A DNA stretch of 63,429 nt from Candidatus Woesearchaeota archaeon (GTDB lineage: Archaea; Nanobdellota; Nanobdellia; Woesearchaeales; JAGVZT01). The notes beneath the pieces are model-generated. The model was not told the origin of the DNA. It searched no databases and saw only the letters and a program-made list of their open reading frames with translations. A program made the position numbers and the translations under genes. Location: contig JBDRLT010000015.1 in NCBI GenBank assembly GCA_043812815.1, positions 1 to 63,429 of the forward strand, written 5' to 3'. Shown in pieces: positions 1 through 63,429 of this stretch (positions within the stretch are counted from its first letter, which is position 1; each line of letters opens with the position of its first letter).

Positions 1-2
1 TC

Positions 3-437
3 TCTTCTCTTAAAGAGCTCGCGGATGCCCTCAGAGGCATGGATGATGAGATCTTTACCAGCCATGTCAATGACGCTAAAAATGATGTGTACTCGTGGAT
101 TAAAGCCAATGCCAATTATGATGAACTCGCTGAAAAGGCAAAGGGAGAACATGGCAAACTGCAATTGATTGATTTGCTCGATAAGGTGGAAAAGCAAAAG
201 CTGGTATTCTTGGAGAAAGTGGAGAATGAAGGGGTAACGCTTGAGCAGGTTAATGCGGAGATTGAGGAACTCAAAGCCAATTTGGCTAAAGGTGATTTAA
301 TAGTGGCAAAGGATGGTTATAAGAAGATTATTGAAATGTATAAAGAATTGGGTAACCAGGATAAGGCTTTGATACACAATAGCTGCATAGAGCTACACAA
401 GAGAATTGTGGCAATGGAGTTGTTCAATGGAAGTTGA
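3..437 (+). CDS. hypothetical helical protein, N-terminus cut by window edge
   Basis: Frame is open from nt 3 (LKELADALRG precedes listed ORF 39..437). Motif HVNDAKNDVYSWIKAN is followed by an E/K-rich helical sequence. TGA stop at 435-437. Confidence 0.5.
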   Translation, partial: SSLKELADALRGMDDEIFTSHVNDAKNDVYSWIKANANYDELAEKAKGEHGKLQLIDLLDKVEKQKLVFLEKVENEGVTLEQVNAEIEELKANLAKGDLIVAKDGYKKIIEMYKELGNQDKALIHNSCIELHKRIVAMELFNGS

Positions 438-651
438 GAAACAGATTGAATTTTTAAAAAGGTACCTGGAAGGGCTGCAGAAAACAGTGAGTGAAGCCCG
501 TAAAATGGGATTGGATACCAAAATGGCTGAGCTGAGGCTGATTGGCTTGGAGAACAAGATCAAGTACGCTGAGGTTAGCTTGGATGCGCAGGACATAAGA
601 AAGGTCAAGATTCTACTTGCCAGGGTTGAACAAGAGATCCCAAAGGTTTAA
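427..651 (+). CDS. small coiled-coil protein
   Basis: ATG at 427 (listed ORF begins at TTG 406) overlaps the upstream stop by 11 nt. Heptad-like sequence EVEKQIEFLKRYLEGLQKTVSEARK. Confidence 0.4.
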   Translation: MEVEKQIEFLKRYLEGLQKTVSEARKMGLDTKMAELRLIGLENKIKYAEVSLDAQDIRKVKILLARVEQEIPKV

Positions 652-677
652 TAATGGTTCTTTGATTTTCTTGGATT

Positions 678-1259
678 ATGCGATTGATTTTGATACGGCA
701 TGCAGAGACTCAAGGGAATAAGGAGAAGCTTATGACTGGTCAGTATGATGAGGGCTTGGATGCTTTGGGAAAAGAGCAGGCAGGTAAGCTTGGGAAGAGA
801 TTAAAGGGGCTGATGGTTGACAAGTTTTATGTGAGCGATCTCAAAAGGGCAAGAGAGACTGCTGCTGAGATTATTCAGTTTCATCAGGATGTCCCTGTGG
901 TGTATGATCCGCGGTTGAGGGAACAGAATTTCGGTGTTCTTGAGAACAACACATGGCCTGAGTTTAGATTGGACCAGATTAAACAGGGTGTAAGTTGGAT
1001 AGAGCACAAGCCAAAAAATGGTGAGTCAGTGGGTGAGCTTTTCTTAAGGGTATGGGATTTTTATTTGAGGATGGAAGAGGAGGGTATTGTTGTATGGGTA
1101 ACTCATGGGGGTGTTATTGCTGCGTTACTTGTCCAGCTTTTCAATGAGCCTATTGAACAGTTTATTAAGCATAAGATTTCCAATACATCTGTTACTGTTA
1201 TCAAGGTTGATGGCGCAGCAAAGCTGGTTGAATATAATTCTGTATCTCACCTTGATTGA
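678..1259 (+). CDS. histidine phosphatase family protein (phosphoglycerate-mutase-like)
   Basis: N-terminal LILIRHAETQGN (RHG motif) and C-terminal VTHGGVI histidine motif; 193 aa. Confidence 0.85.
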   Translation: MRLILIRHAETQGNKEKLMTGQYDEGLDALGKEQAGKLGKRLKGLMVDKFYVSDLKRARETAAEIIQFHQDVPVVYDPRLREQNFGVLENNTWPEFRLDQIKQGVSWIEHKPKNGESVGELFLRVWDFYLRMEEEGIVVWVTHGGVIAALLVQLFNEPIEQFIKHKISNTSVTVIKVDGAAKLVEYNSVSHLD

Positions 1260-1999
1260 TTAAGATGCTGCTCCAGAAAGTCAACTATAGAAGTGAGCAT
1301 TCGCTCGAAATGTTTAGGGTCGGTGTAGTTGTGGTCGAGCCCCTTGATGATTTTAAGGACGCAGTTGTTCATAAGAGAAGCTGTGCTGATGCTTTGTCGC
1401 AATGGAACGACTGTGTCTCTGTCTCCATGGATGATTAGTGCTGGTGTTTGTAACCCTGTTACGGATGAATATGCTTTGTGCTTTACTGCATCCTCAAAGA
1501 ATGAGTAATTAAGTCTACATAGAGTCCCATCATTTTTCGGGTAGGTGGTGTAGCCTTTCTTCTTCCATATTTCTATCTGCTCAGCAGGCCATGTAGATGC
1601 AAAGTCAGATACTGGCGACTTAAGGGCTATTGCTGATATTGCCGAGTAACTTGGGATGGCAAGCAATACCACAAGACCACCAAAACTGGAGCCAAATAAA
1701 CCTATTCTGGTGTAGCCCTTTTCTTGAATCAGGGTGATAGCGTTTTTGAGATCGTCAACCGCCTCCGAAACAGTTATCTTGGCAAAATCTCCATCGCTTT
1801 CCCCATGGCCATAAAAGTCAAATACAAATGAAGAGATATTCTTTTTGCCTAATGCAGGGATTAGGTTCTTGTAGGTTCGTGAATTTTTATTTGAGGAGAA
1901 TCCATGACACATAACAACTATAGGCAAGTTTGGATCATTGCCTGACAAGAGACCAGCTAGCTTTTCACCATTGCTATTGGAGAAAGTGATTTTTTCCAT
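1247..1999 (-). CDS. alpha/beta hydrolase (dienelactone hydrolase / S9-like)
   Basis: HGFSS oxyanion region, nucleophile elbow GLFGSSFGG, IIHGDRD and DH near the C-terminus. Confidence 0.8.
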   Translation of the reverse strand: MEKITFSNSNGEKLAGLLSGNDPNLPIVVMCHGFSSNKNSRTYKNLIPALGKKNISSFVFDFYGHGESDGDFAKITVSEAVDDLKNAITLIQEKGYTRIGLFGSSFGGLVVLLAIPSYSAISAIALKSPVSDFASTWPAEQIEIWKKKGYTTYPKNDGTLCRLNYSFFEDAVKHKAYSSVTGLQTPALIIHGDRDTVVPLRQSISTASLMNNCVLKIIKGLDHNYTDPKHFERMLTSIVDFLEQHLNQSR

Positions 2000-2002
2000 T
2001 TC

Positions 2003-2440
2003 TCACAGCCTCATAAGGAGTATTAATGTTAAAAATATTTCGCTAAGTGATGCTAACCTGACCCTTCGTAGATCGGGTACTGAGGCGCGCATCCCATTGA
2101 CGAATTTATGAATGCGCAGTTTGCCACCGCGTTTGGCTGTAATCCACTCAAAGTCGGGAAGCATTGCAAAAAACATCGCAAAGAGATATTGTCTGTAAAA
2201 GAATATAATAGGGATACATAGAAGAGCATAGGCAGAATTATAGAAGAGCCAGTATTTATCATTAATCAGCGGTTTTGGAGAATGGTAGCTTAGTTTGCAA
2301 AAAAAATCCAAGATTAAATGGGATAGTATCGCTAACGCTGCTATTGTTCCATATCTGATTATTGGGTTGCCAAATGCGATATTTCTCTGGATAAGAATGC
2401 CCATAATAAGATGTAACGGACCTTGCATTCGCAGGTCCAA
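2003..2440 (-). CDS. hypothetical multi-pass membrane protein
   Basis: Several hydrophobic helices; LSHLILDFF resembles the SHFVLDAIPHW segment of the 44126 membrane protein (possible DUF457-like family, by eye only). Confidence 0.45.
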   Translation of the reverse strand: MDLRMQGPLHLIMGILIQRNIAFGNPIIRYGTIAALAILSHLILDFFCKLSYHSPKPLINDKYWLFYNSAYALLCIPIIFFYRQYLFAMFFAMLPDFEWITAKRGGKLRIHKFVNGMRASVPDLRRVRLASLSEIFLTLILLMRL

Positions 2441-2467
2441 AATATCCTAGTATAAATTGCTTGCGGT

Positions 2468-3019
2468 TCAATAGTGCGCTTTTCTGCTTGGCCTTACCTT
2501 TTCAGCACCCTTGCCTTTGTTGCGGAGCCCTCTTGCCTTGCGAGCTGCTGATGTCAGACCGCGGAATGCCCGCATCTTGTTTCTGCCCACCCAGTTGAGG
2601 TTCTTGTCAGCTTTGATAGATGGGCTTGTTCTGTCAACCAGGATTACCTCATACCAATAGTGCTTGCCGTCCTTGCCAACTTGGTAGGAATTCAGCACTT
2701 CACAATTGAGGAATTTCTTGTTGGCACGCTCTTCTGCGATCTGCTGGTAATTTTTACCCAGAACCTTCCTTCTACGCATGTGTTTTGAGCGTCTTCCGCC
2801 CGCAAACTTGGGGCGCTGTTTGCCTCCTCGGTTTACGCGCTGCCTCACAATAATTATCCCTTTCTTGGCTTTGTAGCCAAGCGACCTGGCTCGGTCTAGC
2901 CTTGTTGGTTTCTCAATGCGCAGTGTTACTAGCTCTTGCCGCCAGGCTGTTAACCTTTGCTGGTTAAGCTTAGAATCAGGATTTTGCCAAGCTTGCCTTA
3001 AGTATTTGTATAGACTCAT
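2468..3019 (-). CDS. rpl15e: 50S ribosomal protein L15e
   Basis: MSLYKYLRQAWQNP... plus basic RRRK stretches typical of L15e. ATG at 3019 is preceded by GGAGG; the listed ORF starts 4 codons earlier. Confidence 0.95.
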   Translation of the reverse strand: MSLYKYLRQAWQNPDSKLNQQRLTAWRQELVTLRIEKPTRLDRARSLGYKAKKGIIIVRQRVNRGGKQRPKFAGGRRSKHMRRRKVLGKNYQQIAEERANKKFLNCEVLNSYQVGKDGKHYWYEVILVDRTSPSIKADKNLNWVGRNKMRAFRGLTSAARKARGLRNKGKGAEKVRPSRKAHY

Positions 3020-3154
3020 TTTAGCCTCCATTTATTATAAGCGGAAAACAGTGTTTTCCATATTCAGGGAAGCAACTCCCCACATCTGAGCCATGGTAGT
3101 TTACTGCTATTTAAAAAGATTTGGCTTCAGTGTTCAAATTGCTGTAATCTGACT

Positions 3155-3598
3155 TTATGGAAGGCCCCAGCTGGAGTCAGAAAATTTCCTCAGTTTGAAC
3201 AATTTTTCAAGTTCTCCTTGGATTCGCTTAATATCATCTTCATTAAGAGGGGTATAGCTTGGCCTGTGACCTGAGATAAGTGGCTGCCCAAATTTTTGGA
3301 TTTTTGCATCTCTGGCTCTACCATAAAGATGAATATGCAGATAGGGTGTCCAGTTTCCATTTTCCTGATAATTTATTCTACCGATTTCTACTCCGATTTT
3401 TTTCATGGCTGTTTTCATAGCCTCTCCAGACACAATTGTTAACCGCATCAGTTCAATTGCCTGTTTTGGGGGTAATTTGGTTCTATCTTCAGTTGACACT
3501 TTTGGAGATATTTTAATATGGCCTCCTTCCAGTCTGTCAATTTCGGGTTTTTCAGAAGATTCAAGAATGAAGTTTTTGGTTTCGCAGATTATTGCCAT
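3155..3598 (-). CDS. HIT-like nucleotide hydrolase/transferase (variant H-x-H-x-Y motif)
   Basis: NYQENGNWTPYLHIHLYGR resembles the histidine-triad motif, but the third His is replaced by Tyr. Confidence 0.6.
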   Translation of the reverse strand: MAIICETKNFILESSEKPEIDRLEGGHIKISPKVSTEDRTKLPPKQAIELMRLTIVSGEAMKTAMKKIGVEIGRINYQENGNWTPYLHIHLYGRARDAKIQKFGQPLISGHRPSYTPLNEDDIKRIQGELEKLFKLRKFSDSSWGLP

Positions 3599-3708
3599 AA
3601 GTCATTAATATCCTTGAAGATATAAATACTTTTTGGGTCATTGAATAGGCTCCTAGAACCCTCGGAATAATGACAAAATTAAAATAGGTGTAGGCCTGTG
3701 TTTTTCAC

Positions 3709-4503
3709 ATGAAGAGAAAATTGGGGCTCGCGCTTGGAAGTGGGGGCGCAAAAGGTTTTGCTCATGTGGGAGTAATCCAGGTTTTGCTGGAGAATAATAT
3801 CGCTATTGATTGTATTGCCGGCTCAAGCGCTGGCGCGATTGTTGGTGCGTATTATGCGCTGCACTTGGAAGTGGATGGGCTTGCAGAGTGGGCAAACAAA
3901 TTCAAAAAAAAGGATCTGGTTAGGCTGCTTGATTTTCACAAGCCAGACTCATCGATGATAAAGGGTAAGAAGATTAGGGATTTTTTGAATCAGAATTTCT
4001 TTTTGGACATGTCGATCAGCGATGCACGTATCCCACTGGGAATTGTGGCAACTGTGCTGGAAGATGGGAAACCCTTTGTGTTTAAGTCAGGGAAAATCGT
4101 TGATGCTGTTATGGCATCTGCAACTGTTCCTGGGATAATTCCACCTACTATCTATAATGGAAAGCATCTTGTGGATGGAGCTTTTGCAGATGCTGTTCCG
4201 ATCAAGGTCTGCAAGCAGCTTGGAGCAGAGGTGGTGCTGGGCATAGATTTGTACAGCATAACAAGGGTGAACGATGAGTACAACTCAATGATAAGGATTA
4301 TGGAAAGGAGCTGGAAGCTGCTGATGGCTAAGCTTTCTGACCAACTTGAGTGCCAAAATGACCCTGGTGTGCTGGTGCTAAGGCCAAAGGTTAAGTGGGA
4401 TGAGCTTTTTGCTTTTGAAAACTCGGAAAAGCATCTTAGGCTGGGAAGGCGAGTGGCTAAAGCTGCTCTGCCAAGAATCAAAAAATTGCTTAGGAGGGTT
4501 TGA
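3709..4503 (+). CDS. patatin-like phospholipase
   Basis: GSGGAKG oxyanion motif, GSSAG nucleophile elbow and the LVDGAF catalytic Asp motif. Confidence 0.9.
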   Translation: MKRKLGLALGSGGAKGFAHVGVIQVLLENNIAIDCIAGSSAGAIVGAYYALHLEVDGLAEWANKFKKKDLVRLLDFHKPDSSMIKGKKIRDFLNQNFFLDMSISDARIPLGIVATVLEDGKPFVFKSGKIVDAVMASATVPGIIPPTIYNGKHLVDGAFADAVPIKVCKQLGAEVVLGIDLYSITRVNDEYNSMIRIMERSWKLLMAKLSDQLECQNDPGVLVLRPKVKWDELFAFENSEKHLRLGRRVAKAALPRIKKLLRRV

Positions 4504-4505
4504 AA

Positions 4506-4892
4506 ATGAAGGTTAAAGAGTGCGTTTTGATTAAACCTCTGGTTTGCCAGAGGGGTGCGACAGTGGTTGAGGTTGCGAGGATTTTGAGGGACAATAAGCA
4601 GCGGAGAGCTGTTGTTGTTGATAATGGCAAGCCTATTGGAATTGTGTCAACAACTGATTTGAGCAACAAGGTGGTTGCAGGTGCGATGGATGCGATGCTT
4701 AAGGTGGAGGATGTGATGACCTCGCCAATTTACTTGACATGCGATATCGATGATGAACTCAATGAGATTTTTAAGAGGATGGTGAATCACGAGTCCTTTT
4801 TTTGCCCTGTTACCGAGCATGGTAAATTGGTGGGGATCCTAACTTACGGTGAACTTATTAGCAAGGTAAAGAGGGTTATGAATGAAGGTTGA
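4506..4892 (+). CDS. CBS-domain pair protein
   Basis: Two CBS-like repeats (PIGIVSTTDL, LVGILTYGELI). ATG at 4506 lies 3 nt after the patatin stop. Confidence 0.8.
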   Translation: MKVKECVLIKPLVCQRGATVVEVARILRDNKQRRAVVVDNGKPIGIVSTTDLSNKVVAGAMDAMLKVEDVMTSPIYLTCDIDDELNEIFKRMVNHESFFCPVTEHGKLVGILTYGELISKVKRVMNEG

Positions 4893-5712
4893 CCTTCCAG
4901 AAGGTGTTGGAAGAAAGTTGGGCTGGCTCACCCTTAGATCTGGGTTTCAAAGGATTTATGATGAGCTTAGGGGTGCTGAGGGTAGCTTTAGTAAGGATAT
5001 TACTACTAGAGTTATGGGAACTAAAGCATCTGACGCAGATTTGGGCATAGGCGGAATTACCCTTGAGGAGATAGCCAGGCAAAATGGATTGGAGGAGGAG
5101 TTTGGCCAATACATTAGGAGTGATATTATTGGTGGAATTAGGGGCAGAACTGCGTATGCGCTTGATCTAGTTACATCGATGAAGGACAGCCTTGAGGATG
5201 CTGTGGAATTGGCTGAAGTTGGAGGGAGCGCAGCAAGTGCAGTAACTGGCGCAGGACCTATTGTTATTCAGATTGGCGGAAACACTTTTGAGGTTCCACT
5301 CTATGTTGCAGTACAGACTGTGTATACTACTCTGGCTACGTTGCTTGGGTATGTTTCAGGCACTTACACTCTTACTGCCAAAGGCACTGTCAACTATATC
5401 TCAGATACTATTAAGGGAATGGGTGTTATTGGAAATGCAATTCCTCTTCTGGGAAGCATTTTTGAGTTTGGAACTAATCTTGATGATAAAAGGGACAGAA
5501 TTGCAGAGGCTTCTGCGCAGCGCGCTTCAGTATGGTTGATTAACAAGATTAGAGAGAAGAAGGGCTTACCAGTGCTTGAGCAGCCACGCGACCTTGTGGG
5601 GATTATTGGCACATTGGGAAGTAAGCTGAGAAGGAATGGATCCCTGAGTGATTATGAGGACAAGCAGATTTATGGGAGTGATATCTCTGCATCACCATAC
5701 CAGAGGATTTAG
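4882..5712 (+). CDS. hypothetical protein with G/A-rich hydrophobic segments
   Basis: ORFan by eye. VGGSAASAVTGAGPIVIQIGG and GMGVIGNAIPLLGSIF segments. Start overlaps the CBS gene stop. Confidence 0.55.
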   Translation: MKVDLPEGVGRKLGWLTLRSGFQRIYDELRGAEGSFSKDITTRVMGTKASDADLGIGGITLEEIARQNGLEEEFGQYIRSDIIGGIRGRTAYALDLVTSMKDSLEDAVELAEVGGSAASAVTGAGPIVIQIGGNTFEVPLYVAVQTVYTTLATLLGYVSGTYTLTAKGTVNYISDTIKGMGVIGNAIPLLGSIFEFGTNLDDKRDRIAEASAQRASVWLINKIREKKGLPVLEQPRDLVGIIGTLGSKLRRNGSLSDYEDKQIYGSDISASPYQRI

Positions 5713-5752
5713 GGAAATGTTTAAATACGCCTAGCTGAATTTTTATGTAGAG

Positions 5753-6724
5753 GTGATTGGCTTGATAGATAAGGAGAATATGTTGTTTGTTCTTGATGAT
5801 TTCCCTCAGCAGATAGTCAAAGGATTTGAGCTTGGCGAAAAGGTTAATGTTAATGGGGCTTTCAAAAATATTGTGTTCTCTGGTATGGGCGGGTCTGGGC
5901 TGCCAGGGGATATTGCAAGGACTTTATTAAGGGATAGGTGTGATATTCCTGTGATTTCACAGAAGGACTATGGGCTGCCCAAGTTTGTGAGCAAGGATAC
6001 TCTGTTTTTTGCTGTCTCTTATTCTGGGAATACTGAAGAGACTCTGGATGCGTATAGGGTAGCCAGAGGGAAAGGGTGTACTATTGTGGCAATTTGCAGT
6101 GGGGGCAAACTGAGGGAGATTGCTGAGAAGGATAATGTTGCGCACATTGTTGTGCCGACTGCTGTTGCTGCGCGCACTTCTATTGGGTATATGTTTTTTG
6201 CAGCATTGCGGGTTTTGGTGAATTCAGGAATAGTCAAGGAAGATGTTAATGGTATTGCAGAGAAATTGCAGAACCCTGATTTTAAGATGAAGGGTGAAGA
6301 GCTTGCTTCGAGCATTATGAACAAGATCCCAATTATCTATGCCTCTGAGGCAATGGGGGTGGCAGCGCTGGTTTGGAAGGTTTGCTTTAATGAGTCTGCA
6401 AAAATTCCCTCTTTTGTCAATGTGTTTCCTGAGCTCAACCACAATGAGTTGATGGCATATACCAAGCCCCAGGAGAAATTCCATGTGATTTTTATTAGAG
6501 AGGATGACTGCAGCAGGCAGCTAGCCAAGAGGTTTAAGATGACCCGAGATCTCATTTCAAGCAAGGTGAGCACTACTGAGATGGTGGTAAAAGGAAATGG
6601 ACAGCTGCTCAAGCTCTTTTCTGCTATCTATATCGGCTACTGGACATCGTATTTCCTGGCTTTGAAGTACAGAGTGGATCCTGCTGATACCAAGCTGCAA
6701 GCAGAGTTTAAGAAGAAGCTTTAA
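5753..6724 (+). CDS. bifunctional phosphoglucose/phosphomannose isomerase (SIS domain)
   Basis: GMGGSG, VSYSGNTEET and the C-terminal isomerase-domain pattern. GTG start as listed; an alternative ATG is at 5780. Confidence 0.8.
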   Translation: MIGLIDKENMLFVLDDFPQQIVKGFELGEKVNVNGAFKNIVFSGMGGSGLPGDIARTLLRDRCDIPVISQKDYGLPKFVSKDTLFFAVSYSGNTEETLDAYRVARGKGCTIVAICSGGKLREIAEKDNVAHIVVPTAVAARTSIGYMFFAALRVLVNSGIVKEDVNGIAEKLQNPDFKMKGEELASSIMNKIPIIYASEAMGVAALVWKVCFNESAKIPSFVNVFPELNHNELMAYTKPQEKFHVIFIREDDCSRQLAKRFKMTRDLISSKVSTTEMVVKGNGQLLKLFSAIYIGYWTSYFLALKYRVDPADTKLQAEFKKKL

Positions 6725-6748
6725 ATAATATCTATGGTTTTTTTTTGC

Positions 6749-6836
6749 GGGCTCGTGGTCTAGCGGCTATGACATCGCCCTTACACGGCGGAGGTCGCCG
6801 GTTCAAAAGCATAAACTGAAAGTCCGGCCGGGCCCA
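6749..6836 (+). tRNA. tRNA-Val(TAC) with T-loop intron
   Basis: Acceptor GGGCTCG/CGGGCCC plus discriminator A. Anticodon loop CTTACAC (TAC at 6782-6784). T arm GCCGG-TTCAAA[6808-6822]T-CCGGC. Confidence 0.85.
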
Positions 6837-6838
6837 TT

Positions 6839-7276
6839 TTAAAAGAATATTCTGAAGATTATGAAGTTGAATAGTATTGCGCCTGCGTCAAACATGAAAA
6901 GGCTGAAAAAATCACGCTCCCCTATCCAGAGTGATATGCTATCGCTTAGCAGACAGAAAATAATGACTGTTGCTATACCTGCAATCTTAGCTTGGATACC
7001 GCTTTGGAATGCAAATGCCCCAATTAGGCCGACTATTCCACAGAGCACTGTGTTGATGATGGTGTGCATGCCAAAGTCCAGGGTCATAGCATAGTAAGAT
7101 AGCATGAAGAGTAGCCCAATGTAAAAGCCTGTCTTGAAGCCAAACCAGTAGCCTGCAAGGAAGGCACCTGTCAATGTGAAATCGATTCCTGCAGCTACTC
7201 TGCTGAGTGCTCTAAACTTGTTCAGAACGTATAGATTCAGTAAAAATATTCCCAACAGTATGAACGCTTTAACCAT
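6839..7276 (-). CDS. hypothetical membrane protein (4-5 TM)
   Basis: 145 aa, almost entirely hydrophobic helices; lies between two tRNA genes. Confidence 0.55.
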   Translation of the reverse strand: MVKAFILLGIFLLNLYVLNKFRALSRVAAGIDFTLTGAFLAGYWFGFKTGFYIGLLFMLSYYAMTLDFGMHTIINTVLCGIVGLIGAFAFQSGIQAKIAGIATVIIFCLLSDSISLWIGERDFFSLFMFDAGAILFNFIIFRIFF

Positions 7277-7367
7277 ACATTATTACTGAGGCTGGAATAG
7301 GGTGGTGGTTAATAAACTTTATCCTCACATAAGATTTATTAATAAATGCTATCTTCTTTGGATTTGC

Positions 7368-7453
7368 GGGCTCGTAGTCTAGTTGGCTATGACATCGCCT
7401 TCACACGGCGAAGGTCCCCGGTTCAAAGCCTTGCGAAAATCCGGGCGGGCCCA
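7368..7453 (+). tRNA. tRNA-Val(CAC) with T-loop intron
   Basis: Acceptor GGGCTCG/CGGGCCC. Anticodon CAC at 7402-7404. T arm CCCGG-TTCAAA[7428-7439]T-CCGGG. Confidence 0.85.
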
Positions 7454-7454
7454 T

Positions 7455-7549
7455 GCGACGGTAGTCTAGTGGTAGGATAGGCGCCTGCCACGCGCCTGAC
7501 CCGGGTTCGACTAAGCGAAGTTTTCGCTTCGAAAGCCCCGGCCGTCGCA
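7455..7549 (+). tRNA. tRNA-Gly(GCC) with T-loop intron
   Basis: Acceptor GCGACGG/CCGTCGC. Anticodon stem GGCGC/GCGCC with GCC at 7487-7489. T arm CCGGG-TTCGAC[7512-7535]C-CCCGG. Starts 1 nt after tRNA-Val. Confidence 0.85.
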
Positions 7550-7593
7550 TTCTTCAATAAATTTATATAGTATTTTGCAGTTCAGAGTGTTGT

Positions 7594-7744
7594 GGGCCCA
7601 TAGCTTAGCCCGGAAAAGGGTATGGATGCCTTTTAGGCAACTAGAGCGCCGGTCTTATATGACCAGCATCGGTTTTAAGCAAACCGGTGGCCCGGGGTTC
7701 AAATAGTTGGCGACAGCGTCAGCGTGAGAGTCCCCGTGGGCCCA
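7594..7744 (+). tRNA. tRNA-Ile(TAT), three introns (D-loop, 37/38, 59/60)
   Basis: Acceptor GGGCCCA/TGGGCCC plus A. Inserts at 7614-7641, 7660-7681 and 7704-7730. Anticodon stem CCGGT/ACCGG with TAT at 7656-7658. Confidence 0.7.
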
Positions 7745-7765
7745 CTATTTTCTGGAGGTGAGGAT

Positions 7766-7963
7766 ATGCCAATAGTAACAATTGAAACGTGGCCAATGGA
7801 GAAGGAGCAAAAGCCAGTTATGATGAAGAAGATCACAGAGGTTTTTACCAGCATGGGGATTCCTGCTCAGGCAGTAACTGTTGTTATTCATGAGACTGCG
7901 CTTGAGAATTGGGCAAGTGCTGGTGAGCAGCACTCTGTTAAGTTCAAGGATCTTCGGAAATAG
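7766..7963 (+). CDS. 4-oxalocrotonate tautomerase family protein
   Basis: Starts MPIVTIE (catalytic Pro1), about 65 aa. GGAGGTGA sits 8 nt upstream. The listed ORF 7724 start lies inside the tRNA. Confidence 0.85.
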   Translation: MPIVTIETWPMEKEQKPVMMKKITEVFTSMGIPAQAVTVVIHETALENWASAGEQHSVKFKDLRK

Positions 7964-8006
7964 ATTTCATAAGATTTAAATAAGGATAAGGAACCCAGAA
8001 ACCTAG

Positions 8007-8150
8007 GCCCCGATGGTGTAGTCCGGTCAATCATTCTGCCCTTTCGACAAGGGGAATTAATTCGTCTTGGAAGACAGGCAGAGACCCGGGTTCGAACAGA
8101 CTTACTGGTGTGCTTAGAAACCAGTGTCTTTGAAAGTCCCGGTCGGGGCA
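8007..8150 (+). tRNA. tRNA-Glu(TTC), two introns (37/38 and 59/60)
   Basis: GCCCCGA/TCGGGGC acceptor and GGTGTAGTCCGGTCAATCAT D arm typical of archaeal tRNA-Glu. TTC at 8043-8045. Inserts at 8047-8075 and 8097-8136. Confidence 0.8.
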
Positions 8151-8168
8151 CTTTTTCCTTTAGCATAA

Positions 8169-9059
8169 TTACTCAGTGATTTTCGACCACACTGGTGCTT
8201 TTGTCCTGCATTGACTTATAATGGGATTACCCTGGTTTATGGATACTATTGCGCCGCTGTATTGGAATCCATGGGCATTTCCAGGAGAAATATAAAACAC
8301 AGGAATACTAACTCTGAACACTAAAGTTGGGAATGGATATTTTTTGTCACTAACCCCTGGATGTGCATCATGCGAAAAAACATATTCAAGATTTTCTCGT
8401 GGAATAGAATAATGACGATAAAGAATTACAAATCCCTTCCGGGCAATCGCTTCAATTATCTCGGCTTCACCAGTTGCTCGGCTAAATGGCTTTGGCAGAG
8501 CTTTGGCGATTGCCTCATACGGTATGCCCAGGTGTTTTCCCATTTGCCTAAGGACTCTTGCTGCACGTATTGGAGTTGGGTAATGGACTCTGTTTGAGGT
8601 TTCCACTGTGCCTAAGGCAAAAGGCTCAATATCTTTCCATTCTCCTGAATACAATGTACGAACTTCATCAGCCTTGACACGTCCCCTGAAATCCTCAATA
8701 AAATTGCTTCCTGTTCTAGCTATTCTTTCCAGGAATCCAACCTGGAACCCTTCCAGAAGTATTCCAACTAAATCAGGGAGATACTGTGCAAGAATATTGC
8801 TTGGTTCTTTTGGAAAGAACTCAAACAGGCCATAATGAGCAAGTCTACCACTGTCGTAGATAGGCAGTTCACTTAACCCTTTTAGATTTAATTTAAAGTC
8901 TGGGAACATAACGATGGATGTTACTGCAAGGTCAATTGCACTTAGCGAAAATAGTGGTACAGCAATTCGCTGCGTAAGCAATACGCGGATTTCGCCATTA
9001 AAAAATTCAACTTTATCTCCCTCTAATTTAACCTAGGGGATGATATCTTCCACAGCCAT
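8169..9059 (-). pseudogene. hypothetical protein gene interrupted by in-frame TAG at codon 9
   Basis: ATG at 9059 lies 23 nt downstream of a TTTATATA box. MAVEDIIP-TAG(9033-9035)-VKLEGDKVEFFNGEIRV continues in frame into listed ORF 8169..8981. Confidence 0.5.
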
Positions 9060-9082
9060 GCAAAGCAGAGAGTGGAACTCCT

Positions 9083-9090
9083 TATATAAA
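9083..9090 (-). promoter_or_regulatory. TATA box for the 9059 start (leaderless)
   Basis: Minus-strand TTTATATA, 23 nt upstream of the ATG at 9059. Confidence 0.5.
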
Positions 9091-9121
9091 TTTTATTACT
9101 TATTAATGGCAACTAACTGGT

Positions 9122-9650
9122 TCAACTTGAAATCAGAAATCTTAGTAACACTCCAACTGTTCTATCCTCTTTAATATCGCCATTCAAGCACATCGTCTTG
9201 ACTTCATCAAAGGTTTTCCATTCTGGCTTGATTACTTCTCCTAGTTCTGGTTTTTGAGATCCAGCTACAAATTTGTCGACTATAAAATAATAGAGATCCC
9301 ATTCGATTGTGGCGCCGGCATGGGTTGTGCAGTAATGCTTAATGTTCTGGGCAATCAAGCCGGTTTCGTCTTGGCATTCTTTATGCGCTGCTTTTGTGTG
9401 CGTTGTATTCGTCCAGAGTGTCAAATACTTTGCCTCCTGGAAGCCTCCAGTCATAACCATTTAACTCATGCCTGTATTCGTGGGTGAGCAGCATTTTATG
9501 GTCATTAAGAATAATTAGCCTGATTCCTGGTGCTCTTCTGACAATCTCAAAGTCAAATGTTTTCGAGCCTGCCTGCATTGGCTGACTGAGCACTTCAAAA
9601 ATTTTGCCTGAGTATAGCTTTTTTTCTTGTCCTGCTTTTGCCAGCTTCAT
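9122..9650 (-). pseudogene. Nudix hydrolase gene with frameshift
   Basis: N-terminal part (MKLAKAG...WRLPGGKVFDTLDEYNAHK) and Nudix box (AAHKECQDETGL) are in different frames. The switch coincides with an A4/T4 run at about 9392-9395. Confidence 0.65.
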
Positions 9651-9883
9651 AGAATTACGGCATCCCAACTTATATATTAAATAAGTGATTTTTGAAGGCG
9701 CACTTTGGGAAAATCCACTGATTTTTTCCAAGATAACATTTATAAATAAGGGTATTTTCCTGTGTCTGAGAATGAAGCGAAGCTCCAGAAGGTGGAAGAA
9801 ACGCAAGCAGATGCGTTGGAAATGGCAGAGAAAGAAGCTTAACAAGCTGAAGAGAAGACGCAAAAACAAGTAACACCGAAACG

Positions 9884-9891
9884 TTTATAAA
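9884..9891 (+). promoter_or_regulatory. candidate rRNA operon TATA box
   Basis: TTTATAAA preceded by purine-rich CGAAACG (BRE-like), about 170 nt upstream of the 16S 5' end. Confidence 0.45.
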
Positions 9892-10016
9892 GTGAGTTTG
9901 CTTCACTTCTTAGAGATTTCAACAAGGGTTGGAATCTAATCTCCACCATTCTAAGATTGTTAAAATCTTACGTAATGTGCGCTCAATTTTGCAATTGAGT
10001 GCGAATATGGAAAATT

Positions 10017-10025
10017 GTCGGAAAA
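10017..10025 (+). other. 5' arm of 16S processing stem
   Basis: GTCGGAAAA is the exact complement of TTTTCCGAC at 11622-11630, which flanks the 16S 3' end. Confidence 0.55.
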
Positions 10026-10062
10026 CCTGTGTGTGAGCTAAAACCTTTAAGTCAATAAGCGA

Positions 10063-11619
<1,557 letters not shown>

Positions 11620-11621
11620 TT

Positions 11622-11630
11622 TTTTCCGAC
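11622..11630 (+). other. 3' arm of 16S processing stem
   Basis: TTTTCCGAC is complementary to 10017-10025. Confidence 0.55.
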
Positions 11631-11726
11631 TTTTTTCCATAACTTTATAAACTTATACTTATTCCATATAAAAAGAGAGTTTTGCGACTCTCATTCTTAT
11701 CCCGCAGCGGGGGACAAGCGCTGGAT

Positions 11727-11843
11727 GGGCTCGTAGCTCAGTTGGTAGAGCGTCGCCCTTGCAGACTTTATGTCAGGAGAGGCGGAGGCCTCGGGTTCAA
11801 AAAGTGTTTGCACTAGCAATCCTTGAATTTCCCGACGAGTCCA
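11727..11843 (+). tRNA. tRNA-Ala(TGC) in rRNA spacer, two introns
   Basis: Acceptor GGGCTCG/CGAGTCC gives the G3:U70 Ala identity pair. TGC at 11760-11762. Inserts at 11764-11779 (37/38) and 11802-11829 (59/60). Confidence 0.8.
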
Positions 11844-11942
11844 TTCAAAAGTTTTCATGATCACAAATTCACATGGGCTCAGCATTGTATGATGCTGATC
11901 CTTACGGTTGAAACGTGATGTTTATGAGGCCATGCATAGTTA

Positions 11943-14855
<2,913 letters not shown>

Positions 14856-14888
14856 TAGTTCTTATCTTAACTATGCATGGCTTTCATA

Positions 14889-14896
14889 TTTTTTTT
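14889..14896 (+). terminator. oligo-T tract after 23S
   Basis: T8 run just downstream of the 23S processing stem; oligo-T is the usual archaeal termination signal. Confidence 0.4.
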
Positions 14897-14960
14897 GTTG
14901 TTTTAATTAACAGTGTGAACTCTGTTATTTTTGATATAACAAGTAAGGAATAGTAGTAAA

Positions 14961-15240
14961 TGTTCCCGCGGCTTCAAGCACGTATATGCAGAGCGTGCGC
15001 TAAAATACTGTTTTTTTGAAGATGATTTTAGGGTCGCTTACGAAGAGCTTTCTCAACAGATAATCGTAAGCTCCGCAAGCATGCTGAAGTCCTATGCTGT
15101 ACAACAAGCAAGGGAAATTCAGTTAATGCTCCCGCTGCTTCAAGCAAATAAGTGCAGTTTGTGGGTCAAAAAAAATTTTGAAAATAATTATTAGGTCGCT
15201 TAAGATGACTGCCAAATTAAGCTCCGCAATTGCATATGAA
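14961..15240 (+). repeat. imperfect tandem repeat, period about 166 bp (two units)
   Basis: Shared blocks TG(T/C)TCCCGC(G/T)GCTTCAAGCA (14961, 15127), TAGG(G)TCGCTTA (15030, 15192) and AAGCTCCGCAA (15068, 15218). Confidence 0.7.
15194..15212 (+). repeat. 19-nt direct repeat, copy 1
   Basis: GGTCGCTTAAGATGACTGC; 17 of 19 nt identical to 15823-15841. Confidence 0.6.
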
Positions 15241-15400
15241 TTATTCTGATTTTATTGCGAAAATATTGTTTGTTTTTCTGTTTTTGTGAATAGTTTTTGG
15301 TTTTATTAGAAATATCTCTATTCTACTCGGAAATCCTACGGACTTTCTGGAATAATTCTGATTAAAGGCAGAGTGCATTATTGTTTTTGAGGTGATGGTT

Positions 15401-15817
15401 ATGAGGCTTACTGAAAGGACAGATCTTGATAAGATGGCTGAGGAGTGGTTTCCAGTGAGTGTTGAGGGCAAGGGGATGGGGATGTTGTGCTGCGGCTATG
15501 GTTTGGAGCTTGGCTTGTGTGAAGATCCAAGGTATGTATGGAGACCTTATGATGGTGTTAACAAAATCCGTGATGGACATGGAAATCTCAGAACTTTTAG
15601 TTGGGATGGCAAGGAAAAGATTATGGATGCAGCTAACAGGGGTATGAGGCCTTTTGAAGTGCTAATTGAGGAGGAGCATGCCAGGCTACGGGTGCAATTT
15701 CCAAAAGTGGCTAAAATGCTTGATCTGCCTGTGCAGGAGTGGGATTTGTATATAGCGGCGCATAAGCTGCAGTATGTATATAAATCGCAAGGCGGTGTCG
15801 CAACTCGTGTTGAATAA
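15401..15817 (+). CDS. hypothetical protein (ORFan)
   Basis: ATG at 15401 lies 6 nt after GAGGTG (listed ORF begins at GTG 15392). No motif recognised. Bracketed by the 19-nt direct repeat. Confidence 0.55.
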   Translation: MRLTERTDLDKMAEEWFPVSVEGKGMGMLCCGYGLELGLCEDPRYVWRPYDGVNKIRDGHGNLRTFSWDGKEKIMDAANRGMRPFEVLIEEEHARLRVQFPKVAKMLDLPVQEWDLYIAAHKLQYVYKSQGGVATRVE

Positions 15818-15822
15818 TTTCT

Positions 15823-15841
15823 GGCTGCTTAAGATGACTGC
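15823..15841 (+). repeat. 19-nt direct repeat, copy 2
   Basis: GGCTGCTTAAGATGACTGC, immediately after the stop of the 15401 ORF. Confidence 0.6.
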
Positions 15842-15909
15842 AGCGAGAGTTGTGCAAACGCGACATATTGGCTAATTCGTCACCAGCTAGTGATAATGTT
15901 ACCGAAAGA

Positions 15910-15919
15910 TTTAAATATA
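15910..15919 (+). promoter_or_regulatory. TATA box upstream of the 15976 gene
   Basis: TTTAAATATA preceded by CCGAAAG. GGAGG lies 9 nt before the ATG at 15976. Confidence 0.45.
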
Positions 15920-15975
15920 AGTGCTACTTCTTAGTACTCAACATGATATTAGTAAACAAATGGAGGTTATGAAAA

Positions 15976-16965
15976 ATGAGTGATTTTGGAAGAAAATTTT
16001 TGAGGGCGATAGGCGTGGAATATCAGCCTAGTGAACAGGAAATCAAGCTAGCAGAAGAGATGGGAAGAGCAACTGAGGAGAAAATTGCAGCAGATATGGC
16101 AAGAGATGTTGAGGAGGAAATGGCTGAAAATATAATGCAATACAATAATGACATGCGAGCTTTTGGTGTAATGCAGGAACAAGTACCTAACCAGGTGAAA
16201 GAAAAATTAATGGTTTCTTTGGTGCAGGCTGTTTATGGCTTGAGTGCTTTGCCTAACAGCGATGTTCTAAGTCCTAAGGTTGTTGAAACATTAGCAGACT
16301 ACCAGGCTAGCGGAGAATATCCTCAACTATATACGGAAGGTATGGCTGCTAGAGATATGTTATGGAGAACAATCGCAGAAATGACAAGGAATATTACATA
16401 TAGAGAAGTACATCAGATTGGTGTAGCAAAGGATGTTCTTGTCTCAGCTGGCGCAAGCGGACTTCCTTCATCCGAAGCTGTTAAGGCTGGTTTTGCTGGT
16501 TACAGAAAGGAAGTTGTAAAGGAATTAGGAAGGCAAGAAAAGGATGTAAAAGACCAGGTAGGTGCTTTGTATAGGATAGAGCACAACAGAATCAACGACA
16601 AAGATGACGCAGTTGCTTTGGTACAAAGAGCATTTAGAGACAATGTTTTTGCTGACGTGCAAATTGGCGGTTTGTATACACTTGCCAGAGAACTTTCAAA
16701 AGTGCTTGGCGCATGTAAGGTTATCCGACCTGGAGAAGCAGGATTCCAGCCAATAAAACAAAATCTGGATTATGCGGTAGAGGAAGCTCAACAGGCAATG
16801 GATACAGGATATGCGTTGCAGCAAACCCTTGGAATAAGCCGTCCTGAATATGGCGAGCCTATGACAATTGATGAGTTTGCAGCCAACCCATGCATGCCTT
16901 ACTCTGTATTGGAAATGAATGCAGTGGGTGGTGCGTTGTACTGGAGGCAGAGTGCAACAAAGTAA
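15976..16965 (+). CDS. hypothetical protein (ORFan), acidic helical N-terminus
   Basis: 329 aa. EQEIKLAEEMGRATEEKIAADMARDVEEEMAEN, then a mixed alpha/beta-looking sequence. No motif recognised. Confidence 0.65.
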   Translation: MSDFGRKFLRAIGVEYQPSEQEIKLAEEMGRATEEKIAADMARDVEEEMAENIMQYNNDMRAFGVMQEQVPNQVKEKLMVSLVQAVYGLSALPNSDVLSPKVVETLADYQASGEYPQLYTEGMAARDMLWRTIAEMTRNITYREVHQIGVAKDVLVSAGASGLPSSEAVKAGFAGYRKEVVKELGRQEKDVKDQVGALYRIEHNRINDKDDAVALVQRAFRDNVFADVQIGGLYTLARELSKVLGACKVIRPGEAGFQPIKQNLDYAVEEAQQAMDTGYALQQTLGISRPEYGEPMTIDEFAANPCMPYSVLEMNAVGGALYWRQSATK

Positions 16966-16993
16966 TTTTTTATTTTTTTAAAGAGGTGAAAAA

Positions 16994-18136
16994 ATGCCAA
17001 ATATCTTTCAGAGGTTTAGAAGACCACAGGTAGTTGAAGCTGTAGTCGAACCTACAATCGAAGATGTAATTGCAGCAGGGATGAACTGCAGCGCTTTGAT
17101 GCGAGAGCTTTATGCTGACAGTGTTGCGGCTCCTGTTAAAGTTGGTGCTTACATACATTTTTCTTCAGGGATTAATGTTGTTAACTTGGGGGGTGTTGAG
17201 GTTAGTTTCCCTCTTGCAGATGGAGGAAGTGAGAGACTAAGGGGTGTACCTATACGTATTCGCCATGTTGCAAAAGCTGCGCTTGATCAGGTTGTTGCAG
17301 GAAGATATGCCGAGATCGGTGCTGTTTTCGATCAATTGAATAATCTTGGTGAAACAAGAGCCGCGTCTCCTCAAGAATATGTAACATTTTATAATAATGC
17401 TGTACCATTGGTGCAAGCTGTTATTGGTGAGCATGATATTGCCAAAGCTAGGTTGACTGCAAGTATTGACTTAGGTATGCTTGGTGGGCAGCTTAGAAAT
17501 TTGGAGGCTATTGCAAGTAGTTTAGAGCTTAGAGGGGCTCAAGATACCAAGAGAACTAAGGTATTGCAGTATTTCAGAGAACAAATTGGGTATGTTGAAG
17601 AATTAGCTCAAGTTGGCTCTGTACAGGATGCAAGTTTAGATTTGAGGACAACTGCCATTTATTTTTCAGGATATGCACCTGGGTTTGATGCTGAGGGGTA
17701 TTTAGAAAGAGCTGGACAGGGTAGTATGATTTCCCGGCTGCTCCAAAGGTTTAGGCGCCTAAGAGTAACACCTGAAACAATTGTTTCAGACGATGATAAG
17801 CCTGTTGTATTTGACAACCTACTGTTTGAAGCATACAGATCGTTTGAGACAGCATATGTAACGCGTACTGGAAGGCGAGATAGAGTTTATTTCGGCGAAG
17901 CTCAAAAGTGTGCTGGGTGGACTCATGAGTTTATGGTCCAGCCCGACTATACTCCTGCTGAATTAGGCCAAATTGCGAGAGCAACATATGGATTGATATG
18001 CAATGCCAGAAATGCCTGTGATGGCCTTCCCGCAACAATGTGGGAAGTGGGTGGTGCTGTTAATAGGATACTTGCTGCAAATAGCAATATGCCCTTTGGA
18101 GACAGAATGGCAGATATCCAAAGCAATTATGTATGA
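16994..18136 (+). CDS. hypothetical protein (ORFan) with repeated QRFRR motif
   Basis: 380 aa. IFQRFRRPQVVE at residues 4-15 and LLQRFRRLRVTPE near residue 250. GAGGTGA lies 7 nt upstream of the ATG. Confidence 0.65.
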   Translation: MPNIFQRFRRPQVVEAVVEPTIEDVIAAGMNCSALMRELYADSVAAPVKVGAYIHFSSGINVVNLGGVEVSFPLADGGSERLRGVPIRIRHVAKAALDQVVAGRYAEIGAVFDQLNNLGETRAASPQEYVTFYNNAVPLVQAVIGEHDIAKARLTASIDLGMLGGQLRNLEAIASSLELRGAQDTKRTKVLQYFREQIGYVEELAQVGSVQDASLDLRTTAIYFSGYAPGFDAEGYLERAGQGSMISRLLQRFRRLRVTPETIVSDDDKPVVFDNLLFEAYRSFETAYVTRTGRRDRVYFGEAQKCAGWTHEFMVQPDYTPAELGQIARATYGLICNARNACDGLPATMWEVGGAVNRILAANSNMPFGDRMADIQSNYV

Positions 18137-18170
18137 AGTTTATAGAATAGAAACAAGCCTGTAAATAAAT

Positions 18171-18881
18171 TTATGTCTTTCCTCTTCCCTTGCTTGCAGA
18201 TACACTTCCCGAAGTACCAGAGGATGCAGCGGCACTGGCGGCCGCAACTGCGGTTCCTGTAATTTTAGTCACTGCAGCTTCTAACTCAGGAATAGCAGTT
18301 TCAACCTCATTAATTTTTGCAAGGATTTTTCTTTTCCTGCCAGCTAGTATGCTATGCCAACCAATATATTGACCTAATCTTGAATGTGCCTGAATTATGT
18401 TATCAATCTGAGTCTCAAGTTGATCCAAGCTAACAAGTGCAGGGTTCTTTGACCAAGTTTCAAATGTAGCAATAAAATTTTGAAGAGCAGCTAATTCACC
18501 GTCAAGACCAGGTAGAACTTTATCTCGTAAGGTTTTGGTTTCTTGAAAATCTCGTATTTGGAGACCATTTAGCATGCCATTAAGCTCATTATACAATTTT
18601 ACAGCCTCAGTAGCCATCCTTTCCGCTTCCCTAAGCTTATCTTGAACATCCTGAGGAAAGTCTTTGCCACCTTTTATTAATTTATCAACATCATCTCTAA
18701 TTTTTTTAACTTCTGCTTCCTTTTTGAGTGCTGAATGCAGACGCATCTCTTGTTCAGCAAGACCCTTGAGCGCATTACGAACATTATTAATTTCCTTATG
18801 TAAAAACTCTACTGCTGCTTTAGAGTCTCGGGAGACTCTTGCAGTAAATTGACTTACAATAGCTTGAACTTGTTGGCTCAT
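18171..18881 (-). CDS. coiled-coil protein with Ser/Ala/Gly-rich C-terminal tail
   Basis: 236 aa with heptad-rich sequence. Tail TGTAVAAASAAASSGTSGSVSASKGRGKT. Start overlaps the upstream stop (ATGA). Confidence 0.65.
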   Translation of the reverse strand: MSQQVQAIVSQFTARVSRDSKAAVEFLHKEINNVRNALKGLAEQEMRLHSALKKEAEVKKIRDDVDKLIKGGKDFPQDVQDKLREAERMATEAVKLYNELNGMLNGLQIRDFQETKTLRDKVLPGLDGELAALQNFIATFETWSKNPALVSLDQLETQIDNIIQAHSRLGQYIGWHSILAGRKRKILAKINEVETAIPELEAAVTKITGTAVAAASAAASSGTSGSVSASKGRGKT

Positions 18882-19324
18882 CGTCCGTACCTGTCGTTTA
18901 GTTCTTTCATCTGTTGTATAGCTTGCTTTATTGATTGAAGATGCGCCATATTCTGGCGCCAGTCACTAACTATTGAAGATGTCAGCTGGTTGTTTATTTC
19001 TTGATAATCACTAATCATCTTTCTCTCGTCTTTAGATACTCCACTGATGGTGTCACCAAGGCCTTTAATCTTCTGCCATGTTTCACCAAAGCTTTCTACT
19101 TTCTGCTGCGCAAGATCAACATTTCCAACTGTAAATCCTTTGTAAATATCGTACACAACGAGTAAGTATAATAGTCCTTTAACTAGTCCACCCAGACTTT
19201 GCATGAAAGTAAGCTCAATTCCGCTTATCTCAAAGGCAGTGTCTGTTGCACCACCTTGAGCGAAGACTATACCCACAAATAGTGCAAACATTACAAAGTA
19301 TGTCAAATGTTTCATTTTTTCCAT
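18878..19324 (-). CDS. secreted/membrane-anchored protein with coiled-coil C-terminus
   Basis: Signal-peptide-like MKHLTYFVMFALFVGIVFA-QG, a second hydrophobic helix GGLVKGLLYLLVVY, then a helical tail. Confidence 0.6.
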   Translation of the reverse strand: MEKMKHLTYFVMFALFVGIVFAQGGATDTAFEISGIELTFMQSLGGLVKGLLYLLVVYDIYKGFTVGNVDLAQQKVESFGETWQKIKGLGDTISGVSKDERKMISDYQEINNQLTSSIVSDWRQNMAHLQSIKQAIQQMKELNDRYGR

Positions 19325-19908
19325 TTTTCTGTTAATTTAGATACTATTAGTGGTATGAAAATCGGCGATGGAAAGCTTCTTGCCCATAAATCAATCCTGG
19401 ACACTATCCAAATTAGTGCCATAATAATAAGTGCCCGTATGAAATGCTCCATTTTATTGGTGGGTTTCCATTTAACGTACATTGCCCAGACAATAAAAAC
19501 AGGTACTCCGAAAAGCAGAGGGAGCAGTACCAGCGAAGTGTATTGAACTGCAATCAGTCTAAGCAAATCACTTGGTGTAAGAAGCATTACCATAACTGCA
19601 ATGCATAAACTGATTATAAGACAAACTCTCTTATTTGTAATAAATTTGGTTGTACCCCAATGGAAGATTGTGAAGACCATCAGCCAGAGCCCAAATCGTA
19701 AAAGTGCTATTAGCTGGTCAATACTCATTGTACCAGGAACCATGAAAATTTGAACAATTATTTGTATTGCGCTAGTTACTATAGTCCCAAGTTCAGCAAA
19801 AGGATTTCCAATAGGTGTGCCTGTTGGAGAACCTACTGGCCCTTGTGAATATACATTACTAATAAGAATAATTAGGAAGATGAAGATCAAGATTGCAGAC
19901 TTCTTCAT
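19312..19908 (-). CDS. multi-pass membrane protein with N-terminal signal peptide
   Basis: MKKSAILIFIFLIILISNVYS-QG, a Pro/Gly linker, then about 5 hydrophobic helices. First gene of the minus-strand operon. Confidence 0.6.
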   Translation of the reverse strand: MKKSAILIFIFLIILISNVYSQGPVGSPTGTPIGNPFAELGTIVTSAIQIIVQIFMVPGTMSIDQLIALLRFGLWLMVFTIFHWGTTKFITNKRVCLIISLCIAVMVMLLTPSDLLRLIAVQYTSLVLLPLLFGVPVFIVWAMYVKWKPTNKMEHFIRALIIMALIWIVSRIDLWARSFPSPIFIPLIVSKLTEKWKK

Positions 19909-20109
19909 TTATTCACCATTTTTTTTTGATTATTATACTTATTTGAAGCAGTGGTATATAAAATTTTTCTTTTTTGGCAGGGTTTTTGCTGTTTTTGATA
20001 TTAAATAGAGTGTTTTTTCTGCAGCCAAGACTGTTTATTACGATTGGAGCAGTGGTCTTGCGGTTTTTTGATAACAAGGCATTATTAGAATTGTATCCAA
20101 GATTACATT

Positions 20110-20586
20110 ATGAACTACAGACAAAGATTAGGGCTAAAGATCGGGTTGGGGGCGTTGGTGTTTACAGCAGGGGCTGCCAGTGCCTATATGGCTACTAAGC
20201 AGGAGGTTGCCAGGGTATTCTCAGAGCCTGTAACAACTGCTGTCAGGCAAGTTGATGAGCTTATGCTCACAAAAAGGCCTGATATCTATATAGATACACT
20301 TACTGATTATATTGTTGATAATCCTGCTGTGCTTGAACCATCTGATGTTTCTGGTCTGGTGCAGGCAATTGACACTGCAGACTTAGTTGATACAGCTACA
20401 AGGCAGGCGGTTTTTGAGAGTTCTGCAAGAAAGCTGGAGCCTGATTATGTTACTGATGTTGCTGAGAGTGTTTTCCCAAACGCAAGCAGGGAAAGAAAGG
20501 TTGGCCATTTTCTCTATACGCTGAAGGAAGTGGGAATAGAGTATCTTGATATAATGAAGAATAAAATTGAGGAGTTGAGAAAATGA
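20110..20586 (+). CDS. N-terminally anchored hypothetical protein
   Basis: Basic MNYRQR followed by TM LGLKIGLGALVFTAGAASAYMA, then a soluble acidic domain. Confidence 0.6.
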   Translation: MNYRQRLGLKIGLGALVFTAGAASAYMATKQEVARVFSEPVTTAVRQVDELMLTKRPDIYIDTLTDYIVDNPAVLEPSDVSGLVQAIDTADLVDTATRQAVFESSARKLEPDYVTDVAESVFPNASRERKVGHFLYTLKEVGIEYLDIMKNKIEELRK

Positions 20587-21566
20587 CACTGGATAATAAG
20601 GTGGACTTTGACTGGAAGCGCTTTGCAGAGGTTGACAAGAAAGTTGAAGAGTATTTAGTCAGTCCTTCATCCAGCCAGGAGATGCGGCAGGTCCAAGACA
20701 AAATAAACCTGGCTGCGATAGAGGCTGTTGCAGCTGAAAAGCCTAAGTGGCGGCGCGGATTGTATAGAACCTGGCTGGTGCTTTCTGGTAGGAATGCCTC
20801 TGAGATTATGCGGCAGCAGACCCAGGTGGTTGATGAGGTTATACAGCGAGGAGAGGAATATCTAGTTGAGGTTGAAAGAGACCTGCAGCGCTACAGCAGG
20901 AGGCGTATCTCTTTGCTTGAGGAGCTTACTGATCTTGGGGGAAAAGGTGAAGATCTGGAGTATGCGCTGAGGTGTTTTGACGAGCAGATTGCTGATACTG
21001 AGGGGCTGCTGGCGAATGCTGATCCTGCTGGACTTAGAAGCCTCAGCCAGGAGGTCAAAGCCAGAAGCAGGGTTGGGCTGCACAGGTATAAGGCTGAGCT
21101 TGTTGAGAAGAAGAGGAGAGTGCAGATTGAGTTGAGCAAGGCTTATGCCCATGCAATTGGTCTTGATGGTGAGCTTGTTGCTGCTGATGACATGCTTGTT
21201 TTTCTGGATGCGCAGTTCAATGCAGGCCAGGAGGATATGGGCAAGCAGATGGGCCATTTTGCCGGGATGTATCCTGGTGATTTCTCTGAGAGGCTCGGCC
21301 ATTTGATTAGGGCGCAGGCACTTGTTGAGGATGCTGAGGTTAGCATCAACAAGCGCACAAAGGTTGCGGGCAAGGTTGCAGAGGTTTTTGCTGACCATGT
21401 GGCTTACCTTAACCCAAAGCATCCGCAGCTGTATAGTTCTACAGAAATGAAGCAGGCAGTGGCTGAGATTAGGCAGGCAATGGATGAACGCGCAGACAGG
21501 GGCCAGAGTTATGCTGACACGTTAAGGGTTAATGGCAAGGCTGCCATAAATAAGCACCTGCTGTAG
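20583..21566 (+). CDS. long helical/coiled-coil hypothetical protein
   Basis: 327 aa, E/R/L/A rich. ATGA overlap with the upstream gene. TAG stop lies 1 nt before the AAA ATPase ATG. Confidence 0.65.
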   Translation: MTLDNKVDFDWKRFAEVDKKVEEYLVSPSSSQEMRQVQDKINLAAIEAVAAEKPKWRRGLYRTWLVLSGRNASEIMRQQTQVVDEVIQRGEEYLVEVERDLQRYSRRRISLLEELTDLGGKGEDLEYALRCFDEQIADTEGLLANADPAGLRSLSQEVKARSRVGLHRYKAELVEKKRRVQIELSKAYAHAIGLDGELVAADDMLVFLDAQFNAGQEDMGKQMGHFAGMYPGDFSERLGHLIRAQALVEDAEVSINKRTKVAGKVAEVFADHVAYLNPKHPQLYSSTEMKQAVAEIRQAMDERADRGQSYADTLRVNGKAAINKHLL

Positions 21567-21567
21567 G

Positions 21568-22893
21568 ATGGAAATCGCAATTACAGCCGAGGAGCTAGCG
21601 AGGGAAAGGCTTAGGCTTGATGATTTGGTGAACAGCCACAGTAATGCAATTAGGAACAAGCTGAATGGGAATGAAAAAAGCGTTGAGAGTATTTATGGCG
21701 GATTTGCTGTTGCTAAAATTCTGTGGCAGATGCTTGTGAAAGAGCAGCGGGTTGATAAAGTACAGGGAATGGCTGCTGCTGTTTGTCTTGGTGCCAATTA
21801 TGGGTTGCATGTGCTTGGAGTAAATCCTGGGGATGCAGGAGAGTTTTCTAAAGAAGTGGTTGATTATGGCAAGCCTTTTCCAGTGCCTTTGAATGAGCTG
21901 CTCGGGAAATATTCTGCTGCCCTAGATTATTGCCAAAGCGTAGATGGACTTACCCGTGCTTTTTTTTCATGGATGCGGGGTGCTGCTGAGCAGACAGGGG
22001 GTTTGCTTGCAGGCATTAAAGGGGAGATTGCTGATTATGCAATTGGTAGTGTAAAGAGCGGAAAAACCTGGGCTGATTTTGGCGGGTATGAGCATGCTGT
22101 GGCTTATCTTAAGGATATTGCATTGCTAATCGAGCATTATGATGAAGTTGAAGCCCTGCGTGTTTTGAAGCCAGGGGAGATTTTGCCAAGGGGTATTCTT
22201 TTTTACGGGCCGCCTGGCACTGGCAAGAGCAGTTTGGCAATGATATTCTGCTATGAGGTAGGCATCCCATTTTTTATGGTGAGCAAGCAGGATTTTGCTG
22301 ATCGTTATAAGGATGGTTCTTGTTTGTTAATGGCTGAGAAATGTAGAGAGGCTGAGGAGCCGATTCGAAAAAAGACTGCAGTAGCAAGTGTGCTTTATTT
22401 TGACGAGCTTGACAGCGTAGTTACAACACGTTCAGATAATGAGAATGCCCGGGAAGACAATAAGGTTGTTACCACCTTGGGCTTGCATATGGACGGGCCG
22501 AATGCAGTTGACAGACTGATTTTCATGGCCAGCACTAATAGGCCGGATATTATTGATCAAAGCTTGCTTAGGCCTGGAAGGTTTAGTGTTATGGTGTATA
22601 TGGGGTTGCCTAGCCTTGAAGGGCTAAAGGAAATATTCCCTATCTATTTGCGCGGAGCAGATGTTGATGTGGATGCGATTTTGGGGGAGTATGCTTTTGC
22701 TTCAGATGTTGCAGTGCCAGAAAGGGCAGTGGTGTGGAGTGGTGCTTTTGTGAAAGAACTGGTTATGGGAACTAAGCGGAGAAAGGTGCTTGATTATCTT
22801 AAGTCTGGCTCGGATTATCACATTTGCACAGGAGATATGGTGAGGGAAATTGAATTTTGCAAAAAAGGAAGCTACATTAATGCAGTTTTTTAG
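21568..22893 (+). CDS. classic-clade AAA+ ATPase with unique 190-aa N-terminal region, no protease domain
   Basis: Walker A GPPGTGKS, Walker B LYFDELD, second region of homology STNRPDIIDQSLLRPGRF. N-terminal region has a hydrophobic VQGMAAAVCLGANYGLHVLGV segment. Confidence 0.9.
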   Translation: MEIAITAEELARERLRLDDLVNSHSNAIRNKLNGNEKSVESIYGGFAVAKILWQMLVKEQRVDKVQGMAAAVCLGANYGLHVLGVNPGDAGEFSKEVVDYGKPFPVPLNELLGKYSAALDYCQSVDGLTRAFFSWMRGAAEQTGGLLAGIKGEIADYAIGSVKSGKTWADFGGYEHAVAYLKDIALLIEHYDEVEALRVLKPGEILPRGILFYGPPGTGKSSLAMIFCYEVGIPFFMVSKQDFADRYKDGSCLLMAEKCREAEEPIRKKTAVASVLYFDELDSVVTTRSDNENAREDNKVVTTLGLHMDGPNAVDRLIFMASTNRPDIIDQSLLRPGRFSVMVYMGLPSLEGLKEIFPIYLRGADVDVDAILGEYAFASDVAVPERAVVWSGAFVKELVMGTKRRKVLDYLKSGSDYHICTGDMVREIEFCKKGSYINAVF

Positions 22894-23170
22894 ATTATGG
22901 AGAGAGGACAAGGAACTGGTAGAAAGGGTTAGTGCTAACTACACTGAGTATTGCAGGCTTGCTGAGGCTGCCTGTACTGATTATTCTGGGGGTTTGCTTG
23001 CGAGGATTGAAGCAGAGGTTGGTGGCTGCTTTGGAGTTGAGGCAAGGTATAGGAGATTGCCTGTTGACAGGATACTGCCTGGGAGCAGTGCCAAGCTTGC
23101 AGCTGTGAAATCTCTGGAGAAGAAAGTTCATGATGCGAGAGTGCGGGCTGAAAGGTATAGGGTTGGCTAG
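22880..23170 (+). CDS. hypothetical helical protein (possibly the N-terminal part of a TAG-interrupted gene)
   Basis: ATG at 22880 overlaps the AAA gene end by 14 nt. Ends at TAG 23168-23170, with the frame staying open downstream. Confidence 0.5.
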   Translation: MQFFRLWREDKELVERVSANYTEYCRLAEAACTDYSGGLLARIEAEVGGCFGVEARYRRLPVDRILPGSSAKLAAVKSLEKKVHDARVRAERYRVG

Positions 23171-23266
23171 GTTGGATATGCTGAGCAGGAGCTGGCCAAC
23201 CAGAGTGAGCGTTATACAGGATATCTGAGTTATCTTGCTAAGGAGCGGCTGATTACTGCTGAGCAT

Positions 23267-23599
23267 GTGCAGACGCTTGCTGGCTTTGAGGTTGTGGATG
23301 GCTGCTTTCTGGAGCAGTGCAAGGAACAGGGCTTGGCAGAGGCTGCCTGCTACCTTGAGGGGCTGCATGTTGCATTTGCTGGCCAATTTGAGAGAGAGGT
23401 CGGCAGGGTGCGAGGTTATTTGGACACTAGAGTAGATGAGCTCAGCCTGGAGAAGTCAGGCAACTCATTAGAAGATCTTGATTTTTTTGTTAAGGTTATT
23501 GAGATGGCGATTACGATGTATAAGTTATTGAGGCTTCCGAGTTACAGAGCTGAGGAGGTGAAGCAATATCTCTCATCTCAGAAAGCAATAACTTACTAA
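23267..23599 (+). CDS. hypothetical helical protein (same frame as the 22880 ORF)
   Basis: Listed start is GTG. Codons 23171-23266 contain no stop and no in-frame ATG. Confidence 0.45.
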   Translation: MQTLAGFEVVDGCFLEQCKEQGLAEAACYLEGLHVAFAGQFEREVGRVRGYLDTRVDELSLEKSGNSLEDLDFFVKVIEMAITMYKLLRLPSYRAEEVKQYLSSQKAITY

Positions 23600-23607
23600 A
23601 AAGAAAT

Positions 23608-24165
23608 TTATTCTAATTCCTTTTTCACCAGGTCCAATAGAAACTCAAATTTTAAATACCCTGCCTTTTCATTAAAGTGACCAGCGTTATTAAACATAAT
23701 TAATTTTGTATTCAGTTGCTTTGCAGTAATCCTACCATGTTCTGGCCCAACATACGGATCATTTTCTGAATATATTGGATAAAAATGCTGCGCATTTGAC
23801 TTAACCTTCTTCCAGTCAATAGGGTAGTCCAGAAAGCTCATATGGTATTTGTCAAACTGATTATTTAGAGGTTTAATTGGTCCAGCAACTAAAAATACTG
23901 CTTTTACTTTAGTGTTTATTCTTTCTAAGAGTCTTAACAGGAAAATTGCCCCACAACTGTGGCCAATTAGTATTGTTTTTGAATTTATTTGAAGAAGGTA
24001 TTTATTAAAGACTTCAAGCCAGGTATCGAGTTTTTGGTTTTCAGGTGTAGGGAACTGTGGAACATGGCATTTATGCCCTAACTTTTCAATTTCCTGTTTG
24101 AGCCAGGGAAACCAGTTTTCACCTGGATATCCCAAGGTGCCATGGATAATGAATACATCTGCCAT
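23608..24165 (-). CDS. YdeN/RBBP9-like serine hydrolase
   Basis: FIIHG...WFPWL, GHSCGA nucleophile elbow and a C-terminal NAGHF; 185 aa. Confidence 0.8.
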   Translation of the reverse strand: MADVFIIHGTLGYPGENWFPWLKQEIEKLGHKCHVPQFPTPENQKLDTWLEVFNKYLLQINSKTILIGHSCGAIFLLRLLERINTKVKAVFLVAGPIKPLNNQFDKYHMSFLDYPIDWKKVKSNAQHFYPIYSENDPYVGPEHGRITAKQLNTKLIMFNNAGHFNEKAGYLKFEFLLDLVKKELE

Positions 24166-24208
24166 TACAAAGCCAATGCTTAAAAAGAATAAAAACTTTT
24201 CGTATTTA

Positions 24209-25018
24209 TTAGAATTCCTTTGTTCTTTTGATTTCTAGACTAAAGTTTTTTAATATATCTTTGACGTGCTCTTTGTGTTTGCCAAGGCCTTTGTAGTCGA
24301 GGATTATCATTTCTGCCTTGGGCCAGGTTCTCTCTATGGCTTGCTGCAGTATTTCTGCATTTAGGTGTTCAAGCATATATTTTGGGCAGACATGGCCTAT
24401 GGCTATGTCTGAGTTTACGATTATCTTTTTGAATGAGGGTGTGTGGTGCAAGCCTCCAAGGCCGACTGCAGTTTTGTGGATTGGGATAGTTGATTCGGTG
24501 AGATGGATTATTGTCTGGGCAATTATTTTTGCTGCATCTTTTCTTACCCATTGTTCTTCTGAAGAACCTATCTCAATGAACATAGATGGTTTCTCAAGAT
24601 AAGGGCCGTGATGGGTGCATTCCTGGATGATTTCAAAGTCGAGGTTTTTTGCTAATTCAGTGAGTTTAATTAATGCTGTTTTCAGAAAGTTGGCAGGTCC
24701 AATACAGAGTTGACTGTCTCGGCCGCCAAATTCTGCTTTATACCAATTGCCTTGCGTGTGGACTGAGAGGCTTGGAATGCTGTTGCGGGATTCGTGTTTG
24801 GTGGCAAAGATGAACAGGTCAGCCTGAATTTTTTTATCGATATCTTCGCAGTAAACAGAGTCTTGGTTTGCAGTGTAGAGTTTTGTGTTGTTGAATGTAA
24901 AGACTGGGTTGTTTTCAAAAAGTTCATCGGTTTTTTCGAAACGGAATAGATCTATTAGTGACTTCTTTATTGTTAAGCCTGCCTGATCTTTGTTTGAGCA
25001 GATTATGGCAAATTTCAT
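24209..25018 (-). CDS. dtdA: D-aminoacyl-tRNA deacylase, archaeal DTD2 type
   Basis: MKFAIICSNKDQAGLTIKKSL, HTQGNW and ECTHHGP segments typical of the DTD2 family; 269 aa. Confidence 0.8.
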   Translation of the reverse strand: MKFAIICSNKDQAGLTIKKSLIDLFRFEKTDELFENNPVFTFNNTKLYTANQDSVYCEDIDKKIQADLFIFATKHESRNSIPSLSVHTQGNWYKAEFGGRDSQLCIGPANFLKTALIKLTELAKNLDFEIIQECTHHGPYLEKPSMFIEIGSSEEQWVRKDAAKIIAQTIIHLTESTIPIHKTAVGLGGLHHTPSFKKIIVNSDIAIGHVCPKYMLEHLNAEILQQAIERTWPKAEMIILDYKGLGKHKEHVKDILKNFSLEIKRTKEF

Positions 25019-25161
25019 TTCTGACGAGGAATGAGTTGTTTCTTATTAAGGTTAGCATTGTTGAATAGTCTTGTTTATACAAGTGAGAGTTCGAGTGAAT
25101 CTCTAGAAGATATATTATAAACTATATTAAATAATTACGAAGATAATTGAAAAAATAAAAA

Positions 25162-25899
25162 TTATACTGCGTCCTGTAATCGCAGAGATTGTGTGATTCT
25201 TGCTAGCCGATTGTATAATGTCCTCAGAATCTGCTCATCTTCCCAAGGAATTTCTGATTGCATTAGGAGCTTCACTTCTGATTCCATTAGTTGCAGCAAA
25301 CCACCGATTGCACGCAACTGTTCTGAGGAAGCCTTTAGGTAGTTACTCATATCCTTGGTCTCTTCTAAGGTAACGTTCTCAATTTGTTTTTCTTGATGTA
25401 CCATTTCGTCTGCAATTTTTCCAAGGTTCTGTGAAAGCTTTAAAAGTATTCTTCCCATCTGATCATATTTCGTTTTAGGGATTGTTTTACCTTGAGCTAA
25501 ACTAGCTTCTGCTTCAGCAAGACGTTGCTCTGCTTCAGCATATTCATTAAGGACTTCTTGATGTACATTTGGGTTTGTCCTAATATAAGGATAAGACTTG
25601 GATTTCCTGTCTAATTCGTCTAAATCTGATTTGGAATGTTTAAGCTCACTCCTCAGATCAAAGACTAGTTGCCGGGCCTGTGAAATCTCAATTTTTGCTG
25701 TTATGCTCAAAGTTTTGGCCATTCTTTGGATTTGAGTTGATGATCTCTTTAAATTTGCCCAGTGTGACCTTAAAATGTCTTTGAAAGCTTTCCAACTTCT
25801 TGCCCCACCAGCAATTTCTATCTCTCTAATATAAAGCTCCAATAATCTCTCTTTTTCATTTTTTTTTTTCAAGAATTGTCCTAACGGGAAGCCCTTCAT
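25162..25899 (-). CDS. coiled-coil hypothetical protein
   Basis: 245 aa, heptad-like (AEAEQRLAEAEASLAQ). No enzymatic motif. Confidence 0.55.
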   Translation of the reverse strand: MKGFPLGQFLKKKNEKERLLELYIREIEIAGGARSWKAFKDILRSHWANLKRSSTQIQRMAKTLSITAKIEISQARQLVFDLRSELKHSKSDLDELDRKSKSYPYIRTNPNVHQEVLNEYAEAEQRLAEAEASLAQGKTIPKTKYDQMGRILLKLSQNLGKIADEMVHQEKQIENVTLEETKDMSNYLKASSEQLRAIGGLLQLMESEVKLLMQSEIPWEDEQILRTLYNRLARITQSLRLQDAV

Positions 25900-26218
25900 T
25901 CCTCACTGCTTCCATAACGGGGGTCATATGGCCTAGTGCTTTTTCCGACGCTTTTCTGCCAGATGCTGTTCTCGCTCCAAATATATCTAAAATTCTTATT
26001 TTGCATCACCTTTTCATCTTGGAAAGACATAACTACCCAATTAGGTTAGGATATATTTATATGTTTCTACTACAGGTTTAATTAATTTCAAATCAAAATT
26101 ATTTTAAGAGGTATTATTTTAAATTATGGGGGGATAGTGGAATATTTCACAGAACAATTGGGTTAGGTTGTATCAACCCAGTTAAGACAATCATTGGATT
26201 GGCAGTATATACTATGTT

Positions 26219-27139
26219 TCACTGCCACCAATCACTTAGGGGTATGGGTATAATGTTAATTCCAAGAGTTTCTTCAAACCAATTATTCAGCTGTGTTTTT
26301 ATTACCAAAAATTCAGAGGCTGCATGTGAGACTCCAATTAAGGACATTTTGGTTGTTTTTGCATAGTCTTCAACTTTCTCGGCTAACTCTTTGCCATAGT
26401 CATTGGTGTAGTGGCTGGTTACGTCGCCTGTTACATATGCCTGGGCTCCGAGCTGTTCTGCTTCTTGCATCCATTCTGTCATTAAACCAGAGCCACCGAT
26501 GCATGCGATTTTGGTAATATTGTTATTGACGGGTCCGAAAAAATCAACATAAGGTATTTGATAAATTTCCTTGCATTTTTCAATAAGCTGCTGGGTGGTT
26601 ATTGGTTTTACGTCGCAGACTAGGCCAGCGTCCCCATTGCCGTAAGGGCAGAAGCTTGCAGCGACTTTGCCATTTAATGCTCTGACCATTGCAAGAGAAG
26701 TGCTAACTTCTTTATTGTAGTCGAGTGGGGCGTGGCATGTGTAGACTGAAAGCTGCTTACCCTTAATCTTTCTTAGTGTTGGTTCTGGGATTGGTATAAA
26801 GCCTTTTCCTGGCTTGCCTTTTAGGTTGCCTGATATGGAGAATAATGGGTGGTGGAGGAATAGCAAATCGCCTGGGTGTGATTCGTTTAGGAATCTGTCC
26901 ATAACTTCAGGAGCTGGGAACACAGAGGCAAAAACATTTTCAACATTTTCAGCTCCTTTTATCATTAATCCATTTGTTCTTTGCATGAAATCTGTTTCAA
27001 AATATTTTGTGCAGTCTATGCCTGCTTCTTCATAGATTTTTGGGATTTTGGCTGACATTGATGGATCTTTTACGAGCTTCTTTATTTCAAAAAAAAAGTC
27101 TAGTTTATTTTGTAGGTCTGGAAGTTTTGCCATTTTCAC
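26219..27139 (-). CDS. NIF3-family dinuclear metal centre protein
   Basis: LFLHHPLFS and VSHAASEF motifs with an insert domain; 306 aa. Confidence 0.8.
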   Translation of the reverse strand: MKMAKLPDLQNKLDFFFEIKKLVKDPSMSAKIPKIYEEAGIDCTKYFETDFMQRTNGLMIKGAENVENVFASVFPAPEVMDRFLNESHPGDLLFLHHPLFSISGNLKGKPGKGFIPIPEPTLRKIKGKQLSVYTCHAPLDYNKEVSTSLAMVRALNGKVAASFCPYGNGDAGLVCDVKPITTQQLIEKCKEIYQIPYVDFFGPVNNNITKIACIGGSGLMTEWMQEAEQLGAQAYVTGDVTSHYTNDYGKELAEKVEDYAKTTKMSLIGVSHAASEFLVIKTQLNNWFEETLGINIIPIPLSDWWQ

Positions 27140-27220
27140 AAATTGAATTGCATTTTATTTAAAGGTTGTTGAAAGCCGCACAATATCTATTACCATTATT
27201 AAGTACTGAAAAGCATAAGG

Positions 27221-27228
27221 TTTAAATA
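27221..27228 (+). promoter_or_regulatory. TATA box (leaderless start at 27253)
   Basis: TTTAAATA, 24 nt upstream of the ATG at 27253. Confidence 0.5.
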
Positions 27229-27252
27229 TTGAATAAGTTTTTGCATATCAAA

Positions 27253-28149
27253 ATGACCGAAGAACCATGCCCTCATACATTTTTGCCAGCTCAGCTTGGT
27301 TGGAATGAGTGGTGTAGGACTTTTTTTATCGATGAGAAAGCACATTCTAATGTATTGGCCTATTTGACGAACATGGGATTTATCCCACACGGTAGTCGTC
27401 TTGTAAGGGCAGGGATTGAAGAGGCTGAATCGACAGAAGTGCTCCACCTAAGAGGTGTCGGCGCTTGGCAGGGGACTGTTTTCCATTGTTTATCTCAGAA
27501 TGAAGCAGTAGAAATGCTTAGACTAGCTGAGGCTTCTGACAAATACGCTGGCCTTGTTTTAAAAATGGGTGCTGCTGGTTCTGCCTTGGGGGCGTTAGGT
27601 TCTGTTTTAATTGAGCATGAAGGTTACAGTCACTTCCAGCTTGTGTTGGGTGGTGCCTGCCTAGGTATAGCAATAGGTGGAGGATTGGAAGCGCACTTGC
27701 GTGGACCAATCCTGGATAGCCTAGAAAGATTTAGACCATTTCCTTTAGCAGATTATCAATTTGCCATTCCTCGTGCTGTAATTTCAGACGCAGAGGGTAT
27801 TGCTCCAGAGATTATTGCCTTAATCAGTCCACCCAAACAGTATATGTTTACACCTGGAGAAGTCGAACATTGCACTGGGATAAAACCGTCATGCTCATAT
27901 TGCAAAGAAGACGCAACAGCTGGTTTTGTTGCCCAGGTTGTACCTGCAGAGTCTTGGGCAATTCAAAAGATGTTGGGATTGTATGGAATGAATTGCTGTG
28001 CAACGCTTGAACAATGTCAGGAAACTGTTCCTATACAGGTTTATGCATGCCGCAAACACGAAATGCCATTTGCAATGTTCCACACACTAGTAACCAAACA
28101 TAGAGAGATAGACAGAGGAACAGTAAATGCAGCCTACAATTGGATCTAG
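27253..28149 (+). CDS. glycine-zipper membrane protein with Cys/His-rich C-terminal domain, paralog 1
   Basis: GAAGSALGALGSV...GGACLGIAIGGGL. C-terminal CSYC...AIQKMLGLY...ACRKH aligns with the neighbouring gene. Confidence 0.65.
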   Translation: MTEEPCPHTFLPAQLGWNEWCRTFFIDEKAHSNVLAYLTNMGFIPHGSRLVRAGIEEAESTEVLHLRGVGAWQGTVFHCLSQNEAVEMLRLAEASDKYAGLVLKMGAAGSALGALGSVLIEHEGYSHFQLVLGGACLGIAIGGGLEAHLRGPILDSLERFRPFPLADYQFAIPRAVISDAEGIAPEIIALISPPKQYMFTPGEVEHCTGIKPSCSYCKEDATAGFVAQVVPAESWAIQKMLGLYGMNCCATLEQCQETVPIQVYACRKHEMPFAMFHTLVTKHREIDRGTVNAAYNWI

Positions 28150-28179
28150 GCAATAATTTTTAGAATTGCGGGGGGGGTT

Positions 28180-29040
28180 ATGAATTTGAAAATAATTGGA
28201 CCTGAAGAATTGGGAGCTGAAGCAGATTATAGTCCTGCTGATATGGATAAGGCTATGGAACTTCTGGGGCAGCAGGGGTTTATTATTGGTAAATCTTTTG
28301 CTCAAAGACCAGCAGTTGTTAAAGATGGCTTGTCCGAGCTTTTACTAGTTGATTCCAAGCCTTATCCCGGGACAGTTTATTATAGAATGAAGCCAGAGGA
28401 TATAGCACAAATTGTTAAATTAGTCAATTCCTATCCTGGTGCAGCACCAGTTGCCATAGGATATATTGGCGGCGCTGTAATTGGTGGTTTATCAACTGGA
28501 AGTGTTTGGGGTGCTGCAGCTGGCTCTTTTGTTTTGGGTCTTGTTTCCCTGGCCGCGTCCTATAAAATACAGGCTGTGATTGACAAGGTAGTGGGGTGCG
28601 ATGATGCCCCAAACCAGTTTACGCCGCAAAGAGGATTTCGTGATTTGGAACAGCGGATTCCTAAAGATTTAATCGGCGGACTGTGGGTTTCCGGTAAATG
28701 GGATGTGCGATTATTAAGGCAGTTGACAGATAAGGAGTATTTTCCCTTAAATACAGGTGAACTGCAAACTGGTGCTGAATTGCTGAGTACTTGCTCCTTT
28801 TGCTATGCAGAGACAAGCTCACATTATGTAAGTTATGGGAGTGATCTGGCAGTCAGAGCGGTTCAAAAAATGCTTGAACTATACCTTACCAAGAGCTATG
28901 TTTCAATCCATCCTGGCCACAAAGCTGAAATTGAGCTTGCGGCATGCAGTGATCATAGTGGGAGACTTGAAATGGTGCGTCAGGCAACTGGTGATAATCG
29001 CGGTTTGAGAAGAGGATTGGTTTATTTGGCTTTACAGTGA
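28180..29040 (+). CDS. glycine-zipper membrane protein with Cys/His-rich C-terminal domain, paralog 2
   Basis: IGYIGGAVIGGLSTGSVWGAAAGSFVLG. CSFC...AVQKMLELY...ACSDH. A G8 run precedes the ATG. Confidence 0.65.
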   Translation: MNLKIIGPEELGAEADYSPADMDKAMELLGQQGFIIGKSFAQRPAVVKDGLSELLLVDSKPYPGTVYYRMKPEDIAQIVKLVNSYPGAAPVAIGYIGGAVIGGLSTGSVWGAAAGSFVLGLVSLAASYKIQAVIDKVVGCDDAPNQFTPQRGFRDLEQRIPKDLIGGLWVSGKWDVRLLRQLTDKEYFPLNTGELQTGAELLSTCSFCYAETSSHYVSYGSDLAVRAVQKMLELYLTKSYVSIHPGHKAEIELAACSDHSGRLEMVRQATGDNRGLRRGLVYLALQ

Positions 29041-29050
29041 AACACCAAGA

Positions 29051-29058
29051 TTTAAATA
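29051..29058 (+). promoter_or_regulatory. TATA box (leaderless aRF1)
   Basis: TTTAAATA, 24 nt upstream of the ATG at 29083. Confidence 0.55.
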
Positions 29059-29082
29059 TTATCTTGAGTTCTGAATATCACT

Positions 29083-30183
29083 ATGGCGATTACTGCTAAG
29101 CAGCGTTATGAGATCAAGAAGTTTATCAAGGATCTTGAGAAGTATAAAGGGAGGCATACTGAGCTGGTGAGTGTGTATGTGCCTGCTGGTTATGATTTGA
29201 ACAAAATTGTCAATCATTTGAGCCAGGAACAGGGTACTGCCTCTAACATCAAGTCTACCTCAACCAGAAAGAATGTTACTGATGCTCTGGAGAGGATGCT
29301 GCAGCATCTCAAACTGTTTAAGAGAACGCCACCTAATGGATTGATTGTTTATTCTGGGAATGTGGCTGAGCGTGAGGGACAGCAGGATATTGAGGTTTGG
29401 AGCATGGAGCCGCCTGAGCCTTTGAATGCCAGGCTGTACAGATGCGACAAGGAGTTTGTGCTTGATGCTTTGCGGAATATGCTTGAAGTGAAAGAGGTTT
29501 ATGGGCTGGTGGTGATGGATAGGCGCGAGGGTAATATTGCCATGCTTAAAGGCAAGACAATCATACCACTGAGCAAAAAAGAGTCAAATGTGCCTGGGAA
29601 GACCCGTGCCGGGGGTCAATCTTCTCAAAGGTTTGCCCGTCTTAGAGAGGGCGCTGCCAAGGAGTTTTACAAGAAACTTGGGGATTTGATGAAGGATGAG
29701 TTCTTGTTCAACCCTAATCTGAAGGGGATTATTGTGGGTGGGCCAGGGCCTACCAAATATGATTTTGTGAACGGTAATTTTATCACCAACGAGGTGAAGA
29801 AGAAGATTATTGCTATTAAGGATATTACTTATACAGGGATGTTCGGGTTGCAGGAGCTGCTTGACGCCAGCCAGGATGTGCTTGCTGCCGAAGAGGTTGC
29901 AACCGAGAAGAAGTTGATGCAGCGCTTTTTTGATCTGCTGGCAAGAAAACCGGGGATGGCGAGTTATGGTGAGCAAGAGGTGCTGGAGAACATTAGGATA
30001 GGGGCTGTTGAGGTGGTGCTGCTCTCTGAAGAGCTTACTGATGAGAAGATTGAGATGTTTGAGCAGGAGGCTGGAAAGATGGGCAGCGAGGTTGCAATAA
30101 TTTCTGTTGAGACGCGAGAGGGGGTGCAGCTCAGGGATATTGGCAAGGTGGCTGCTGTTTTAAGGTATGAGGTCCATGTGTGA
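29083..30183 (+). CDS. prf1: peptide chain release factor aRF1
   Basis: NIKS motif (TASNIKSTS) and GGQ motif (TRAGGQSSQRF); 366 aa. Confidence 0.97.
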   Translation: MAITAKQRYEIKKFIKDLEKYKGRHTELVSVYVPAGYDLNKIVNHLSQEQGTASNIKSTSTRKNVTDALERMLQHLKLFKRTPPNGLIVYSGNVAEREGQQDIEVWSMEPPEPLNARLYRCDKEFVLDALRNMLEVKEVYGLVVMDRREGNIAMLKGKTIIPLSKKESNVPGKTRAGGQSSQRFARLREGAAKEFYKKLGDLMKDEFLFNPNLKGIIVGGPGPTKYDFVNGNFITNEVKKKIIAIKDITYTGMFGLQELLDASQDVLAAEEVATEKKLMQRFFDLLARKPGMASYGEQEVLENIRIGAVEVVLLSEELTDEKIEMFEQEAGKMGSEVAIISVETREGVQLRDIGKVAAVLRYEVHV

Positions 30184-30799
30184 TCTGATTCTGGAGGCTT
30201 TTCGCAGGCTTTATCCTGGGAAGGAGTTTTGTTATGCTGCCTCAATAGCATATTCTGACAGGTTTAATGACTATAATGCCAATGTTAAGATGCTTGGCTC
30301 CAGGATTGAGTTCGGGCTGAGCAGGAAATGGGAGACTGTTAATGATGAGATTAAGATAGGGTTACTGCAGGAGCTGATGCTCAGTCTGTTCAAGAGCAAG
30401 AAGAACACAACCAATATTGATTTGTACAACAAGTTTGTGCAGAATTTGCATATTGCTGTTGAAAAGACAGAGAGTGACCCTGTACTGGTTGAGTCTTTCA
30501 ACAGGGTGAATGATAGTTATTTTGATGGGATGGTTGAGCAGCCCAATTTGAGGTTTGGCAATTGTTCGAAAACGGTTTTTGGGGTTTACAATTTTCACAA
30601 TGATACTATTAAGTTTAGCACTGTTCTGAGAAATGACTATGAGTTGCTTGATTATGTGATGTATCACGAGCTGCTGCATAAAAAGTTGAAGTTCAGGCAT
30701 AACAATGGGAGGAGCTTTCATCACACTTCCGAGTTTAGGAGGAGGGAGAGAGAGTTTGCCAATCATGCTGTGGTGGAGCAGCGGTTGAAGAGGCTGTGA
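30167..30799 (+). CDS. SprT/DUF45-like zinc metallopeptidase-domain protein
   Basis: HExxH in YVMYHELLHKKL. Overlaps the aRF1 end by 17 nt. Confidence 0.6.
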   Translation: MRSMCDLILEAFRRLYPGKEFCYAASIAYSDRFNDYNANVKMLGSRIEFGLSRKWETVNDEIKIGLLQELMLSLFKSKKNTTNIDLYNKFVQNLHIAVEKTESDPVLVESFNRVNDSYFDGMVEQPNLRFGNCSKTVFGVYNFHNDTIKFSTVLRNDYELLDYVMYHELLHKKLKFRHNNGRSFHHTSEFRRREREFANHAVVEQRLKRL

Positions 30800-30835
30800 G
30801 AAAAGTTTAATAAGCTGTGGCTTGTTATTTTGAGG

Positions 30836-31873
30836 ATGGATTCTGTTGAGAGTTTTATCTGGCTTAAGCGAAGAAAGCTGTTTGAGAGCTGCAGGAGATA
30901 TGCACCAAGGCTCAAGGTTGTTTTTGCTGAGTGCCTGAAGCCAGAGGATGATGTGCTTATTATTGGGGATAAAGGATTTTTGGGAAGGGAGATTGCTCCT
31001 GTTTATTGCGGGGGGTGTTTTCTTGCTGCGCGCAGCCTTAATTTTAATGTGAAGCTGGTGCTGCAAAATGATGACACTGAGGTTTGCCGGGCGCTTGAGC
31101 AGCTGCGGCCAGGGGGTGTTGTAGTGCTTGGCCTGAGTGAGCGGCTTGGGAGAATCAACAACAAGAGTTTCAGGCGGTTTTGCCAGGAGCGCAGATTGCG
31201 CTTTGCTTCTACTCCTAGCCTGGGGGCTTTGGCCACTAATAAGATTAATGTTCTGGTTGATGCGATTAATGTGGATTACAAGCAGGAGCTTTATGTGCAT
31301 GGGCTGGTCAAGAGGATGCTTGATTATGGGGAGCATGTGCACATTACCACTAAGGCTGGGACTAATCTGCATGTTGGGATTAAGGGATGCATGGCTGTGA
31401 GTTCTGCTGGTGTGTATTTGAAAGAGGGCGAAGGGGGTAATCTGCCAGGCGGTGAGGTGTTTATTGCGCCTGCGAAAAAGCAGGTGGAGGGCAGGGTGGT
31501 TGTGGATGCAAGTTCAAGGAATAGGGATACGACTGTGCTTGTTAAAAAGCCAATTATTATTGACATTGAGAATGGCGAAGTGGTGCGGATTGAGGGTAAG
31601 GAGGCTGATCTGCTCAGGAAAAGCATTGAGGATGCTGAGAGGACAGGGAAGCCTGATTGGGGTGTTAGAAGAGTGGGCGAGCTTGGTATTGGTCTTAATC
31701 CTAAGGCTAAATTATCCGGGTCGATGATTATTGATGAAAAGGTTAGCAAGACTGCGCATATTGCGATTGGCTCTAATAATTGGTTTGGCGGAGGGGTTTG
31801 GGCTTCTATTCATTTGGATCAGGTGTTTAAGAATCCGAAGATTAAGGTGGATGGGAGAGAGATTAAGGTTTAA
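30836..31873 (+). CDS. M29 (AmpS/PepS-type) aminopeptidase
   Basis: GNLPGGEVFIAP, ELGIGLNP and HIAIG motifs. ATG at 30836 lies 22 nt after TTTAATAA at 30806-30813. Confidence 0.8.
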   Translation: MDSVESFIWLKRRKLFESCRRYAPRLKVVFAECLKPEDDVLIIGDKGFLGREIAPVYCGGCFLAARSLNFNVKLVLQNDDTEVCRALEQLRPGGVVVLGLSERLGRINNKSFRRFCQERRLRFASTPSLGALATNKINVLVDAINVDYKQELYVHGLVKRMLDYGEHVHITTKAGTNLHVGIKGCMAVSSAGVYLKEGEGGNLPGGEVFIAPAKKQVEGRVVVDASSRNRDTTVLVKKPIIIDIENGEVVRIEGKEADLLRKSIEDAERTGKPDWGVRRVGELGIGLNPKAKLSGSMIIDEKVSKTAHIAIGSNNWFGGGVWASIHLDQVFKNPKIKVDGREIKV

Positions 31874-32571
31874 TGATAAAAGTGATAGTTCTCCTTAAAT
31901 CCTGCAACGTTGTCTGCTCGTTTTGCTCGGTGGTATGAAGCTAGCACATTAATAACTTCTGGTCGTCCTTTAGCCTTAACCATATCAACTTTCAGCCCGG
32001 TTTCATCCCTTATTTTATCTAGCCCAGTATAAAGTTCTTTCTCTTCTGCTTGATCCAAGTATCCTTTTGCATAGAGCCCTTCATATTTTTCACTTATTGC
32101 CTCTGTGAACTGGTTCCAAATCCCTGCATCAAACCCTTTTTCAACTGCATGCCTTTCAAGATTCTCGACATCAAAACCCAAATTGGTGACAACCCATTTC
32201 ATCATTTCAATTGTCCTATCTGCCTCTGCTTTTTTATCCTCATCTACTTCATCACTGTATCTGGTTTCAACAGCCTTTTCAAACGTTTCAGCTAGATCGG
32301 GACTATGTTTTTTAAGAACATATGCTGCCATCTTGTGGATAAGCTGGTATGCATGCTCAGGTTTAAGCATATAATGCTTCTTTTGCATTAAATCAAGTTT
32401 TTCATCCCAAGGTCGCGCACCCCATGCTTCTCTGTCTTCTTCACTTAATGTTTGAGGGAAAAATTCCATGAGTAACATTATCCTTCCATCTATCACATTT
32501 TGTTGGAGTTTTCTTCCATTCTGCGCATGTGCAGGATCTATCGCCTTAGCAAGTAAATCGTCTAGTGACAT
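31870..32571 (-). CDS. hypothetical protein (ORFan)
   Basis: 233 aa, acidic and helical. No motif recognised. Confidence 0.55.
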   Translation of the reverse strand: MSLDDLLAKAIDPAHAQNGRKLQQNVIDGRIMLLMEFFPQTLSEEDREAWGARPWDEKLDLMQKKHYMLKPEHAYQLIHKMAAYVLKKHSPDLAETFEKAVETRYSDEVDEDKKAEADRTIEMMKWVVTNLGFDVENLERHAVEKGFDAGIWNQFTEAISEKYEGLYAKGYLDQAEEKELYTGLDKIRDETGLKVDMVKAKGRPEVINVLASYHRAKRADNVAGFKENYHFYH

Positions 32572-32639
32572 TTTATCTCACCCATATTGTTTATTAGTTT
32601 GATTTTAGATTGTGAACCCAAATTATAAGTCTTTTGGTT

Positions 32640-33419
32640 TTAAAAGATCTCTGAAACCAATTTTGCTGCCATTTGAACAGTAATTTGACTTGGGTCTTTT
32701 AAAGGATTCACTTCCACCAAGTCATATGCCTGGATGTTCTTGAGGTTTTTAAGCCTGTGCAGCATATAAAGGAACTGCCTTGTTGTAAGGCCGCCTGGCT
32801 CTGGGTAGCCTGTGGCAGGGGCAAAAGCAGGGTCCAGGACATCTATGTCTATAGAAACATAGCATGCTCCGAAGGTTCTGGCTACTGACATGATGGCATC
32901 TGTGGACTCTTGCAGCCCTTCTGTTTGCAGTTCCTGCATGCTGAAATACTTGATTTTGTGCTGTTTTAGGAATTGCATTTCTAGAGGATGCCAGCTTCTC
33001 ACACCGATTAAGATTAAATTATTTGGACTCAAATGACCTTGTTCTATGAGTGTCCTTAGATAGTCTTCGTGCGTAGGGGGCTCGAAATTGTGCATGAGGT
33101 CTGGGTGGGCATCAAACACTACAATGCCTGCGTTCTTGAATTTTTTCGAGAATGCCCTGAACGCAGGATAAGTTATTGAGTGGTCTCCTCCAAGGATAAT
33201 TGGCCTGTCATCTAGCTGCGTGATATGATCGAAGATGTTTTGGTTGGTTTCCTCGATATTTGAGGGATTAACTTTAACTGTCTGAATACTATATTCTGGC
33301 TTGATGCCTGACTCGTTTAAGTGAATTTGCTTAAGCTGTTCGATTATTGCATCTGGGGCAAGCTCAGTACCTTCTGTCTTGCCTAAGCCGTTTTTAGCCG
33401 GGATTTTGATTAGTTTCAT
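32640..33419 (-). CDS. speB: agmatinase/arginase-family ureohydrolase
   Basis: GGDHS, DAHPD and SIDIDVLDP metal-binding motifs. ATG at 33419 (MKLIKIP). Confidence 0.9.
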   Translation of the reverse strand: MKLIKIPAKNGLGKTEGTELAPDAIIEQLKQIHLNESGIKPEYSIQTVKVNPSNIEETNQNIFDHITQLDDRPIILGGDHSITYPAFRAFSKKFKNAGIVVFDAHPDLMHNFEPPTHEDYLRTLIEQGHLSPNNLILIGVRSWHPLEMQFLKQHKIKYFSMQELQTEGLQESTDAIMSVARTFGACYVSIDIDVLDPAFAPATGYPEPGGLTTRQFLYMLHRLKNLKNIQAYDLVEVNPLKDPSQITVQMAAKLVSEIF

Positions 33420-33783
33420 GGAAATCCTCCAATATTTCACGAGTGTTGAACCCTAAAGGGAGATTGAGAGTAGAATTTTGTTCAAAGAATCTCATCTCTG
33501 AGCCTTCATGGAGTGTAAGTTGTCCAACAGACACTGGTTCATCTACAATGTATATGGCACACATAATACCCTTATAACTGTATTTTCCAAAAAAAGTGGC
33601 TGATTTGATTTTGTAGTTTAGTTCCTCTTCTATTTCACGAAGAAGAGCCTGCTTTTCTGTCTCTGCTTTTTCAACGCTACCACCAAAGAGAACCCATTTG
33701 TCTTTTTCAGGTTCTTGATCTCTCCTTTGTAAGAGTATTCTTCCCTGGGCATCTTTGATAATTACTGAAACCTTGACTTCCAT
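33394..33783 (-). CDS. Nudix hydrolase
   Basis: GGSVEKAETEKQALLREIEEELN Nudix box. ATG at 33783; the listed ORF start further upstream looks spurious. Confidence 0.8.
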   Translation of the reverse strand: MEVKVSVIIKDAQGRILLQRRDQEPEKDKWVLFGGSVEKAETEKQALLREIEEELNYKIKSATFFGKYSYKGIMCAIYIVDEPVSVGQLTLHEGSEMRFFEQNSTLNLPLGFNTREILEDFHETNQNPG

Positions 33784-33834
33784 AGTGGAAAGTAAAGGAA
33801 AAGGTATATAAATATTGTATGTTTTGGATGGTTT

Positions 33835-34185
33835 ATGGGCAAAGAATGGAAGCAGGTTATTCTGGTTAGAATGGATTTGAAAATGCCAAAGGGTAAGCTG
33901 GCTGCGCAGGTTGGGCATGCCTCGGTGGGTGCTATGCTTGAGTCACCAAAGGATGTTGTAAAAGAATGGCTGGGGAGCGGTGGTAAAAAGGTTGTCTTGA
34001 AAGTTAAGGACGAGGCTGAGCTGCTCAGTTTTGAAAAGCTGGCTAGAAGGGAGAAGTTAAAAACTGCTTTGATTCAGGATGCTGGCCATACTGTTTTGGA
34101 ACCAGGCACTATTACCTGTTTGGGAATTGGGCCTGATGCTGAGGAGAAAATTGACAAGGTGACTGGAAGATTAAAGATGCTTTGA
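33835..34185 (+). CDS. pth2: peptidyl-tRNA hydrolase, archaeal Pth2 type
   Basis: KQVILVRMDLKMPKGKLAAQVGHASV and TVLEPGTITCLGIGP; 116 aa. Confidence 0.92.
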   Translation: MGKEWKQVILVRMDLKMPKGKLAAQVGHASVGAMLESPKDVVKEWLGSGGKKVVLKVKDEAELLSFEKLARREKLKTALIQDAGHTVLEPGTITCLGIGPDAEEKIDKVTGRLKML

Positions 34186-34601
34186 TTGCTAAACTGAGTG
34201 TTGGACTACTAATTCTAGACCAGCTGGCGAAATATGTTATTAGAGCATCTATGGGTTTTGGTGAGTCAGTTCCGATTATTAGGAACAGTTTTCATATAAC
34301 TCTTGTGCAGAATACTGGGGCTATTTTTGGGATGTTTAGAGGGCAGAATATGGTTTTTGTCTGGCTGAGTGTTATGGCGATTGGACTGTTATTGTATGAA
34401 TGGGAGAGGTTTCCAAAAGGAAGGGTGTGTCAGTTTTTGCTGGTGTTGATAGTTACTGGTCTGGTGAGCAATCTTATTGATAGGGTTTTGTTTGGGTTTG
34501 TAACTGATTTTTTGGATTTTAGGGTGTGGCCTGTGTTTAATTTTGCTGACGCTATGGTGAGTGTGGGGGTTGCCGGATTGGTTGTTAAATGTCTAAAATG
34601 A
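34182..34601 (+). CDS. lspA: lipoprotein signal peptidase II
   Basis: NTGAIFG and FNFADAMVSVGV catalytic-Asp motifs, 4 TM. TTG start overlaps the pth2 stop. Confidence 0.85.
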   Translation: MIAKLSVGLLILDQLAKYVIRASMGFGESVPIIRNSFHITLVQNTGAIFGMFRGQNMVFVWLSVMAIGLLLYEWERFPKGRVCQFLLVLIVTGLVSNLIDRVLFGFVTDFLDFRVWPVFNFADAMVSVGVAGLVVKCLK

Positions 34602-35086
34602 AAGAATATATTGATGCTGTGAATGAAAAGGATGAGGTAATTGAGAAGGTTGCAAAATCTGAGATTTACAGCAGGCATTTGAATCACAGGATTGTCCATA
34701 TTATGATTTTTAATGGCAAGGGTGAGCTTGCTTTGCAGCTGCGAAGTGCCAAGGTGGATTTTTGCCCTGGACATTGGTCAACTCCTGTTGGCGGCAGGGT
34801 TCAGAGCGGAGAGAGTTATTTGCAAGCTGCACTTAGAGAATGCAAAGAGGAACTGGGGGTTGAGATTCCGATTGAATTGGATTTTAAGGCTGTTTATCAT
34901 GATCCTCGATGTATGGTGATGTTCCAGTCAGTGTTTAAAGCAGTGTACAACGGGCCTTTCAAGGTTGACAAAAATGTTGTGCAGCGGGTTGAATTTTTCA
35001 CCTTTGGCAAAATTGAAGAGATGATTGCTGCGGGTGAGAAATTTCATCCTGAGTTGCTGGTTTTGCTTAAACATTATTTAAAGTGA
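34589..35086 (+). CDS. Nudix hydrolase (IDI-like subfamily)
   Basis: HRIVHIMIFNGKGELALQLRS...GGRVQSGESYLQAALRECKEELGV. Overlaps the lspA end by 13 nt. Confidence 0.8.
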   Translation: MSKMKEYIDAVNEKDEVIEKVAKSEIYSRHLNHRIVHIMIFNGKGELALQLRSAKVDFCPGHWSTPVGGRVQSGESYLQAALRECKEELGVEIPIELDFKAVYHDPRCMVMFQSVFKAVYNGPFKVDKNVVQRVEFFTFGKIEEMIAAGEKFHPELLVLLKHYLK

Positions 35087-35825
35087 GAGAAATTGGGCAA
35101 TGGTCTGAGCCCTCGATTTCTTTGAGGATTGCGCTGCTCTTCAGATTTTTTCTGAGGGCTTTGCTGATGATGAAATAATCTATGCGCCAACCGATGTTTC
35201 TTGCACGAGCATTGAAGCGGTAGGTCCACCAGGTGTAATTGCCTGCTTCTTGGGTGAATTCTCTAAAGCTGTCGATGTAGCCTTGGTTGATGAATGCAGC
35301 AAACCATTCTCTTTCTTGTGGTGTGAAGCCTGCATTTTTCATGTTTTGCTTTGGGTTTGCGAGGTCGATGTCTTTGTGTGCAACGTTAAAGTCAGAGGCT
35401 ATGACAATTGGTTTTTTCAAAGTTTTGCAGTAATCAAGGAATGCGCTGTTGAATTCGAGTTTAAATTTGAGCCTGCTTAGGTCGCGGCTCGAGTGGGGGA
35501 AGTAAGCGTTTATCAGATAGAATTTTTCGAGTTCAAAAGTCATGACTCGGCCTTCGTCATCGAATTTTTTTATGTTTATACCTCTTGTTATAGATAGGGG
35601 TTTGATTTTTGAATAGATGGCTGTGCCGCTATAGCCTGGCTTTTTTGCAAAGTAGAAATAAGACTGATAGCCAGGAATATACCTTATTTTAGGGTCGAGT
35701 TTTGTGTCTGATGATTTGACTTCCTGGAAGCAGTAAATGTCAGCATTTTGCTTTAGAATGAAATCGCGGAGTCCTTGTCTGGTTGCTGCATGGATGCCAT
35801 TGACATTCCAGGAGATGATTTGCAT
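35067..35825 (-). CDS. xth: exodeoxyribonuclease III
   Basis: MQIISWNVNGI, CFQEVK and GSDHCP motifs of the EEP/ExoIII family. Confidence 0.92.
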   Translation of the reverse strand: MQIISWNVNGIHAATRQGLRDFILKQNADIYCFQEVKSSDTKLDPKIRYIPGYQSYFYFAKKPGYSGTAIYSKIKPLSITRGINIKKFDDEGRVMTFELEKFYLINAYFPHSSRDLSRLKFKLEFNSAFLDYCKTLKKPIVIASDFNVAHKDIDLANPKQNMKNAGFTPQEREWFAAFINQGYIDSFREFTQEAGNYTWWTYRFNARARNIGWRIDYFIISKALRKNLKSSAILKEIEGSDHCPISLTLNNV

Positions 35826-35857
35826 AATACTTAGATAGTAGGGTTTCTATTTAATTT

Positions 35858-36820
35858 TTATGAATAGAGTAACGAAACTAAACGATCAGGACTTCTTTGG
35901 ACAGTTCGGATTTCACCTGCGGCAATGAGTTTCCCACTTGCGCCATTGGCACTTTCAAGTAAGCGGGTATATGCTTCCACAGCTTTTTCCCAGCCAGGTA
36001 TCGTGAAAATGGGTAGAGGAGCAAAAGCAACTTCTCCGCTGTCTTCAACTTGCTGTAAAGCAGTTTCAATATCATTACCTTCATAACTCGCAACCATAAA
36101 CGCTTTTGCGAGATCAATGGTTTGCTGAGTATCATAAGGCTGGGCATAATGAGCCAAACGGGTTGGTAGTGTCACAAGATGGTTGCCAAGCAGTGCTAAA
36201 CCCCCATGGCTATTACGAGTAACTGAGCGTACTTCCCAGCCTGTTTCTTTCAAGTACCTGATTAAAGTATTAACATCTCCGGGAGTGTCTGAGGTAACAG
36301 GGATGTAAAACGTGCCTGGAACCGCTACAGGTTCTGAAAGCTCAGTTGTTCTGGCTGATTCACATACATCAGCCCATCCCTGGAGGTCAAATCTTTGGAC
36401 TGCGTATGCTTTATGATCCATAATTGATTCAAGTAGGGATTGGACCTGTTCTGCATCATCAACTGCAACTGAGCACAAACCTGCAACAACACCATATTTA
36501 AAGAAGGTTTCTTGCATACTATTCGCAACTATCGTAGGCAAGAGTGACATAAGCATATTCACCCTTGTGGCAAGCTCTTCTCGCTGGAAATCCCTTGTCC
36601 AAATGCCAAATGCTGGATTACCAATTGCTGCCAACACCCCTTCAATTTGAGGGCCTACTTTAGGGAGAGTACCAAAAACTAATTGACCTTCAACTGGAGA
36701 TAATGACGTGTTTGCTCTTTCTGCCCATAATCTCAAGGACAATATTTCAGATGCTAATGGATTCCCTTTCATTTTAGTTGTGCTTTGACCTCTTGATGAG
36801 GGATGTTTTGCTATAATCAT
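35858..36820 (-). CDS. hypothetical protein (ORFan)
   Basis: 320 aa, non-repetitive globular-looking sequence. No motif recognised. Confidence 0.6.
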   Translation of the reverse strand: MIIAKHPSSRGQSTTKMKGNPLASEILSLRLWAERANTSLSPVEGQLVFGTLPKVGPQIEGVLAAIGNPAFGIWTRDFQREELATRVNMLMSLLPTIVANSMQETFFKYGVVAGLCSVAVDDAEQVQSLLESIMDHKAYAVQRFDLQGWADVCESARTTELSEPVAVPGTFYIPVTSDTPGDVNTLIRYLKETGWEVRSVTRNSHGGLALLGNHLVTLPTRLAHYAQPYDTQQTIDLAKAFMVASYEGNDIETALQQVEDSGEVAFAPLPIFTIPGWEKAVEAYTRLLESANGASGKLIAAGEIRTVQRSPDRLVSLLYS

Positions 36821-36906
36821 CCTCTATGGCTTAGAGTGATTTTCTTTGCAAGCAAGTTGTTTAGCGGAGAACCGTTTCCGTCCTGGCTTACCTTTTTAAC
36901 CTTCTC

Positions 36907-37671
36907 TTACCATCCGTGTTTGGTAATTGCTCTATTTAGTGCTGGATCCACCCTAAATGGCACTGCAAAGCCCACATAGTCCAGTCCACAGAGTTGTTCT
37001 AATTGCATATCAACTTTTGCAGGATCAAATTGTACCTGAAGAACATAAGGAGAATGTAGTAAATCTGCTCTCTGCATTGGCGGTTTTTGCCATTCATTCA
37101 GTATTGTCGGAGCCATGTGGGTGAGTAATGGAACGCCTCCATTGTGCAAGTATGCTCCAAATTCAGTACTATATCCCATATCTGCCAATGAGGTAACATG
37201 GCGGGGGATTTCATCGGGGGTCAAACCAATTAAAGCTAAGTCATCTGTAGGAAGGATTTCACCCGGTCGATAATATCTGACTATTGCTTTTAATGTAGCT
37301 TCTTTGATGACTGCCTCTGCCATCTGTACCAAACCATTATTACTTAATACTTCAATAGCTTCTGCTAGATCCCTGTTTTTCCTTCTTTTGTAGCCAACTT
37401 CCAATATGAAGAGCGAGTCATATTGGGGCACCCTTCTATTTGGCGGAGCCCAAGCTTGTCTAATCGTAGGCAGAATTGAAAGAAAATCCTTAATATCTGT
37501 AAAAGGAGTCACTGCTCTTACAATTCTCAACTCGAGTGAGTCTAGAACTCCCTCGATAATATTTAGATCAGCACGACTATTGACGCCAACCAGTAAAGTT
37601 GTACCTTCCTCCAGAGTCTCTCCAATAATCCCAAAATCTACTCCTCCAGGAATGAAATATTGTTTTGACAT
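36907..37671 (-). CDS. hypothetical protein (ORFan)
   Basis: ATG at 37671 (MSKQYFIPGG) lies 8 nt after the upstream stop; the listed TTG start at 37689 is less likely. Confidence 0.6.
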   Translation of the reverse strand: MSKQYFIPGGVDFGIIGETLEEGTTLLVGVNSRADLNIIEGVLDSLELRIVRAVTPFTDIKDFLSILPTIRQAWAPPNRRVPQYDSLFILEVGYKRRKNRDLAEAIEVLSNNGLVQMAEAVIKEATLKAIVRYYRPGEILPTDDLALIGLTPDEIPRHVTSLADMGYSTEFGAYLHNGGVPLLTHMAPTILNEWQKPPMQRADLLHSPYVLQVQFDPAKVDMQLEQLCGLDYVGFAVPFRVDPALNRAITKHGW

Positions 37672-37679
37672 AAAATACC

Positions 37680-38195
37680 CTAAATGCAATTGTGTTTTTT
37701 ATAGCCTTTTGATTGGGCTTGCTGGGTTGAATCAAACCAGACTCTGTTGGCTTGAGGGATTTTCTTGGCCCACATGCAGGTTGGAGAATGGAAGACTGCA
37801 CCTTGTTTTGATGCAATATATTTGCCTGGGCTGTAGGTTTTCTCTACCTGCCTGACAGGCAGTTGCTGCATGTACTGCTCGAGTTTCTGCTGGTATTCGT
37901 GTTTTTTAGGTTGGTGTGCCAGCCAGAAAACCACAAGGCTGAGGATAAATGGGATGAAGATAATTATGCCGAATTTTGTGAAGAGGTATACTGAGTTGAG
38001 GATGTTGATGATTGCAAGCATTCTGATAAGGCTGGTAAAACCTTTCTTATTTATGGTAATCACAGCCAGAAGCACAGTGATAAGTGATACTGCCAGAATT
38101 GCCAGTTCAACTGGGATTATGCTTGTGCGGAGCATTAGGAGTAGCTCGAACACATTGATGATTGTAAGCAGCACAATTGCCAATAACCCCTTCAT
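37680..38195 (-). CDS. membrane protein with C-terminal Ada-like zinc-binding motif
   Basis: Four N-terminal TM helices. C-terminal AVFHSPTCMWAKKIPQANRVWFDSTQQAQSKGYKKHNC. Confidence 0.65.
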   Translation of the reverse strand: MKGLLAIVLLTIINVFELLLMLRTSIIPVELAILAVSLITVLLAVITINKKGFTSLIRMLAIINILNSVYLFTKFGIIIFIPFILSLVVFWLAHQPKKHEYQQKLEQYMQQLPVRQVEKTYSPGKYIASKQGAVFHSPTCMWAKKIPQANRVWFDSTQQAQSKGYKKHNCI

Positions 38196-38244
38196 AGGCT
38201 GTAATATTGGTGTAGAATATATAAAGTTTTTTATTCTGAAGTGG

Positions 38245-38589
38245 TTAAAACTCCTCAGATTCCTCTAGTTTCTTGAGCATTCCCCTCTTTTTCAGAAAGT
38301 CTATTTGCGAGGGCCGGTATTTGAAGACAACATCCCCTTTTTCATCGCCGCCAAGTTCCCATGGCTCGACAAGCACGATGTCTGCTGGCCTTACCCAGAG
38401 CCTTCTTTTGAGTCTGCCTGGGATTCTGCACACCCTTTTTTTGCCATCAAGGCAGCGCACCTTCATTCTTGAGCCGCCAAGGCGCTGCTCCACAATGCCA
38501 AGGCATTGTGTGCCTCTCGGAAGTTTGACATGCCTGATTTCTTCCTCGATTCGCTCTCTCTCTTCTTGCTCTTGTTTCTTTTGGCTCAT
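38245..38589 (-). CDS. eif1a: translation initiation factor aIF-1A
   Basis: S1/OB core GIVEQRLGGSRMKVRCLDGKKRVCRIPGRLKRRLWV...GDVVFKY. Confidence 0.93.
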   Translation of the reverse strand: MSQKKQEQEERERIEEEIRHVKLPRGTQCLGIVEQRLGGSRMKVRCLDGKKRVCRIPGRLKRRLWVRPADIVLVEPWELGGDEKGDVVFKYRPSQIDFLKKRGMLKKLEESEEF

Positions 38590-38636
38590 TGAGGCAATGT
38601 ACTGCCGGGCATTATTTAAGTGTTTTGGAAAAAGGA

Positions 38637-38644
38637 TTAAATAA
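38637..38644 (+). promoter_or_regulatory. TATA box (leaderless TYW1)
   Basis: TTAAATAA, 21 nt upstream of the ATG at 38666. Confidence 0.45.
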
Positions 38645-38665
38645 AGAGCTCATTCCACTGTTTTT

Positions 38666-39652
38666 ATGGATGAAAAGCTGAAGGAGCTGTTACAGAAACA
38701 GCATTATGCTTTGGTTGGCAAGCACTCTGCTGTCAAGCTGTGCAGATGGACCAAAAAGAGTTTAGAGGATGAAGGCTTCTGCTACAAACAGCAGTTTTAC
38801 GGGATAAGGAGCCATTTGTGCTGCCAGATGACGCCTGCACTTGGTTATTGCCAGAACAATTGTGTGTACTGCTGGAGGATAGCCAGACATGCTATTAAAA
38901 AATTAGATCAAGCAGATGCACCTGATGTTTTGTTTACTGGTTGTGTTGAGGCTCAGCAGAGGTTGATCAGTGGTTTTGGTGGGACACATAAGTCAAACAA
39001 GGAGAAGTGGAAGGCTGCATACCAGCCAGAGCATTTTGCCATCTCTTTGTCTGGCGAGCCCACAATGTATCCGAGGCTGAGTGAGTTTATCAGGGTGTTA
39101 AAGCTGAAAAAAAAGACTAGCTTTTTGGTTTCAAATGGGATGCTGCCTGAGGTTTTGGCAAAGATTGAGATGCCTACCCAGCTCTATGTTTCTTTGAGCG
39201 CGCCTGCTGAAGCACTTTTCAAAAAAATCAATCAGCCAATGCTAGCTGATGGGTGGCAAAGGTTGAACAAATCATTGGCTGTTTTGCATGATCTGAGGAT
39301 GAGCACAAGGACGACTCTGAGAGCAACGCTGATTAAGGGTTTGAATATGGTTGATGCTGACAAGTGGGCTGAGTTGGTTGAGATTGCCCAGCCAAAATTT
39401 TTGGAAATGAAAGCTTATATGTATGTTGGCGCTTCAAGGGAGAATCTAGCCTTGGAGAATATGCCTTTGCATAATGAGGTTAAGGGCTTTGCTGAGGAGG
39501 TTGAGGCTGTTTCTAGGTATAAGATTATTGCTGAGAAGCCAGAGTCAAGGGTTGTGCTGATGATGGAGAAGGATAGTAAAGACAGAATGTTAGCACTTCA
39601 AGATGGTAAAATACTTATAGGAAATGGTTTTTCTTGCTGTCATGGCAAGTGA
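38666..39652 (+). CDS. taw1: tRNA wybutosine-synthesizing radical SAM enzyme TYW1/Taw1
   Basis: Radical SAM CQNNCVYC cluster plus upstream Cys (CRWTKK, FCYKQ). Archaeal/eukaryotic family. Confidence 0.88.
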   Translation: MDEKLKELLQKQHYALVGKHSAVKLCRWTKKSLEDEGFCYKQQFYGIRSHLCCQMTPALGYCQNNCVYCWRIARHAIKKLDQADAPDVLFTGCVEAQQRLISGFGGTHKSNKEKWKAAYQPEHFAISLSGEPTMYPRLSEFIRVLKLKKKTSFLVSNGMLPEVLAKIEMPTQLYVSLSAPAEALFKKINQPMLADGWQRLNKSLAVLHDLRMSTRTTLRATLIKGLNMVDADKWAELVEIAQPKFLEMKAYMYVGASRENLALENMPLHNEVKGFAEEVEAVSRYKIIAEKPESRVVLMMEKDSKDRMLALQDGKILIGNGFSCCHGK

Positions 39653-40217
39653 GCCAATTGGCTGGGAAGATATTGATTGGAAAACTCTTGACTGGGATGT
39701 TGCATTCCCCAGAATTTATGGTGATTTGTGCAAATATGCTTACCATCGCCTGAATAATACACCGATAGTGGAGGATTTGGTTTCAGGGGTTCTGGTCAGC
39801 TATTTGGAAAGGCGTTTGCTTATTGAAGAGGGAAAAGCTGCGCTAATAGAAAACCACCGAGCTTATTTGTATAGATCTGTGACTCATGCGGTTATTGATT
39901 ATTTCAGAGCCTCCCGGACTATAGTGAATATTGAAGCTATGAAAATTGGGGAACCATGGGTACTTGAGGATCGTGTGATATCTGCTGTTGACGCTGAAAC
40001 TATCCTAAGGGATGCAAATGGGATAGTTACTCCCTATCAACTCCTGACATTCATGTTGTATGTTTCATTTGAACCAGGGGAAACTACTGAGAAAGGAAGG
40101 GGTGCAGCGGCTTTGGCTGCTAAGGAACTAGGAATATCTGAGGAATCTGTCAAATCGAGGGTACATAGGGCAAGGCAAAACTTTGCCAGGATTTTATCCG
40201 CTGAAAATTATTTGTAA
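39642..40217 (+). CDS. ECF-type sigma-70 family-like protein
   Basis: Region-2-like IVEDLVSGVLVSYLER...AYLYRSVTHAVIDYFRASR. Region-4.2-like HTH AAKELGISEESVKSRVHRARQNFARIL. Overlaps the taw1 stop. Confidence 0.7.
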   Translation: MASEPIGWEDIDWKTLDWDVAFPRIYGDLCKYAYHRLNNTPIVEDLVSGVLVSYLERRLLIEEGKAALIENHRAYLYRSVTHAVIDYFRASRTIVNIEAMKIGEPWVLEDRVISAVDAETILRDANGIVTPYQLLTFMLYVSFEPGETTEKGRGAAALAAKELGISEESVKSRVHRARQNFARILSAENYL

Positions 40218-40350
40218 ACATAGTTATGAGATCTACGCCTTTATCATCTTGTAGTGGTGAAAAACGAAAAGTTTATATATGAAATGGGATTCCTATCTTA
40301 CAAAGCAGATTAGTTTTTTAGAATAGAAACAGATTGGTTAGTGAGGAAAT

Positions 40351-40563
40351 ATGTCTTATGCTTCAATCTTAGGAATACTTCAATCTCATCCGATTATTGC
40401 CTACTCTACTACGCAAGATGAATTGGCTGTTCAAATGAGATGTCCTGACCTTAGAGGCTTAACTGGGCGAAATAGAAGACCGAGTGCAATGCTTTGGGAA
40501 GCAGTAACCTCACTCAAGATGATGACTTCTCTAGGTGATATGGAAGTCAACAATTTTTCTTAG
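40351..40563 (+). CDS. small hypothetical protein
   Basis: 70 aa. GAGGAA lies 4 nt before the ATG, and a TTTATATA box is at about 40273. No motif. Confidence 0.35.
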   Translation: MSYASILGILQSHPIIAYSTTQDELAVQMRCPDLRGLTGRNRRPSAMLWEAVTSLKMMTSLGDMEVNNFS

Positions 40564-40637
40564 ATGCTGTTGATGGTCATGAGATTCTAATAGCCAATAA
40601 TGTACTTTGTTATTGGGGTGATAATAAATCAAACGGT

Positions 40638-41192
40638 TTGTTTAAATTGGTGGGATTGAGGTATGAAGCAACTGGCGTAGCTGACCCTGAAAGTATCAAA
40701 AAATGCTCAGTTGTTGTGGATGGCTTCACAGATAAGAAACTTAGACCTGTGCATGTACCTCTGGCTAAACTGGTAAAAAAATTTGAAGATGGTCTTAGCA
40801 TAGGGGGAGGGGAATTTAGGGATGTTAATGCCCTATTAGGCCAAGCATATGAGGAGAGAAAACATCATAATAGGGGTGCAGCAACAAGCTGTGAATATCG
40901 GAAACTATATGCGGCTTGTGGACAAACAATTCCTGTTGAGGTTATGAGAGAGATTTGTGCAGTTGAATTCACTTCGCAGCAGGATTTGCCTCACATTTTA
41001 CTTACTCTCCATCATGATGCGGACTCTATATATGGAATTGCTTCATTGTCCTTCCCAGGAAGGTCTGCAAGTGATCTCGGAAAAGGAAAGCGAAGTAATA
41101 TGATGGCTGTTGTTGAGGAACTGACTAAGGCATGTTTCTCAGTAACTTATGACCCCGGAACAATAGGTGGATTGGAGAAAGTAAGTTTTTAA
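40638..41192 (+). CDS. hypothetical protein (non-ATG start)
   Basis: 184 aa with no in-frame ATG near the 5' end (TTG/GTG start). No motif recognised. Confidence 0.45.
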   Translation: MFKLVGLRYEATGVADPESIKKCSVVVDGFTDKKLRPVHVPLAKLVKKFEDGLSIGGGEFRDVNALLGQAYEERKHHNRGAATSCEYRKLYAACGQTIPVEVMREICAVEFTSQQDLPHILLTLHHDADSIYGIASLSFPGRSASDLGKGKRSNMMAVVEELTKACFSVTYDPGTIGGLEKVSF

Positions 41193-41375
41193 TAGATATT
41201 CTATGCAAATTTTTAGCAATATTTTAGATTACCATGTGGATATGAATTCTTTTGATTATAACAAACTCAGGTTATCCGATAGGGAGTGAAGAGCTGATAT
41301 TCTTTTAATATGTAATTTAATATCGAAACCTTTAAATATTATATTCCTGAGGATATATTAAAAAGAGGTATTAAA

Positions 41376-41852
41376 ATGGCTGATGATTATGATTTGTTAC
41401 CGCACAAGGAGATTATGAGGTTGAGGAAAGAGGTCCAGGAGCTGAGAACCGCGCTGGCAGACAAGAGTACCAGAACCTCGCCCAAAAATGACGATTTGGT
41501 TAGTTCTGTGAAACAGCTGACAGTTTCTATTGATAATTTGATGAAGCTTTTTGAGCAGGCTGGCAGTGATATGCGCGCTGAAGACCATGTTGCCACTCAT
41601 GAGCATATGGGAAGTATGAATAATCATCTTGGGGGCTTGAATGAGAAAATGGATCAGCTGCTCAAGCATAATGAGGAGATTGCCAAGGGGATTTTGGTGG
41701 TGGCTGAGATGATGAAGGAGCACTTGCCTGAGATTAACAGCAACACCAAGCCGATTAGAAGGGTTATGAGGCCTATGCCAAGGCCTGTGCAGCAGGATTA
41801 CAATCCAATACCCAATGTAGCTATGCCGCCAGAACGCTTTGTGCCGAGGTGA
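41376..41852 (+). CDS. coiled-coil protein with Pro-rich C-terminus
   Basis: Helical EIMRLRKEVQELRTALADK...; tail RRVMRPMPRPVQQDYNPIPNVAMPPERFVPR. Confidence 0.55.
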   Translation: MADDYDLLPHKEIMRLRKEVQELRTALADKSTRTSPKNDDLVSSVKQLTVSIDNLMKLFEQAGSDMRAEDHVATHEHMGSMNNHLGGLNEKMDQLLKHNEEIAKGILVVAEMMKEHLPEINSNTKPIRRVMRPMPRPVQQDYNPIPNVAMPPERFVPR

Positions 41853-42289
41853 TCTTGGTGCATTCCAGTCTGGACCAGAACCAGGCAGAGCATCTTTTTT
41901 ATCATTTGACTGCAGCTTACAAGAAGCTTGATTTTTCTAGGGTTGCACCAAAACAGATAGTAAAATCTGGTTTTATTGCCAGCGTAGGCAGACACACATA
42001 TCATATTCCTGGCTGTTTCTGGGTGAAGAGGATTAAGAAAAGAAACTGGATTGAGTTCAGCACAGAGGCTGAAGCCAAGAAGCTGGGCTTGAGAAGGCAC
42101 AAGTGCGTTGGCCCTCTTGCTGGGAAGACACTGACAAAAAAAGAGATGGCTGCGTTGAAGCGCATGATCAGCGCTTTTGAAGCAGAGATAAAGCGAGTTA
42201 AGAAGACAAAACGCTATAATAAAAAGAGAATTGGGATATTGGAAGCAAGGCTGAAGAAAAGTAAAATGAAATTAAAAAAAGTTCTATAA
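41849..42289 (+). CDS. Ada-like zinc-binding motif protein with basic coiled-coil tail
   Basis: HTYHIPGCFWVKRIKKRNWIEFSTEAEAKKLGLRRHKC. GTG start overlaps the upstream TGA. Confidence 0.55.
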   Translation: MILVHSSLDQNQAEHLFYHLTAAYKKLDFSRVAPKQIVKSGFIASVGRHTYHIPGCFWVKRIKKRNWIEFSTEAEAKKLGLRRHKCVGPLAGKTLTKKEMAALKRMISAFEAEIKRVKKTKRYNKKRIGILEARLKKSKMKLKKVL

Positions 42290-42454
42290 GTCTTTTGCCA
42301 TCAAAGTTTTTCTGTTGTTTGCCTTTGCTCTTTCAACAGCTTTCTTGACCAATATTCTTAGTTCTTTGTCAAGAGCGTCTGCAAAATCTCCAGAAACATT
42401 CAGGCCGCCAACAACGTCCTTGATCTTTGATTTCACTACCAATAGCTCTGCCAT
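42284..42454 (-). CDS. small histone-fold-like protein (DUF1931-like), not in ORF track
   Basis: 56 aa: MAELLVVKSKIKDVVGGLNVSGDFADALDKELRILVKKAVERAKANNRKTLMAKDL. GAGGTGA lies 6 nt upstream of the ATG. Confidence 0.6.
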   Translation of the reverse strand: MAELLVVKSKIKDVVGGLNVSGDFADALDKELRILVKKAVERAKANNRKTLMAKDL

Positions 42455-42480
42455 TGTTTATCACCTCATCGTTTAGTAGA

Positions 42481-43062
42481 TTAATGTTGTGTATATGGCT
42501 TCTTGAGAGTGCTATTTAAATCTTTTGGATTTCTTGTTAATCTCACAAATATGATAATGTTGATGAGTATTAGAAGGATTAGTAACAAGAATAGCACTCC
42601 AGAGTAGCTGGTTTGACTGGTAAGCTCGCCAGTGACAAAACCGGTGACAGGGGGGGTTTGTTTAGCTGCTTCGCTCATACTTAGTGCAAATGTTTGGAGC
42701 CTTACGCTGAGGGGCATCTTTTTGATATTTGTGCTCACAATCACTGGTTCGCCAGTAAGGTTGTTAGCATCTATAGGTAAAGCCTTGCAGCTTAGGGTGT
42801 CTCCTGGCTTACCTTTGGGTTGTAAAACTTGCTGCCCGTTTTTGTACCATTCATAGACTATGGTTACTCTTTCAGGGATTTCATCCTCCACCTTGGCTGT
42901 GCAGCTGAGAATAGTGTCCTCATATGCTTCAGGGAGTATGGTGAGATTGGTGATTCGAGGCGGGCGGTTGATGATGGTAACTGTGACATAGCCATAGTCA
43001 ACTGATTTTGCTGCGACAGAAGTGAGCAAGAGGAGAGCCATTAAGGCAAGAGTGTGTTTCAT
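42481..43062 (-). CDS. secreted protein with C-terminal membrane anchor (Ig-like domain by eye)
   Basis: Signal peptide MKHTLALMALLLLTSVAA, a beta-rich middle with a Cys pair, and a C-terminal TM VLFLLLILLILINIIIFV. Confidence 0.6.
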   Translation of the reverse strand: MKHTLALMALLLLTSVAAKSVDYGYVTVTIINRPPRITNLTILPEAYEDTILSCTAKVEDEIPERVTIVYEWYKNGQQVLQPKGKPGDTLSCKALPIDANNLTGEPVIVSTNIKKMPLSVRLQTFALSMSEAAKQTPPVTGFVTGELTSQTSYSGVLFLLLILLILINIIIFVRLTRNPKDLNSTLKKPYTQH

Positions 43063-43137
43063 GGTGATTATTATGTGGGTGTTTTTAATAAATGTTGTGG
43101 GAAAGGTTTATTAAGGAAAGAGGTTAGCAAATGCCCT

Positions 43138-43818
43138 ATGCTGGCTGAGGTTACACAGTGGATTCTGGAAGCAGTCAGGTCTCACGGTGTTTTGGGAGTG
43201 GTGTTGGGTGTGTTTTTAGAAACAGTTTTTACGCCTATACCTTCGCCAATTGTGCTGATGACTGCTGGCTTGGTGCTGATTGAGCCTGAGCTGGTGATGG
43301 GTGCTGCTTTGCTGAAGATCTTGCTGATTATCACACTGCCTGCTGCTATTGCCCAGACTATCGGCAATTATGGGATTTACGCGATTGCCTACCATGGGGG
43401 GAAACCGGTGATTGACAAATCCAAGAAAATGCTGGGGTTTTCATGGAAAGATATCCTGAGAGTGAAGAAGAGATTCAGGATTGGCAGCAGGAGCGAGGCA
43501 ATTGGCAAAGAGGATATCTCGCTGTTTTTTCTGAGAGCTATTCCAATTGTTCCGCTGAGCGTTGTTTCAGCTCTTGCAGGGATTTTGAAAGTTGATTGGA
43601 AGAGGTTTGGTTTGTTCAGTTTTTTGGGGCTGATTCCCAGAAATTTTTTGCTGGCTTTTATTGGCTGGAAGATGAGCAGGGTTTACCTGGAGTTTGCGAG
43701 GCAGATTGATAGTGTGGAAACACTGCTCACAATTACGCTAATTGGTTTGGTTGTCGGGATCATTCTGGTTAACAAACTTAAATTGTTTGACCGTATTGAG
43801 CACTGGGTTACCAAGTAA
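43138..43818 (+). CDS. DedA/VTT (SNARE-associated) family membrane protein
   Basis: GVFLETVFTPIPS motif and multi-pass topology. ATG at 43138 is preferred over the listed upstream start. Confidence 0.7.
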   Translation: MLAEVTQWILEAVRSHGVLGVVLGVFLETVFTPIPSPIVLMTAGLVLIEPELVMGAALLKILLIITLPAAIAQTIGNYGIYAIAYHGGKPVIDKSKKMLGFSWKDILRVKKRFRIGSRSEAIGKEDISLFFLRAIPIVPLSVVSALAGILKVDWKRFGLFSFLGLIPRNFLLAFIGWKMSRVYLEFARQIDSVETLLTITLIGLVVGIILVNKLKLFDRIEHWVTK

Positions 43819-43819
43819 A

Positions 43820-44082
43820 GAAAATCTGCTGCTCGGAGCTAATCCCGCACCCTAAAGGGTAGGGCTTTAACTCTCCTCGCTTCTGAACGCAGATTTTCAG
43901 ACTTATAACGAAAATTGGCCAATTTTCGGAACAATAAAATTTTTGATTTTGTGTTCAGGAAATGTTAGGCATTTCCTTGAATTGAAATTTCGAGCTAAAA
44001 CCCCAACTTTCAAGTGGGGGATACAGCTCGAAATTTCAATAATCCTTCTAGCTGAAGCCAGGGGCTTCAAACCCTCAGGATT
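43820..44082 (+). other. array of five consecutive hairpins/palindromes (candidate structured RNA)
   Basis: 10-bp stem 43820-29 with 43889-98. Perfect 20-nt palindrome 43909-28. 8-bp hairpin 43957-77. 15-bp perfect stem 43981-95 with 44026-40. Nested hairpin 44041-82. Confidence 0.5.
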
Positions 44083-44093
44083 ATAAGTGACAA

Positions 44094-44101
44094 ATTTTAA
44101 A
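44094..44101 (+). promoter_or_regulatory. TATA box (leaderless start at 44126)
   Basis: ATTTTAAA/TTTTAAAT box, 24 nt upstream of the ATG at 44126. Confidence 0.45.
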
Positions 44102-44125
44102 TACTGATTTGGCAGCTTGCTGATA

Positions 44126-44572
44126 ATGTTGATTATTGCGCATTTTGCAGTGGGCGTGCTGATTGCTCATAGGTTTGGTATAGCCTTGAGTTTGTTATTG
44201 TGTCTGCTCTCCCATTTTGTTTTGGATGCCATTCCCCATTGGGATCCGAAGCTTGAGAAATTGCCAGACAAGAGGCTGCACATTAGGAAGATAAGGCAGC
44301 AGCCCTCGCTGGTGCAGAAACAGCTGGTGATTTCTTCGCTGATCCAATTGTATCTGGGTATGATAATAGGCTATTTGCTTGCTTTCAAAGAGAGTGCTGA
44401 CTGGCTTTTTGTCGGAGGGTTTGTAGCGGTTCTTCCTGATATGTATGAAGTGATTGCAGATTTGGCTAATTGGCCAACCATCCATTTTTTTGAGCACAGA
44501 CATATCAAGTGGTATGTTGGGATTCCTGTGCAGGTGGCGCTTGTGCTGCTCTGTTTATATCTTGTGATGTGA
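44126..44572 (+). CDS. hypothetical membrane protein (possible DUF457-like)
   Basis: Multi-pass, with SHFVLDAIPHWDP. ATG at 44126 is preferred over the listed TTG at 44117. Confidence 0.5.
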   Translation: MLIIAHFAVGVLIAHRFGIALSLLLCLLSHFVLDAIPHWDPKLEKLPDKRLHIRKIRQQPSLVQKQLVISSLIQLYLGMIIGYLLAFKESADWLFVGGFVAVLPDMYEVIADLANWPTIHFFEHRHIKWYVGIPVQVALVLLCLYLVM

Positions 44573-44573
44573 C

Positions 44574-45545
44574 CTATTCTGCCAGAAATAGCTTTTCATC
44601 ATCAACTACCACTTCTATAGTCTGGCCCATTTCTTTGGGTAGTGGGTTTTCCATGCGAACACTTTGATAAGTTGTTGGGTGGAGTGCTTCTATGTGGGGG
44701 TGGGTTCTGGTGATGGTGGTTTTGTAGATTATGAGTGTTTGTGGGGTTTGAGGGTAGTCTATTAATTTTTTGTGCCGGGTGAGGATGTCGATGCAGCCAA
44801 CTTTTGTTCCGAGGTTGGTTATCTTCAGAAGGGTGTCATCAATTTTGATGATATCGCCTAAGCTGAATTCAGGTAGCTTGAGGAGGATAGTCGTCCTATA
44901 CAAATCGCGGCTTGTCATTTTGTCTCGGGTGTGGAGTCTGTGACTTATTTGGAGTTTACCACCAAGCTTTTGCTGAATTTGTTTGGAGAGTTGGAGAGAT
45001 TTTTTTGTGGAGGGGAAGTAATAGTCATATCCCCCTCTTACTTCCATTTTTTTGTTGCAGTTTTCACCAATGATGTTTTCAATAATGGGTAAGGCTTTTG
45101 CACTTGGGTTTCTGATCTGGATGGTTGCTTCGAAATATTGGGTGCCTTTTATTGAACACTGAGGACAGGTTGTATACAGTATGTTTAAGGGCACTTGGTA
45201 TTTTGCAGTGAGCTCTCCATAATCTTCAGCAGTTGCTGTGGGTGTTACAATGAGGTTGGCTTCAAGTTTAAGCCCGGGTGCAGGTTTGTGCTCTGGGAGC
45301 TCAACTATTATAGGCATACTTACGATGTGAAACCATGGATTTGGTTTTATTTTGCTTTTTGCAGTTGCGCTAAGAGCTGATACTAGGCTGTTTGCGGTCT
45401 TCCATTTGTCTGCAAAAAGTTTCTTGCACCCAATGCAAAACTTTACTGAGAGTGGATTTAGTTTGATAATCTGATTTTTCGCCAGAAAACACTCTTTGCA
45501 CAATATCTGATTACATGGCTTTCCACATTTTATGCATTTATCCAT
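44574..45545 (-). CDS. nmd3: NMD3-family ribosome biogenesis protein
   Basis: N-terminal zinc clusters CIKCGKP...CKEC and CIGC, followed by a later CPQC; 323 aa. Confidence 0.8.
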   Translation of the reverse strand: MDKCIKCGKPCNQILCKECFLAKNQIIKLNPLSVKFCIGCKKLFADKWKTANSLVSALSATAKSKIKPNPWFHIVSMPIIVELPEHKPAPGLKLEANLIVTPTATAEDYGELTAKYQVPLNILYTTCPQCSIKGTQYFEATIQIRNPSAKALPIIENIIGENCNKKMEVRGGYDYYFPSTKKSLQLSKQIQQKLGGKLQISHRLHTRDKMTSRDLYRTTILLKLPEFSLGDIIKIDDTLLKITNLGTKVGCIDILTRHKKLIDYPQTPQTLIIYKTTITRTHPHIEALHPTTYQSVRMENPLPKEMGQTIEVVVDDEKLFLAE

Positions 45546-45625
45546 GGGTGGGGGCTGTGGTGCTGTATATAAAAAGTTAATGATTTGCTAAATATTTATA
45601 TATAAAGTCTGGTTAGAAGGCTGTT

Positions 45626-47386
45626 ATGGTTAAAACTGCAAAGGAATTGAAAAATGCTTACCTTGATTTTTTTAAGAAGCAGGGGCATGCTATTATTAGC
45701 TCTGCTCCGCTGATTCCTGTAAATGATCCGACTGTGCTGTTTACCACTGCAGGCATGCATCCTCTTGTTCCGTTCTTGATGGGACAACCCCATCCTGCTG
45801 GCAAGAGGCTGGCGGATGTGCAGAGGTGCATCCGTACACAAGATATTGATGAGGTTGGTGATGATGTACACACAACCTTTTTTGAGATGCTGGGCAACTG
45901 GAGCCTTGCCGATTATTTCAAGCAAGAGGCGATTGAGTGGAGCTGGGAGTTTCTGACAGGGAAGCATTGGCTAAATCTTGATCCTGAAAGACTGGCAGTT
46001 ACCTGTTTCAAGGGTGATGATGATGCGCCAAGAGATGATGAGGCTGCAAGTGCCTGGAGAGCGCTTGGTGTGCCTGCGGAGAGGATTGCATTTCTTGCAA
46101 AAAAAGAGAATTGGTGGGGACCTGCTGGCGAGACAGGGCCTTGCGGTCCGGATACTGAGATGTTTTACTGGAAGCTGAATGATGAGGCTCCAAAAGTGTT
46201 TGATCCTAAAGATACGAATTGGGTTGAAATCTGGAATGACGTGTTTATGCAGTATAATAAGACTGAAAATGGCTACAAACCTCTGGCTCAGAAAAATATT
46301 GACACGGGGTTGGGGGTTGAGCGCGTAACAATGGTGCTGCAGGGCAAGCAGACTATCTTTGATACTGAGCTGTTCCAGCCGATTTTCAAAAAGATCGAGG
46401 AGCTGAGCCAGAAAAAGGCTGCTGAGAATATTGTCAGTTTTAGGGTGATTGCCGATCATATGAGAGCTTCTACTTTTATTTTGGGTGATGAGATCGGTAC
46501 AGTGCCGAGCAATGTTGAGCAGGGCTATATCTTGAGGAGATTTATCAGGCGGAGCATCAGGCATGGTAAGCTGCTTGGGATTGAGCAGGAGTTCTGCAGC
46601 GAGGTAGCAGCCACAATTGTGGCAATGTATAAAGCTGATTATCCTATTCTGGAAAAGAAGAAACAAAAAATCTTTGAGGAGCTGAAAAGAGAGGAGCAAA
46701 GGTTCAGGATGACCCTTGAGAAAGGATTGAGAGAGTTTGACAAGTTTGCAGGCAGCAAGAAAATTGGCGGTAAAGATACATTTCTGCTGTTCCAGAGTTA
46801 TGGTTTTCCTCTTGAGATGACTGTAGAAGAGGCAAAATCAAGAGGATTAAGTGTTGATGTGAAGGGTTTTGAGGCAGAGTATGAGAAACATAAGGAGCTG
46901 AGCAGGGCTGCACTCGATAAGAAATTCAAGTCTGGCTTGGCTGACCAGTCTGTTGAGACAACAAGGTTGCATACTGCAACACATCTGCTGAATGCTGCAC
47001 TTAAAACAGTTTTGCAGGATCCGAATGTTAAGCAGCGAGGGTCAAATATCACTGCTGAAAGGCTTAGGTTTGATTTCACTTTTGGGAGAAAGCTTACTGA
47101 TGAGGAGCTCAGGAAGGTCGAGGCTGAAGTTAATGATGTTATCCAAAAGGGTGTTGATGTCTGCAGAGAGGAGATGGCTTTTGATGAGGCGAAGAAGCAG
47201 GGTGCTGAGGCTGAATTTGAAGGCAGGTATGATGAGGTTATTTCTGTTTATTCTATTGAGAGAGTTTCAAAGGAGGTTTGCCGCGGCTCGCATGTCAAGA
47301 ACACAAAAGAGCTTGGCCATTTTAGGATTGTGAAGGAAGAGGGGATTGCTGCTGGTGTTAGACGAATTAGAGCTGTGCTTGAATAG
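45626..47386 (+). CDS. alaS: alanyl-tRNA synthetase, short bacterial-type form
   Basis: FLDFFKKQGH, LFTTAGM and WGPAGETGPCGPDTE catalytic motifs. Editing-domain HTATHLL and CRGSHV. Only 586 aa, with no C-Ala domain. Confidence 0.92.
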   Translation: MVKTAKELKNAYLDFFKKQGHAIISSAPLIPVNDPTVLFTTAGMHPLVPFLMGQPHPAGKRLADVQRCIRTQDIDEVGDDVHTTFFEMLGNWSLADYFKQEAIEWSWEFLTGKHWLNLDPERLAVTCFKGDDDAPRDDEAASAWRALGVPAERIAFLAKKENWWGPAGETGPCGPDTEMFYWKLNDEAPKVFDPKDTNWVEIWNDVFMQYNKTENGYKPLAQKNIDTGLGVERVTMVLQGKQTIFDTELFQPIFKKIEELSQKKAAENIVSFRVIADHMRASTFILGDEIGTVPSNVEQGYILRRFIRRSIRHGKLLGIEQEFCSEVAATIVAMYKADYPILEKKKQKIFEELKREEQRFRMTLEKGLREFDKFAGSKKIGGKDTFLLFQSYGFPLEMTVEEAKSRGLSVDVKGFEAEYEKHKELSRAALDKKFKSGLADQSVETTRLHTATHLLNAALKTVLQDPNVKQRGSNITAERLRFDFTFGRKLTDEELRKVEAEVNDVIQKGVDVCREEMAFDEAKKQGAEAEFEGRYDEVISVYSIERVSKEVCRGSHVKNTKELGHFRIVKEEGIAAGVRRIRAVLE

Positions 47387-48473
47387 GCTGCTGGGCAAAA
47401 ATTTTTTTCTCGGTGGTTTCAAGCGGGATTTTTACCTTGAACAATTGATAGTCTTTTTGGGTTAAGTCGAAGGTATGCCAGCTGTTCACTGAGGGTGGCC
47501 CAAAGCAGATTTCTGCTGTTTTTGCTGTGATGTCAAATAGTAGTGAATAGACCGTACCAAAGTCCCAAGGGAAATAGTGGAGACATAGGCCATTAGGATA
47601 GCGAGTGGAGAACAGTTCCTTGATTTCTTGTTTGGTGATGGTTGGTTGCTGCAATAATTTTTGGATGGCAGTGTATCTTACTATTGAATGCATAGCTGCA
47701 GTTGGTTCCAGTGGTTGGAGCTCAGGGAGAAGCAAATGGTTGGTTGCACCGAATGAATTTTCAATATTTTTTGAGGAGTGGTGGCCGTCGTAGGTTTCAT
47801 AGAGTGCTGCATGTTTCTTGTCGGCTATGATAAAATTGACGTTGTGGGCGATTGGCATCTCAGAAGCTAAGCTAAGAGCCTGGTCAACTGTCTTGCACTG
47901 CTCGAGCAGGGTTCTGACAACTGCCCAGTATTGCAATCCTGTAACTTTTGGCTTGCGCATGTAGGGGATTGCTGCACTGACTGGCATACCTGCTGAGGAG
48001 AAGGTTATTGTTAGATGATGGTCGTTCATGCCCTGGTTTCTGCCAAAGAAGAGTTCAGAAGAACCAATGTGTTTGTGTTTTCCTTTGATATGGGTTGTGC
48101 AGACGCGTCTGTCAGCTAGTCTTTCAGTGAAGTCGTAGTTAGTTGCTGCATAGGTGTGATTGTCTTGAGTTTTGGAGGGGATAACAAGAAGCTGGCTGCA
48201 GCTTGGGTGCAGAGAGGTGTACTGGTGGAATTTTAGCTGATTATTTTTGACACCAAGGGTGTCTGCAAACCCCTGAATCTCCTCATTAAGGCCAGGACAG
48301 AATTGGTCAAAGAGTTCAACGCTTTTTTTGAGTTGGTTGTCTGGTGTTCTTGCTGCCAGAATGCCTTTTATGAACTGCGGGTATTTTTTTAGATATTCTG
48401 CCTGGGCCTGGCCTGCTTCATAGTCTGTCCCTTTTAGATAGAAGTGGTCAAAAAGTGCTGTCCTGGAAATCAT
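47367..48473 (-). CDS. C45-family / Ntn-type acyltransferase-hydrolase
   Basis: HPSCSQLLV putative nucleophile Cys context; length and pattern resemble acyl-CoA:6-APA acyltransferase-like proteins. Confidence 0.55.
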   Translation of the reverse strand: MISRTALFDHFYLKGTDYEAGQAQAEYLKKYPQFIKGILAARTPDNQLKKSVELFDQFCPGLNEEIQGFADTLGVKNNQLKFHQYTSLHPSCSQLLVIPSKTQDNHTYAATNYDFTERLADRRVCTTHIKGKHKHIGSSELFFGRNQGMNDHHLTITFSSAGMPVSAAIPYMRKPKVTGLQYWAVVRTLLEQCKTVDQALSLASEMPIAHNVNFIIADKKHAALYETYDGHHSSKNIENSFGATNHLLLPELQPLEPTAAMHSIVRYTAIQKLLQQPTITKQEIKELFSTRYPNGLCLHYFPWDFGTVYSLLFDITAKTAEICFGPPSVNSWHTFDLTQKDYQLFKVKIPLETTEKKIFAQQPIQAQL

Positions 48474-48531
48474 ACACAGCAGACTGATTAAGGGATATTA
48501 AAAGGTTGTGACTAAGCAAAGCGTAGCAATA

Positions 48532-48539
48532 TTTATAAA
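48532..48539 (+). promoter_or_regulatory. TATA box (leaderless aIF6)
   Basis: TTTATAAA, 24 nt upstream of the ATG at 48564. Confidence 0.55.
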
Positions 48540-48563
48540 GCAAGTTTGAGCACTTAGGATATT

Positions 48564-49244
48564 ATGGCAAGAGAGCATGTATGGGTAACCGATTTCAATG
48601 GTAATCCCAATGTGGGGCTGTTTGCATATTGTACTGATGAGTATTGCTTAGTTGGCAGGGGACTTAGCAGCAATGTGGTTACTAAACTGGGGAAGATTTT
48701 GGGTGTGCCTACCCATAGCGTTAATATTGCCGGCACTTCTCTGTTGGGTGTTTTTTGTGCTGGTAATGCCAATTGCCTTCTATTGCCGAGTATTGTTTTT
48801 GATGATGAGTTAAAGGTGCTTGATAAGCTGGGGATAAAGTATGCTGTTGTTGATACTGAGATGACTGCCCTGGGCAATAATGTTTTGTGCAATGATTATG
48901 GAGCGATTGTGAGCAGGGATTTTGAACCAGAGGTTATTGCCAAAATTAAGAAGGCTTTACAGGTTGATGTTGAGCTAGGCACAATTATTGATTATGACAA
49001 TGTGGGTGCTTTAGCAGCAGTGCACAAGACTAAAGGGATTGTTGCAGGAGAGGCAGCCGATGGTGAAATTAAGCAAATTGAGAGGGTTTTGAAAATAAAG
49101 TGTGAGCGCGGAAGTGTTAGTATGGGCTTGCCGTATATTCGCAGCGGGATAATTGTAAACTCCAAGGGGTTTGTGATTTCTGATCAGAGCACTGGTATTG
49201 AGATTATGGATGCTGATAAGGCTTTTGGGTTTGTTGAGAATTAA
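48564..49244 (+). CDS. eif6: translation initiation factor aIF6
   Basis: FNGNPNVGLFAYCTDEYCLVG followed by the five-fold pseudo-repeat pattern; 226 aa. Confidence 0.92.
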   Translation: MAREHVWVTDFNGNPNVGLFAYCTDEYCLVGRGLSSNVVTKLGKILGVPTHSVNIAGTSLLGVFCAGNANCLLLPSIVFDDELKVLDKLGIKYAVVDTEMTALGNNVLCNDYGAIVSRDFEPEVIAKIKKALQVDVELGTIIDYDNVGALAAVHKTKGIVAGEAADGEIKQIERVLKIKCERGSVSMGLPYIRSGIIVNSKGFVISDQSTGIEIMDADKAFGFVEN

Positions 49245-49309
49245 GTCTTAGCTACTTATAAGTAATTAAAATCGGAAGATTTATATTTGTGCTCATTAAT
49301 TTGGGTGAT

Positions 49310-49789
49310 ATGGTCAGCGCAAATCCTTCGTGTCAGCTAATAAGTGAGATAGGGGAGAATGATGTTGTTCCCTTATATGCAAGGGGTACCTGGTTTTTGC
49401 GAAGGAGAATATCCCTAAGCTATTTTTGGGTAAATATTGACGGCCAAATTGTCGATCTTGATAATATCCAACTTGAATCCCCTTTAGAACTTATCGCTCG
49501 AGTGATGGTGGAGTGTGATGATGGTCCAGCTGAAATTGGGGAAATACATTTTTATGGAACTGACAGGGATGTACTAGAACCATTATTAACCAGCACTGCA
49601 GAGACTTTTTTATCTCAATGGGAAGCTTTTCGAGCAAGTGGTGAGTATATTCAATCAGGAGAATATCCGCTACCTGGTATGAAAGGCACATACCACATGC
49701 ACAGACCTTCTGAGTCTGCTAATATCACTAAAGATTATGTGCCTTTTTCTGGTGAACCAACGTATTTGATTCGAAAATTACTTTTGTAG
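49310..49789 (+). CDS. hypothetical protein (ORFan)
   Basis: ATG at 49310 lies 22 nt after TTTATATT (49280-49287). No motif recognised. Confidence 0.5.
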   Translation: MVSANPSCQLISEIGENDVVPLYARGTWFLRRRISLSYFWVNIDGQIVDLDNIQLESPLELIARVMVECDDGPAEIGEIHFYGTDRDVLEPLLTSTAETFLSQWEAFRASGEYIQSGEYPLPGMKGTYHMHRPSESANITKDYVPFSGEPTYLIRKLLL

Positions 49790-49836
49790 TTCTAAATTTA
49801 GAAGTATTTATATATAAAATAGAATAGAAAACAATA

Positions 49837-49980
49837 ATGGATTTATTTGGATTTGGGCTTGATAATGGTCTAATAATTGGATTCCGTGGCAGCACTATTT
49901 GCTTTGTGGAGACTTGGTGCTTAGCAATGGGGTCAGGATTTTATGCCAGCCCAGCGATGCAAACGCTAAGAAGCAGCTAA
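49837..49980 (+). CDS. possible 47-aa small protein, not in ORF track
   Basis: The ATG lies about 20 nt after TATTTATATATAAAA. Sequence MDLFGFGLDNGLIIGFRGSTICFVETWC... No further support. Confidence 0.2.
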   Translation: MDLFGFGLDNGLIIGFRGSTICFVETWCLAMGSGFYASPAMQTLRSS

Positions 49981-49995
49981 TTTTCGTGCAAAATG

Positions 49996-50003
49996 TTTAA
50001 ATA
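49996..50003 (+). promoter_or_regulatory. TATA box (leaderless secF)
   Basis: TTTAAATA, 22 nt upstream of the ATG at 50026. Confidence 0.5.
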
Positions 50004-50025
50004 TAGATGAGGGTTCCAAAGCTGG

Positions 50026-51003
50026 ATGTCTAAGCACAAGAAGAAGATACAGAAAAAGGATGTTTCTGACTCAGGAAAGCAGACAGAGGATGTTAAAAGT
50101 CCATCTTTGAGTTTTAGGTCTAAAATCGAGTCTCTTTTTAGAAAAGAGTACAAAAAAATGGCGATTCTCCCTTCTGTTGTAACCCTTATTGCGTTGCTGC
50201 TGATCTTTGCCCAATTTGCAAGAACAGGTGATTTTTTCAACAAGGGTATTAGCCTCAAAGGAGGTACCACTATTCAGGTTGTAACTCACGTTGATATAGC
50301 TGCCGGAGAGCTTGAGGAATTTCTAAGTGAGAAATTTCCAGGGGAAGAATTTGCTGTGAGGGTGCTTAGAAAACAGGGTGTGGTTGCTGAGATCTCGATT
50401 GAGACAAGTGTTGTTTCTGAGTCTGTTGAAGATATTATTCCTTATATTGAGGAGAGACTCGGTGAGGAGTTGGATGAGAGTAAATACAGTGTTCAGACTA
50501 TTGGCGGGTCGCTAAGTGAGAGCTTTTTCAATGAGGTGCTTAAGGTTTTATTGGTGGCTTTCGTGCTTATGGGGATTGTGGTTTATGTCACATTCAGAAG
50601 CCCTATTCCTAGTATTGTGGTTGTGCTTGGCGCATTATCTGACCTGATTATCACGCTGGCAATCATTAATATTATGGGTGTTAAGATTTCGTCTGCTGGG
50701 ATTGCAGCTTTTCTGATGCTTATTGATTACTCTATTGATACTGACACCCTGGTTGCAGCAAGAATGCTCAAGAGGGAGGAAGGCACGAGTGTGTTTGATG
50801 CTATGATGGATGCATTTGGAACTGGTATTGCTATGAGTGCTGCTGCGCTGGTAGCAATGGGCTCAGCGTACATTTTTTCAACTTCTGCTGTAATCAAGGA
50901 GATTATGATAATACTGATTGTTGGGTTGGTGGTTGACCTTGCAATAACCTGGATTCAGAATGCATCAATGATTATGTGGTATGTTGAGGCAAAAGCACGA
51001 TGA
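50026..51003 (+). CDS. secF: protein-export membrane protein SecF
   Basis: GISLKGGTTIQV periplasmic motif and a C-terminal 5-TM bundle. Overlaps the secD start (ATGA). Confidence 0.85.
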   Translation: MSKHKKKIQKKDVSDSGKQTEDVKSPSLSFRSKIESLFRKEYKKMAILPSVVTLIALLLIFAQFARTGDFFNKGISLKGGTTIQVVTHVDIAAGELEEFLSEKFPGEEFAVRVLRKQGVVAEISIETSVVSESVEDIIPYIEERLGEELDESKYSVQTIGGSLSESFFNEVLKVLLVAFVLMGIVVYVTFRSPIPSIVVVLGALSDLIITLAIINIMGVKISSAGIAAFLMLIDYSIDTDTLVAARMLKREEGTSVFDAMMDAFGTGIAMSAAALVAMGSAYIFSTSAVIKEIMIILIVGLVVDLAITWIQNASMIMWYVEAKAR

Positions 51004-52577
51004 ACCAAAAGATTAAGCGGATATTTACAGATAGTCGCGTGATTATTCTGTTGATTGTGGTTTTGATAGCTTATTTTGCTATTAATCCCCAGCCTTTCAA
51101 CTCAGGGGTCACAATCCGTAATGTTGCTTACAATAGCTCTGCTTATCTTGCTGGAATTGAGAGTCCGAAGCCCAGTGCTGCGCCCACTTCCAAAGAGAGG
51201 ATTGTGGAGATCAACGCACAGCCAATTCAAAATCTTGAGGATTATTTCAGGGTGATGAAAGGGATTGCACCCAATCGCACCATACACATCAGGACAAACA
51301 AAGGGGAGTATCAGGTTGTTTCTGGAAACACTCCTGAAGCCCTAGGGTTGAGTGTGTATGACGCCCCAAAAACAAACATTAGGCTTGGGCTTGATTTGCA
51401 GGGCGGTACAAGAGTTTTGCTCAAGCCTGAGGAAAAGCTGGATCCGAATCAATTGGAGGTGCTTATTGCCAATCTGATTGAGAGGCTCAATGTCTATGGG
51501 CTAAGTGATATTGTGGTGAGAGGCGCCACAGATCTTTCTGGGAATCAGTTTATTTTGGTGGAGATTGCCGGCGCAAATGAGGAGGAAGTGCAGCAGCTGA
51601 TTGCACGGCAAGGCAAGTTCGAGGCCAAGATCGGCAATCAAACAGTGTTTAAAGGCGGCAATGATATTACTTATGTCTGCAGGACTGCTGACTGTTCAGG
51701 AATTGATTCAAGAAGGGGTTGTGGCGCTGCAGAGGATGGCTATGTTTGCAGATTCATGTTTTCAATCTCACTAAGTCCTGAGGCTGCTGAGCGGCAGGCT
51801 GCTATTACAAGTAAGCTTGGAGTGATTTCGCAGAATGATGGCCAATACCTCAATGAGACTTTGGATTTGTTTTTGGATGATGTTTTTGTGGATAAGCTGA
51901 ATATTGCTGCAGATCTCAAGGGCAGGGCAGTCACAGATATTGCCATTTCAGGGTCTGGGTTGGGACAGAGTCAAAATAACGCTATTGAGAACACCCTAAG
52001 CAATATGAAGAGGCTGCAGACAATCCTGATCACGGGGAGTTTGCCTGTTAAACTAGAGATTATGCGAACAGACACGATAAGCCCAAGCTTGGGACAGGAG
52101 TTCACTAGGAATGCAATGTTTGTCAGTATGGTGGCAATCCTCATGGTTGCTCTGGTTGTTTTGATTAGGTATAGGAACTGGCTGATTATTGGGCCGATTC
52201 TGATAATAACTTGGCTGGAGATATTTTTTATCATCGCCTTTGCAGCATTGATTGGATGGAATTTGGATGTTGCATCCATAGCAGGGATTATTATTTCGAT
52301 TGGAACAGGTGTTGATGATCAGATTATTATTTCAGATGAAACCCTCAAGGGTGCTGTGGAAGACAAGGCTTATTCCTTTAAGAAAAAGATACAGAAAGCA
52401 TTCTTCATTGTGTTCTCATCTTATTTGACCTCTCTTGGTTCAATGACCCCACTGATATTTGCCGGAGCAGGAATGCTGAGGGGTTTTGCTATAACTACTC
52501 TGATCGGCCTTACTATTGGTGTGTTTATCACCAGGCCTGCTTTTGCCAATATTATTGAGATTCTTGTTAAGGAATAG
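51000..52577 (+). CDS. secD: protein-export membrane protein SecD
   Basis: GLDLQGGTRVLLKPE and a C-terminal TM bundle with GTGVDDQIII; 525 aa. Confidence 0.85.
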   Translation: MNQKIKRIFTDSRVIILLIVVLIAYFAINPQPFNSGVTIRNVAYNSSAYLAGIESPKPSAAPTSKERIVEINAQPIQNLEDYFRVMKGIAPNRTIHIRTNKGEYQVVSGNTPEALGLSVYDAPKTNIRLGLDLQGGTRVLLKPEEKLDPNQLEVLIANLIERLNVYGLSDIVVRGATDLSGNQFILVEIAGANEEEVQQLIARQGKFEAKIGNQTVFKGGNDITYVCRTADCSGIDSRRGCGAAEDGYVCRFMFSISLSPEAAERQAAITSKLGVISQNDGQYLNETLDLFLDDVFVDKLNIAADLKGRAVTDIAISGSGLGQSQNNAIENTLSNMKRLQTILITGSLPVKLEIMRTDTISPSLGQEFTRNAMFVSMVAILMVALVVLIRYRNWLIIGPILIITWLEIFFIIAFAALIGWNLDVASIAGIIISIGTGVDDQIIISDETLKGAVEDKAYSFKKKIQKAFFIVFSSYLTSLGSMTPLIFAGAGMLRGFAITTLIGLTIGVFITRPAFANIIEILVKE

Positions 52578-52630
52578 TAACCAGCTAGATACCAAGAAAG
52601 TATTTATAGTTGGTTAACTTTAAGACGGTT

Positions 52631-53137
52631 ATGAATATACTCACTGTGCTGCCCCGCCACCAGATGATGGATCGTGTTATTAAGGATGTGCGAGAGGCAT
52701 ACAGAGAAGATAAGAACAACAAGATTTGTTATATAACACTTAATAGGCCGCATCGCTCTGTTGTGGCGTCTATTGAAAACGGAGTTGACCGGTTCTTTTT
52801 TGTGGATGCCATCACCCGCACAGTTATTGATAATCCCCCTTTTGAAGGTAACTGCACGTTTGTGAGCTCACCCGCCTCTTTTGACGAGCTTTTGCAGACT
52901 GTTGACAACTTACTGCAAAAAAAAGAGTATGGTGCTTTGGTGTTTGATTCTGTTTGCACCTTGTTTAGTTACGCTGACACCGAAGCTGTGCTTAAGTTTT
53001 TGAGGAAGCTGGCAATTGCAGTGGATGTTGCAGATTGTGAGGGGGTTTTTGTTGCGATTAAACCCAATATCTCGGCTGAGATTCTGGATCAACTGGGGAT
53101 AGTGACAGATAGGACTATTTATCTTGACAAAGATTAA
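52631..53137 (+). CDS. KaiC/RecA-superfamily-like protein lacking a Walker A motif
   Basis: The FVDAIT...VFDSVCTL strand pattern resembles the RecA fold, but no GxxxxGK[ST] is present. ATG lies 22 nt after TATTTATA (52601-52608). Confidence 0.45.
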   Translation: MNILTVLPRHQMMDRVIKDVREAYREDKNNKICYITLNRPHRSVVASIENGVDRFFFVDAITRTVIDNPPFEGNCTFVSSPASFDELLQTVDNLLQKKEYGALVFDSVCTLFSYADTEAVLKFLRKLAIAVDVADCEGVFVAIKPNISAEILDQLGIVTDRTIYLDKD

Positions 53138-53262
53138 TGCATTGCCTTCTTTTTTTGGAAACAGTTGATGCAGTATGTCTCTACCTTGTCTGCTGACATT
53201 AAAAGCTTGCAGTCTTCTGCAGACTGGATCGGTTTGCCGCACATTCTGCATTTATCGTACAT
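53134..53262 (-). CDS. 42-aa four-cysteine zinc-ribbon protein, not in ORF track
   Basis: MYDKCRMCGKPIQSAEDCKLLMSADKVETYCINCFQKKKAMH. TTTATATT box (53286-53293) lies 23 nt upstream of the ATG. Confidence 0.6.
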   Translation of the reverse strand: MYDKCRMCGKPIQSAEDCKLLMSADKVETYCINCFQKKKAMH

Positions 53263-53328
53263 AAATTGACTAATTGGTGTTATGGAATATAAATTTTATT
53301 CTTTTTTGGGTATTTTATTAGAAATGGA

Positions 53329-53523
53329 CTAGCCGCCAGAAACAACTGAGAGTAGCTTGATCTTGTCACTATCCTTTATTTTGTCCTGCTCGGTGATTAT
53401 TGTGCGGTTCTTAACAATAACAACTGTTACGGGATTGATATCTAACTTTCTTAAAAGATCCAAGACTTTACCATCAAATTTTAGTTTTTTTGTTTGGTCT
53501 GCTTTTTCAAAGTAGATTTCCAC
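53329..53523 (-). CDS. ubiquitin-like ThiS/MoaD/SAMP-family protein
   Basis: 64 aa beta-grasp-like sequence ending in VVSGG followed by the stop. Confidence 0.8.
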   Translation of the reverse strand: MEIYFEKADQTKKLKFDGKVLDLLRKLDINPVTVVIVKNRTIITEQDKIKDSDKIKLLSVVSGG

Positions 53524-54139
53524 AGCTACAACCTTTTTGCTTTTTTACTTCAATCAACGATATTTCAGGTTTGGTGATGTTGAGGGTTATTAAATCTTTG
53601 CAGGGGTGCTGGCTGTTTAGGATTTTGAGGGCTTCGTTTGCCTGGATTGCAGATGTTAAGGCAACAGTGGTGTTGAGCACTGGTGTGGGCAGTGATATTT
53701 TGTGCTGGTAAATGCATCTGAAGCAGGGCTGATTGGGCATCACAGCGAATATCCTGCCAATGTTCTGGGTTGCAGTTGCATGCACCCAGGGAATCTTGTT
53801 GAGGCAATAGTCATTGATCAGGAATCTGGTTTGGAGGTTGTCGGTGCAGTCGAGCACCAAGTCTGAGTTGAGAAGTTTTAGGTTCTTATCGGTTAGCTGC
53901 TGTGGGTATGCTGTGATTTTGAGTGTTTTGTTGATTTTTAGTAGATATTTTTTGAGTTGGGCTGCTTTTGACTTGCCAAGGTCAGCTTGTGTGTAGAGTT
54001 GCCTGTGGAGATTGGTAGGCTGGACTTTGTCATGATCAATAATTCTTAGGTTGCTGATTCCTGCTCTCACCAGAAGGTTTGCTGTGTTTGAGCCTAAGCC
54101 ACCAAGACCTACTATAGTTACTGTCTTTTCAGAGTACAT
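53507..54139 (-). CDS. E1-like adenylyltransferase (ThiF/MoeB/UbaA family), minimal form
   Basis: VTIVGLGGLGSNTANLLVRAGI nucleotide-binding motif. CFRC and CSCG zinc pairs. No rhodanese domain. Its 3' end overlaps the Ubl gene start by 17 nt. Confidence 0.85.
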   Translation of the reverse strand: MYSEKTVTIVGLGGLGSNTANLLVRAGISNLRIIDHDKVQPTNLHRQLYTQADLGKSKAAQLKKYLLKINKTLKITAYPQQLTDKNLKLLNSDLVLDCTDNLQTRFLINDYCLNKIPWVHATATQNIGRIFAVMPNQPCFRCIYQHKISLPTPVLNTTVALTSAIQANEALKILNSQHPCKDLITLNITKPEISLIEVKKQKGCSCGNLL

Positions 54140-54250
54140 TGTGCTTTTTTGGTAAGGGATGTTTATAAGATTTATGTTATATGAATACTGGGAGACAATT
54201 TTAGTTGTCACCTAAAGATAGTAAAGTTTATATTCTATTAATTGTTTCTT

Positions 54251-55009
54251 ATGCTAATGAAAACTGTTGAGCTTTTTAGCGTGCTGGTTGCAGATATTGA
54301 TTACAATGGAATAGAGGCATGGATCACTAATGCATTTGCCAGTGGGCTTAGGCAGCAGTATATGGTTAGTGCGAATGCACAGGTGATGGCATGCTCACTA
54401 AGAGATCCGGAATATAGACGAGCTTTGCAGAGTGCTGCGTTGGTTTGGGCTGATGGTGCGGGTGTAACTTTAGCTAGCAGAATTGCTGGTGTTCCAATAA
54501 ATAACCGAGTGCCTGGAAGAGTGGTCTTTCCTGGTTTATACAAAGCTGCAGTTGAGCATGGCTATTCAATGTTCGTTTTAGGTGCAGCAGGGGGGGTTGC
54601 GCAAAAGGCTCTGAGTGAATTGGAAGCGAAATACAGAGCTGTAAATTGTGAGAGCCATGCTCCTCCCATGGGTTTTTTCAAGGGAGAAAAGGGTTCTCTT
54701 GATGAGGTAGTTACCATGGTAAATAACTTCAGCCCAGATATTTTGATACTGGCCGCATCTGAACCTTATGGCACGCAATGGATTGCTGACCATATTTTGA
54801 AACTGCAAGTTGGCGTTGCCATGAATGTTGGACAAGGGGTGGATATTGCTGCAGGGATAAAGGGTGTGTGCCCTATCTCATGGTCACAGTGGGGATTAGA
54901 GTGGGTTTGGAGAGGGTGCAATGACCCTCGTATCCTAACGAGATACAGGGATTTCCCGCTGGTTGGTATGTATGCGTTTCTGCAGCGGTTAGGAAAAAAG
55001 TTAGCATAA
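54251..55009 (+). CDS. WecG/TagA/CpsF-family glycosyltransferase
   Basis: Size and pattern (ANAQVM..., VWADGAGV, FVLGAAGGVAQKA) fit the family. Confidence 0.7.
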   Translation: MLMKTVELFSVLVADIDYNGIEAWITNAFASGLRQQYMVSANAQVMACSLRDPEYRRALQSAALVWADGAGVTLASRIAGVPINNRVPGRVVFPGLYKAAVEHGYSMFVLGAAGGVAQKALSELEAKYRAVNCESHAPPMGFFKGEKGSLDEVVTMVNNFSPDILILAASEPYGTQWIADHILKLQVGVAMNVGQGVDIAAGIKGVCPISWSQWGLEWVWRGCNDPRILTRYRDFPLVGMYAFLQRLGKKLA

Positions 55010-55097
55010 AAAAAGTTCCACTTTTGAGCATTCAGAAGTGGTAAAGATAGCAAGTTTTAAATAAGTGAGATTATTCTGCCAATATTAGTGAAATTTC

Positions 55098-56561
55098 ATG
55101 GCTAAAAACCCGTGGCTGGCTTTACCTATTACCGATGAAGAGACAGAAAGACTTGTAGCTTTGGCTCAAAGACACAACCATTTTGGATTGGTGCAGCCTG
55201 GCAGCAACTGCGAGAGTTCACTGGCAAAGATTGTAGATGGAGAGTTGCGGTTTTTAAGGCCAGAATTGGCTGCTGTTCAAAAAGATCTTTGGCTTGTTGC
55301 CTTGTATGATGGGGCAACGGGTAGTAAGATGTTAACCCCTAGATTTATGGCCAGAAGGCTGCTACTTGGTGCAAAGTATGAACTGAGTGATTTTCTTTCA
55401 AGGAATAAGGGTGCTTTGGCACAGGCAGCAGTGGGGGCTGGTTTGTGGGGATTAGTTGCTCAATATGGTGATGTGATGATGGCACGTCCAGCAACTGCTT
55501 TGTTTGGGACGTATTGTGCAGGTTTTGGAATGTTTGATGCTATTGCTGGACTGGCGCGTATAGATAACCAATTAAGGGGCATTTCTCCAGAGCGCTTTGT
55601 TTTGCTTGAACATATGGTTGTGGAAAGTACCAAAGATTCTATTCAGGAATTTCTAGACAATAGAACTGCCAAAAGGGATGTGGTGGGAGATGTTGATGCA
55701 ATCAACGCTTTTGCAGAGAAACTGCCTTATGATGTTTTGGCTTTCAAAATGGGGCCGCATTTGCAGGGGTGGCTGTCTACCTGGTTTACATATGACCGAG
55801 CTGTACAGCTTACTGAATGGGCTTTGAGGGATATGGGATTGGAAGCTCCTGCTGGTTATTCTACTGGGTTTGTGAATTATTTAATTGATGGGGGTTTTGT
55901 GGGTCCATCGCACTGCGGGATGGTTCTGGCTTACGGGAAATGGTGCGATGATGGATTGACAGAGAAGCTTCAGCAGTATGCTCGAGATCTGGGTGGACTA
56001 GAAACTGATTTGCAGATTAGTGGATTTAGAGAGGGCATTCAACATGTTGCTCGGGATACTGGGGCAAAGATATCTGAAAAGGCGCACAGAGCCCTGTGTT
56101 TGGATTTGGACAATGTAGATAGACTGATACATTATGTCGATGATGTGGTTGTGTGGGAACCTAATCCTGGGGGCTTGCCAAAGCCAAGGCTAAGGAATCT
56201 GGAGAGGCAGATGGACGCAATAAGAGAGCTTGGGGAGACAGCTGATGTGAGAGCAATAGCTTATTTAGTTAGGTTAACAGAGAAGGTGGTAGAGGAACGA
56301 AATGGTTTGAAAATGGAAGTGCTTCCCAATGCTCGTGGTGATTTGGCTATTCAATTTACCAGGTACCAGCATAGGTGTTCTGGAAAAGTTGTCTGGGGTG
56401 AGCCGATGTTATATTGGACTGTACGAAGCATTTTGGAGAGTGCTATCTCCTCTTTAGAAAAGAGCACTGGTGCTGGAGCGAAGGATTTGCAAAATCAATT
56501 TCAGAGGGACCCACTAAGTTATGGACTAATAATGGCTTTAGGGAAACATGCTTCTGTTTAG
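55098..56561 (+). CDS. hypothetical protein, possible distant relative of the 27253/28180 pair
   Basis: 487 aa. N-terminal HNHFGLVQPGS, then G/A-rich hydrophobic AAVGAGLWGLVAQYG...GTYCAGFGMFDAIAGLA. No enzymatic motif. Confidence 0.6.
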   Translation: MAKNPWLALPITDEETERLVALAQRHNHFGLVQPGSNCESSLAKIVDGELRFLRPELAAVQKDLWLVALYDGATGSKMLTPRFMARRLLLGAKYELSDFLSRNKGALAQAAVGAGLWGLVAQYGDVMMARPATALFGTYCAGFGMFDAIAGLARIDNQLRGISPERFVLLEHMVVESTKDSIQEFLDNRTAKRDVVGDVDAINAFAEKLPYDVLAFKMGPHLQGWLSTWFTYDRAVQLTEWALRDMGLEAPAGYSTGFVNYLIDGGFVGPSHCGMVLAYGKWCDDGLTEKLQQYARDLGGLETDLQISGFREGIQHVARDTGAKISEKAHRALCLDLDNVDRLIHYVDDVVVWEPNPGGLPKPRLRNLERQMDAIRELGETADVRAIAYLVRLTEKVVEERNGLKMEVLPNARGDLAIQFTRYQHRCSGKVVWGEPMLYWTVRSILESAISSLEKSTGAGAKDLQNQFQRDPLSYGLIMALGKHASV

Positions 56562-56563
56562 AA

Positions 56564-56773
56564 TTATGATTCTATTTGGAATCTTTTATTGCGTTTAACT
56601 TTCTTCAGTGTGTATTTGGTTATCTTATTGGCAGCTGCCCAGGCTTTGGCGCTTGCTTCTGTTCCAAAAGTTTTGGGCCTTACCTTTCTGTGAGTCCTAT
56701 GCCTTATGAATTGGGCAGCTTGATGGGTTGAAACTCCATGCATCCTTTTCATTCTGGTGTGGACTTTCCTCAT
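56564..56773 (-). CDS. small highly basic protein
   Basis: 69 aa, rich in K/R/H (MRKVHTRMKRMHG...KKVKRNKR). Possibly nucleic-acid binding. Confidence 0.4.
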   Translation of the reverse strand: MRKVHTRMKRMHGVSTHQAAQFIRHRTHRKVRPKTFGTEASAKAWAAANKITKYTLKKVKRNKRFQIES

Positions 56774-56806
56774 CCTTGATTGGGGCTGCTGGTGGGTATA
56801 AATACT

Positions 56807-57718
56807 TTATGGTTGGATCTCGAGCTGGTAGTATGGCTCTTTCTCAAAATTCCACAGCTGTTTCCAGCCTGTGTCTCCTGAAAGGAAGTCAACTGTCTCT
56901 GCTTTCAGTTCTATTGCCTTTTTGATGTGCTCGAAGATTAGCAGCTTCCCGATGTTTGAGAACTGGCGGTTATAGCCTCCGTTTAATACATAGTAAACAT
57001 TTTTGTACATGGCTGCTATTTCAATTCCCTCAAGGCTGCCGTTGATAAATATGCAGAGGGTGTGGAGCATTTTGTTCTGGTTGAGGAATGCCACAAAATG
57101 TTTCATTGCCTGGATAAAGTCAACATCAGACAGGTCAGATTCTTGGCCAAACCTTCGCATGTTGAGGTTGACAAACCCGTCAAAGTGCTCTGTTGTGTTC
57201 CATGCAAGCTTGTAGCTGAGTTTTGAGAGCTGCTTAATGTCATACAGCAGATTCTTCCTGTGTTTTTTGCTGAAGGTTGAGAGAAACTTGTCTATGCTAA
57301 ACTCGAATTTTGCCAGCTTCAGCACATAATGCGGATGAGCCTCCTTTACCCATTGCCCTGCTTCCGGGTTCGCTTTTAATACTGCTTGAGCTGATGCTGC
57401 ATTTATGTCATAGAGTGTTGCTGGTTTAGGGATAGCCTTGATGATTAACGGAAAACTCTCTGGGGCAAAAAGGAGTTGCCGGTTCTCTGGAAAATTGCCA
57501 CCGAAATAGTAATATTTGCCTGCTGAGCTATCAAACATAAGAGGGAGCAGGCCTTGAGAATCAGCTTCGTCTTTGACCACAATAAAGTGTGGCTTGTGGT
57601 GGATCGGATCAAAGAATGCGTGATTGACTTCCCATAGATCCCACAATGTGTGGATTTTTGAGAATTTTTTCCAGAGTCTTTCGCATTCCTGCAGATTTGT
57701 TACAACTTCAGTATGCAT
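56807..57718 (-). CDS. GNAT-fold FemAB/CelD-like acyl- or aminoacyl-transferase
   Basis: C-terminal half resembles the BioF2/CelD-like acetyltransferase fold by eye. ATG at 57718 lies 1 nt after the upstream TGA. Confidence 0.5.
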   Translation of the reverse strand: MHTEVVTNLQECERLWKKFSKIHTLWDLWEVNHAFFDPIHHKPHFIVVKDEADSQGLLPLMFDSSAGKYYYFGGNFPENRQLLFAPESFPLIIKAIPKPATLYDINAASAQAVLKANPEAGQWVKEAHPHYVLKLAKFEFSIDKFLSTFSKKHRKNLLYDIKQLSKLSYKLAWNTTEHFDGFVNLNMRRFGQESDLSDVDFIQAMKHFVAFLNQNKMLHTLCIFINGSLEGIEIAAMYKNVYYVLNGGYNRQFSNIGKLLIFEHIKKAIELKAETVDFLSGDTGWKQLWNFEKEPYYQLEIQP

Positions 57719-57719
57719 T

Positions 57720-59018
57720 TCACGCTTCTCTGAGATAACCCCAAACATGGAGCTTGTCGCTATCCTCGAACCAGCGTTCGCCAATGTCTTTTCTGTAGTA
57801 CATATGGGGGATAATTATCTGTCCAATTCTCTTGTACGCCTGGTCGATTGCCTGCCGCATGGTTGAGTCAGCACCTACTATTACCAGCACAATTCCTGAT
57901 TTTCCAGTCACAACCCAATTGCTATTCACCAGCTTGACATCCTCAATGTGGACTCCGCCGATGCTTTCATAGGGCTTGTCAAAGTACACAAGTGAGTCTT
58001 TTGATTTCACTTCAAAGGTTTCCTTGTCATTGAAGGGGAATGGGGGAACGACAATCCTGACTCCTACTTGGAAGCCTGACCTTGTGCGAAGCTTTGGGGT
58101 GTTGCCTATTGCGAGTTCGTACAGGAACTCGCCAAGCGGGTTGAGAATTGCCTCTTGCTGGATATGGATTGTGGGATAGCCAAATCTTGAGGTCCACTCC
58201 AGCGGATAGATACCATGACCATTAACAATACAATTGATGTCAATGTAGCCAACATAGTGCTCTTCTGCGAGCTTTGTTTCCATTTTCTTCAAAGTGAGGT
58301 TGAACAGCTTGTTGGGTCCGCTCCAGAACATAGAAGTGCCCATCTCGCCTGTTGATGGTCCAAGGTTGCCTGGGAAGAGTTTCTTGTGCTCGAAGTTGAC
58401 GTTCAATGGGTAGATAAACTGCTTGCCATTGAAGAATCCTCCCACTGCAATTTCCACACCATTAACCCTTTTTTGCAGCTGGAAGCTGGGGATTTTCTTT
58501 GCCCATGCCTGGTTGTAGTCATTGAGCACTTGGATAACATCTCTGCCTTCGTCATCTTCTCCTATAAAGAGGAGCCCTTTCATGTTGGCTGCCTCGCCGC
58601 TTGGCTTGATAACATATTTGCCTGGGTTTGCGCGTACAAATTCAATGGCTTTTTCAAAGGAGTTGAATTCTGCGTAAGGCAGGATTGGTATGCCTGCTTT
58701 TTTGAGTTCCTCCTGGCCAAAGGCTCTGTCATCTTCCAGCAGGTCTGTGTAAGGCGTGCCTCCGACTACTGCTTTACCCTGGTCGCGCAGCTCTTTTGCC
58801 CATTTTCCATGGCCGAGCACGTCATCAAATACTATCACATCTGCCCAGTCTACCTCTGCACGCCAGTCATCCACTTTGGGTACAAAGCCGTCTGCTACTT
58901 CCTTATACTCTTTGTTGTCTATGTAATATTTCGCTTGGTGCCCCTCTTTGAGTATGTGCCATGCTACATCACTGATCAGGCCATCATACGAGACAAAGAG
59001 AAATTTTTTTGGTTCCAT
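57720..59018 (-). CDS. PurD-like ATP-grasp ligase
   Basis: Domain order and motifs (YVIKPSGEAANMKG, EIAVGGFF, INCIV...EWTSRFGYP) resemble glycinamide ribonucleotide synthetase-like ATP-grasp enzymes. Confidence 0.7.
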   Translation of the reverse strand: MEPKKFLFVSYDGLISDVAWHILKEGHQAKYYIDNKEYKEVADGFVPKVDDWRAEVDWADVIVFDDVLGHGKWAKELRDQGKAVVGGTPYTDLLEDDRAFGQEELKKAGIPILPYAEFNSFEKAIEFVRANPGKYVIKPSGEAANMKGLLFIGEDDEGRDVIQVLNDYNQAWAKKIPSFQLQKRVNGVEIAVGGFFNGKQFIYPLNVNFEHKKLFPGNLGPSTGEMGTSMFWSGPNKLFNLTLKKMETKLAEEHYVGYIDINCIVNGHGIYPLEWTSRFGYPTIHIQQEAILNPLGEFLYELAIGNTPKLRTRSGFQVGVRIVVPPFPFNDKETFEVKSKDSLVYFDKPYESIGGVHIEDVKLVNSNWVVTGKSGIVLVIVGADSTMRQAIDQAYKRIGQIIIPHMYYRKDIGERWFEDSDKLHVWGYLREA

Positions 59019-59352
59019 TAGTTCACCTCTTGGTTTGAAATTTAGAAAAAGGATATGCCCCCTTGATCAAATTAATCCCCGCATTTATGTTTAGAATGAT
59101 GCACTTATTTAAAAATTTTTTCTGTTTGGAATCATCTGCCTAGCAGGAGAATGAAAAAATTGGTTGTTTAACTAATGTATGACCAAAGTAAAGTTGTTCT
59201 GCAAGGATTTAGACTCCTGTCTGGGAGATGAGGAATTGCCCCAAAGTATGTATTTGAATATTTCCGAGTTTCTAAAAGTGTAGCTTAAATGTCCGGAAAT
59301 TTTATATAAGGGCAGGTATTACTTATACTAAAAGAAGTGACTTCTGGGAAAA

Positions 59353-59967
59353 ATGATTATTGATGATAGAATCGAAGCATTGGCTGGTAAGCTCGTTACT
59401 AGTTTGGATCCTCAAGAGAGGACGGATTGGTTAGAGATTGGAGGAGTCCAGTTTAGGGTTGAGTACAGAAGATGGGTTGATAGTAGGTTAGGAATACCTT
59501 TAGTGGGTAATAGAATTGGGTTGTATCTTGAAAAGGATTTTGTGGGATTTTCACATTTCCGGGGCCCGGAATATTGTAATATTGGTACTGAAACAAATTT
59601 GGCTGAGGTATTGGGAGATAATGTCGATTTTGTGCTTTCAGAGGCGTGCATAGCTTTGGATAAGCGTGACTTGGAGGCAATGGATATATCAGATAAGTTA
59701 TATGCTTTTTTCGTCGCCCAAAGCTTTAGAAATAGCGCAGGTAATTATTCGGGGATTGCCACAAACCTGTTTGGATTAAGACTTGCTATTGCCAATAAGT
59801 TATATAGTTACATGTTAACATCTGTCCCACATATTTCCTGCTCTGTTTGGATAGATGCCGATGCTGTGCCATTTTTTGTTAGAAATGGTGTGACAATGCT
59901 CGATGATCCTGAGTGTTATGTGGGGTATGTAATGTTGAAGCCCCAGGTTGATGAATCAGTCTTGTGA
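59353..59967 (+). CDS. hypothetical protein (ORFan)
   Basis: 204 aa. TTTATATA at 59301-59308 upstream. No motif recognised. Confidence 0.5.
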   Translation: MIIDDRIEALAGKLVTSLDPQERTDWLEIGGVQFRVEYRRWVDSRLGIPLVGNRIGLYLEKDFVGFSHFRGPEYCNIGTETNLAEVLGDNVDFVLSEACIALDKRDLEAMDISDKLYAFFVAQSFRNSAGNYSGIATNLFGLRLAIANKLYSYMLTSVPHISCSVWIDADAVPFFVRNGVTMLDDPECYVGYVMLKPQVDESVL

Positions 59968-60195
59968 CGCTCTTTTAAGTTCAACAAGATCCTCAAATGC
60001 TTCTGTAGCTTCTTGAAGAAAGGATGCCCAGCCTAATTCGCAGGCCTGAGTATAAATTGCAGTTCTATAGCCCGCTGCTCTTAATTGCTGGAAAACAGAA
60101 TCAATACAGAGTGGACCATGGGCACCACAAAGCCAATAGAACCTATCTTGCGGTAATTGATCATATGGTATAGCTTTAATATCCTCAATAGCCAT
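59956..60195 (-). CDS. small hypothetical protein
   Basis: 79 aa. No alternative start upstream before an in-frame TAA. Convergent 12-nt overlap with the 59353 gene. Confidence 0.4.
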   Translation of the reverse strand: MAIEDIKAIPYDQLPQDRFYWLCGAHGPLCIDSVFQQLRAAGYRTAIYTQACELGWASFLQEATEAFEDLVELKRASQD

Positions 60196-60308
60196 CCAGT
60201 CCTTGTTTGCCTTAATTTGTTCTATAGCAACTTTAACGCTCGGGGTGCGGACACTTGCTTCGTGGATGATCAGATACAGAGGATTAAGTAGCGAATTTAC
60301 ATGAGTAT

Positions 60309-60695
60309 TTAGGTTTTGCTGTCTAAAAAATGATGCTTGGTTGCCTTGTAGAAGTCTGCTGGACTTACTATTTCCATTGCTTTGAGTTCCATCGGGCAGA
60401 TTGCCTTTTTGTCAAGTGTGAGGATATTTTGGACAACAAGTTTTGTTTTAATGCCTATATTGTGTATTTTTAAAAAGTCAAGGGCTGGTTGGGAGCAGAC
60501 TTCGGTTGTTACTTCAGAGATTGCTTGGCTGTATACAATTAGTTTGGCTGCTGCCAAGCCGACAACTTTGTCATAGAGCTGTGCGTTTTGAAGTTTATCT
60601 GTGTATTTTTGTGTTAGTTGATATAGTGATCTTAGGCCTTGGAGGTTTGAGGAGAAGATTGTTTGATTATTGTGGGTTAGGATTAGTGTTGGCAT
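60309..60695 (-). CDS. DUF1893 (TM1506-like) protein
   Basis: YDKVVGLAAAKLIV and CPMELK-type segments resemble the family, by eye only. The ATG lies 1 nt after the Nudix stop. Confidence 0.5.
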   Translation of the reverse strand: MPTLILTHNNQTIFSSNLQGLRSLYQLTQKYTDKLQNAQLYDKVVGLAAAKLIVYSQAISEVTTEVCSQPALDFLKIHNIGIKTKLVVQNILTLDKKAICPMELKAMEIVSPADFYKATKHHFLDSKT

Positions 60696-60696
60696 T

Positions 60697-61194
60697 TTAT
60701 GGGGTTGCTCTTGATATACTAAATTCTACTACTCTTTGGGTGCCTTTGTAAAGGATGTCAGCAATTATTTGTTCGCCTCTGAGGATTTCTGGAAGCCAGC
60801 ATACTGCGTCTTCCCACATGCGGTCGTAGGGGATTATATCAAAGGCAAACCACTGCGGGGCCATTTCTGCTGACTTGCGGGTTTGGCCTTGCCATCCTGT
60901 TACAATAAAGCAGTGGGTTTCCTGGTTCCATTCTGGCTTGTCAGGAAAGTAGAAGTTGATGATTGCCACTTTTTTATAAGTGGTGGGGGTAATACCAATT
61001 TCTTCCTGGGTTTCTCTGATAGCTGCCTGTTCTACTGTTTCTCCAGGTTCAAGTTTTCCACCAACACCAGTGTAATAGCCTTGGCCAAAGCCCTTGAGTT
61101 TTTGGGCTAGAAGCACTTTCTTATCTCTTATGAGAATGCACAAAGAGCGTTTGGATATTTGCGGCTGAGTGTTTTTGTATTGCTGCAGGTTCAT
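60697..61194 (-). CDS. MutT-type Nudix hydrolase
   Basis: GVGGKLEPGETVEQAAIRETQEEIGI Nudix box; 165 aa. Confidence 0.88.
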   Translation of the reverse strand: MNLQQYKNTQPQISKRSLCILIRDKKVLLAQKLKGFGQGYYTGVGGKLEPGETVEQAAIRETQEEIGITPTTYKKVAIINFYFPDKPEWNQETHCFIVTGWQGQTRKSAEMAPQWFAFDIIPYDRMWEDAVCWLPEILRGEQIIADILYKGTQRVVEFSISRATP

Positions 61195-61240
61195 TTGGGT
61201 TTGGTTTGGTGGGAGATATTAAAATATTTTGGGCATAATG

Positions 61241-61248
61241 TTTATAAT
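61241..61248 (+). promoter_or_regulatory. TATA box for the C/D-box sRNA candidate
   Basis: TTTATAAT, about 22 nt upstream of the predicted sRNA 5' end. Confidence 0.45.
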
Positions 61249-61269
61249 CTTGAGATATTTGAGGATTTA

Positions 61270-61328
61270 TGCCTGTGATGAGGTTATCCCCGACTGACAC
61301 AATATGATGCCTGGAATGCTCTGAGGCA
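61270..61328 (+). ncRNA. C/D-box sRNA candidate
   Basis: tgcc-GTGATGA(C)-12 nt-CTGA(D')-7 nt-TGATGC(C')-10 nt-CTGA(D)-ggca, with complementary termini. The D' guide matches 10 nt of the 23S CGGGGATAAC (14399-14408). Confidence 0.55.
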
Positions 61329-61396
61329 CACCAAATGCCTATTGCCCAAGCAGCAAATCCCTAAGTTTAATAAGGCGATTAGGATTCTTGTAAGGG

Positions 61397-63277
61397 ATGG
61401 TTAAGACACCATTTATGCTTTTAGAGGAGAAAATTCATCAATTTTGGGATGAAGACCTGTTTGTGTGTGCAGCGGAGGATGAGCAGGGGAATCCTCTTAA
61501 GTTTTATAAAATAAAATATGGTGAGTTCTGGGAGGATGTGCAGGCTCTTGCAGCAGCTTTAATCGAGTTGAAGTTGGATGTGGGGGATGTTGTTTATTCT
61601 ACTATTAAACAGAAGGTGCCTGACCTGCATAAAAGCCTGATGCTTGATTTTACATTAGCCGCTGCCGGTGCGATATATGTGCCTGCTGAAGAGAAGCAAA
61701 GCCGGATGCATGAGATAGCAACATTAACTCAAGAGACTAAACCAAGGTTTGTGTTTGTCGAGGATGCAGATGCTATGACTATGCTTGAGGGAGAATGTGA
61801 TAGTGCGGCTAGAGTAACGTTGGAGAAAATTATTGTTATGGAACCTGGTGAACACCATGTGCATAGTGTTGATCCTGAGGCTAGGGTGCAGTCATTTGAG
61901 GCTCTTGTTAATTACGGGAAGGGACTGCTTGCCAAGGACCCAGATATTATTGCCAGAAGACAGGAAGTGATAAGGAAAGAGGGCAGTGAGATTAATAGCA
62001 TTATTTATACGCTAAATGGGGTTGCCCCTGCTGATAAAAAATTTCCCGGGCTTGGGGTTATCACAGAGCATGCCAGCGTGGTTAAGATGATGAGCAGTTA
62101 TGGTGATTTGGTTGGTATTGAACCAGGGGATGCTGTGTGGCCTGGAGTTCCTGACAACCATGCTTTTGGGAGGGTTGTGGGTTCGACTGTGATTTTGAAT
62201 GGGGGTATGTTTCTTAACGGCAGCAAGTCATCCCATTTTAAGGACATGGAAGAGTTGAAAGGGAGAAAGCTGTATCTGGCTGGCGTTCCTTTTATCTGGG
62301 ATTTGTTTGCGCGTGGGTTTGGGCGTAGGATCCTTGATTTGGGCAGCAGTTATATTCAAAGAAGAGATTATCTTGATCATAGACTGATGGAATCTGGGCA
62401 GGCAGCACCTAGGAATAAGCTGACTGCAATTGTTTTGGCTTTGTTTGATGAGTTTGCGGTTAAGAGTGTTATGAAGAGGGTTAAGAGAAAAATTTGGGAG
62501 GGAGAGGTTGCAATTGTTAGTGGAGGAGCGCCACATAATGTTGAGGTTGTTGATACTTTAAGAGCGGTTTTCGGCAAGGACAGTTATTATGAGGCTTTTG
62601 GGACTACTGCATGCACTGGTGTTACTTTGAATAAACCCTTTAATTATATTAGCGGAACTGTGGGTACAGCTATTGAGGGGATGGAGGTTTTGGTGGGAGA
62701 GCTAACCGCTAATGGTATTAAGGTTTCTGGAGAGGGTGTTGAAGGAGAGATTTTTATGAGCGGCGATTGTATGAGTCCTGGGTATTGGCAGGATGATCGG
62801 GCAACTCAGTATTCAATTATTGAGCATGCGGGCAGGAAATGGTGGAGAACTGGCGATTATGGGAGAATGCGGGGAGAACATTTGATTTTTGGAGCTCCGC
62901 AGCATATTATTGTTTGTGCTGACGGCAAGAACCGCGATCCCAGGTGGCTTGAAGATGAGGTTAAGAGAGAATTTAGTTTGGATTATGCAATTTGTGTAGG
63001 TCAGGGCAGGTGGACTATGGGTTTGATTTGTGGGATAAAGGATCTTGATGAAAACAGTTTTCTAGGAAAGATTAGGATAAAGAAGCTAAAAATAGATATT
63101 AAGAGACATTTGAAAAAATTAAGAGCACAGATGGATCCTTACCGCGTTCCAAGAAATGTATGGCTGGTTGGCGCTGAGGAAAGGGAAGGAGTTAGGGAAT
63201 TTGGGCCTTTGGGAGAGAGGTATAACTATGCCCGGGTTCATGAATTGTATCCAGATGTTATTGCTAGGTTGTATTGA
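61397..63277 (+). CDS. ANL-superfamily AMP-dependent synthetase/ligase with degenerate P-loop
   Basis: YEAFGTTACTG (A5-like), WWRTGDYG (A7-like) and GEIFMSGDCMSPGYW. The A3 position reads YTLNGVAP rather than TSGTTG. Confidence 0.7.
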   Translation: MVKTPFMLLEEKIHQFWDEDLFVCAAEDEQGNPLKFYKIKYGEFWEDVQALAAALIELKLDVGDVVYSTIKQKVPDLHKSLMLDFTLAAAGAIYVPAEEKQSRMHEIATLTQETKPRFVFVEDADAMTMLEGECDSAARVTLEKIIVMEPGEHHVHSVDPEARVQSFEALVNYGKGLLAKDPDIIARRQEVIRKEGSEINSIIYTLNGVAPADKKFPGLGVITEHASVVKMMSSYGDLVGIEPGDAVWPGVPDNHAFGRVVGSTVILNGGMFLNGSKSSHFKDMEELKGRKLYLAGVPFIWDLFARGFGRRILDLGSSYIQRRDYLDHRLMESGQAAPRNKLTAIVLALFDEFAVKSVMKRVKRKIWEGEVAIVSGGAPHNVEVVDTLRAVFGKDSYYEAFGTTACTGVTLNKPFNYISGTVGTAIEGMEVLVGELTANGIKVSGEGVEGEIFMSGDCMSPGYWQDDRATQYSIIEHAGRKWWRTGDYGRMRGEHLIFGAPQHIIVCADGKNRDPRWLEDEVKREFSLDYAICVGQGRWTMGLICGIKDLDENSFLGKIRIKKLKIDIKRHLKKLRAQMDPYRVPRNVWLVGAEEREGVREFGPLGERYNYARVHELYPDVIARLY

Positions 63278-63352
63278 AGGATTTGGCAAAATGTTTAAAT
63301 ATTGTTCTTGGTTACTTGTTGAAAAGAAGTGATTTCTGTACGAGGTTTAATA

Positions 63353-63429
63353 ATGGAGATTCAATATATTGTTGATGCAGATACTGATTTTAATGATTGT
63401 GTAGAAGCAACTGTGGGTATTGAGAGGTT
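63353..63429 (+). CDS. 5' end of a gene running off the window
   Basis: The ATG at 63353 has a TTTAAATA box (63295-63302) about 50 nt upstream and begins MEIQYIVDADTDFNDC... The frame is open to the window edge. Confidence 0.3.
   Translation, partial: MEIQYIVDADTDFNDCVEATVGIER

Follow-up and report, generated by a model that had tools for sequence, protein, structure and literature searches.

A rare, DPANN-restricted gene module around a classic-clade AAA+ ATPase in a Candidatus Woesearchaeota archaeon

The seven genes at positions 18171–23599 of the window, by which we mean the whole 63,429-nucleotide stretch of DNA that was analysed, form one conserved module that is restricted to DPANN archaea and is accessory rather than core. 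This module is real, rare and undescribed. Its invariant core is a helical protein (X), an AAA+ ATPase and a coiled-coil partner (Y), and the overlapping or abutting reading frames indicate that the ATPase gene is translationally coupled to both of its neighbours. Tentatively, and with a probability of roughly one in three, we propose that the AAA+ ring remodels the X/Y coiled coils and so gates a swappable membrane or nuclease arm, as part of an accessory conflict-type system. The earlier note on this DNA had suggested an undescribed, membrane-associated and co-translated module around a classic-clade AAA+ ATPase, and at the level of sequence that suggestion is supported.

When the window sequence was re-read, every ORF that the earlier note described was found where it had been placed, and the start and stop overlaps and the AT-rich divergent spacer were likewise verified. 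On the plus strand, an ATGA overlap at 20583 joins w158 to X, a TAG-G-ATG junction at 21564–21570 joins X to the ATPase, and a 14-nt overlap (22880–22893) joins the ATPase to Y. On the minus strand, w198 and w148 overlap by 13 nt, and w148 and w236 share an ATGA at 18878. Between the two operons lies an intergenic putative promoter region (19909–20109, assigned to no strand) with TATA-like boxes facing both ways and a GC content of 29%, compared with about 43% for the window; the divergent layout around it is common to the window and to loci L006 and L016. An rRNA operon (SSU, 10063–11617; LSU, 11935–14875) lies directly upstream of the block.

Conservation of the cluster was examined against a comparison set of 44 loci. 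Collinear homologues in other genomes were found for six of the window's gene products, so the cluster is more than chance, and the AAA gene and its neighbours proved collinear in other DPANN genomes. Wherever enough sequence is available, X (∼330 aa) precedes the AAA gene and Y follows it; this order was seen in the window, L002–5, L006, L008, L009/10, L011/12, L014/15 and L016, and on the short contig L007 X and Y are partial. Two subtypes could be distinguished by what accompanies the core. In the membrane subtype (window, L006 and L016), an exported or anchored protein of ∼160 aa is combined with a divergent membrane/coiled-coil operon. The other loci carry a small N-terminally anchored TM protein and a stand-alone Mrr-like PD-(D/E)xK nuclease, and it is with this nuclease that most members of the AAA family pair the X–AAA–Y core. 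Mrr_cat, with its D..ExK motif intact, occurs in five of the independent loci and is similar to the Mrr-like nuclease modules found in ZorD and in type IV restriction enzymes.

The module is patchy and fast-evolving. It was present in 2 of 27 DtdA-anchored Woesearchaeota/Nanoarchaeota neighbourhoods, a count that covers 10 kb around DtdA, so that the module could lie elsewhere in those genomes. Its proteins show 25–33% identity where DtdA keeps 54%, and the linkage to DtdA is kept in three divergent genomes. L002 and L006, one from each subtype, both have an AsnC-type regulator just upstream, and in L008 a wHTH-nucleotidyltransferase/HEPN pair adjoins the module. HTH_17 and toxin-antitoxin-like genes were observed near some loci.

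Three further ORFans lie between the rRNA operon and the module, all on the plus strand. The 141-aa w141 (15392–15817, with alternative ATGs at 15395 and 15401) gave no family matches and had no homologue in the 44 loci; judged from the sequence comparison, it does not belong to the conserved module. The gene is bracketed by an exact 15-mer direct repeat (15198 and 15827). Two large soluble proteins, w329 (329 aa, 15976–16965, with a GGAGGT motif ahead of its ATG) and w380 (380 aa, 16994–18136), had been counted with the cluster, but appear to be lineage-specific and fall outside the conserved module, membership being unsupported for either. Neither has relatives in phages, viral contigs or the 44 loci; w380 gave no family matches, and the sole match of w329 was to PF09950 over residues 10–55, below threshold (15.9 bits, cutoff 26.8).

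The AAA+ ATPase (21568–22893, plus strand) consists of two parts, a helical N-domain (residue 1 to ∼165) and one AAA module of the classic clade (∼166–441). As had been anticipated, it is the only protein of the block to match a curated family (PF00004, residues 210–346, E = 3e-25); a match to AAA_5 was weak (E = 0.0066). Walker A (G214–K220), Walker B (D279/E280), sensor-1 (N324) and the Arg finger (R338) are invariant in the family, 12 of 13 members of which also have an aromatic residue in the pore loop. Neither a protease domain nor a TM helix was detected by family search and hydropathy scan, in keeping with the description of an ATPase without a protease. The N-terminal region, which had been called unique, is indeed a family-specific helical domain of ∼165 aa: among 1.84 billion proteins it matched only 15 representative clusters, all of them from DPANN and named as Woesearchaeota, Nanoarchaeota or Aenigmarchaeota. 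The hydrophobic segment reported within it fell below the hydropathy threshold and was modelled as a buried helix (pLDDT ∼87–91). With the predicted model of the whole protein (pLDDT 84.8), Foldseek matched only the AAA module, to Cdc48/p97, FtsH, PAN and Rpt.

The constant upstream partner of the ATPase is X (20583–21566, plus strand), a helical protein of 327 aa in the window. Wherever a locus extends far enough ahead of the AAA gene, a full-length homologue of X occupies the adjacent upstream position (1e-25 for L006 and 2e-29 for L008), and the X HMM gave matches across L002–L016. In the AlphaFold2 model, helices at residues 72–143 and 163–227 (pLDDT about 80–90) form a predicted core that is a roughly 100-Å antiparallel hairpin. 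Foldseek searches with this model returned only generic coiled-coil matches, the best at E = 0.055. Directly upstream of X lies w158 (20110–20586, plus strand), a small protein of the "anch" family with homologues in L006 (6e-7), L008 (7e-12) and L016 (4e-11), always in this position, and with the conserved motif YID..T....NP. It had been described as N-terminally anchored; the N-terminal signal is there, but the alignment, with AxA in the window and IAGC and AGSC in relatives, points to an export or lipobox-type signal rather than a simple anchor. No PDB relatives of w158 were found, and a relationship to Mrr_cat was rejected (hhalign probability 0.8%).

Downstream of the ATPase, one or two further proteins had been suggested at 22880–23599. 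The ORFs are present, but they represent one gene, Y, on the plus strand, whose 239-codon frame begins 14 nt before the end of the AAA gene and is split by an in-frame TAG at 23168–23170. Both halves are collinear with a single protein, l409 (1e-4 and 1e-5), and both match the Y HMM (6e-26 and 3e-28). TAG is a normal stop in the window, where it ends 11 of 45 long ORFs. Members of the Y family have a conserved N-terminal region of ∼100 aa and elsewhere are 409–635 aa long; with its shortened Y and the premature TAG within it, this copy of the module may be decaying.

The divergent operon encodes the membrane arm. The first product, w198 (19312–19908, minus strand), has a signal peptide and a polytopic domain of about five TM helices, as judged by hydropathy scan, in which His155 is invariant. 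Its homologues in L006 are l216 and l195 (3e-8), and the 605-aa and 617-aa fusions of L016 match it over their N-terminal 235 aa (4e-15 and 1e-14); no relatives were found in Pfam or the PDB, nor any homology to MotA/ExbB/TolQ. All three known occurrences of this membrane family are divergent to the AAA module and adjoin it. The second product, w148 (18878–19324, minus strand), shows by the same scan an N-terminal signal/TM segment, a second hydrophobic helix and a coiled coil, and is homologous to l121 of L006 (BLASTP, 1e-5; jackhmmer, 1.8e-48). The third, w236 (18171–18881, minus strand), is predicted to be a cytoplasmic coiled-coil protein; its tail is rich in S, A and G, and its gene occupies the position of l232 in L006. 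No sequence homologue of w236 was detectable among the 44 loci; comparison with l232 and the L016 fusion tails gave z = 4.7–5.2, where one control coiled coil gave z = 4.2, and BLASTP gave E = 0.07 over residues 9–199. None of the matches of w236 to Syntaxin, Rad50 and LmuB reached the cutoff, and all seem to be coiled-coil noise.

Taken together, a signal-peptide, 5-TM protein with a cytoplasmic coiled-coil tail is probably encoded by three genes in the window and is one fusion of ∼600 aa in L016, and the three window products sum to 582 aa compared with 605 aa for a fusion. On the basis of position, architecture and weak similarity to the fusion tails, w148 is probably the last TM helix and proximal tail, and w236 probably the distal tail, of a split membrane/coiled-coil protein.

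With these parts, the N-domain of the AAA+ ring would engage X and/or Y, as gene order suggests, and ATP-driven threading would remodel or disassemble an X/Y coiled-coil assembly. Such remodelling could gate the variable arm, a membrane protein in the window subtype and a nuclease in the other. The most likely role would then be that of an antiviral or anti-mobile-element conflict system, similar to abortive infection, over housekeeping membrane remodelling. Counted for this reading were the tiny, DPANN-only N-domain family, the constancy of X–AAA–Y, the start and stop overlaps, the invariant AAA motifs, the closeness of the AAA module to the Cdc48/FtsH/PAN unfoldases, the homology of w198 to coiled-coil-tailed fusions, the divergent position of all three membrane-family members beside the AAA module, the arm swap, the patchiness and fast divergence, the apparently decayed Y, the AsnC-type regulator and the MNT-HEPN neighbour in L008. 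The last of these is weak evidence, because MNT-HEPN pairs in DPANN usually occur in housekeeping contexts (PMC6393860). Counted against it was the setting: the module is flanked in the window by housekeeping genes and the rRNA operon, not by a defence island. Apart from the generic AAA domain, no component matched known defence models.

A housekeeping machine for membrane remodelling or polymer disassembly, in which the AAA+ ATPase would recycle polymers formed on the membrane by X, Y and/or w236, is doubtful. The idea draws on an analogy with Vps4/ESCRT-III and PspA made in the earlier note, on the occurrence of a classic-clade AAA+ ATPase with several hairpin or coiled-coil and membrane proteins in coupled operons, and on the small membrane-anchored protein found in both subtypes. 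The analogy did not hold up, however: the ATPase has no MIT domain and scored 53.5 bits against CdvC (cutoff 650), neither the partners nor their homologues matched Snf7 or PspA_IM30, PDB profile searches yielded coiled-coil noise only, and the X model had no match at E ≤ 1e-3, with Vipp1 at rank 39 (TM 0.2). A rare, patchy module also fits such a machine poorly, and the Mrr nuclease of most loci would go unexplained. A SNARE/NSF reading of the module was tested and rejected.

It is unlikely that the module serves membrane-protein extraction or quality control in the manner of FtsH, Msp1 or Cdc48, with X/Y recruiting the ATPase to pull on a w198-type protein or its tail. FtsH (111 bits), PAN and Cdc48 do give the best scores, the structural matches fall in the same group, and the long cytoplasmic tail of the membrane protein could be a handle; but the scores fall well short of the family cutoffs, the ATPase has neither protease domain nor TM anchor, the Mrr subtype is without a polytopic membrane protein, and the distribution is patchy. 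We regard a DPANN cell-surface or host-contact apparatus, also raised previously, as quite improbable. Although the family is confined to DPANN and signal peptides or export signals are present on w198 and w158, the predicted extracellular parts of these two proteins are small (∼40 and ∼130 aa, respectively), and nearly all of the protein mass, including the coiled coils, X, Y and the ATPase, is predicted to be cytoplasmic. The absence of the module from 25 of the 27 related DtdA neighbourhoods and the unexplained nuclease subtype also speak against it. That the block is left over from an integrated virus, plasmid or other mobile element is very unlikely, and a provirus had not been favoured in the earlier note either. 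The patchy ORFan run, AAA-domain matches to PHROG families of unknown function, the slightly higher GC of X and the AAA gene (0.49 at 21–22 kb) and the HTH_17 and toxin-antitoxin-like genes near some loci are outweighed: no integrase, capsid, terminase or replication gene and no flanking att-like repeats were found, searches of 2.9 million viral contigs and 50,697 phage records gave no relatives, viral structure matches were limited to the AAA module, and the DtdA link is kept in three divergent genomes.

Several known systems resemble the proposed conflict module in part. The best sequence and structure matches of its ATPase are in the Cdc48/p97, FtsH and PAN group, with which it shares Walker A/B, sensor-1, the second region of homology with its Arg finger, and the aromatic pore loop. 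Unlike these proteins, it has a single ring without a double-psi-barrel N-domain, M41 protease, TM anchor or PAN-type coiled coil and OB fold; its helical N-domain matches nothing known, and it scores 96–111 bits against family cutoffs of 500–800. Vps4/CdvC with ESCRT-III/CdvB, and PspA/Vipp1, likewise set an AAA+ ATPase beside helical-hairpin proteins and membrane, but the hairpin helices of X are 65–72 residues long and have no significant fold match. Lamassu is a coiled-coil ATPase system with swappable effectors, Mrr-type nucleases among them; the module is without an SMC or ABC ATPase head, and its matches to LmuB are coiled-coil noise (E ≥ 2.5e-4). IetA of IetAS was the best PADLOC match (8e-20), over the AAA domain only, and the module is without the IetS protease. 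In Zorya (ZorAB with ZorC and ZorD), too, a polytopic membrane protein extends into a long coiled-coil tail in the cytoplasm, and the nuclease of the sister loci is similar to the Mrr-like module of ZorD (E = 1.5e-5); the module, however, is without MotA/ExbB/TolQ homology or ZorB and has a classic AAA+ motor, so the resemblance is architectural only. McrB, a GTPase, belongs to another AAA+ clade, whereas the module has a PF00004 ATPase without McrC and, as its nuclease, a stand-alone Mrr_cat, which the window subtype lacks. Even so, the combination of an AAA+-superfamily NTPase, extensive coiled coils and a PD-(D/E)xK nuclease that characterises McrBC/CoCoNuT type IV restriction is common to the module (PMC11090510).

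Comparison of loci from several genomes shows a conserved, translationally coupled core of three plus-strand genes: X, a 327-aa helical protein (20583-21566); AAA, an AAA+ ATPase with intact catalytic motifs (21568-22893); and Y, a coiled-coil partner (22880-23599). The core is accompanied by a variable arm, made up either of membrane proteins whose cytoplasmic tail is a coiled coil or of an Mrr-like nuclease. All of the ORFs listed in the earlier note were present downstream of the rRNA operon, and the gene junctions were as it had described them (ATGA overlaps at 20583 and 18878, TAG-G-ATG at 21564 and a 14-nt overlap at 22880). A further overlap of 13 nt joins w198 and w148, two proteins of the divergent minus-strand operon (w198, 19312-19908; w148, 18878-19324; w236, 18171-18881). 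The spacer between the operons (19909-20109), noted as AT-rich, is 29% GC. Only the AAA domain was recognised by Pfam, PHROGs, NCBIfam and PADLOC, all other matches being sub-threshold coiled-coil noise, which agrees with the claim of a single recognisable fold.

The assignment of AAA to the classic AAA+ ATPases was borne out. PF00004 matched residues 210-346 (E = 3e-25), and Walker A (G214-K220, GPPGTGK[ST]), Walker B (D279/E280, hhhhDE), sensor-1 (T323/N324) and the Arg finger (R338, in the RPGRF of the second region of homology) are invariant in 13 family members. The column of Y251 (DRYKDG in the window), which we take to be pore loop 1 from its alignment to the MFVG loop of FtsH, holds Y or F in 12 of the 13, usually followed by V. 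N-domain positions such as F46, T129 and G173-Y174 are also invariant across the 13. Searches with the full-length protein returned mostly Cdc48 proteins, aligned to the AAA module only (~45% coverage); the exceptions were two 475-aa Woesearchaeota proteins, for which 87-88% of the query was covered. An exhaustive phmmer search of 1.84 billion representative proteins with the N-terminal 205 residues gave only 15 clusters at E ≤ 1e-3, all of 420-500 aa. Every member of this N-domain family is annotated as hypothetical or as a generic ATPase, and the hosts, where the source names the organism, are Woesearchaeota, Nanoarchaeota and Aenigmarchaeota. The AlphaFold2 monomer model was confident (pLDDT 84.8) and comprised a canonical AAA module with lid and an N-domain of ~160 aa in which five helices form a bundle, accompanied by a small beta hairpin. 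The hydrophobic segment pointed out previously in the N-terminal region is not a TM helix and was modelled as a buried helix; the reported lack of a protease domain was confirmed, with no match to M41. Foldseek comparison of the whole model with the PDB and viral models aligned the AAA module only, to Cdc48/p97, FtsH, PAN and Rpt (TMq ~0.5). NCBIfam scores ranked FtsH (TIGR01241, 111 bits; cutoff 600), PAN (97 bits) and Cdc48 (TIGR01243, 96 bits; cutoff 803) well above CdvC (53.5 bits; cutoff 650), and all were far below their cutoffs; AAA is thus a distinct classic-clade family.

To follow the core through other genomes, neighbourhoods of family members were fetched and scanned with HMMs built from our alignments. 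The order X, AAA, Y was found in every locus with enough sequence (the window, L002-5, L006, L008, L009/10, L011/12, L014/15 and L016), and the short contig L007 carried partial X and partial Y. Synteny of the AAA gene with its neighbours, proposed earlier as a check, is therefore kept in other DPANN genomes. X homologues were recovered via gene context and are full-length (327-358 aa; window against L006, 1e-25; against L008, 2e-29). Single-sequence and 8-sequence profile searches of 5.8 billion proteins gave only the window X and a single homologue, since words from coiled coils fill up the list of candidates. The X model, built from a seven-sequence alignment, had a pLDDT of 65 overall but a confident core, in which two very long helices (72-143 and 163-227, pLDDT ~80-90) run antiparallel. 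No Foldseek match to it reached E ≤ 1e-3, and the best were generic antiparallel coiled coils (Smc arms, EnvC, PcsB, p85 iSH2 and chemoreceptors). PDB-wide profile searches with X, Y, the w236 pair, the membrane family and the w158 family gave nothing significant, Pfam gave nothing above cutoff on the partner homologues, and the partner families have no entry in Pfam, NCBIfam, PHROGs or PADLOC. An apparent 768-aa X+AAA ORF in L016 (4761-7067) is an assembly artefact of a run of N at a scaffold gap and not a fusion. In L014, from an Aenigmarchaeota genome (2267-5717), Y is a 574-aa protein with a P-loop-like GSGKS motif and only a weak AAA_22 match; it is followed by a second ORFan of 582 aa and then by the nuclease gene, which here lies downstream of the core rather than upstream.

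The Y region of the window had been read as one or two proteins. It is a single 239-codon frame with one in-frame TAG (23168-23170), a codon used as a normal stop elsewhere in the window. The TAG aligns to a Glu codon of the L006 orthologue, which is consistent with a single GAG-to-TAG change, and the next possible start is a GTG at 23267. Members of the Y family elsewhere are 409-635 aa long with a conserved N-terminal ~100 aa, and the window Y lacks the central part, ~170-400 aa, present in these relatives. The interruption may reflect a recent pseudogene, an error in sequencing or readthrough. The sequences coding for the AAA N-domain (21986-22033, TGGLLAGIKGEIA) and the Y N-terminus (22977-23024, SGGLLARIEAEVG) share a direct repeat of 48 nt at 73% identity, which could reflect chance or a common peptide motif.

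The membrane arm was found in the window, L006 and L016 (L008 is cut upstream). A protein of the w158 family, ~160-175 aa, lies directly before X in these loci, and the divergent operon for the w198 membrane family is the second mark of this subtype. The window member, w158 (20110-20586, +), had been called N-terminally anchored; the N-termini of its family resemble export or lipobox signals. In L016 the divergent operon encodes two paralogues of 605 and 617 aa. Each combines a signal peptide and five TM helices with a Gly-rich linker and ~300 aa of coiled coil. Homology between the membrane domain of w198 and the N-terminal part of these fusions is clear (4e-15), and the lengths of w198, w148 and w236 sum to 582 aa, matching that of a fusion. 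For w198 the split-gene reading is thus secure. Both w148 and its L006 counterpart l121 have the architecture of the last TM helix and proximal tail. No sequence relative of w236 was detected in the collected loci beyond a weak collinear alignment to the L016 fusion tail (E = 0.07, z = 4.7-5.0), and a Smith-Waterman shuffle test of the tails gave a suggestive result that lacked specificity. For w148 and w236 the split-gene reading is only architectural, because hhalign detected no significant similarity of their two-sequence profiles to the L016 fusions and z rose to 4.2 for one control coiled coil. The naturally fused genes of L016 reveal which of the membrane components go together. L006 (4609-5712 (-) and 5697-6284 (-)) also has a second w198-family paralogue (l195) and, within the divergent operon, a protein of 367 aa that is anchored at its N-terminus and carries a poly-(Asn-Thr) repeat; both are without a window counterpart.

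In the other subtype (L002-5, L009-12 and L014/15) the arm comprises a small N-terminally anchored protein and a stand-alone nuclease domain, Mrr_cat. Its PD-(D/E)xK motif is invariant (D44 and E61-x-K63 in L002-5, L009-12 and L014), and the domain is similar to the Mrr-like nuclease modules found in ZorD and in type IV restriction enzymes. In the window, an HMM scan detected no ORF for Mrr_cat. The possibility that w158 is a degenerate Mrr_cat was rejected (hhalign probability 0.8%), and comparison did not support the small TM proteins of the nuclease subtype as homologues of w148 or w158. Common to both subtypes are a small membrane-anchored or exported protein and, in one locus of each, an AsnC-type regulator just upstream. 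Directly downstream of Y in L008 (4481-5603) lies a toxin-antitoxin-like pair, a wHTH-nucleotidyltransferase (MNT) and a HEPN protein, of which the MNT gene matches PADLOC candidate PDC-M05A (4e-8). In DPANN, pairs of this type are often found in housekeeping surroundings (PMC6393860), so this neighbour is weak evidence for defence.

The window itself is archaeal, with an SSU-LSU rRNA operon at 10063-14875. The SSU match, at 1555 nt, is longer than the 1478 positions of the model and so suggests that insertions are present. ARAGORN found no tRNA gene in the 63 kb, the 317-nt 16S-23S spacer included, and no 5S rRNA follows the 23S gene. Ordinary genes flank the module (a serine hydrolase, DtdA, NIF3 and aRF1). 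The three upstream ORFans that had been drawn into the cluster, w141 (15392-15817, +), w329 (15976-16965, +) and w380 (16994-18136, +), have no detectable sequence relatives in any collected locus, and their inclusion in the module is not supported. A weak match of w329 to Major_capside was rejected: it is sub-threshold and confined to 45 residues, and no viral relative of w329 was found. A tandem duplication of ~166 nt (14955-15005 and 15121-15171, 75% identical, within 14955-15290) lies shortly after the 23S gene, and an exact 15-mer, GCTTAAGATGACTGC, flanks w141 on both sides (15198-15212 and 15827-15841, 629 nt apart). Neither gave an Rfam match, and there is no other close copy of the 15-mer within the window. 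Further ORFans lie on both sides of the rRNA/DtdA region (25162-25899 (-), 6839-7276, 8169-8981 and 9122-9460 (-)), without Pfam matches or relatives in the collected loci; among the flanking ORFans, a 245-aa coiled-coil-like protein adjoins DtdA.

A scan anchored on DtdA returned 27 Woesearchaeota and Nanoarchaeota neighbourhoods. The top DtdA identity of 64% places the window among Woesearchaeota-type DPANN. The module lay within 10 kb of DtdA in two of the 27, both of them contigs already known, and since no other synteny with the window survives in these relatives, insertion boundaries cannot be defined from this comparison. When genomes, metagenomes and viral sequences were scanned with AAA peptides or N-domain patterns, one further locus, L016, was gained, with nothing new from the metagenomes and nothing viral; the membrane-family and wider N-domain alignments were too divergent to yield scan patterns, and a scan with the L016 fusion protein recovered no other sequence. 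Where DtdA proteins share 54% identity, those of the module share 25-33%. The module is therefore rare, patchy and fast-evolving. Several TPA_asm MAGs concerned (L006/L025, L016/L022, L018, L027 and others) are titled 'uncultured Methanosarcinales archaeon'. They carry DtdA genes closest to those of Woesearchaeota/Nanoarchaeota MAGs, together with this DPANN-only module; the titles are probably a labelling artefact.

Classic-clade AAA+ members thread and unfold or disassemble protein substrates chosen by their N-domains. From this established biology, the family-specific N-domain would engage X and/or Y, partners suggested by gene order, and ATP-driven remodelling of the X/Y coiled coils would control the variable arm. 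What had appeared to be an ORFan cluster becomes a defined, testable, AAA+-centred multi-protein module whose function we infer: an ATPase family marked out by its unique N-domain, with two families as obligate partners and either of two arms. Taken together, the constant NTPase core, the nuclease-or-membrane arm, patchiness, rapid divergence, local regulators and the decay of the window Y recall conflict (defence or abortive-infection) systems more than housekeeping machinery, a reading to which we give a probability of about 0.35. Against this stand the lack of any known defence signature beyond the generic AAA domain, the housekeeping flanks of the window, the small weight of the L008 HEPN/MNT pair (PMC6393860) and interactions that are all read from gene order. 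It is a tentative further proposal that core and swappable arm form a previously unrecognised DPANN-specific conflict class, with the classic AAA+ unfoldase as a switch remodelling dedicated coiled-coil sensors or scaffolds; alternatively, it could be a membrane machine, just as new, of these ultra-small symbionts. The genomes of DPANN archaea are tiny and contain many genes without annotation, and to our knowledge very few multi-gene systems particular to this group have been described.

The earlier proposal of an undescribed membrane-associated machine is partly supported, and no account of the module turned up in the literature searched; its analogy to ESCRT/PspA and its inclusion of w141, w329 and w380 are not supported. 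A novel membrane-remodelling system is an unlikely alternative to a conflict role. Extraction of membrane proteins by the ATPase appears improbable, and a device for host contact slightly more so. That the module is a mobile-element remnant is very improbable, much as the earlier note had judged for a provirus: there is no integrase, capsid or terminase (Pfam, PHROG) and no bracketing att-like repeat, no relatives were found in viral contigs or phage genomes, and the DtdA link persists across three genomes with DtdA identities of only 54-56%.

The module was also set against known systems on their defining features. The full signature set of any PADLOC system (IetAS, Lamassu, Zorya or CBASS-TRIP13) is absent: IetA or TRIP13 was matched by the AAA domain only, LmuB and ZorA by coiled coils at E of at least 2.5e-4, and no IetS, LmuA, LmuC, ZorB or HORMA protein was found. 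McrBC/CoCoNuT was considered on its defining features, which the module does not share. Likeness to Vps4/ESCRT-III and PspA, suggested earlier, was not supported: besides the low CdvC score, Pfam found no MIT domain on the AAA protein, no partner or homologue matched Snf7 (PDB profile searches gave noise only), and PspA_IM30 had no Pfam match, with Vipp1 at rank 39 for the X model in Foldseek (E = 0.46, TM 0.2). Unlike FtsH, AAA has neither N-terminal TM helices nor a C-terminal M41 metalloprotease; unlike Cdc48/p97 and NSF, it has one module instead of tandem D1-D2 and an all-helical N-domain instead of a double-psi-barrel. With regard to SNARE/NSF, w236 scored 21.7 bits for Syntaxin, under the 26.7 cutoff, with no SNARE-domain match and no C-terminal TM helix. 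As a defence system, the module would add a classic-AAA-based architecture to archaeal immunity, in a group whose defence is poorly charted; as a membrane machine, it would represent an AAA-driven system of coiled coils that is new and belongs to neither the ESCRT nor the PspA family. In either case the families are open to modelling, metagenome tracking and expression for biochemistry.
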